30,097 nt of DNA from a virus (Duplodnaviria; Caudoviricetes). The stretch covers positions 1 to 30,097 of IMG/VR virus record IMGVR_UViG_3300020045_006770; one strand, 5' to 3'. The notes below the pieces were generated by a model, which was not told the origin of the DNA, ran no database searches, and worked only from the letters and a program-made list of their open reading frames with translations. Positions 1 through 30,097 of the stretch are shown one piece after another. Position 1 is the stretch's first letter. The number at the start of each line of letters is the position of its first letter. The position numbers were made by a program, and so were the translations under genes.

Positions 1-1
1 A

Positions 2-46
2 CCCCTAAATCCCTGTCATCCGACAGGCAGGCCCTGTAGGGGACTT
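2..46. repeat. REP-like palindromic element (CCCCTA...TAGGGG with nested CCTGTC/GACAGG hairpin)
   Basis: Nested inverted repeats in ACCCCTAAATCCCTGTCATCCGACAGGCAGGCCCTGTAGGGGACTT; lies at the window edge. Confidence 0.45.
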
Positions 47-72
47 TTAAATACTACGACTGCCCAATAAAT

Positions 73-104
73 AAAAGGCCATCCTGATTGCTCAGAATGG
101 CCTT
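73..104 (-). terminator. Rho-independent terminator downstream of the short recombinase
   Basis: Minus strand AAGGCCATTCTGA-GCAA-TCAGGATGGCC followed by TTTTATTTATT. Confidence 0.7.
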
Positions 105-135
105 AAATTAAGGTTCATATACTCCGATAGTTGAA

Positions 136-939
136 CTACATCGGAAGTGCAACTCTTGAAAGTAATTGTTTGCTCACATGAGTATAAATCTCGGTTGTCT
201 TGCTTGATGAATGGCCAAGAATCTTTTGTATTATCCTCAAATCTGTTCCGGATTCGAGTAACGAAGTGGCTGAACTGTGCCGAAGTATATGAAAGTGTGA
301 TTTCTGATCAATATATTTTTTGAAAATCAGTTGGCATGAATGAGCAGAATACAACCTTCCAAATTGACCGTTGAATAGATATTCTATTGGTTTGTATTCT
401 TTGAAGTATGCCCTCATAATATCAAGTATCACCGGAGAAAGCGGAACAACGCGATCTTTGTGACCTTTCGCATTGCGAATGTTGATAATCATTCGCTTTG
501 AATCAATATCTGCAATCTTCAGATTAACTACTTCGCTAACTCGTAATCCTACCGAAAATGCAAGCGATAAAACAGCCTTATGCTTCAGGTTTTTTATTCC
601 ATTGATTCGGGAAACAATCAAATCCTTATCAATCACCTGGGGTAAATGCTTTTCAGCTCTTGGATATTCAATGTGCCTGAATTTTAACGGCTGTTTCCCA
701 GTTAGTGAATAAAACAACTTAACTGCTGAAATTCGCTGTTTCCGACCATTTAACGAGTGTGCCAGCATCAACCATGCTTTAATCTGTTTTTCATTGATTT
801 CAGACGGTTTTGTCGCCACTTTATCGAAGTATTCCAAAAACAAGCGAACCTGAGAAGTATAGTTTTTAATTGTCAATACTCCATAATTTTTTAGCTTCAG
901 GTCTTCGGAATACATACTAACATACTTTCCGATATTCAT
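136..939 (-). CDS. Short tyrosine recombinase (XerD/IntI-like with N-terminal SAM-like domain); candidate cassette integrase
   Basis: GLRVSE, KGHKDR, HILRHS, LGHSSSKTTEIYTHV give the full R-K-H-R-H-Y catalytic set; 267 aa; no IntI-specific insertion visible before HxxRH. Confidence 0.92.
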   Translation of the reverse strand: MNIGKYVSMYSEDLKLKNYGVLTIKNYTSQVRLFLEYFDKVATKPSEINEKQIKAWLMLAHSLNGRKQRISAVKLFYSLTGKQPLKFRHIEYPRAEKHLPQVIDKDLIVSRINGIKNLKHKAVLSLAFSVGLRVSEVVNLKIADIDSKRMIINIRNAKGHKDRVVPLSPVILDIMRAYFKEYKPIEYLFNGQFGRLYSAHSCQLIFKKYIDQKSHFHILRHSSATSLLESGTDLRIIQKILGHSSSKTTEIYTHVSKQLLSRVALPM

Positions 940-977
940 GGTTTAATTATTTAAAAGTTAACTAATTACAGAGCTTT

Positions 978-997
978 TGTATAAATAGTAGTTATGG
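978..997 (+). mobile_element. attI-like recombination site
   Basis: TGTATAAA-TAGTA-GTTATGG has the same TAAA-N5-GTT geometry as the attI1 simple site; about 50 bp upstream of the recombinase start. Confidence 0.55.
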
Positions 998-1384
998 CTA
1001 ATACAAATCCTCCGAGAAAAGGCATTCAGTTAATTTGACAGTTTGACCTGAATCAAAAGCTATTTGACCAGCTTCCTTTCGATTGACAAACCTATCATCT
1101 GAAGTAATAAATCCCTGAGTTACTTTCCATTCATCGGTTGACACTTTCTTTTTTAATGATTCTTCGCCATTCAGAATATAGGAAGTAATAAAACAGTTAT
1201 GGTGTCGCCTTCCGCAAACGGTGAATCCAGAATCGACATTTCGCGGCTGATGTGCGTACTTTTTACCATCCTGATACCAAATTGCAGCGCAGATGATATA
1301 AGTACTAGCTATAACCCCAACTACCCGCAATTGGGGTGGTGTTGGGTTCTTATTGTTTAAATAATCGTTGTCACTTTCTCGCAT
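998..1384 (-). CDS. Cassette A ORF, phage-type hypothetical protein
   Basis: IICAAIW...CGRRHHNC...QGFITSDDRFVNRKEA...LFSEDLY; ATG at 1384 (or GTG at 1432) lies inside the attC-like site. Confidence 0.75.
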   Translation of the reverse strand: MRESDNDYLNNKNPTPPQLRVVGVIASTYIICAAIWYQDGKKYAHQPRNVDSGFTVCGRRHHNCFITSYILNGEESLKKKVSTDEWKVTQGFITSDDRFVNRKEAGQIAFDSGQTVKLTECLFSEDLY

Positions 1385-1440
1385 ATTGATAAATTTATAC
1401 TCGTTTCTCCCCAACTGACGTGTAGCTTCCACCGTTAGCG
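1309..1440 (+). mobile_element. attC-like site A
   Basis: CTATAAC-CCCAA-CTACCCGCAATTGGGG ... CCCCAACTGACGTGTAG-CTTCCACC-GTTAGCG, an imperfect inverted repeat with an extrahelical base. Confidence 0.75.
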
Positions 1441-1833
1441 GTCATTGTATTGCCATCCCATCGAGACGAGGTCTTCAATTTTTTTAGCCATTTTGGGATA
1501 GCTCATTGAAAATTTATCATCGTTTATGTAGGCATAAACTTGATTTTCTCCAATGATTCTTAGAACAGGCTTGTCCTCAAAGTTCAATGCAACTTCAAAG
1601 TTTTCAAACACCTTACTTTTACCAATAAATAGTTCGAGTGTAAGCGGTTTGTTTAGAAATTTTGCATACTCAACAAACATTCTATGTTTTATCGCATCAA
1701 TCTGCAAAAATGAATCAACTCCACCCCTAATATTTGGCAGTGGTGCGCCTGTTTCATTACAAAACTCGGTTGTAGTCATCCAGTCAATATTTAGGATGTA
1801 ATCAACCATTGGAATCAACTTTTTTGTTTTCAT
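1435..1833 (-). CDS. Cassette B ORF, hypothetical protein
   Basis: 132-aa ORF with AT-rich leader; its TAA stop is the complement of the TTA in the core site at 1435-1437. Confidence 0.8.
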   Translation of the reverse strand: MKTKKLIPMVDYILNIDWMTTTEFCNETGAPLPNIRGGVDSFLQIDAIKHRMFVEYAKFLNKPLTLELFIGKSKVFENFEVALNFEDKPVLRIIGENQVYAYINDDKFSMSYPKMAKKIEDLVSMGWQYNDR

Positions 1834-1869
1834 ATTTTAGTTTAAAGTATTGATTAATAAACAACGAAC

Positions 1870-2002
1870 CGCTAACATGTTGCTACCCGCAAGTTGGGTA
1901 CCCGTGGTTTGCAATCTTCATTTGTACCTGTTAAATCGGCTCTGACAGGAAAGGCTTCCGGTACTTATCCCAACCTGAACGTGTAGCACAGTACCGTTAT
2001 CC
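1870..2002 (+). mobile_element. attC-like site B
   Basis: CGCTAAC-ATGTT-GCTACCCGCAAGTTGGG ... CCCAACCTGAACGTGTAGC-ACAGTACC-GTTATCC; same arm motifs as site A. Confidence 0.75.
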
Positions 2003-2023
2003 CTTTTAGGTCTAATGTCGCAC

Positions 2024-3298
2024 CTAAACGGCCACCTGTGCGATGGCGGTTAAATTATTGCGCACCAGGCTAATTATCTGGTCGTGATATTCGCTGTTTT
2101 GATTGCATAGGCCGCGCGATTGTACAATCTCCATGCGGTCGAGTGCTACCTCGATAGTTTCGATGCTTTTTTCGTCTTTGCGGGCCGACATGATCAACGA
2201 ATTGGCTTTTGCATAGTATTTGTTGATAAATAAGCAATGATGCAGCTCGTCGCCTTCTTTCATAAATTCGGCTACATTGGCGAGTACTACAATGTTCAAA
2301 TCGCCTTCCGACAGTTTAATGTCAAAGAATTTCGCTTTTTCTAGCATATACTGTTCTTCTGCCTGTTCAAGGTGTTTGCGTTTATTTTCGGCTGATTCAA
2401 TCGCTTGTTTCTTTTTCTTTTTAAGCATTAAGCGATCGTGTTCGGCCTTCAGGCTTTTAGGGCATATATATGCGGCATTGCGTACGTCTTTCCGGAAGTA
2501 AGTCAATAAGTCTAGGTAATCAATCCACATTGAAGCATCGGTAACCGTGTATTTATTCCGGATGCAAATACGGATTGATGACCAGCGGTAATGTGTGGCG
2601 CGATCCATGCTATACCTCAACAAACTGTACTGTTTGGCTTTCAGGAGTGTTTCGAAATTTGGCGATAACAATAATTCAGTAAAAAACTTGATTGGCGATA
2701 TGTAGTGAAAATCTCCTTTAAACCCGTTGCGCCTGAAAATGGGTAAAATCTGCGCTTTGGGGTGTGTTTTCGATGGATAAAGGTTATGCCTGAAGTTTGC
2801 TTTGTAACTTCCGTTATTCTTTACTTTCATTTCGCTGCTAAATGCCCACGAATCGCAAGCGGCTGAAAGACCGTTAACCGATAGTGTCATTGTTGTTGCG
2901 TGGCCTTTTTCGTCGATCCAGTGTTGCATCACTTCTTTGGCGAAGTATTCGGCGGGCCAGTTCATCGCCAGGCGTTTGCTGATCCAAACCATGCGCACGA
3001 CCTGATAACCGCCGCATGTGGTTACAACGGCCATGTAATCGGCTTCATTACCTCTGAACCTGTAATGCTTAATTCGTTTTAGTTTGGCATTGCAGCTGGG
3101 GCAAATTTGCCGTTTGTGGTCGTTGGCTGGCTTCCAGGAGTGACCGCACTCGAGGCAATACATTTTACCCCGCGAAAGGTGGGCGTATTTTTCGAGGCAA
3201 TGATCGTAACCCCATTGTATTTGCGAATGAGTAACGGGCGGCAAAGTCCATTTACTCAACTCTGTTATTTCGCGTGCAAGCTGGTATTGTGGTTTCAT
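2024..3298 (-). CDS. pcfJ: PcfJ-like protein
   Basis: N-terminal CxxC..CxxC, WIDYLDLL..F.KD..NA.Y.CP..LKAEHD, EGDELHHC, ETIEV, QSRG motifs; follows pcfK. Confidence 0.85.
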   Translation of the reverse strand: MKPQYQLAREITELSKWTLPPVTHSQIQWGYDHCLEKYAHLSRGKMYCLECGHSWKPANDHKRQICPSCNAKLKRIKHYRFRGNEADYMAVVTTCGGYQVVRMVWISKRLAMNWPAEYFAKEVMQHWIDEKGHATTMTLSVNGLSAACDSWAFSSEMKVKNNGSYKANFRHNLYPSKTHPKAQILPIFRRNGFKGDFHYISPIKFFTELLLSPNFETLLKAKQYSLLRYSMDRATHYRWSSIRICIRNKYTVTDASMWIDYLDLLTYFRKDVRNAAYICPKSLKAEHDRLMLKKKKKQAIESAENKRKHLEQAEEQYMLEKAKFFDIKLSEGDLNIVVLANVAEFMKEGDELHHCLFINKYYAKANSLIMSARKDEKSIETIEVALDRMEIVQSRGLCNQNSEYHDQIISLVRNNLTAIAQVAV

Positions 3299-3300
3299 GG

Positions 3301-3711
3301 CTAAAACAGGCTTGTTTGAATAGATGCGGGTGTCTCTGCTTTTTTAGGTGCTTTTGGCGCGGTTTTCATTTTGGCAAGCGCTTCGGCCTGAAACTGGTTT
3401 CGTGCGTTTTCCCTTAGTTCGGCTTTGTCGGCTTCGGTGAGTTCGATGGTGTGATTTACAACCACACGCCCATTAACCGGAGCGCCTACCTCGATCTGGT
3501 CCTCATCGTAATAATGTACGGCCATGCCGAAAACCTCATCGTCGGTAAAACCATTGCATCCGCTGTTTTGAACGGTGGTTAAAATGTAGTTGATGCAATT
3601 GTCGATTGTTTTACCCTCTTTGGCAAACGATACGGCGAATAGTTCGTCGGTGGCTGCCCGGCCTTCCAGATAGCTCTGAATGGTGTTTTTAAATGCGTCT
3701 GATGTTTTCAT
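3301..3711 (-). CDS. pcfK: PcfK-like protein (AcrIIA9 family)
   Basis: FKNTIQSYL..RA..DELFA, CINYIL..VQ.SGCNGF.DDEVFGMAVHYYDED and a C-terminal SLF. Confidence 0.85.
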   Translation of the reverse strand: MKTSDAFKNTIQSYLEGRAATDELFAVSFAKEGKTIDNCINYILTTVQNSGCNGFTDDEVFGMAVHYYDEDQIEVGAPVNGRVVVNHTIELTEADKAELRENARNQFQAEALAKMKTAPKAPKKAETPASIQTSLF

Positions 3712-3727
3712 TGTAGTTAGTGGTGGT

Positions 3728-3940
3728 TTATTGTATTAATCCCAATTCTTTGAGGGCGGTTATCAGGTTAATGTCGGTTTCTTTTTCGGCGGTTATTTTG
3801 CCCTCTTTGCATCCGTAGTTGTGGCACTTGTTTTTAAATACCGATCCGTTGTGCTTTACGGTGTTGTAACCTGTGCCGCCACATCCGCGGCACTGTTTGG
3901 TTACTGTTTCAATTCGCTTTACCCTAAATTCAATTGCCAT
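3728..3940 (-). CDS. Small Zn-finger protein (DnaJ-type CxxCxGxG)
   Basis: CRGCGGTG...CHNYGCKEG; overlaps neighbours in the operon. Confidence 0.7.
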   Translation of the reverse strand: MAIEFRVKRIETVTKQCRGCGGTGYNTVKHNGSVFKNKCHNYGCKEGKITAEKETDINLITALKELGLIQ

Positions 3941-4139
3941 TGTTTACTGATTTACTGATGGATTGACTGACTGATTTTTTCCATACCGAATCTAAATTTT
4001 CGGGCCTGCAACATTCGTTTGGCGATAGTTCCGGGCATTTGCCTGATGGTATTTCGCAACCGTCGCAACACATTGGCGCATTGCGTCTGGTTGGCTGTTT
4101 TACCAGCTCGTAGGTTATTCCGTTGTAGGTGCGTTGCAT
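3930..4139 (-). CDS. Cys-rich hypothetical protein
   Basis: 69-aa ORF translationally coupled in the operon. Confidence 0.6.
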   Translation of the reverse strand: MQRTYNGITYELVKQPTRRNAPMCCDGCEIPSGKCPELSPNECCRPENLDSVWKKSVSQSISKSVNNGN

Positions 4140-4339
4140 TATAGTGCGAGGTGTTGACCGTTGATGCGGGCTGTTGATAATGTTACGCTTTGCTTAACCG
4201 GATCTTTCGATTCGGGCATGGGTAGTATCGGGTAACCCAACAGCCAGTTGTAGCCTTTCGGTACGTGACAGTTTACTTTTCCGTTTACAAATGGATTGAA
4301 ATCGCGCATCTGCATTTCAAATTTAAACTCTTTGGCCAT
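4139..4339 (-). CDS. Hypothetical protein
   Basis: 66-aa ORF with TAATG stop/start coupling. Confidence 0.6.
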   Translation of the reverse strand: MAKEFKFEMQMRDFNPFVNGKVNCHVPKGYNWLLGYPILPMPESKDPVKQSVTLSTARINGQHLAL

Positions 4340-4342
4340 GGG

Positions 4343-4657
4343 TTACAGTTTTGTAAGTTTCTGAATGTTGAACTGTTTTGAATAGTAGGTTTTTCCGGGG
4401 TCGCGGTCGAGTAGTTTGCGCCCCTGGTAATTGAGTACGGCCTCAACTTTATCGCCTTCTTCAATTTCGGGCAGGTGGTTTATTTTGTCGTTCCATACGG
4501 TGCATTGAAAATAATCATCCGGATATTTTTCGTCTCCAAATTCGTCGCGTTGTGCGGGTTTCCGGAGTACAATTTCGATGAACTTATGCTGTCCGGTTGC
4601 TGATGGTGTAACCGGGCCGATGCTGTCGATGTAAAATTTGTGTGCTGGTAGGTACAT
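4343..4657 (-). CDS. OB-fold ssDNA-binding-like protein (DUF3127/SSB-like)
   Basis: YFQCTVWNDKI...GDKVEAVLNYQGR pattern. Confidence 0.65.
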   Translation of the reverse strand: MYLPAHKFYIDSIGPVTPSATGQHKFIEIVLRKPAQRDEFGDEKYPDDYFQCTVWNDKINHLPEIEEGDKVEAVLNYQGRKLLDRDPGKTYYSKQFNIQKLTKL

Positions 4658-4659
4658 AG

Positions 4660-4926
4660 CTATTGAATTACTGATGGATTGATGGATTGATTTTTTAATT
4701 GACTTATGGTCGATTTCAGGAGAAAGTATTGAGCGACTCGTTTACCTGATTTTAGCTTAATCCATTGTTTTTGGATTGGGATGTTGTAAGGATCAACCCT
4801 AAGATCGAAAATGCGGCCCTTCAGGTTCATACATTGGTAAAAATTAAGAGCTTCCAGCGCTGTTATTTTTCGGCCATCTTCAAGGTGTTTCCTGATTAGA
4901 TTCATGTGTGTTTGCGTGTGACTCAT
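4660..4926 (-). CDS. Winged helix-turn-helix protein
   Basis: IRKHLEDGRKITALEA...L.GRIFDLR...VAQY, a common phage HTH pattern. Confidence 0.75.
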   Translation of the reverse strand: MSHTQTHMNLIRKHLEDGRKITALEALNFYQCMNLKGRIFDLRVDPYNIPIQKQWIKLKSGKRVAQYFLLKSTISQLKNQSINPSVIQ

Positions 4927-4931
4927 GGCTC

Positions 4932-5729
4932 TTAGTTTTCGGCGTTAACGTATGCCAGGCTGAATTCTTTTTCGATGGTAGCGGTGCACGTTATGGCGAT
5001 GGCTTTTTCAATGGCGGTGTCGAATACTTCTATCTCGGGTTGATTGCGTTTTTCGGCACGTTCTTTCATTTGGGTGTGTAACCATTCGTTAATCTTCAGC
5101 ATCGACGAATCGACATCTTTTTCCCTGATTACAAAACTTTGGGTGTATTGGCCGTTGTCGGTCTTTACGCATACATCAATCTGGTAAAATTTACGTTCTA
5201 CGTCCATTTCTTCATTGTCCAAATCTTCGGCGATTTCCTCGTCGGTTTCTTCATCCGGAATAATGATGCAGTCGGTAAAGTTTCGCACGTTCATAATGAA
5301 AAATGGTTCATCGAAATTCAGTTCTACAAAGTCTTTAATTACATCGATTGCCATTTGCACGCTGTTGGCATATAACAAAAACCGTTTTTTTGATTTACCC
5401 GACTGGATGCTTACCGACCACGGCACCAGTCCGCTCATGTAAACCAATTTTGCCATGCGCTGCTGATTGCTTACCTCAACCTCGTTAATGTCGCCGGTAC
5501 CCTGAAAAAATTGAATTTCAGTAATTTTATCAACATCGAGCAAAGTGCCTCTTTTAAACAGGATTTCGTTTCTTTCAATGGAAACCACTTCGTGAGTGTC
5601 ATTATCTACTAAATCTTCAATCCATGTTTTCAGAACATCAATAGCCAGGTATTTACCAAGCATTTCGCGAATATTCGAGGTTTTAAACCTCACTTCATCG
5701 AGCCGTGTTTCAATTAATTTTTGTGTCAT
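4932..5729 (-). CDS. Protein with RpoB-insert-like N-terminus and DUF4494-like C-terminus
   Basis: VLKTWIEDLVDNDTHEVVSIERNEIL resembles Bacteroidota RpoB VLKTW.EDFVDEDTGEVVSIERNE (recalled, not searched). Confidence 0.7.
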   Translation of the reverse strand: MTQKLIETRLDEVRFKTSNIREMLGKYLAIDVLKTWIEDLVDNDTHEVVSIERNEILFKRGTLLDVDKITEIQFFQGTGDINEVEVSNQQRMAKLVYMSGLVPWSVSIQSGKSKKRFLLYANSVQMAIDVIKDFVELNFDEPFFIMNVRNFTDCIIIPDEETDEEIAEDLDNEEMDVERKFYQIDVCVKTDNGQYTQSFVIREKDVDSSMLKINEWLHTQMKERAEKRNQPEIEVFDTAIEKAIAITCTATIEKEFSLAYVNAEN

Positions 5730-5883
5730 TGTCGTTAGTTTTATCGTAGGTGAATGTTATTTGACTCGCGGGTATTTTCAACTCATTCGATATTTTCGCC
5801 CGAAGTTGTTCGAGTGCTTTTTCGTTTTCAATAATGCATTGATCCTGGTCACAATGCACCATAATGCGGCTTACTTTAATCAT
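5710..5883 (-). CDS. Small hypothetical protein (57 aa, MIKVSRIMVHCD...)
   Basis: Manually translated; fills the gap between two operon genes and overlaps both. Confidence 0.55.
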   Translation of the reverse strand: MIKVSRIMVHCDQDQCIIENEKALEQLRAKISNELKIPASQITFTYDKTNDNDTKIN

Positions 5884-6445
5884 TTTGTTGTAGAAATTTT
5901 TGAATATTTAATAGTACTATTTGTTGTTTTTGTGTAACCTTTTTACTGTCGATGTAATGTTTTATGTATAACTCAATGGCTTCGCACGAATACCCGTTTT
6001 GTTTCATCAGTTTTAAATTGCGGGTATGCATCCTGTCCATTTTTGCGGCTAATTCGGGGTTATAAGTACAATCGTCTAATGGTTCGGCGGCTTCGCTTAA
6101 CTCGCAAAAGGTGGCAACCTCAACCATACGGCCCTGTGTGGCTATTATCTTTTGCCCTACGGTGTTTTTCCTGAAGCTGGCAAAGCGCGACTGTGCATTG
6201 CATTTAATCATGGTGAGCACAAATTTGTCGAGTTCGGTGGTGGGCTGTCCGTTTACTATTTTGCGTGTTGGGCGGCTCATCAGGTCGGCCAGTTTACATT
6301 CGGGTTTGCGCATCAGATCAACAATGATTTCATTCATCAAATCGCATTCCCAGCCTTCGAGGTGTTGAACCCGGCACTGGTGGCGTGCATAATCCATCCA
6401 GTTTGGGTAACGAAAGCCGATGTATGCGGTGATGGTTGCGTTCAT
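5876..6445 (-). CDS. Possible sigma-factor-like transcription regulator
   Basis: YIGFRYPNWMDYAR...DLMNEIIVDL resembles sigma region 2 of phage ECF-like factors; weak similarity. Confidence 0.5.
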   Translation of the reverse strand: MNATITAYIGFRYPNWMDYARHQCRVQHLEGWECDLMNEIIVDLMRKPECKLADLMSRPTRKIVNGQPTTELDKFVLTMIKCNAQSRFASFRKNTVGQKIIATQGRMVEVATFCELSEAAEPLDDCTYNPELAAKMDRMHTRNLKLMKQNGYSCEAIELYIKHYIDSKKVTQKQQIVLLNIQKFLQQND

Positions 6446-6480
6446 TTAGTGTTGAGTTACTGATGGATTGAAGGATTGAT

Positions 6481-6696
6481 TTATCGTTGTGTGAATCCGC
6501 AAATGGTGCATGTTTCGTAATGGCCGCCGTGGGTTTGTCCGTCGGGCGTAAACTGGTGCGGGCAAATGATTTGAAGGCTTAACCGTGTGCTCCGTAACTC
6601 TTGTGCGCGGCGTTCGATCTGTGTTATTTCCTGATCGATGCGAAATACAGTGCATTTGATGTGGTCGGCCATTAGGTCGGGTTCGGTGGTTATCAT
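6481..6696 (-). CDS. Coiled-coil plus Zn-ribbon hypothetical protein
   Basis: MITTEPD...CPH...CTICG; start reassigned to the ATG at 6696. Confidence 0.6.
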   Translation of the reverse strand: MITTEPDLMADHIKCTVFRIDQEITQIERRAQELRSTRLSLQIICPHQFTPDGQTHGGHYETCTICGFTQR

Positions 6697-6800
6697 GGCT
6701 TGTTGTTTCGTGGTGGTTGCGGTTTGGTTCGGTTGGCCCCGTACATAAATGCGCAAATGATTAATACCAAAACACACCAGATAATAAATGCTTTTATCAT
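6693..6800 (-). CDS. Small membrane peptide (35 aa)
   Basis: MIKAFIIWCVLVLIICAFMYGANR...; ATGA overlap with the next gene. Confidence 0.5.
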   Translation of the reverse strand: MIKAFIIWCVLVLIICAFMYGANRTKPQPPRNNKP

Positions 6801-6888
6801 TTTGTAAGGTTTTAAAATAGTTGCTCCCGTGACGTACCTCGCGGACCAATCAGGAGCAACAGGCGTTGAAATTGTTAAAAGAATATCG

Positions 6889-7012
6889 GGGAACCGGAGG
6901 GATTCGAACCCTCACCACCATTTCCGTTTTTCAACTTGCTTTCAACGGTTCGTGTACGTTGTTCCGTTGGTGGCATCATCCGCTATGGCAATTCCAATTC
7001 TGCCACGGTTCC
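6889..7012 (-). ncRNA. tRNA-like RNA (124 nt) with expanded centre
   Basis: Acceptor GGAACCG/CGGTTCC, D arm GCA-GAATTGGAAT-TGC, T arm GAGGG-TTCGAAT-CCCTC; no canonical anticodon arm. Confidence 0.65.
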
Positions 7013-7156
7013 ATGTTGCCGTCTTTCCGTGCTGTCGTTATTTTTACCGCCTCCTGGCTATTTCTTAGCCGCGTCATGCTGTGCGGTTTTGCCCCGAGCC
7101 TTACATAACTGCTTTAACTTCGGGCATGGTCTCATTTGCAGCAGTAACCATTTGCG

Positions 7157-7229
7157 TAGCAAGTACAGGATTCGAACCTGTGACCTCGGGATTATGAAAC
7201 CCGCGAGCTGACCTCTGCTCTAACTTGCA
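7157..7229 (-). tRNA. tRNA-Met(CAT), initiator-like
   Basis: TGCAAGT TA GAGC AGAGGTCA GCTC G CGGGT TTCATAA TCCCG AGGTC ACAGG TTCGAAT CCTGT ACTTGCT A; 1:72 mismatch and A11:U24; CCA not encoded. Confidence 0.88.
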
Positions 7230-7475
7230 ATGTGTTTTTTGAATGGGGGCAGTGTCATTCCTAGTTTGCCAATGCCCCCGCATTCCCATGCTTGGATGTA
7301 GTTCAATTCTCAGTTTTGAAATACACCTCTTTTATAATTTTTGCAGCCTTTTGTTTGGCTTCTATTTGTGTTTCAGCTTCAACTTTAAAAATCATCGATT
7401 TGGGGATTCCACGTATCAGCAATCCTTCAATGCACCGGCATGTGATGTGCGAACCGTTTTTCCAACAATACCAAA

Positions 7476-7703
7476 TCATTTTTCGGTGTTGAATTTCAGA
7501 AGGCGTACTTCGGAGATTTGGCGCATGTGGTGTTCGTCGATCTGGTATTTGGCGGCGATGGTTGCCATGTTCTCGTTTATCGAGCTGTTAACGTTTTTCA
7601 CTATTTCGATAACGGCATCCATAACCTCGCGCGATTCGGTAACTGCATTGTAAACGGCTTTGGCTGTTTCGGCCGGGCTTCGGGTAATGTTTGTATTTTC
7701 CAT
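7476..7703 (-). CDS. Hypothetical protein
   Basis: 75-aa ORF coupled by TGATG to the upstream gene. Confidence 0.6.
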   Translation of the reverse strand: MENTNITRSPAETAKAVYNAVTESREVMDAVIEIVKNVNSSINENMATIAAKYQIDEHHMRQISEVRLLKFNTEK

Positions 7704-7858
7704 CAGGCTTTAAATGTTTTTTTGTTGAATAATACGACTGAAAGAATTAATAATGGTATGGCTATGGCTAGCTGGTGCGTGGCTCCTATTAATACTCCGG
7801 CAAGCGATGGACCGGCTATTATGAGGCAAATGGTGGCGGTGATGCGTGATCCTTTCAT
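7703..7858 (-). CDS. Small membrane protein (51 aa)
   Basis: MKGSRITATICLIIAGPSLAGVLIGATHQLAIAIPLLILSVVLFNKKTFKA, manually translated. Confidence 0.55.
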   Translation of the reverse strand: MKGSRITATICLIIAGPSLAGVLIGATHQLAIAIPLLILSVVLFNKKTFKA

Positions 7859-7860
7859 GG

Positions 7861-8007
7861 TTAGGCTAAATCAATAACTGTGGCGTACTTTAAAATCATG
7901 GCAATGCCAAAAATAAATAAGGCTGAAATGGCGAAAACAATGGTGCAAAACAAGGCGGTCATTGCGTTTTCGTTGTTGCTAAACCAATTTGTAATTTTTG
8001 CTTTCAT
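7861..8007 (-). CDS. Small membrane protein (48 aa)
   Basis: MKAKITNWFSNNENAMTALFCTIVFAISALFIFGIAMILKY...; A-rich leader. Confidence 0.55.
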   Translation of the reverse strand: MKAKITNWFSNNENAMTALFCTIVFAISALFIFGIAMILKYATVIDLA

Positions 8008-8086
8008 TTTTTTAAATATTGAAGGTTTGATTTATTGAAGGATTGATTTAATTCAATCCTTCGGTTTATTCAGTAATTCGGGTTAC

Positions 8087-8344
8087 TCATGCTGCATGTT
8101 TGCGGCTTCGACGCTTGGCTTCTTTTTCGTAGCCTTTTAGTTTGTGGCGGCGTGGGGTGTAAATGGCCTGGTCGTTCCAAATCTGCATTATTTGGCGGTT
8201 ACCGGTGCCAACGTATTTGCCGTCGTTGCGTTTTGGGTTCTGGTTGCGGAAGGCTGCCCGGCGTTCGTGGCGGTTAGGCTGGCGGCGTACTGTTTTAGGG
8301 CTGAATGATGGCTGTGCTGATGTTGTAGGTGTTTCGTTTTGCAT
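8087..8344 (-). CDS. Basic, Arg/Lys-rich hypothetical protein
   Basis: PNRHERRAA motif; early operon position. Confidence 0.6.
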   Translation of the reverse strand: MQNETPTTSAQPSFSPKTVRRQPNRHERRAAFRNQNPKRNDGKYVGTGNRQIMQIWNDQAIYTPRRHKLKGYEKEAKRRSRKHAA

Positions 8345-8356
8345 TGTAGTTTTGAT

Positions 8357-8385
8357 GTTAGAGACGTTGCATGCAACGTCTGTAC
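8357..8385. repeat. REP-like palindrome (GTAGAGACG family)
   Basis: Perfect 20-bp palindrome AGACGTTGCATGCAACGTCT at 8362-8381. Confidence 0.7.
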
Positions 8386-8400
8386 GGTTTATATGAATGA

Positions 8401-8691
8401 TTAATTAATGGCGGTTTTTATCTTTTTCAGGTTGTGAAAATTGATGCGTAGTATTTCGGATAACTGGAATTTGTAAAGCTTACCGGTTTTGATATATGGT
8501 ATGATTCCGGCGGTGGCGTAGCGTAATACGGTGTCGCGGTGTACGTCGTGGATGTCGGCAACGGTATCGGCTGAAACTAAGCGGCCCGAGAACTGGCCTA
8601 AGATGGCGGCGGTGGCTAATTCGCCTAATTCGTCGGCCAGTACCTTTTTTAGGTCGGCCTCATCGAGTTGCAAAATGGTTTGTGTTTTCAT
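8401..8691 (-). CDS. xis: Excisionase-like HTH (MerR/HTH_17) protein
   Basis: VSADTVADIHDVHRDTVLRYATAGIIPYIKTGKLYKF. Confidence 0.7.
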   Translation of the reverse strand: MKTQTILQLDEADLKKVLADELGELATAAILGQFSGRLVSADTVADIHDVHRDTVLRYATAGIIPYIKTGKLYKFQLSEILRINFHNLKKIKTAIN

Positions 8692-8773
8692 GGTTTTTAA
8701 TATTGATGGACTGAAGGATTGAATGATTGATTTAAATCTGTCCTTCGGTTTATTCAGTAATTTAGTCCTTTTT

Positions 8774-8998
8774 TTAAGCTACGCGGGTTACTTCTATGCG
8801 ATTGTCGTTTGTGGTGGTGCTCCATTTTAAACCTTCGCCTCGTAGTTTTTTTTGCAGGCGTTGGATGCTCACTCGTACTGAGTCGAGTTGAATAATATCA
8901 AAGTCGGTTTTTTCGTTTACCGGCATCGTGCGCAAAGTTTTTGATACTTCCTTGCGAATTATTGCAACATTTTCGGCATTAGTTTCGTATTCTTGCAT
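8774..8998 (-). CDS. Cro-like early regulator
   Basis: 74 aa, first gene divergent from the repressor. Confidence 0.55.
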   Translation of the reverse strand: MQEYETNAENVAIIRKEVSKTLRTMPVNEKTDFDIIQLDSVRVSIQRLQKKLRGEGLKWSTTTNDNRIEVTRVA

Positions 8999-9035
8999 TG
9001 TGTATGTATTTACTTATTGTTTGATGTTTCAAAGA

Positions 9036-9082
9036 TCGAAACTAATTTCGAATTTGCAAACATTTTTCGAATATTTTTTCGA
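9036..9082. promoter_or_regulatory. Two operator palindromes TCGAA-N6-TTCGA in the lysis/lysogeny switch
   Basis: Copies at 9036-9051 and 9067-9082; a third variant at 9267-9282. Confidence 0.65.
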
Positions 9083-9103
9083 ATAAATTTTATAATGCTT
9101 AAA

Positions 9104-9457
9104 ATGAGCACTATTCATGAACGAATTAAGGTACTTGTAGATAGATTTGCGGATGGTAATAACTCTAAATTCGCAATTTTAACCGATACTAGTGAGGCTA
9201 ATATTCGAAATTATATAAAGGATGTGCAACCGAAGTTTAGTTTTCTTCAGAATGTTGCGAATAAATTCGAAATTAATTGCGAATGGTTATTGACTGGGAA
9301 GTCAGAAATGAATGCGGTAGAAGAGCCTTTATCCGAATACAAAAAGAAATCTGATGATCAATCAAAGTATATTGAGCTTTACGAACGATTGTTGAAAAGC
9401 CAGGAGGAAAAGATTAAAATTTTGGAGGAGGAGCGGCAAAAGTATTACGGAAAATAA
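9104..9457 (+). CDS. CI-like repressor (XRE HTH plus coiled coil, no S24 domain)
   Basis: IHERIK...NSKFA...SEANIRNY...INCEWLLTGKSEM; start at ATG 9104 or 9095. Confidence 0.8.
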   Translation: MSTIHERIKVLVDRFADGNNSKFAILTDTSEANIRNYIKDVQPKFSFLQNVANKFEINCEWLLTGKSEMNAVEEPLSEYKKKSDDQSKYIELYERLLKSQEEKIKILEEERQKYYGK

Positions 9458-9494
9458 GCAACCCCATTAACGGGGAGTTTAACGGGGTTGTAAT

Positions 9495-9692
9495 TTAAGC
9501 GTTGTGGTGGTGGTGGTGTTGATACCTCACATGTCGATGAATGTGCCGGTCCTGATGTTTCAGAATTTTGACACATTTTTCGATTCTCCGAAGGTTTTGC
9601 GCTTCGGTAGCCGTTAACTTCTTTTGAATGGGAGTGTAAAAACTTGCGATTGCCATTAAATCAGCAATCAGAATTAAAATAAGTCGCTGCAT
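9495..9692 (-). CDS. Small protein with hydrophobic N-terminus and His-rich C-terminus
   Basis: 65-aa ORF downstream of a structured leader and a TAnnTTTG promoter. Confidence 0.55.
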   Translation of the reverse strand: MQRLILILIADLMAIASFYTPIQKKLTATEAQNLRRIEKCVKILKHQDRHIHRHVRYQHHHHHNA

Positions 9693-9710
9693 GGTGTTTG
9701 TTATTTGGTG

Positions 9711-9844
9711 AAAAAGTCAGGAGTTGACTGTCGCCCAATAAGCAAAGCCTACCCAGCCGCTACGCCTTACGGATGTAGCACTCCTGACCCATGTTTTCGA
9801 TGGGCGAGTGCTGGGTGTGCTAAATACATTAATGGGCAACAGTC
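9711..9844 (-). ncRNA. Structured leader RNA with C4/CI-antisense-like architecture
   Basis: Stems GACTGTTGCCCA/TGGGCGACAGTC and CCCAGC/GCTGGG, two inner hairpins, and GTCAGGAGT complementary to ACTCCTGAC-TTTTT. Confidence 0.6.
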
Positions 9845-9849
9845 GCGAG

Positions 9850-9857
9850 CAAATATA
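9850..9857 (-). promoter_or_regulatory. Bacteroidota -7 promoter element
   Basis: TATATTTG matches TAnnTTTG, immediately before the structured leader. Confidence 0.65.
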
Positions 9858-9909
9858 AGGCAATGCAACTGATTTATATCAACTAAAAAACCAAAAATTA
9901 TAAAATATT

Positions 9910-10338
9910 ATGAAACGCTTTTTTTTACTCCTTACTATTGTGTTAACTATTATTGCGGCTAGTTTACAGGCCCAGGATGATGTTTATTTTAAACCTGAGA
10001 AAAAAACAATTGTGAATGAACAGTACCAGAAACTTACTACTGATGAAAAATTAAAATTTCAAACTGACTATGTACGTCACTGTCTCAAAAAATATCATGA
10101 TGAAAAAATGACTGGATATGGATTACAGTTAGCAGGTATTGCAATGGCTGGGGCTGGTGTTGCGATAGAAAATAATAAAAATACTGAACGAAAACTATCA
10201 TCGCCAATTGATGTTGTTTTAATTTACGGTGGTGCAGCTTGTTCTGTTGCTGGATTAATTACATTAATTGATTCGGAAAAATGGATGAAGCGTGCCTACA
10301 TTGGTCCAGATGGTATTGGTGTAAGATTTAGATTTTGA
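9910..10338 (+). CDS. Secreted or outer-membrane moron-like protein
   Basis: Signal peptide MKRFFLLL...AQ, two hydrophobic Gly-rich segments, C-terminal F. Confidence 0.75.
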   Translation: MKRFFLLLTIVLTIIAASLQAQDDVYFKPEKKTIVNEQYQKLTTDEKLKFQTDYVRHCLKKYHDEKMTGYGLQLAGIAMAGAGVAIENNKNTERKLSSPIDVVLIYGGAACSVAGLITLIDSEKWMKRAYIGPDGIGVRFRF

Positions 10339-10436
10339 ATATCAGACTTAAAATCCAAATTACCAGTACAATTACTATTGCGGCTATCAAATTAGCCAAC
10401 TGGCGGCGAAATATTTGGCGGCGGTAGTGGTCCATG

Positions 10437-11747
10437 TTATTTAAAAAACGGGTGTTGTGCCAGCAAACGGGCGTTTTCTTCCTGACTGATGCGTATATAC
10501 CTGAGAAACGAACGTTCTGTTTTGTGTCCTGTTATTTTCATAATCGAGATAGCAGGGATTCCGGCCACAAACATGTTTGTGGCTCCGCTTCGGCGTGCAG
10601 TGTGCGAACTTACCAGCGTCCATTTTTCGGCGGTGCGGCTTACCTGTCGCCCTCCCTCGGTGCGTACTGTGGTTACCGGCTCGTTAATTTGGGCCATTTG
10701 GCAAAGTTCTTTGAGGTGGTCGTTAAATCGCTGGTCGCTCATTTTTTTACTCAGGTCAAATCCGCTGGCTAATATTCCGCTAATTACGGGGTGTATGGGT
10801 ATGACTACATCGTCGTTTTTATGTGTGCCTTTTTTTGGCTTGATGCGGATGTATGCGTCGCCAATGTTGTAACGCTCGAGCCGCGAAAAATCGGATATCC
10901 GGAGGGCCGTATAACAACCAATCAGGAAAAAGGCGCGGGTTTGTTCGAGTGCTTTTATTTTCTTTTCGATGTGTAACCTGATTAAATCGGGATGTTGTAA
11001 CGAAACAGCGGCGTATGTGATTTCAATATCTTGTATTTTTTTTAACTCGGCGGCTGACAGATATACACTGTCGGCGGTTTCGGCTTCTTTTACGAATTTC
11101 CGGTGGTGATAATCGGTGGTTTCGTGCAATTTAGTACCGTCGGGGCCAGTGGCGTTCATTACTGCTTTAATGTGCTTTATAAATGTGCCAAAGGTGTTGG
11201 AAGCGTAGTATTTTGGCGGCTCATTTTCTTTTTGTTCGCGGGGTGTAATGTTTACCCAGGTGCGAAACGCGTTATAAAATGCGATGTTGATGTCGGCAAA
11301 TTGCAGCTTTCGACGGGTGGCCTGTTCGTACTTTTGCAGCACGTTGGCCGTGGTGCCATAAAATAGCCTGGTGCGGGGTTTTAAATTAGCTGTTTCGATA
11401 TACTTGCGGAAATGATCAATAAATGAATTTTCTGGTATAATGGTTTCTTGTGTTGGTGGTGGGGTGCAGCACTGTTTAATTGCTTCGGGTGTTGGTATTG
11501 TTCGGCTAATGTCGGCATCGGTAAATAGTTTTTTAGCGGCGTTCTCGAATTGGTTGAGTAGTATGTTAATGGTTTCGTGATCGGGGTAATTTCGGGTAAT
11601 TTTAGCCCTGTGTGTCGATTTATCCCAGTACTTAACCTCAACGGATGTGCCTGTTGTAATTTTAAAACGATTACCTTTATATCGCATAACCGCAAAAACC
11701 GATGTTTTATCCTTTTTTGCGTCTTTTAAAAAGAAATTTATTTGCAT
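10437..11747 (-). CDS. int: Phage integrase (arm-binding, SAM-like and catalytic domains; Bacteroides type)
   Basis: TALRISD, SSHTARRSGAT, ITGHKTERSFLRYI; adjacent attP. Confidence 0.95.
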   Translation of the reverse strand: MQINFFLKDAKKDKTSVFAVMRYKGNRFKITTGTSVEVKYWDKSTHRAKITRNYPDHETINILLNQFENAAKKLFTDADISRTIPTPEAIKQCCTPPPTQETIIPENSFIDHFRKYIETANLKPRTRLFYGTTANVLQKYEQATRRKLQFADINIAFYNAFRTWVNITPREQKENEPPKYYASNTFGTFIKHIKAVMNATGPDGTKLHETTDYHHRKFVKEAETADSVYLSAAELKKIQDIEITYAAVSLQHPDLIRLHIEKKIKALEQTRAFFLIGCYTALRISDFSRLERYNIGDAYIRIKPKKGTHKNDDVVIPIHPVISGILASGFDLSKKMSDQRFNDHLKELCQMAQINEPVTTVRTEGGRQVSRTAEKWTLVSSHTARRSGATNMFVAGIPAISIMKITGHKTERSFLRYIRISQEENARLLAQHPFFK

Positions 11748-11751
11748 GGCT

Positions 11752-11759
11752 CAAAGGTA
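11752..11759 (-). promoter_or_regulatory. -7 promoter of int (probably leaderless)
   Basis: TACCTTTG, 4 nt before the ATG. Confidence 0.55.
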
Positions 11760-11772
11760 TTGAATGAAAATG

Positions 11773-11968
11773 AGGGTAACAATAAGGGGAACGCAAAAAG
11801 CCTTTTAAGGTTACATTTTATACCGGAAAGATTTTAAAACCCTTATCAATCGCCATGTTTTACGGTATCAATATAAAATGTGTAATGTATTTTGGTATTC
11901 CCAACCGGGATACAAAAAAGCCGCTATTAATGCGGCTTTTATCGTTTTAGGGTAACAATATGGGTAAC
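11773..11968. mobile_element. attP
   Basis: Tandem arm repeats AGGGTAACAATA-AGGGGAAC (11773-11792) and AGGGTAACAATA-TGGGTAAC (11949-11968) flank a core ATTCCCAACCGGGATAC (11897-11913) that resembles a tRNA 3' end. Confidence 0.75.
11914..11940. terminator. Bidirectional terminator following the att core
   Basis: AAAAAAGCCGC-TATTAAT-GCGGCTTTT. Confidence 0.75.
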
Positions 11969-11994
11969 GGCAAACATGCAAACCTCAACACATT

Positions 11995-12024
11995 AAAAAA
12001 GCCCCTCGCGGGTGCGAAGGGCTT
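11995..12024 (-). terminator. Terminator of the late/lysis operon
   Basis: Minus strand AAGCCCTTCGCACCCGCGAGGGGCTTTTTT. Confidence 0.75.
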
Positions 12025-12061
12025 AAACCTAAACCTAACTAAACTAACTACAATGCATCTA

Positions 12062-12325
12062 CTATTTTTTATCGCGGTCGATATGCGAATCTAATTTGTT
12101 TTCAATGCGATTTAATGAATTCATGAATTGGGTAAATTCATTGCGATCAACTTTTGTTTCCTGAAGTACTTTTATTTCTTCTTCGTACTTTTCTGACTTT
12201 GTTTGTTGTTTTGCCTTTTCTGCCGATAAAACACTTATTGTTGTCAATAATGCAACGATTCCCGGAATTAAATAAGTAACCAGCCATAGCGGAATTTTAA
12301 CATATCTCTCTTTGTCGATGGTCAT
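12062..12325 (-). CDS. Single-TM coiled-coil lysis-region protein (holin/antiholin-like)
   Basis: TM helix followed by LNRIENKLD; last late gene. Confidence 0.6.
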   Translation of the reverse strand: MTIDKERYVKIPLWLVTYLIPGIVALLTTISVLSAEKAKQQTKSEKYEEEIKVLQETKVDRNEFTQFMNSLNRIENKLDSHIDRDKK

Positions 12326-12344
12326 GTCGTTTTCAAATAATATG

Positions 12345-12827
12345 TTACCCTCTTATTTGATTGATTGTTTTTGACTTTTCGGCGCTCCCGGCTGATGATC
12401 CAAAATAATAGCTGTAAATCTGAGTAAGCACGGCGCTGAGTACTCCCAAAATGTAAATGATCACATCTTTGCTTTCGGCTTTTATTACTGAAGGCGTAAA
12501 AATGAGCACAAACATTAAAGATAAAATTACAAATATGGTTCCCAGCGCGAGAAATGGCATCAGGTTTTTGTTTAGCCTGGTGTTATTCTCGCTGTTCATC
12601 ATTTGCACTTCGCGGGCGCGGGCGTTGCTTATATCACCTAAAACCATGGCCTTTTCTTCGTTGCTCATTTTTTGCATGTCGAGCTGAAATTGCATGTCGG
12701 CTTTTAAAATCTCGTTGTCGATCTGCAATTTTTCCTCTTTGGTAGTAATTACATTATCTAGGACCTTGCCAACTGCCCCGACTAGGGTACTGGCTCCGGA
12801 TGAAAATAATTCGGTTATGAATGACAT
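12345..12827 (-). CDS. Holin (3TM/GTA-holin-like)
   Basis: VLDNVITTKEEK, DISNARARE, two TM segments, YYFGSS; next to the endolysin. Confidence 0.7.
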   Translation of the reverse strand: MSFITELFSSGASTLVGAVGKVLDNVITTKEEKLQIDNEILKADMQFQLDMQKMSNEEKAMVLGDISNARAREVQMMNSENNTRLNKNLMPFLALGTIFVILSLMFVLIFTPSVIKAESKDVIIYILGVLSAVLTQIYSYYFGSSAGSAEKSKTINQIRG

Positions 12828-12837
12828 AGTTTTTTAT

Positions 12838-13374
12838 TTATGCGGTTTCGCCTAATGATCTTAAAATCCAACCATAGAAATATTTGCGGCTGGTAGGTCG
12901 TTTTTTTACGATTGTAATGTAGCGTGCAATTTTAGCAACTGTAAATGCTGCAATAAAATGATCGACATTAAAGCTATTTATTGCTGCAATGGTATCGTTT
13001 CCGATAATGCCATCGGTGGTAACCTCAACAACCAATTGCGCAAGTGTTGAACTGGTCCCGATTCCGGCATTTACTCCAAAGTCGAAAATTGAATTGGCGA
13101 TTTCCTGACTGGTAATTGCATCCAGGTGCATACGGTCCCAAAATTCGACGCGGTAAAAATCTTCTACTAATTGCTGAATTTCTGGATATTTATCGATGTT
13201 GCCCGGAAACCCTGATTGACGTTTTAGCATGTCGATGGATTGCCAACCGGCCCATTTGCTAAATATTTTGCGGGCAATGCCTTTGTATGTTTCGCCGCCC
13301 GGATCTTGCTGGTCGTTCACATAACCGCCCTCGGTGGTTATTGTGTGTTGAAATGCTGGTTTAAATTCGGCCAT
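12838..13374 (-). CDS. Endolysin, glycoside hydrolase family 108
   Basis: EGGYVND..DPGGETYKGI, FDFGVNAG, DGIIG, GW..R. Confidence 0.92.
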   Translation of the reverse strand: MAEFKPAFQHTITTEGGYVNDQQDPGGETYKGIARKIFSKWAGWQSIDMLKRQSGFPGNIDKYPEIQQLVEDFYRVEFWDRMHLDAITSQEIANSIFDFGVNAGIGTSSTLAQLVVEVTTDGIIGNDTIAAINSFNVDHFIAAFTVAKIARYITIVKKRPTSRKYFYGWILRSLGETA

Positions 13375-13537
13375 GGTTTAAATTGTATGGTTCTCTTAAT
13401 TTTTCAGGTTTAATGCCTGTTAATTTTTCGATGCTTCCGGCTGGTAGCTCAATAAAGCTGAAATACGAGCCGGCGGATCTGGTTTCGTCACGGTCGTAAA
13501 TTACTTCTTTACCTTTTTCAATTGCTACCCATGCCAT
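13361..13537 (-). CDS. Small hypothetical protein (58 aa)
   Basis: MAWVAIEKGKEVIY...IELPAGSIEKLTG, manually translated. Confidence 0.6.
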   Translation of the reverse strand: MAWVAIEKGKEVIYDRDETRSAGSYFSFIELPAGSIEKLTGIKPEKLREPYNLNHGRI

Positions 13538-13541
13538 TGTG

Positions 13542-13796
13542 TTATTGCTTTTTCCAGACTGTTACAAATCGGTGAATAAATACTTCGTTTGGCTGTGCTG
13601 TAAATTTTTTAGCTTTTACAGAATACCAATAAGATGGTTTCCCGTTCCATTTAAAAGTGCCATCGGCTTGTGTGTATTGTCCATTTACTTTTAAAACTGT
13701 TATTTTGCCGATTTGCTCTGTGCGTACCGGTATTAGTTTTGTTTGTGCCGATGCTGAAATGCAAAATAAAATCAGGAGTAATGCAAGGTATTTCAT
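13542..13796 (-). CDS. Small secreted protein
   Basis: Signal peptide MKYLALLLILFCISASAQ; start reassigned to 13796. Confidence 0.65.
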   Translation of the reverse strand: MKYLALLLILFCISASAQTKLIPVRTEQIGKITVLKVNGQYTQADGTFKWNGKPSYWYSVKAKKFTAQPNEVFIHRFVTVWKKQ

Positions 13797-13896
13797 GATG
13801 TTTAGTTTTAATAATAAACCCCGAATCACCCTTTAGTATCTCTCGTCACGTTTCGGGGTTTATTTGTATTTTGGTTCTAATAGTCCAAAATACGAA

Positions 13897-16050
13897 CTAA
13901 AGTTGAGATGCAATATAATTGCCAATTAATAATCCTCCGGCGGTATTTGGATGTACGTCATCAGATAAATATGTCGTGTAATTTGATGAATTAATTAAGA
14001 CATTCCTAAGTAAATCAATGCTCTCACAGTTGTATTGCGATGCACAATTAATTATTGCATCTGCCATTTCTCCCAATTGTAATGGCGTTAGTAAATGACA
14101 ATATGCAATTGTTAGGCATATTATACGAGCATTAGGATTTTGTTCGGTCAGTTTTTTAAGAACTCCTTTATAGGCGCTATAAAATGATGGCGCATTTGAA
14201 TATACTGCATCTCCCACATACGCCTCGTCGGTGCTATTACCAAGCAAACCTATTGATAGTTCGGCAAGGTCATTATACCCACCCAAAACAAAAACAATAT
14301 CAGGATTATAATATTTAACAGAATCAGCTCTTTCATAGATTGAATTTCCTACGTGTTGCCCAACAAAAGAATCATTTATTAAGGGAATAATTTTACTGCT
14401 TCCAACACCCATTGCCACATGATATACACCAATTTCAGTCTCTTTTTCAATATAATAATATCCTTTTTGCTTGACTATTGTCGGTTGCCACTTCGATTGA
14501 AATGTTACAGAATCTCCAAGAGTAACGAGTTTTGGAGATTGTTTAATCATTCGTAATGATACGCCCCAATTTCTTGATGAGTTTAATAAACTTACAGAAG
14601 CATTTGATGAAGTAACGGCTGGCATGAACTGTCCATTAGTGCCGGCAATTTCCTGACACCCAAAAACACCATAATTTCGGAATAGAAAATCAGCACCCGT
14701 TTCTCCGTTTATATCTCCCCCCCCAACAGCACTAAAACCGCTTTCGTTTGTTGCCCCAATATTCGGATCAGAAAATAAAACAATTCCCGGAGACTTCAAT
14801 TTTCCGCCTGCAACACTTGTACCTCCAAGATAATCGAACAAATTAACGAAGTCTGTGCTATATAATGGAACCCTATAATTAATGAAATAATTTGGATTTA
14901 TGGCATTAAAATAATCAATATCCATTTGTATTAAAACGAGCGCAAAATGATTGTATAAAATTCCAAATATTGCTTGATTTGTATCCACATTATAAGCATA
15001 TCGCCACATTGCCGCTGATTTCAATGCCGCATATGTTTTTTCTTCTATACTTCCACTTGTGGATGAATATACGCTATCATAAATAGTTTTTGATGTTATA
15101 AACGTTGCATTATCCGGTACGTTATTGATGTAATTACCCATTGCTGTAACTACAATTCTGGCATTTTGTAACGCCCAATTTTGAACACCTATTGATACAT
15201 TAGGCAATTCTCCAAATGATGTTTGAAAATAATTACAAATTTTAGTTCTCTGAAACTCGGTCAAAACTATGCTGTTTACAATAATACCGTAGCAAATCCC
15301 GTTTAAATACGTGCCACCCCCAGACATTAGTTTATTGAAAACAAAATTTGATCCAATTATTAATGTTTCAATATATTCATTGTCAACATAAAAATCAATC
15401 GTTGAATTTCCATTTGCAATAAATGTAAACAAAGTATTTTTAGACGTCACTCTTGATATATCAATAGTACCTACTGCGGAAATCCCGCTTTCATTTTTTA
15501 TTTTTATAACTAGCTTGTTGTTATTATAGGTTGTTCCGATGCTAGAAATCGTGCTTCCAGTCCATGAAGAATCAGTTTGTTTTCCGTCGATTTTATTAAA
15601 TATAGAAATAGACCATTTATCTGATACATTCTTTGATATATTATTAAAGCTTAAATAATTATCGTCAGAAAATGAATTTGATATTGCATATCTATCTAAA
15701 ACAGACCAATCTCCGGCTAATTGTGGTTGTATAGTATTTGTGGTTTGTACCGCATGATTCAATTGTATTGATAAATCATAGCATTTGGTTATTCTTTTAC
15801 ATTTTGTTGTTTCATCTCTCGTTTTCAATGCGGATTCGACGAATAATGCAATGTCTGTATTATTTTCAATAGACGAAGTTAATTGAGTTTTATAAAAATT
15901 TTCTATAAAATCAATTGATTTTATAGTCCCCGAATCTAACGCCACCATATTCGAAAAATCAGATGTTTTCCAAAAAGCAATTTGGTTCAAATTTGTCGCT
16001 TGTCGAACCATTTTACCCCCACGAATGGCGGCACTTTTATAGGCTTTCAT
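13897..16050 (-). CDS. Putative receptor-binding protein: lectin-like region, FISUMP (Fib_succ_major) domain, SGNH/GDSL esterase
   Basis: IGVQNWALQN, GILYN, GGKLK..PNIGATNESGF; GDSVT, GGYND, DDVHPN. Confidence 0.75.
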   Translation of the reverse strand: MKAYKSAAIRGGKMVRQATNLNQIAFWKTSDFSNMVALDSGTIKSIDFIENFYKTQLTSSIENNTDIALFVESALKTRDETTKCKRITKCYDLSIQLNHAVQTTNTIQPQLAGDWSVLDRYAISNSFSDDNYLSFNNISKNVSDKWSISIFNKIDGKQTDSSWTGSTISSIGTTYNNNKLVIKIKNESGISAVGTIDISRVTSKNTLFTFIANGNSTIDFYVDNEYIETLIIGSNFVFNKLMSGGGTYLNGICYGIIVNSIVLTEFQRTKICNYFQTSFGELPNVSIGVQNWALQNARIVVTAMGNYINNVPDNATFITSKTIYDSVYSSTSGSIEEKTYAALKSAAMWRYAYNVDTNQAIFGILYNHFALVLIQMDIDYFNAINPNYFINYRVPLYSTDFVNLFDYLGGTSVAGGKLKSPGIVLFSDPNIGATNESGFSAVGGGDINGETGADFLFRNYGVFGCQEIAGTNGQFMPAVTSSNASVSLLNSSRNWGVSLRMIKQSPKLVTLGDSVTFQSKWQPTIVKQKGYYYIEKETEIGVYHVAMGVGSSKIIPLINDSFVGQHVGNSIYERADSVKYYNPDIVFVLGGYNDLAELSIGLLGNSTDEAYVGDAVYSNAPSFYSAYKGVLKKLTEQNPNARIICLTIAYCHLLTPLQLGEMADAIINCASQYNCESIDLLRNVLINSSNYTTYLSDDVHPNTAGGLLIGNYIASQL

Positions 16051-16363
16051 ATTCGATGTTTATGGTTCCTGCTCCACTGATAACCTCAACTTTTACGCGC
16101 AATAATGCGGCGTTTAACCCGGCAATGTTCAGCCCTTCGGTGGTGGCTCCAACGGTTGCGAATTCTAACGGTGCGCCGTTTTCGTCTTTGGCGGTGCGCC
16201 AGTCGGTGTTTGCTGTTTTGCGCTGGATGGTGTATTTGATTTGTCCGGCTCCGGTGCCTGTAACCTTGGCGGCAATGTCAACGTTTTGTGCGCTGGCTAT
16301 TTCGGAGCTGTAAACAACTTCCTGTGTGGTGTATGCGTGGGCTGATAAAATGTTTGTTGCCAT
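16037..16363 (-). CDS. Hypothetical virion protein (beta-rich)
   Basis: 108-aa ORF in the tail module, preceded by the late 15-mer. Confidence 0.7.
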   Translation of the reverse strand: MATNILSAHAYTTQEVVYSSEIASAQNVDIAAKVTGTGAGQIKYTIQRKTANTDWRTAKDENGAPLEFATVGATTEGLNIAGLNAALLRVKVEVISGAGTINIEYESL

Positions 16364-16570
16364 GATGTTTAAGTTTTCTGTAATATGTTTTTGTGAATAG
16401 ATTACACGGATTAAAACTGATTACGCGGATTTGGGTTATTATCTATTTGTTGGGTCGTTATTAATATCGCAACAAGCAGCCGATTGAAGTAAACTCCATG
16501 CTGTGTTTTTAAGTAATCGTTACCGTAAATCCCAATATTCAGGAGTTATTAACTTTGTTCTTTTTCCATT

Positions 16571-17281
16571 TTAAACGTTTGCTAAATTATCTGCATAGGC
16601 ACAACACCCTTCGGTGGTCAATACAGTCCATGCGGCGTTTGAAATTGGGGTGTATGTTCCTCCGTCATATCCATGAATCCAATCGCCATTTGCAAATCTT
16701 GTCTCAGCCAGACAATCAGCCGTCCAAATCTGAGTTCCTACCTTACACAATCGGTAAGCCTTCAAGTCATTGCCGACGTACGTTGCTGAAATTAATCCAT
16801 CTGGAAGTGATAGTTCTGGTGTTGTGGCATCACGAACAATACGGATAGAATACCCTGTTTTTTTGTTATTATTCAATAGACCAAACAAGGCATTATCTTT
16901 TGATGCACTATATTGAAGTCCTATCGTTCCACCATCATATGAAGTCCATAGTCTTGTTTCTATTCCAATTGAGGAAAATACGCCTGTGCTATGATTTCTA
17001 TTTCCACTTCCCCTAAGATTAAATGCCACTTCGTTTGTTGCACCTGTGTTTGGGCTATCCCAATATGCAAATCCTGTCTCTTTTAGTTTTCCACCAGCAA
17101 TAGATGTTCCACCTAAATATGTTGCTAAAGTTGTAAGCTCTGTATAAGCAGGAACATGAAATCCTGAACTGCAAATACTCCTTGAATCGTTTATAGCATA
17201 CCAATTATATAATATCCCATAATTTACCGGATAAAATGCTGATTTCTTCTTTGCTATATAAATTACACTATGCCCTCTCAT
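16571..17281 (-). CDS. FISUMP-domain tail-associated protein (permuted)
   Basis: YGILYNW, GFHVP, GGKLKETG..W.SPNTGATNE, GYSIR, then KVGTQIW. Confidence 0.8.
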   Translation of the reverse strand: MRGHSVIYIAKKKSAFYPVNYGILYNWYAINDSRSICSSGFHVPAYTELTTLATYLGGTSIAGGKLKETGFAYWDSPNTGATNEVAFNLRGSGNRNHSTGVFSSIGIETRLWTSYDGGTIGLQYSASKDNALFGLLNNNKKTGYSIRIVRDATTPELSLPDGLISATYVGNDLKAYRLCKVGTQIWTADCLAETRFANGDWIHGYDGGTYTPISNAAWTVLTTEGCCAYADNLANV

Positions 17282-17763
17282 CTTGTCATATTTAATTCAG
17301 TGTAAATCGTTGTTGGTGTTCCGGTATAAGCGGTTGACCATTCAATAGTAACCAAGTCTCCAACTGCAACTGTTTTTAAGGCTGTGGCTGTTGTTTCGGT
17401 AATGGTAGTTGTTGCGCTTATTCCGGATAATCCGGTTATCGCTGTTCCATTAATTTTCACTGTCACGGTTAGCGTTCCGTTGTCGGTTTGAAGTGTTAAG
17501 GAGTCGATGGTATAACCTGCATAGGCTTTCAGATTAAGCGGAATACTATCGGCTGTTCCGGCAATAACATCACGGCAAATGAGGGTAATCCAGTCTTTCG
17601 TTAATTGGGTATTTGGTCTGCGTTCGTTTCCCCAAATCATTCGTGCTTCGCGCTTGCCATCTACTACCGGGCTGATGTAGCCTAATTTGTAAATAATAAA
17701 TCCATCGTCGGCCAATGGTTCGATGTGGTTTTTTGATACGATTATTTCGGAGGTTGTTATCAT
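17278..17763 (-). CDS. Minor tail protein
   Basis: Thr-rich beta-sandwich-like C-terminus; tail module position. Confidence 0.6.
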   Translation of the reverse strand: MITTSEIIVSKNHIEPLADDGFIIYKLGYISPVVDGKREARMIWGNERRPNTQLTKDWITLICRDVIAGTADSIPLNLKAYAGYTIDSLTLQTDNGTLTVTVKINGTAITGLSGISATTTITETTATALKTVAVGDLVTIEWSTAYTGTPTTIYTELNMTR

Positions 17764-17766
17764 GGG

Positions 17767-20025
17767 TTATTCTTCGGCTAGTGGAACTTTTACATACATG
17801 AAATATCCGTCGTCGTCGGGTAGCGTTATGTCGGTGGCGTCGATGATCCATTCGCGCGTTGGGTCGTATTCTTCGGCACCTTCTTTGATAAACCTGATGC
17901 TGGTACGGTCGAGCGATGCGTAATGATGATTGATTATTTTACCGGCATCAATATGTACGGCATTGGGTAAGTCGTCAACATTGGTTTCAACGGCTGCATC
18001 CTGTATGCTGAATTGTGGCGTGCCGCTGTCGTAATCCATTTTATGCGGGTCGATGGTGCGTTGCCTGGCAACAACTACCGGTGTGCTTGTATTTGGCAAT
18101 GGCACTTCGAAACTTCCGTCGATGGTTTTTACATGGTTTCCGGCTTCATCGGTTGTATCAATGGTTGGTTTCCATGGCTCGGGTAATGTCTGTATGTAAT
18201 CGTCGTAAATGAATTCACCGGCGGGTAATTCAATTAATTCGAGGTTAAATGTGTGTTCAATTACGTTCCATGTGCCGCGGTCAATCAGGTATATTTTGTT
18301 GCTCAGTGCGTGTTCGATGTAGCTGTTTAGTTCGAGCCATCCGCTTATTTCACCCTTCAGGATTGATCGTGACGATTGATAAAGGAATGCCATGTAAGCT
18401 GACATGTATTCTAAATAACGAACTTCAGTTGATCCCCATTTATTGGCTGGTAAATATTCGCCATCAACCTTTACATAGTTTCCATTATCAAAATATAAAT
18501 TATTATTTTCATAATCTGGTAAATCAACTGGCAGCAAATCAACACTTTTATTTGAATCAGTAGCATTTTCATTTAAAATAACTTCTGTTTCTTCAATATT
18601 ATTAAAATGAGCAATGTCATTATTATAAAAAAGTATATTTTCAATGCAAAGCCCTAAAAACTTATGGTTTATATCAAAAAAAGAATCTGGCACTAATTGA
18701 AAAACTGATATTGTAACTATTCCAGATTCTGGTAATTTACTTGCTACAATGTTTAATGTTTGGAAATTTAAAGTATCTAAATTTATTGATGCTTCAACAT
18801 CTTTAATTTTAATATTTTTTAATGTTTCGCTCCATCCATTTTGATCTAAAAAATATGACTTTCCCGATGTTCCTATTAATTTTAATTGAATTTGAATGCT
18901 ATTTTTAATTTTTGATATTGTGTAATTTCCTGAATTATCATTTATGTATTTGGTAACGTAACCGGCAATCGCATAATTAATATTTAATGTTATTGGTGAT
19001 GTTGAAATTACATTTATACTTTGATTGATGCAGTTTATTAGACTGGATTGAGTATTTGATAGTATCGCATAACTTGTAATTTCTGTTTTATTGACAGAAA
19101 AAAATGAAAAAAATGATGGTGTAGCCGACCAATAAGCTGAATTAGCCTTAAAATTATAATTGCGAAAAAATGATTCTTTTTTACCATACGTTTGTTTGAT
19201 GGTAAATTTTCGCCATGCTGATTGCATTTCGAGCATAAGGTTACCAATTGGGTAAAGGCTTCCTCGGTTAATTATTGAATATTCAACGGTGTTTAACTGT
19301 CGTAAAAAGGTGTGCCAGTTGTATGTTTCTGACGATGCGGTACCATCGGCATTAAAGATGTAGCGCGGTAAGGTGCGGTCGGTGGGCCGCTCAACCATCC
19401 AATATCCATTTGCCTGGTTAATGAAACAGTTTTCGGGCAACAGCGATTGAAGTGCTTCGTAACAGGTTTTGTCGCTCAAAATTTCGGCCTGAAAATACAA
19501 CTGATCGAGCATATTGTGTAAGCTCTGATTCATGCGCTCTTCCCAAATGTTGATGTTTATGGCATACGGTAAGGCAATGCCAATTTTATCGATGCAATAA
19601 CGGATTGCTTCGAAACGTGAAACCATTCCGGTAAGTGCAAATGTTTCGTTTTTCAGCAAGCCGAGTCCGTCGGTACACATTACCTGAACATCGTAAGGCG
19701 GTGCAATAAACGGTTCGCTGTATTGGTCGGCTACGATGTACCCTGTCCAGGTTACGCCGTGATTGAATTCGAGTTCAACGCGGTGGGCTTTGTTGTCGAG
19801 GGTGAAAAAGCTGGCAAACTCCATATCGGTATCGGCTTGAATGCTGAAATCGAGTGTTGAGCCTTTTATTTGTCCGTCGCGGTCGAGGCTTAACTGGATG
19901 CGCCCGGCGCCGATCTTTTTTGGTGTTGCTTCTCCGGTGTAATCTTTGGCATAAATCAACACACGAATGTCGGTACCAAATCGTTCGGTTTCGTAGCGTA
20001 GTATGTATTTTAATCCGTAGGCCAT
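17767..20025 (-). CDS. Tail tip/baseplate protein
   Basis: Follows the tape measure gene; MAYGLKY, WTGYI, TDGLGLLK motifs typical of Bacteroidota siphophages. Confidence 0.7.
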   Translation of the reverse strand: MAYGLKYILRYETERFGTDIRVLIYAKDYTGEATPKKIGAGRIQLSLDRDGQIKGSTLDFSIQADTDMEFASFFTLDNKAHRVELEFNHGVTWTGYIVADQYSEPFIAPPYDVQVMCTDGLGLLKNETFALTGMVSRFEAIRYCIDKIGIALPYAININIWEERMNQSLHNMLDQLYFQAEILSDKTCYEALQSLLPENCFINQANGYWMVERPTDRTLPRYIFNADGTASSETYNWHTFLRQLNTVEYSIINRGSLYPIGNLMLEMQSAWRKFTIKQTYGKKESFFRNYNFKANSAYWSATPSFFSFFSVNKTEITSYAILSNTQSSLINCINQSINVISTSPITLNINYAIAGYVTKYINDNSGNYTISKIKNSIQIQLKLIGTSGKSYFLDQNGWSETLKNIKIKDVEASINLDTLNFQTLNIVASKLPESGIVTISVFQLVPDSFFDINHKFLGLCIENILFYNNDIAHFNNIEETEVILNENATDSNKSVDLLPVDLPDYENNNLYFDNGNYVKVDGEYLPANKWGSTEVRYLEYMSAYMAFLYQSSRSILKGEISGWLELNSYIEHALSNKIYLIDRGTWNVIEHTFNLELIELPAGEFIYDDYIQTLPEPWKPTIDTTDEAGNHVKTIDGSFEVPLPNTSTPVVVARQRTIDPHKMDYDSGTPQFSIQDAAVETNVDDLPNAVHIDAGKIINHHYASLDRTSIRFIKEGAEEYDPTREWIIDATDITLPDDDGYFMYVKVPLAEE

Positions 20026-20055
20026 TATTGAAGAATTGATTTATTGAAGGATTGA

Positions 20056-21693
20056 TTATGTGCCGATTACACGGCGTTGATAGTTTTTATTAATTGTTGC
20101 AACCAAGTCAGGTCCGCGTTGTCTAAATTCACCTTCAATATAAATGGTCATGGGTGCCGAGCGTAACGATCCGGCGGAACCTGATGAACTAACCCCTGAA
20201 CCGTATGAGGATGTGCTGGCTGACGAATAGGTGCCACCGGATGATGCGCCGCTTAATGCTCCTTTGGCGGCACTACCTAACGCAACCAATGCAACACCGG
20301 CCGCAATTGCCAACACTGGATTTAATGACTGTAATGCGGCTTTTATACCGAATGTTGCCAAACCTACGCCAATGGCAATTTTACCAACCTGAATGGCTAA
20401 ATCGGCCAATGATGTAAGTACAACATTACCCAAATCGCTTAACGTTCCGGTACCGGCCAACATGTTACCCAGCGATTCGCCAAAACCAACGGCAATGCCT
20501 GTCATTGATTCCTGAAATACTTGCGAGAAATCCATTACGGTTGTTTTCAGGTCGCCGTAAATTGATTTTATTTTGTCGGCTGATGCGCTGAGTTTGTCGG
20601 TTTCGAATCCTTCAGCTTTTGGCGCGGCAAGGGTTGTTTCGGTAATTTTACCGGTTTTACTGTCGGCGGTGAGTTTGATGGGAGAAAGCCGATCCATGTT
20701 TTTGCTTTCGGCTTTTTCCTTTGCAATTTCATTAAGTCTTATGGCGGCTGTTTCTTTATCGAGCGCCTCGGCTTGTGCGTTTACTTCTTTCGATAGTTTA
20801 TTGTATTCGCGCATCATACCGCGGATGGTATCGTTTCCTTGTGCTTCCAAGTCGTTCAGGGTGGCGCGGCTTTCGGCTAATGCACGGTTATCTTCGTCCA
20901 TTACTTCGCCCATTTTGGTTTGTGCTTCCAAAATGCGGGTGCGTTCGGCCTGAAGTGCAACTTCATCTGCTGTCACTTGCCGTTGTAATGCGATAGCCTC
21001 TGACATGGCGGCCATCTTTTCTTTGGTACTTTTCTCTTCGTCTTTGGCGGCTAGTCGTAATTCGGCAATAGCCTGGCGGCGCTTCCCCTGTACTTCGATC
21101 AATGCAATTTCTTTATCTTCTAGTTTCTGAAGTGCAATCTCCAATTCGCGGGCGGCTTTCGATTCAGTTACAATCTCGGTGCCTATATCCTTAACCGATT
21201 TTTTCATAGCATCCCAACCGCCTTTAAAATCGCCGGTAAATAGTTTGTAAATACCTTCTCCTAAAATGGCAAAACGGTCGATCAATACATTTACCACGGC
21301 TTTAAATGAGGCCATCACACGCTCGACAGCTTCGGCCCCACGTTCTGTTTTGGTGAAATAGGTAACCAACGAGCCCAATGCAACGATAATAGCGCCAATA
21401 CCTGTGCTGATTAATGCCAGGCGCAATACTTTAAGGGCGTTGCTGAATAAACCGGCCCCGGCTGTGGCTCCTTTAAAACCTCCGGAAAGTAAAGCGAGCG
21501 ATTTATTTGTTGCGGCGAGTTGCCCCTGGATCATTCCCATATCGACACCAAACAGCGCGGCAAATTCGCCAAACGCTCCGGAGGCCGCCCCCGTAAAATT
21601 GGTTACGGCGGCTTTGCCTGATTCTAAATCGGCTTTGAAATTTTTGGTATCTGCACCAAAGCGTACTTTGAGGTTTGTAACTGTTTCGGCCAT
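20056..21693 (-). CDS. Tape measure protein
   Basis: LKVRFGADT start, ALISTGIGAIIVALGSL, Ala-rich coiled coil; follows the chaperones. Confidence 0.85.
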   Translation of the reverse strand: MAETVTNLKVRFGADTKNFKADLESGKAAVTNFTGAASGAFGEFAALFGVDMGMIQGQLAATNKSLALLSGGFKGATAGAGLFSNALKVLRLALISTGIGAIIVALGSLVTYFTKTERGAEAVERVMASFKAVVNVLIDRFAILGEGIYKLFTGDFKGGWDAMKKSVKDIGTEIVTESKAARELEIALQKLEDKEIALIEVQGKRRQAIAELRLAAKDEEKSTKEKMAAMSEAIALQRQVTADEVALQAERTRILEAQTKMGEVMDEDNRALAESRATLNDLEAQGNDTIRGMMREYNKLSKEVNAQAEALDKETAAIRLNEIAKEKAESKNMDRLSPIKLTADSKTGKITETTLAAPKAEGFETDKLSASADKIKSIYGDLKTTVMDFSQVFQESMTGIAVGFGESLGNMLAGTGTLSDLGNVVLTSLADLAIQVGKIAIGVGLATFGIKAALQSLNPVLAIAAGVALVALGSAAKGALSGASSGGTYSSASTSSYGSGVSSSGSAGSLRSAPMTIYIEGEFRQRGPDLVATINKNYQRRVIGT

Positions 21694-21709
21694 TATTGTT
21701 TCGTTGTTT

Positions 21710-21775
21710 CGTCATTGCGAGCGAAGCGCGGCAATCTGTTTTAATTATGCGATTGCTTCGTGCCTCGCAATGACG
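21710..21775. repeat. REP/RPE-like palindromic element
   Basis: CGTCATTGCGAG..GCAATC...GATTGC..CTCGCAATGACG. Confidence 0.75.
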
Positions 21776-21784
21776 GGTTAATGT

Positions 21785-22133
21785 TTAGAGCATTGCGGCC
21801 AGTCGTGCATTATGGGCCTGTATTTGTTCGTCTGTCATTTCAGACGCACGATCGTGCGTCTCTACCGTATCGTTATCCCAATCGAAATGCCATAATTCAT
21901 TCGGTTTTAACTGATCTTCTTTTTTGAGCTGGATGTTTACCAGTGTAGCGGTTTGCATCCTTACGAGTTCGGCTTGTTGCCTGAATTGGTTTTGGCGGTG
22001 TTCCTGGCATTGTTCCAGAATTAAAAAGAACTCGCTTAACCGGCACTCCCAAAATTCAACAGGTTTTAATCCGCAAAGGCACACGCCTAATTGGAAGAAC
22101 TTCTCCGGCGAAACCTCATGAATCTTTTTTTTT
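21785..22133 (-). CDS. Tail assembly chaperone GT extension (-1 frameshift product)
   Basis: The -1 frame is open from the A9 run at 22125-22133 through KIHEVSPEKFFQLGVCLCGLKPVEFW. Confidence 0.75.
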
Positions 22134-22473
22134 GCCCGGCTTCGACTGCTTCGCGCTCAGCCAGCGGTGCTTTTTTGGTCACTGAGCTTGTCGAAGTGTG
22201 GCGCTGGTAGATCAATAATAATTCGCCTACCTGTGGCGGGTTAATCATTGCCCCGAAGTCGAGTTTTGAAAATGGAAATGCGGTACCATCTATACGGCAT
22301 CCTTCAACTACCCCGGCATAAATTAAGCCTGTAACCTGGCGCGGTTTTAATTGTTTGAGGTCGTCGGCATCGGTGAGCTGTAACCCTTCCGATTCGAGAA
22401 AGTCGGTTATTGCATTCCAGTTGAATTCAACCCTGTATTTCTGGTCGTTAATTTCGATGTGGTCGTTTTTCAT
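22087..22473 (-). CDS. Tail assembly chaperone G
   Basis: Between the major tail and tape measure genes; slippery site near the 3' end. Confidence 0.75.
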   Translation of the reverse strand: MKNDHIEINDQKYRVEFNWNAITDFLESEGLQLTDADDLKQLKPRQVTGLIYAGVVEGCRIDGTAFPFSKLDFGAMINPPQVGELLLIYQRHTSTSSVTKKAPLAEREAVEAGQKKRFMRFRRRSSSN

Positions 22474-22500
22474 TGTAGTAGTTTTTTATGGTGCGAAATT

Positions 22501-22529
22501 GTAGAGACGCTCTATTAGCGCGTCTCTAC
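22501..22529. repeat. REP-like palindrome
   Basis: GTAGAGACGC-TCTATTAGC-GCGTCTCTAC. Confidence 0.75.
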
Positions 22530-22536
22530 GTGGTTA

Positions 22537-23232
22537 TTATGCAATGGTGCCCGAAAGGTTGGTAACTACGTTTGTAATAACCGGAGCATCGAACTGTACA
22601 TTTACTGTGGTGGCGGTGAATGTGATTACTGCAAGCGCGCTGGTAACTACAATGTTTTTAGCAAGGTATGCAGCGGCATTGGCTGTTACAAATGCGGCGG
22701 CTGTTTCGGTTAAGCCTGTGGCGTAAATAACTGGTTTAACCAATTGCCCCGGACCTGTAATAACGGCACTTCCGGCATTACCGGTTAAGGTTACAGTTTT
22801 TACCAGCGGTATTAAATTGGTAGTTCCTTTGTTTAGCGCGCCTTCAAGTTTTGTTGAAACCGAATAGGTTGCAATGTTTTCAGAATCCGAATCCTCTTTG
22901 TAATCGGTAATTTTCAGGTTTCCGTAACGTGTTACTGTTGATCCAACGCGGCAGTAAACAAACGGAATTAAAGTACCAACCAGCGAGGCATCGATTAAAT
23001 CGTCGAGCTGAACCTGCGATGGAGTTTCGGCATTGTCCAATACGATTAATCCTGAGATTGAAAAATCAGCATCGTAGCCTGTTTGTTCTGTTTGAGAAGT
23101 TCCTTCGTCGTCTTTGATAAGCGAATCTTTCATTTTTGGTTTAACGCCAAATCCGTTTGATGTAACACCTGCGACTCTTTTTCCGTTTAGGGTCATGAAA
23201 ATGTTGTACCCTTTTACTCTTGTGTTTGCCAT
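22537..23232 (-). CDS. Major tail (tube) protein with C-terminal extension
   Basis: FSISGL...YGNLKITDY...ATYSVS..LEGAL tube motif plus an Ala/Thr/Val-rich domain. Confidence 0.8.
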   Translation of the reverse strand: MANTRVKGYNIFMTLNGKRVAGVTSNGFGVKPKMKDSLIKDDEGTSQTEQTGYDADFSISGLIVLDNAETPSQVQLDDLIDASLVGTLIPFVYCRVGSTVTRYGNLKITDYKEDSDSENIATYSVSTKLEGALNKGTTNLIPLVKTVTLTGNAGSAVITGPGQLVKPVIYATGLTETAAAFVTANAAAYLAKNIVVTSALAVITFTATTVNVQFDAPVITNVVTNLSGTIA

Positions 23233-23256
23233 GATCTTAATTTTTTATGTGTTTAA

Positions 23257-23622
23257 TTATCTGTTATCTGTATCGAATGAAAATTCAAGTGTATTCTGGA
23301 AAATGTTAAAATCTGGATTGAATATCGATCCTGTTTCAAATTCCAACAGTAAACCGTCGATGGTGGTTCCTGCGGTGGTGGTGCGGTCGAGTGCTGTTAT
23401 GGCGGCGCGTATGCTGTTGGTGTTGGTTTCTATTGCGTCGATGTCGTCGTCAACGATGGCAATGCGTACTTTTTGCGTGTAACCAATTATGCCATCTTTG
23501 GTGCGTATGGGTGTAGGCTCAACGGCATAGGTGCAAAATGGTGCGGTGGCATCGGTGGCTCCTATAACCGGGTAAGCGGTTAAAATGGTTTTTAGTGTGT
23601 TGTATAGTGCGTCGGCTAACAT
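23257..23622 (-). CDS. Tail terminator/completion protein
   Basis: Position and size; YPV......PF..Y motif. Confidence 0.65.
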   Translation of the reverse strand: MLADALYNTLKTILTAYPVIGATDATAPFCTYAVEPTPIRTKDGIIGYTQKVRIAIVDDDIDAIETNTNSIRAAITALDRTTTAGTTIDGLLLEFETGSIFNPDFNIFQNTLEFSFDTDNR

Positions 23623-23623
23623 A

Positions 23624-24127
23624 TCAAATGGCGTATTTTTGTAAAAACTTCTCGGTTTGTGTCACTAATTCTTTACTGATGATCGATTCGGCTTGCTGTT
23701 TGGTTTGCTCCCAGCTGCGTTCGACAAATAACAGCGGCCTTATCCCTCCTTTTCGTTTCGATGAACTTGCTTTAATCTTATTTTTAAACTGATGCGATGT
23801 GTCGCGGCGCGTCAGTGTTCCGTAATTCGACCAGTAAAGCGGGAAATATGCATCGTATGTGTTGCCGTCGTTCAGTTTAATGCCTATTTTCTTGGCCTGA
23901 ATTCCGGCGCTGATGTATGGTCCTTTTCCGTTTTTAATACCGATTGCCTTGCTTACTTTTTTCAGCGCTGGCGGCATGGTCGATTTTAATGATTTGATGA
24001 ACGGCGCGGCTCCTTTTCTGAATGCGGCTTGTACTGGCTTTTTTGCATATTGGGCCGGTAGTTTATTGAAAATCTGTTGTAGGTTTTCGGTGCCTGAAAA
24101 TTCGAGTGTTACCGCGTTTTTTGCCAC
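23624..24127 (-). CDS. HK97 gp10-like neck protein
   Basis: AFRKGA, NYGT, GIRP..FV motifs; position. Confidence 0.7.
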   Translation of the reverse strand: MAKNAVTLEFSGTENLQQIFNKLPAQYAKKPVQAAFRKGAAPFIKSLKSTMPPALKKVSKAIGIKNGKGPYISAGIQAKKIGIKLNDGNTYDAYFPLYWSNYGTLTRRDTSHQFKNKIKASSSKRKGGIRPLLFVERSWEQTKQQAESIISKELVTQTEKFLQKYAI

Positions 24128-24148
24128 TTGTTATTTCTGTAATATGTT

Positions 24149-24490
24149 TTAAACCACAATCTCTATTGTTCCGCGCATGGCTCGCGTGCCGGTGATGTAA
24201 TGATAAGTGCGGCGCTGGTCGGCTTCTATTCCGTCGATGGTGTAATAATCGCCTCGCCAAAGTATGATCATGTTCTCGAGGTAACGGCCCAGGCAAAACC
24301 GTACTTTAAAGCGGTTTACTTTTCCGGTTACTTCGGCATGTTCGGCAAATTGTCGGTCGGCTGATGCAAAGCTGATGGATGCGCGGTCGGTAAATGCCAG
24401 GCGATAGTTTAAATTGCGCTGTCCTTTGTTGCTGGTGTTTTCAACGGGGCTGTAAACTGTTATCTGGTCGCGGAGTTGTGATGATAGCAT
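24149..24490 (-). CDS. Head-tail adaptor/closure protein (SPP1 gp16-like)
   Basis: LRDQITV, F.VRF, M.ILWRGDYY.I. Confidence 0.75.
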   Translation of the reverse strand: MLSSQLRDQITVYSPVENTSNKGQRNLNYRLAFTDRASISFASADRQFAEHAEVTGKVNRFKVRFCLGRYLENMIILWRGDYYTIDGIEADQRRTYHYITGTRAMRGTIEIVV

Positions 24491-24500
24491 GGTAAAAAAG

Positions 24501-24588
24501 TTTCAAATTTCAAATTTCAGGTTTCAAGTTTAACCCCCTGCTTTGTTCAATGCTCCCACTTTGAATTTGGAACATGGAATTTGGAACT
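24501..24588. repeat. Inverted arrays of heptamer repeats (TTTCAAR x4 versus TTGGAAY-like)
   Basis: TTTCAAA TTTCAAA TTTCAGG TTTCAAG ... TTTGAAT TTGGAAC ATGGAAT TTGGAAC; related array at 25164-25192. Confidence 0.65.
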
Positions 24589-24592
24589 ATTT

Positions 24593-25153
24593 TTAGCCCC
24601 AATAGGTGCGGATGTGTTTCGAGATTAGCGATTCGTAGGCTTTGTTGGCGGCTACGTTCATGGTATATCCCTGGCGTTCGTTGTCGAATAGGTCGGATGT
24701 TTTCAGGAGTGCCGCGCCTTTTAAAACTTTTGGAATGTTGGCGGCAACATATCCGGTTTTATAGGTTAATCTGAATTGGTCGGCGGTGATGCTTTCGAGT
24801 AGTTCTATATCGAACTTACTGAACCCGGCGGTTACCTGGTAGGCTTCGGTGGCAACTTCGGACCATGTGGCACCTACGCGCTTTTCGAGTTTACTAACCG
24901 AAATTAACGGGGCCTGTGGTATGGTGTAACACTGAAATCCATTTTCAGGAACGAATAAAATCACGTTGTCGGTTTCGAGTACATCGCTGTTGGTGTCGTT
25001 CTCGATTTTGTCGATGGCTATACCCACCAGCATTTCGATGTAGGTGTCATCGACTGTAAATTCAGGCTCGATGCCTACTTGTTTTTTTGCTTCGGCAAGT
25101 GTTACCGGTGTGCCTGTTTTTGTTTTGGTGGGTAGGGCGGTTATGATGTGCAT
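24593..25153 (-). CDS. Head-tail connector (gp6-like)
   Basis: PVTLAEAKKQ..I.....DD.YI, Y.TGY....IP..LK.A.LL....LFDNER. Confidence 0.85.
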   Translation of the reverse strand: MHIITALPTKTKTGTPVTLAEAKKQVGIEPEFTVDDTYIEMLVGIAIDKIENDTNSDVLETDNVILFVPENGFQCYTIPQAPLISVSKLEKRVGATWSEVATEAYQVTAGFSKFDIELLESITADQFRLTYKTGYVAANIPKVLKGAALLKTSDLFDNERQGYTMNVAANKAYESLISKHIRTYWG

Positions 25154-25199
25154 GGTGAAAATAGTTTCAAATTCAAAGTTTCAAGTTTCAAGTGTGCCC

Positions 25200-25250
25200 C
25201 TTCGATACGCTTCGCTACTCAGGGGGCGGCGGTGGCTGAGCCTGTCGAAG
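25200..25250. repeat. REP-like element (CTTCGACAGGCTCAG family)
   Basis: CTTCGATAC..CTCAG...CTGAGCCTGTCGAAG; a half copy at 28472-28486 and an intragenic copy at 22140-22196. Confidence 0.7.
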
Positions 25251-25252
25251 CC

Positions 25253-25280
25253 AAAAAAGGGAAGGGTTGCCCCTCCCCTT
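25253..25280 (-). terminator. Terminator after the major capsid gene
   Basis: AAGGGGAGGG-GCAA-CCCTTCCC-TTTTTT. Confidence 0.8.
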
Positions 25281-25305
25281 GTATGGTATCTGAAATGATG
25301 ATCTA

Positions 25306-26496
25306 CTAAGTAGCTGAATCGAGATCCGGAGTTTTCACGAATGCGGCGGTGTTTCGGCATTTCACATCGGCCAAACGGTTTACGGTCAATTCAATTTGTC
25401 CAACCTTTTGATAGGTGTAAGGATTGATCATGATTTCCAAAGCTCCCCAAAAACCCAAATAGATTTCGGACCATGCGCCATAAACTGCGTATTGTTTTGC
25501 AGCTCCATCGGCGAATAGGTTTGAATAGAAAATCTTTGCACCGTCGTAGCTGTTTCCTACGCCATTTACTGCGCCCATCTGAGCCAAAAATACACTTGCG
25601 GCGGTTCCAATGGCAACGCCTTTGGCTGCAAAGAATGATGCGCGATCCATGGCGAAAGCTCCATCCAAATCTACGGCACCCATCAGTGCGTTAAACCCGG
25701 CAACGGTTAAAGCTCCGGCGGCAACTTCAGTAGCGGCGGCCAATGCGATGGTGTACACTTCGGCGGTTAATTTCCGATCACAACCTTTGATCATGTCGGC
25801 AACAATGGCGGCCTGAACTGCTGGGTTTTCCTGTGCCAAAAGTTCTTTGGTAAACAGGTCGGTAATTCCGTAGCGATTGTCAGGTGCTAAAGTAACGTAT
25901 GATGGCACATTGCTTTCGGCAACGATTTCGGCAGTTTCGGCATATTTCCCGGCAACATCGTGGGTTTTCTTACCCAGCTTAACAGTTCCCTGCAATCCGT
26001 TTAAAACGGTTAAACCCATCTGGCCCCAAAGTGGCTCGTAACCAATGATTGAAAGGTTCGGATCAATAACCACATCGATGCTGGTTGCATGGGTGGTGAG
26101 GGTGTTTGGTGATGCTGAACGGCTGAATGGAACTAATAAACCGCCTGACTGAATGCCACGGCCTAATTCTTTGTGCTGTTCGGCTTCAATACCTGTTAGC
26201 TTATCTTCGCCGCGGGCAAATTCGCGGATGGCTTTTCCAACGGAATAAGGAGCGGCTTTGCCTCCGATGTTGAATTCGCGTTTCTGTGGCTGTTCAATTC
26301 CGCGTACTTCCAATGCTTCTGCGTCGGCGATGTCGGTGTCCATGCGTGCAACTTCGGCCTTTAAACCGTCGTATTTGGTGGTTTCTTCGGCGGTGGCTGC
26401 GCGAAGGATTCCGTTTTCTTTACGTGCTTCCAAAACAGCTTGCATTTCTGCAACTTTTTCGGCGCGTTTAATTTTCAATTCTTCGGAAAGTTTCAT
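25306..26496 (-). CDS. Major capsid protein (HK97 fold, delta domain)
   Basis: N-terminal coiled coil, GGLLVP, WGALEIMINPYT; follows the protease. Confidence 0.9.
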   Translation of the reverse strand: MKLSEELKIKRAEKVAEMQAVLEARKENGILRAATAEETTKYDGLKAEVARMDTDIADAEALEVRGIEQPQKREFNIGGKAAPYSVGKAIREFARGEDKLTGIEAEQHKELGRGIQSGGLLVPFSRSASPNTLTTHATSIDVVIDPNLSIIGYEPLWGQMGLTVLNGLQGTVKLGKKTHDVAGKYAETAEIVAESNVPSYVTLAPDNRYGITDLFTKELLAQENPAVQAAIVADMIKGCDRKLTAEVYTIALAAATEVAAGALTVAGFNALMGAVDLDGAFAMDRASFFAAKGVAIGTAASVFLAQMGAVNGVGNSYDGAKIFYSNLFADGAAKQYAVYGAWSEIYLGFWGALEIMINPYTYQKVGQIELTVNRLADVKCRNTAAFVKTPDLDSAT

Positions 26497-26503
26497 GGAT
26501 TAA

Positions 26504-27187
26504 TTATTTTTTTAGTGTTAAAATTTCGAGTTCTTTCTCTAATATGTCGTATTCGTTGGCGAGTGCTCGCTCAACTTCTACCAATGCAGCGGCGGTGGCT
26601 TCCGGATCTTCGTCATCTTCTTTTTTGTCGATGGTTACTTTAAATTCGAATTCCATTTCAATTGCCCGGCGTTTGATTTCGGTGTTGGCGAATGCGCCAT
26701 CAAGCACAATGCTTACATCGTATAAATTCTGAATGTTGGTGATGGTGCGCACGGGGATGTCGCCCGATTTATCGTAGCTGACTCCGTTGTCGGCAATGGT
26801 GTAAATGAATGAGCATTCGAAATAATCGCCTCGCTCTATAAGTACCAGCATGTCGCGCCCGAGTGTGGTGTCGGGCATTTCAACGGTTGCCTTTAATCCT
26901 TGCGCGTCTGGTGCCAGGGTTAATGTTCCTGATTTGGTGCGGCCTAATATTTTACTACGTTCGTGATCGACTGTTGCCAGGCAATTTAAACCGCCATCGG
27001 CTAATACGTTGGTGAATGCTTCCGGAGCAATAACCTCAAAGAATACCTCACCCCATTCTCTAATCAACTTCGATTGCTGATTAAATACGGAGGCGTAAAA
27101 TTCAACAAAGTTTTTGCCGTCTGGCTCTTTCCTGACAATGGCAGTGCCATCGATGGACCGGAGTATTAATTTTGATTTGGTGGTCAT
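26504..27187 (-). CDS. HK97 prohead protease
   Basis: YASVFNQ, F.EVIAPEAF, DH....LGRT.SGTL, CSF, LYDVSIV. Confidence 0.92.
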   Translation of the reverse strand: MTTKSKLILRSIDGTAIVRKEPDGKNFVEFYASVFNQQSKLIREWGEVFFEVIAPEAFTNVLADGGLNCLATVDHERSKILGRTKSGTLTLAPDAQGLKATVEMPDTTLGRDMLVLIERGDYFECSFIYTIADNGVSYDKSGDIPVRTITNIQNLYDVSIVLDGAFANTEIKRRAIEMEFEFKVTIDKKEDDEDPEATAAALVEVERALANEYDILEKELEILTLKK

Positions 27188-28446
27188 GGTGCTGGTGGTG
27201 TTGGATTTGTTTTTAATGTCGGATCTGTTTTCAGGAGCGTATTGTAATCGGTGAAATTTTCGAGCGGTATGTATTGCGCCTGCATGTAATGTTTATTTCC
27301 AAATTCGCCCGGGATGGTTTTGTTTCCGAGTTTGGCGGCGGCTTCGTTTGGCGTCATCAGCCCGTTAACTACCTGTTCTTTAATTGTGGTTACTTTCTTG
27401 GTGTAATCCATTTCGATAATTACCGAGGTGTCGAATTCAATTTTGAAACCTTTGTTCAGGATTTCGTCGGTGGTTAATAGTTTGGCGGTGAGCTCGGCAA
27501 CATACATGGCAACCTTTGGCCCAATGGTATTGGTGCGGAATAAAAGGGTAAGCTGTTCGATGTCGAGTTTTTCAGCTGAACCGTCGATCATGAATAGCGG
27601 AACTTTAAAGGCGGCGGCGATTTCTTCTCGTGAATATTTTCTTGTCTCTATGAGCTGCGAGTCGGCAAATGATTGTGAAAGTTTTACAATTTTGGTGAAA
27701 GCCGGTAACATTAATGGTTTGCCTGAATTTGTCGGGCCGCCGTTTGATTCTAAATATGCGTCACGCGTTTCTTTTAATGCGGCTTGTGCCGGTCCTGATA
27801 ATGCGCCTGGCAAATCGGTTTCTAGTGCTGTGGTTTGAATGCCGTTGTTTCTATGAAAATTATTTATGTGGGCGGTTGTACGTTCTGCTATTTCTGTTTC
27901 TTTTTTTAGCGCTTCCAGTACAGAAAGACCAATATAACCATCTTCGGAAATGCCACGGAAATGCAGCATGTCGGCGGCTGGTATTTCTTCGGACATGGTA
28001 CCCGATTGGCGGCGAATTTTATAACTGATGATTTCGCCCTCAACGATTGTCATACTTTCGATACGTTCGGGGTGTATGATTTCGAACCGCTGAACGTAGG
28101 CGCTTTGTGTGTTTTTGTGGGCGCGAACTAATCCGTTGCCAAATTTATTAACGTGTAACTCAACAGTTGACCAAAATTGCTGGGCGTTTTGCGATGGGTT
28201 GGGCTGGTACCTCAACAACCAATATAAACGATGTTGGCGTAATTCGAGGCGGCCCATCTGGTTGTCGGCATAAATGCTGATTGGCATACGCGAAACGGCA
28301 TCGCTCAAATGTTCGAAACAGGTAAAAACGGTTGATATTTGTTCAGGTATTCCGCTAACTCCGTTTGTTTCAATGCTTTGCATTTGTGTGCCTAGCGTTA
28401 CACGGGCAGTTTTATACTGAGTCCATAGGTATGATAGAAAATTCAT
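27184..28446 (-). CDS. HK97-family portal protein
   Basis: L..QPNP, GNG, MLHFR...DG.IGLS, EIAAAFKVP, MTPNE. Confidence 0.93.
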   Translation of the reverse strand: MNFLSYLWTQYKTARVTLGTQMQSIETNGVSGIPEQISTVFTCFEHLSDAVSRMPISIYADNQMGRLELRQHRLYWLLRYQPNPSQNAQQFWSTVELHVNKFGNGLVRAHKNTQSAYVQRFEIIHPERIESMTIVEGEIISYKIRRQSGTMSEEIPAADMLHFRGISEDGYIGLSVLEALKKETEIAERTTAHINNFHRNNGIQTTALETDLPGALSGPAQAALKETRDAYLESNGGPTNSGKPLMLPAFTKIVKLSQSFADSQLIETRKYSREEIAAAFKVPLFMIDGSAEKLDIEQLTLLFRTNTIGPKVAMYVAELTAKLLTTDEILNKGFKIEFDTSVIIEMDYTKKVTTIKEQVVNGLMTPNEAAAKLGNKTIPGEFGNKHYMQAQYIPLENFTDYNTLLKTDPTLKTNPTPPAP

Positions 28447-28504
28447 TGCGCGCTTTTCTGTAATATGTTGCCTTCGACAGGCTCAGGCAGCGGCGCGATT
28501 AATG

Positions 28505-30097
28505 TTAATCTTTTGGTGTCATCAGGGTTTTGAAGAATTCGGCGGTGGCGTCGTTGTTGTTTTGCAGCCATGCACCTACGGCCATCGCCCAGGCTACCGG
28601 ACCGTCGACCGAATCCATCGATTTGTTTTTCATGATCTTGATGTTTCCGTTTCCATCTTTGTATAGCACGATGTTGCGGAACATCCAGCGCATAACGGGG
28701 TTGGTTCCCATGTCGAGCGTGTCGTCAAAGAATAGTTTTTCGATGTACTTCAGCGGAAAGTTAAACCATACGGTCGTTTGCCTGAATTTGCAACAGTTGA
28801 TAAATAGTGTTGATTCAATTTCAGGAATGATAAACCCGCTGTTCCATTCGTCGTAATTGATTTGGCGGATTTCGAAAACGGTATTCCAGTATTTGATTCG
28901 CTCTAGTATTATTTTTTGGTCGATGGTGGCGGTGGGGTGTTCAATGATGTGGCCTTTTTCGATCCATGCGGCTAAGTCGATGCCTGAATTTCGCACGCGC
29001 TTGGTTTCGTTTTGTGGGAAATAGAATTCCGGTATTACTCCATGTCGCCCGGTAACCTCATCGTGCCAGTGAATAACGATTGATGCAAGGTCGCGGGTGG
29101 CCGACATATCAATTCCCATGTATGCCACTGGTCGGCCTTCTGGTACCTGAATGTTTCTGAATGCAGTTACATAAATGTCGTCTGGTATCCATTGTTCGTT
29201 ATTGTCCAGGTAACGATTCAGGTTTTTAGTAATGAAATTGTTTTTTTCGGTGATGGTTAGTTTGGCTTTTTCCCATTCTTTCACCAGCGCATCGAGTCGA
29301 ATAGTTACCCCGATGTTCGGGTTTGCCTTAATCCATGTTGTGCTGTCCTCCACATCGTCGTCATCGTCGAGCGTAAACAGGGCAATAAAGGTAATGTCGT
29401 CCTGAATGTTGCCGTCGAGTACTTGTTTGGCGGTTTCTACCATCAGGAAAAACGGGTAATCTTTGTTGAATCCGGCGGTGCTGGTGATTATTCCGAGGGG
29501 ATTTTCGCGGCTCATGGTTCCCGATTTCATGACGTTGTAAAAATCGAGGGTTTTATGTGCGTGCATTTCATCCAAAATAAAAACGTAAGGGTTCAATGAG
29601 TCGTTGGCTTCTGGTTTATTAGCCAGTACTTTTAATATTCCTGATTTCTTTGGATAGATGATTTGGAATTGCTGAACCTTTAGGCGCGATTTCATGGCCG
29701 GTGAATTCTTAACCATGTTTTTAACGTACCTTAAACCCTGCCCGGCTTGCTCGCGGGTGGTGGCGCATAGGTAGGCTTCTGTGTCGGCTTCTCCATCGTA
29801 CATGAGCATGTACAGTTGAATGGCTACGGCAAAAACTGTTTTTCCTGATTTGCGGGCGGTGTAAATTAGCGCGTAACGATACCGGCGTATTCCGGTGGGG
29901 TAATACCATCCGAATAATTCAGAAATGATCCAGGCTTGATAAGGTGAAAGTTTAAATTGCGCGTACTTTGGGCCAATTTTAATGCGCAGAAATGAGAAAA
30001 ATTTGAAAACGTGCTCAACGGCTGAAGGTCTGAAAGTAATGTCAGGTCGTTGCTGGTCGTTTCGGCTCCGTGTGATCGCCTGTCGTATGTACTTCGA
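28505..30097 (-). CDS. terL: Terminase large subunit (5' end beyond the window)
   Basis: Frame open to the window edge; Walker A ARKSGKT, ILDEMH, ITSTAG, GIDMS, DGPVA. Confidence 0.95.
   Translation of the reverse strand, partial: SKYIRQAITRSRNDQQRPDITFRPSAVEHVFKFFSFLRIKIGPKYAQFKLSPYQAWIISELFGWYYPTGIRRYRYALIYTARKSGKTVFAVAIQLYMLMYDGEADTEAYLCATTREQAGQGLRYVKNMVKNSPAMKSRLKVQQFQIIYPKKSGILKVLANKPEANDSLNPYVFILDEMHAHKTLDFYNVMKSGTMSRENPLGIITSTAGFNKDYPFFLMVETAKQVLDGNIQDDITFIALFTLDDDDDVEDSTTWIKANPNIGVTIRLDALVKEWEKAKLTITEKNNFITKNLNRYLDNNEQWIPDDIYVTAFRNIQVPEGRPVAYMGIDMSATRDLASIVIHWHDEVTGRHGVIPEFYFPQNETKRVRNSGIDLAAWIEKGHIIEHPTATIDQKIILERIKYWNTVFEIRQINYDEWNSGFIIPEIESTLFINCCKFRQTTVWFNFPLKYIEKLFFDDTLDMGTNPVMRWMFRNIVLYKDGNGNIKIMKNKSMDSVDGPVAWAMAVGAWLQNNNDATAEFFKTLMTPKD

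Follow-up and report, generated by a model that had tools for sequence, protein, structure and literature searches.

In typical integrons, cassette genes face their attC site and depend on the Pc promoter. The recombination of hairpins has been attributed to I2, described as the innovation by which integrases can dock extrahelical bases (PMC7790495), and a bottom-strand bias of G-T pairs has been reported as a signature of attC sites (PMC5027507). A recombination site may also give translation signals to cassette genes, as described for ORF-11 and ORF-17 in attI1 (PMC8876359). For Bacteroidetes proper, IntegronFinder 2 is reported to have detected a single complete integron (PMC9024848). An attC cluster was described in Polaribacter phage P12002L (Qi et al. 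2023, PMC9892861), where attC1 did not recombine with IntI1; the sections of that paper available to us report "attC sites with divergent directions" and no cognate integrase, and mention neither an antisense rule nor internal starts. The open-access literature, subscription papers not being covered, yielded no account of cassettes with antisense genes, of starts inside sites or of a cassette recombinase without I2.

The window analysed here (the whole stretch of 30,097 nt) is one contig of a temperate tailed phage with terminase, portal, head and tail genes. A series of small genes pointing leftward ends with pcfK, pcfJ, two small ORFs and a 267-aa recombinase. The features of this region are as follows; in crossover motifs, the slash marks the point of exchange.

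75..104 (−): terminator-like hairpin of 13 pairs with a T run, just after the recombinase gene (consensus match only)
136..939 (−): second tyrosine recombinase, 267 aa, catalytic motifs GLR131, K158, H217xxR, LGH241 and IYTH251 intact, without I2
940..998 (+): attI-like site with its crossover at G991/T992 (G/TT); the ATG of the recombinase is 52 nt away
992..1434 (+): cassette A, 443 bp
998..1384 (−): ORF A, a 128-aa member of the T4_Y16D family (PF26092), with the ATG and the first 17 codons falling within attC-A
1308..1441 (+): attC-A, inverse core 1308-1315, arms 1321-1336 and 1409-1425, core G1434, spacer 5 versus 8 nt
1435..1996 (+): cassette B, 562 bp
1435..1833 (−): ORF B, 132 aa, without known family, own ATG outside the site, TAA on the core TTA 1435-1437
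1837..1878 (−): 13-codon leader ORF that begins on the attC-B inverse core and stops 3 nt short of the ORF B ATG
1869..2003 (+): attC-B, inverse core 1869-1876, arms 1881-1900 and 1966-1988, core G1996, spacer 4 versus 7 nt
2024..3711 (−): pcfJ (2024-3298) and pcfK (3301-3711), the final fixed genes of the leftward operon
10437-11747: lysogeny-type integrase, a separate gene with arm-binding and SAM-like domains

The 267-aa recombinase gives a PF00589 match of 117 bits and, given the separate lysogeny-type integrase, would be dispensable for prophage integration. Its relatives in the genome collection are mostly Bacteroidota records, which makes a Bacteroidota host likely for the phage. The leftward operon probably starts at the divergent small genes 8774-8998 (−) and 8993-9457 (+), which we take by eye to be a cro/repressor-like pair; the plus-strand gene has no Pfam match. 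Tandem 8-nt units (TGATGGAT-like) lie at gene ends (3943-3980 and 4661-4704), with similar text at ~8710-8735. At the other end of the operon, the pcfJ stop lies 27 nt before G1996, and a short inverted repeat (2001-2027) overlaps this stop codon just outside the last core.

The GTT cores of the array lie at G991, G1434 and G1996. The inverse core 1308-1315 is complementary to 991-998 at 7/8 positions, and 1869-1876 to 1434-1441 at 8/8; in phage cassettes generally, core pairing is perfect over 8 bases in 160/178, the search having tolerated up to one mismatch. The ORF stops of the preliminary description were reproduced from the sequence: the ORF B TAA is on the core TTA, and the ORF A stop (TAG, 998-1000) is 4 nt past the GTT at 991-993. 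A covariance model trained on 51 chromosomal Bacteroidota sites only matched the window exactly twice, at 1308-1441 and 1869-2003, both on the plus strand (29 bits, E 3e-4), and among 500 Markov controls two chained sites arose in 0/500 and one site in 3/500. By free energy, the folding of both window sites is no better than that of shuffles (z +0.39 to −1.22). None of the sequencing runs, all made up of contigs, had as many as half of the sequence words, and 4 of them gave no excision joint at 85% identity; in these runs loose ends occur at 999, 1432, 1874, 1877, 1888 and 2000, each in a single contig, and serve as hints. An A 10 nt after the crossover G is kept in 96% of 57 first phage cassettes and in both window cassettes (1001, 1444). 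Its absence after G1996 suits a reading of G1996-2003 as the empty half of the original attI and not as a cassette start.

We consider it likely that the locus is a phage-borne, Bacteroidota-type integron-like array with antisense genes, working by the following mechanism as a whole. The I2-less 267-aa enzyme would insert cassettes at G/TT of the attI-like site, the recombination substrate being the folded bottom (minus) strand, which is here the coding strand. A single leftward transcript would run from pcfJ through ORF B, ORF A and the recombinase to the terminator at 104-75; with such read-through Pc would not be needed, and the newest cassette would be read last, not first. Each cassette would be translationally self-contained, with initiation signals in its own front site and often a stop in its own core. 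By comparison with other loci, the cassettes behave as discrete mobile units. In the sister phage L317, whose pcfK-pcfJ is 80.6% identical, other antisense cassettes directly follow pcfJ; copies of the ORF A cassette and pairs of similar cassette bodies, described below, likewise speak for mobility. The L317 array (reverse complement, 1015-1666) includes a 216-aa cassette gene with a CxxxCxxC motif, presumably radical-SAM-like. No recombinase was seen beside that array within 2 kb of available sequence. An array after pcfJ is absent in 25/26 pcfJ relatives, so the pcfJ-array link is lineage-specific.

ORF A has its sole in-frame ATG in the loop of attC-A, at 1384; attC-A also contains a GTG (1432), which is not conserved, and no ATG, GTG or TTG occurs between attC-A and the conserved domain, which begins right after the inverse core. 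The inverse-core AAC itself is read as a Val codon. Across 20 distinct copies, the loop-encoded segment shows 600 synonymous versus 310 non-synonymous single-base codon differences, and pairwise differences fall at third codon positions in 922 cases versus 378 and 222 elsewhere. Varying mainly at third positions, the segment is very probably translated, and by these counts this N-terminal part of ORF A is under purifying selection. Two claims of the preliminary description, that ORF A has no ATG outside the hairpin and that attC acts as its translation start, thus stand on the single in-frame ATG inside attC-A and on the synonymous excess of the segment; we have high confidence that ATG1384 is used. 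A third expectation, that the extension goes with the hairpin, failed on alignment of homologues: the MRESD-type extension also occurs in 10 hairpin-less loci, an outcome that the preliminary description had itself set as refuting, which leaves the supply of the N-terminus by attC unproven for ORF A.

These loci give weight to a gene-first origin, in which the ORF A segment is old and the hairpin arms were built around an existing 5' end. Among 122 distinct members of the T4_Y16D family, 22 carry the extension, 12 of them with a full or partial site by the detector, 1 in a truncated cassette and 9 without a site; these 9 and L259 have no model match up to E 2 (10/10), and the extension is conserved as a protein. 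In the tree, built by quick search from 99 columns and 120 of the 122 rows (without L229 and L232), the cassette forms do not group together and the window lies beside hairpin-less copies, its closest neighbours L235, L236 and L255 being without a site (98% SH-aLRT). Set against this, 90/122 members have neither site nor extension, with the conserved domain beginning just where the inverse core ends, and the other cassette copies of the family (L170, L171, L174, L309) have different sites and different leaders. L252, which keeps both cores and has lost the hairpin, resembles a decayed cassette. The length and ATG spacing of attC-A match the generic family, and among 53 site-started ORFs 24/24 site pairs of at least 70% identity head unrelated genes, although these pairs are not independent and most come from one leader family. 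We therefore regard the gene-first origin as rather unlikely, and on balance favour a leader born in the site and retained by copies that escaped over the reverse course. A degenerate MRESD-loop pattern was found in viral contigs at 2 loci, both ORF A homologues, so this particular leader is not seen on unrelated genes.

Starts of this kind recur across the phage arrays. Of the 168 antisense phage ORFs, 68 have their first ATG inside their own site (the core being read as Val in 48 of these), and in 37 the stop codon coincides with the core TTA. Reading from an ATG in the Val frame stays open across the inverse core in 58/117 phage versus 6/55 chromosomal sites of the same size. The context of site-borne starts is A-rich, with A at 76-84% at −13 to −11 and 69% at −3 (n=49), which fits the initiation without Shine-Dalgarno sequences described for Bacteroidetes (PMC6847099). 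Another Met occurs within the first 15 codons in 14/53 site-started ORFs. The sharing of attC leaders by unrelated genes shows a family-wide principle of site-supplied N-termini. A bolder proposal, which we hold tentatively, is that the phage recombination hairpin is a portable translation-start module, with G/TT shuffling and a second exchange at AA/C joining hairpin-leader modules to new bodies.

ORF B, which has its own ATG, could be translationally coupled to the 13-codon leader; a leader like this one precedes the gene in 25/75 comparable cassettes (a raw count). ORF B has 33 homologues, none of its relatives was found in viral contigs, and its atlas matches are leads only. Elsewhere, a site-encoded leader of the type K.IKRFNES.ENLNISDV heads six unrelated genes in large phages (L052, L054, L055, L057, L068, L069).

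The 267-aa enzyme scores 130 against TIGR02249, below the cutoff of 265; in NCBIfam and the PDB it is matched best by archaeal XerA, and its I2 region has 41 residues versus 89 in V. cholerae IntI4 (2A3V). The spacing from K to H is 59 aa in 73/79 phage-clade relatives. The extra base on the arm opposite the cleaved AAC is absent in 134/178 phage sites, with no position conserved, and in both window sites the extra bases are on the other arm than the canonical one; enzyme and sites thus deviate from the canon in matching ways. The XerA matches, the low TIGR02249 score, the absence of I2 and the weak folding of the arms would all suit a neighbouring recombinase that is not the hairpin enzyme, with a host IntI acting in trans or an Xer-style reaction on duplex DNA, and possibly separate promoters. 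We judge this improbable. The attI-like site keeps a fixed distance from the start codon (51-53 nt in 36/57 loci), and arrays adjoin I2-less enzymes in 57/82 phage-clade loci (80 viral loci plus L083 and L084) and 25/78 chromosomal-clade loci. These were found by walking from attI, which misses some sites, with loci of less than 150 nt flank skipped; many chromosomal-clade loci end soon after the recombinase gene, and the loci are not independent. The strand-biased G-T pairing described below further implies a folded single strand. As for a host enzyme in trans, complete canonical integrons are nearly absent from Bacteroidetes in the IntegronFinder 2 survey (PMC9024848), and IntI1 did not act on P12002L attC1, the one clear member of this site family in the reported assay (PMC9892861). 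The 267-aa recombinase is thus likely to be the cassette integrase, and on comparative evidence the system is integron-like, with a predicted recombinase outside the IntI family. The identity of a CALIN was rejected, as an intact recombinase and attI adjoin the cluster, although that recombinase falls short of the IntI model. The enzyme patterns match about 6700 stored genome stretches.

Expression of the array would most simply be read-through from the pcfJ operon. The preliminary description had the cassette genes and the recombinase read from the phage operon, and the arrangement fits such a model: cassette ORFs, recombinase and the genes beyond the last site are co-directional in 40/41 loci with enough flank (16 others were too short). 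A weak scan, with about chance numbers of terminators overall (15 versus 12.5), predicts none on the minus strand from 9459 to 104. A Pc-like promoter on the attI side would be antisense to the cassette genes, and no plus-strand promoter consensus was found at 490-1367, the sigma-70 pattern being poorly suited to Bacteroidota; the promoter scan as a whole was at chance level (20 versus 20.8). What we take to be the Bacteroidetes −7 promoter motif has a match at 1094 (−) inside ORF A, a possible internal promoter, and this same presumed motif is absent between attI and the recombinase in 57/57 loci.

The preliminary description oriented both cassettes from left to right by the pairing of core and inverse core. 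That argument falls, since GTTRRRY and RYYYAAC flanks read identically from either strand; the orientation itself is upheld by comparative data, as is the placement of both ORFs on the minus strand, antisense to plus-strand cassettes, which is also plain from the sequence. In viral relatives of the recombinase (226 found, 80 kept), an attI-like motif lies ~50 nt ahead of the start codon, and its conservation reaches the GTT and is lost beyond, both in a listing preselected for GTT and in a raw listing that was not. DNA right after the 3' core differs in 14/14 close copies of the ORF A cassette, and the 5' hairpin is retained, with differing DNA beyond it, in 11/11 locatable copies, a few of which share about nine letters. 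The site spacers of phage and chromosomal arrays share one direction of asymmetry (4-5 nt after AAC versus 6-8 nt before GTT); the mirrored geometry chains 3 sites versus 178 in phages and 0 versus 72 in chromosomes. In 57 phage loci, picked from the 80 viral loci for long flanks, 203/203 covariance-model matches are on the strand that does not encode the recombinase. The bias of G-T pairs is toward the bottom strand in both phage (369:99) and chromosomal (176:49) sites, and this strand has the lower folding energy in 167/178 phage sites. As the chromosomal sites share the bias, it is not due to mRNA folding.

The opposite polarity, with a plus-strand crossover at AA/C, sense ORFs and a hairpin belonging to the preceding minus-strand gene, is therefore very improbable. 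It draws on a core pairing that fits both readings, on a longer spacer arm that lies opposite the canonical extrahelical side, on the loose ends at 1874, 1877 and 1888, and on an occasional exchange of sites at the AAC end. The last of these is seen in similar cassette bodies: among 9 pairs the right-hand site is kept in 3/9 and the left-hand site in 0/9, as expected of left-to-right cassettes and not of the reverse, and one 95%-identical pair carries different sites, which indicates site exchange near the AAC end as well. Such an exchange may reflect occasional top-strand recombination, a rare event described as an exchange at the AAC end (PMC5027507). The reversed polarity further conflicts with an attI that ends at G/TT, with a hairpin that moves with the 5' end of ORF A, and with sense-gene chromosomal arrays that share the same geometry on the same strand. 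We are confident, to the point of near certainty, of left-to-right polarity with antisense genes.

The antisense layout extends well beyond the window. Among 178 phage cassettes, 168 have antisense genes, 4 sense and 6 unassigned, versus 58 sense, 5 antisense and 8 unassigned among 71 chromosomal cassettes; by these assignments, antisense ORFs are the rule in phage arrays and are rare in chromosomal arrays built on the same sites, a near total contrast. The chromosomal Bacteroidota arrays (L085-L162, for example L128, L138 and L142) hold up to at least 7 sense cassettes and sit downstream of a long I2-less recombinase (median 375 aa), with many assemblies breaking right after the enzyme. That the phage cassettes are host cassettes inserted backwards by top-strand recombination, which inverts cassettes in reported assays (PMC5027507), or a captured piece of a host integron, is also highly improbable even with phage and host sites forming one family, because inversion would flip the site with the gene (mirrored geometry again being 3 versus 178), phage and chromosomal cassette ORFs (232 versus 82) share 1 weak match, phage bodies are half the size (median 341 versus 671 bp), and the recombinases differ, the phage enzymes forming a short clade with attI upstream and the chromosomal ones being longer with attI downstream.

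If this account is right, a whole class of phage arrays flips the textbook rule, and searches based on IntI would miss it. It would also explain the recurrent short, variable N-termini of Bacteroidota phage proteins. The requirement of I2 for hairpin recombination becomes testable, as does cassette genesis, since one gene family is seen with several sites, with none and in decayed-like cassettes. Should the module proposal prove true, these loci would let the making of cassettes be observed and would test naturally whether I2 is needed. Experiments are feasible because the cultured phage P12002L carries the same sites. Its attC1 (30004-30060) is placed on the plus strand by the covariance model, between two minus-strand methyltransferase genes, and by this match belongs to the same site family, with the antisense layout, a membership that had gone unrecognised. 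The phage (L343) has at least 8 model sites versus the two tested in the paper, other matches being at 14498-14629, 32793-32929, 38031-38094, 38875-38940 and 39118-39249; it has no annotated integrase, and gp42 starts inside one site. Cellulophaga phage Ingeline (recombinase 38%) was dropped, its sites being ambiguous and degenerate.

Compared with known systems, the phage array shares with canonical integrons (IntI1/attI1/attC; V. cholerae IntI4, 2A3V) a tyrosine recombinase divergent from attI, a G/TT crossover, RYYYAAC and GTTRRRY cores, bottom-strand G-T-biased hairpins and variable arrays. It differs from them in having no I2, no conserved extrahelical base on the inverse-core arm and an asymmetric spacer of 4-5 and 6-8 nt, and in genes that are antisense and start inside the site, for which Pc would not be needed. 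The translation signals of ORF-11 and ORF-17, as described in the sections available to us, are located on the top strand of attI and are used by the first cassette only, whereas those of the phage arrays lie in each attC on the bottom strand. In chromosomal Bacteroidota arrays the integrase is flipped and the genes are sense, whereas phage arrays keep the regular arrangement of integrase and attI, and it is the genes that are turned round relative to their own sites. With the sites of the window, P12002L attC1 has in common both the site family and the antisense arrangement of the genes.
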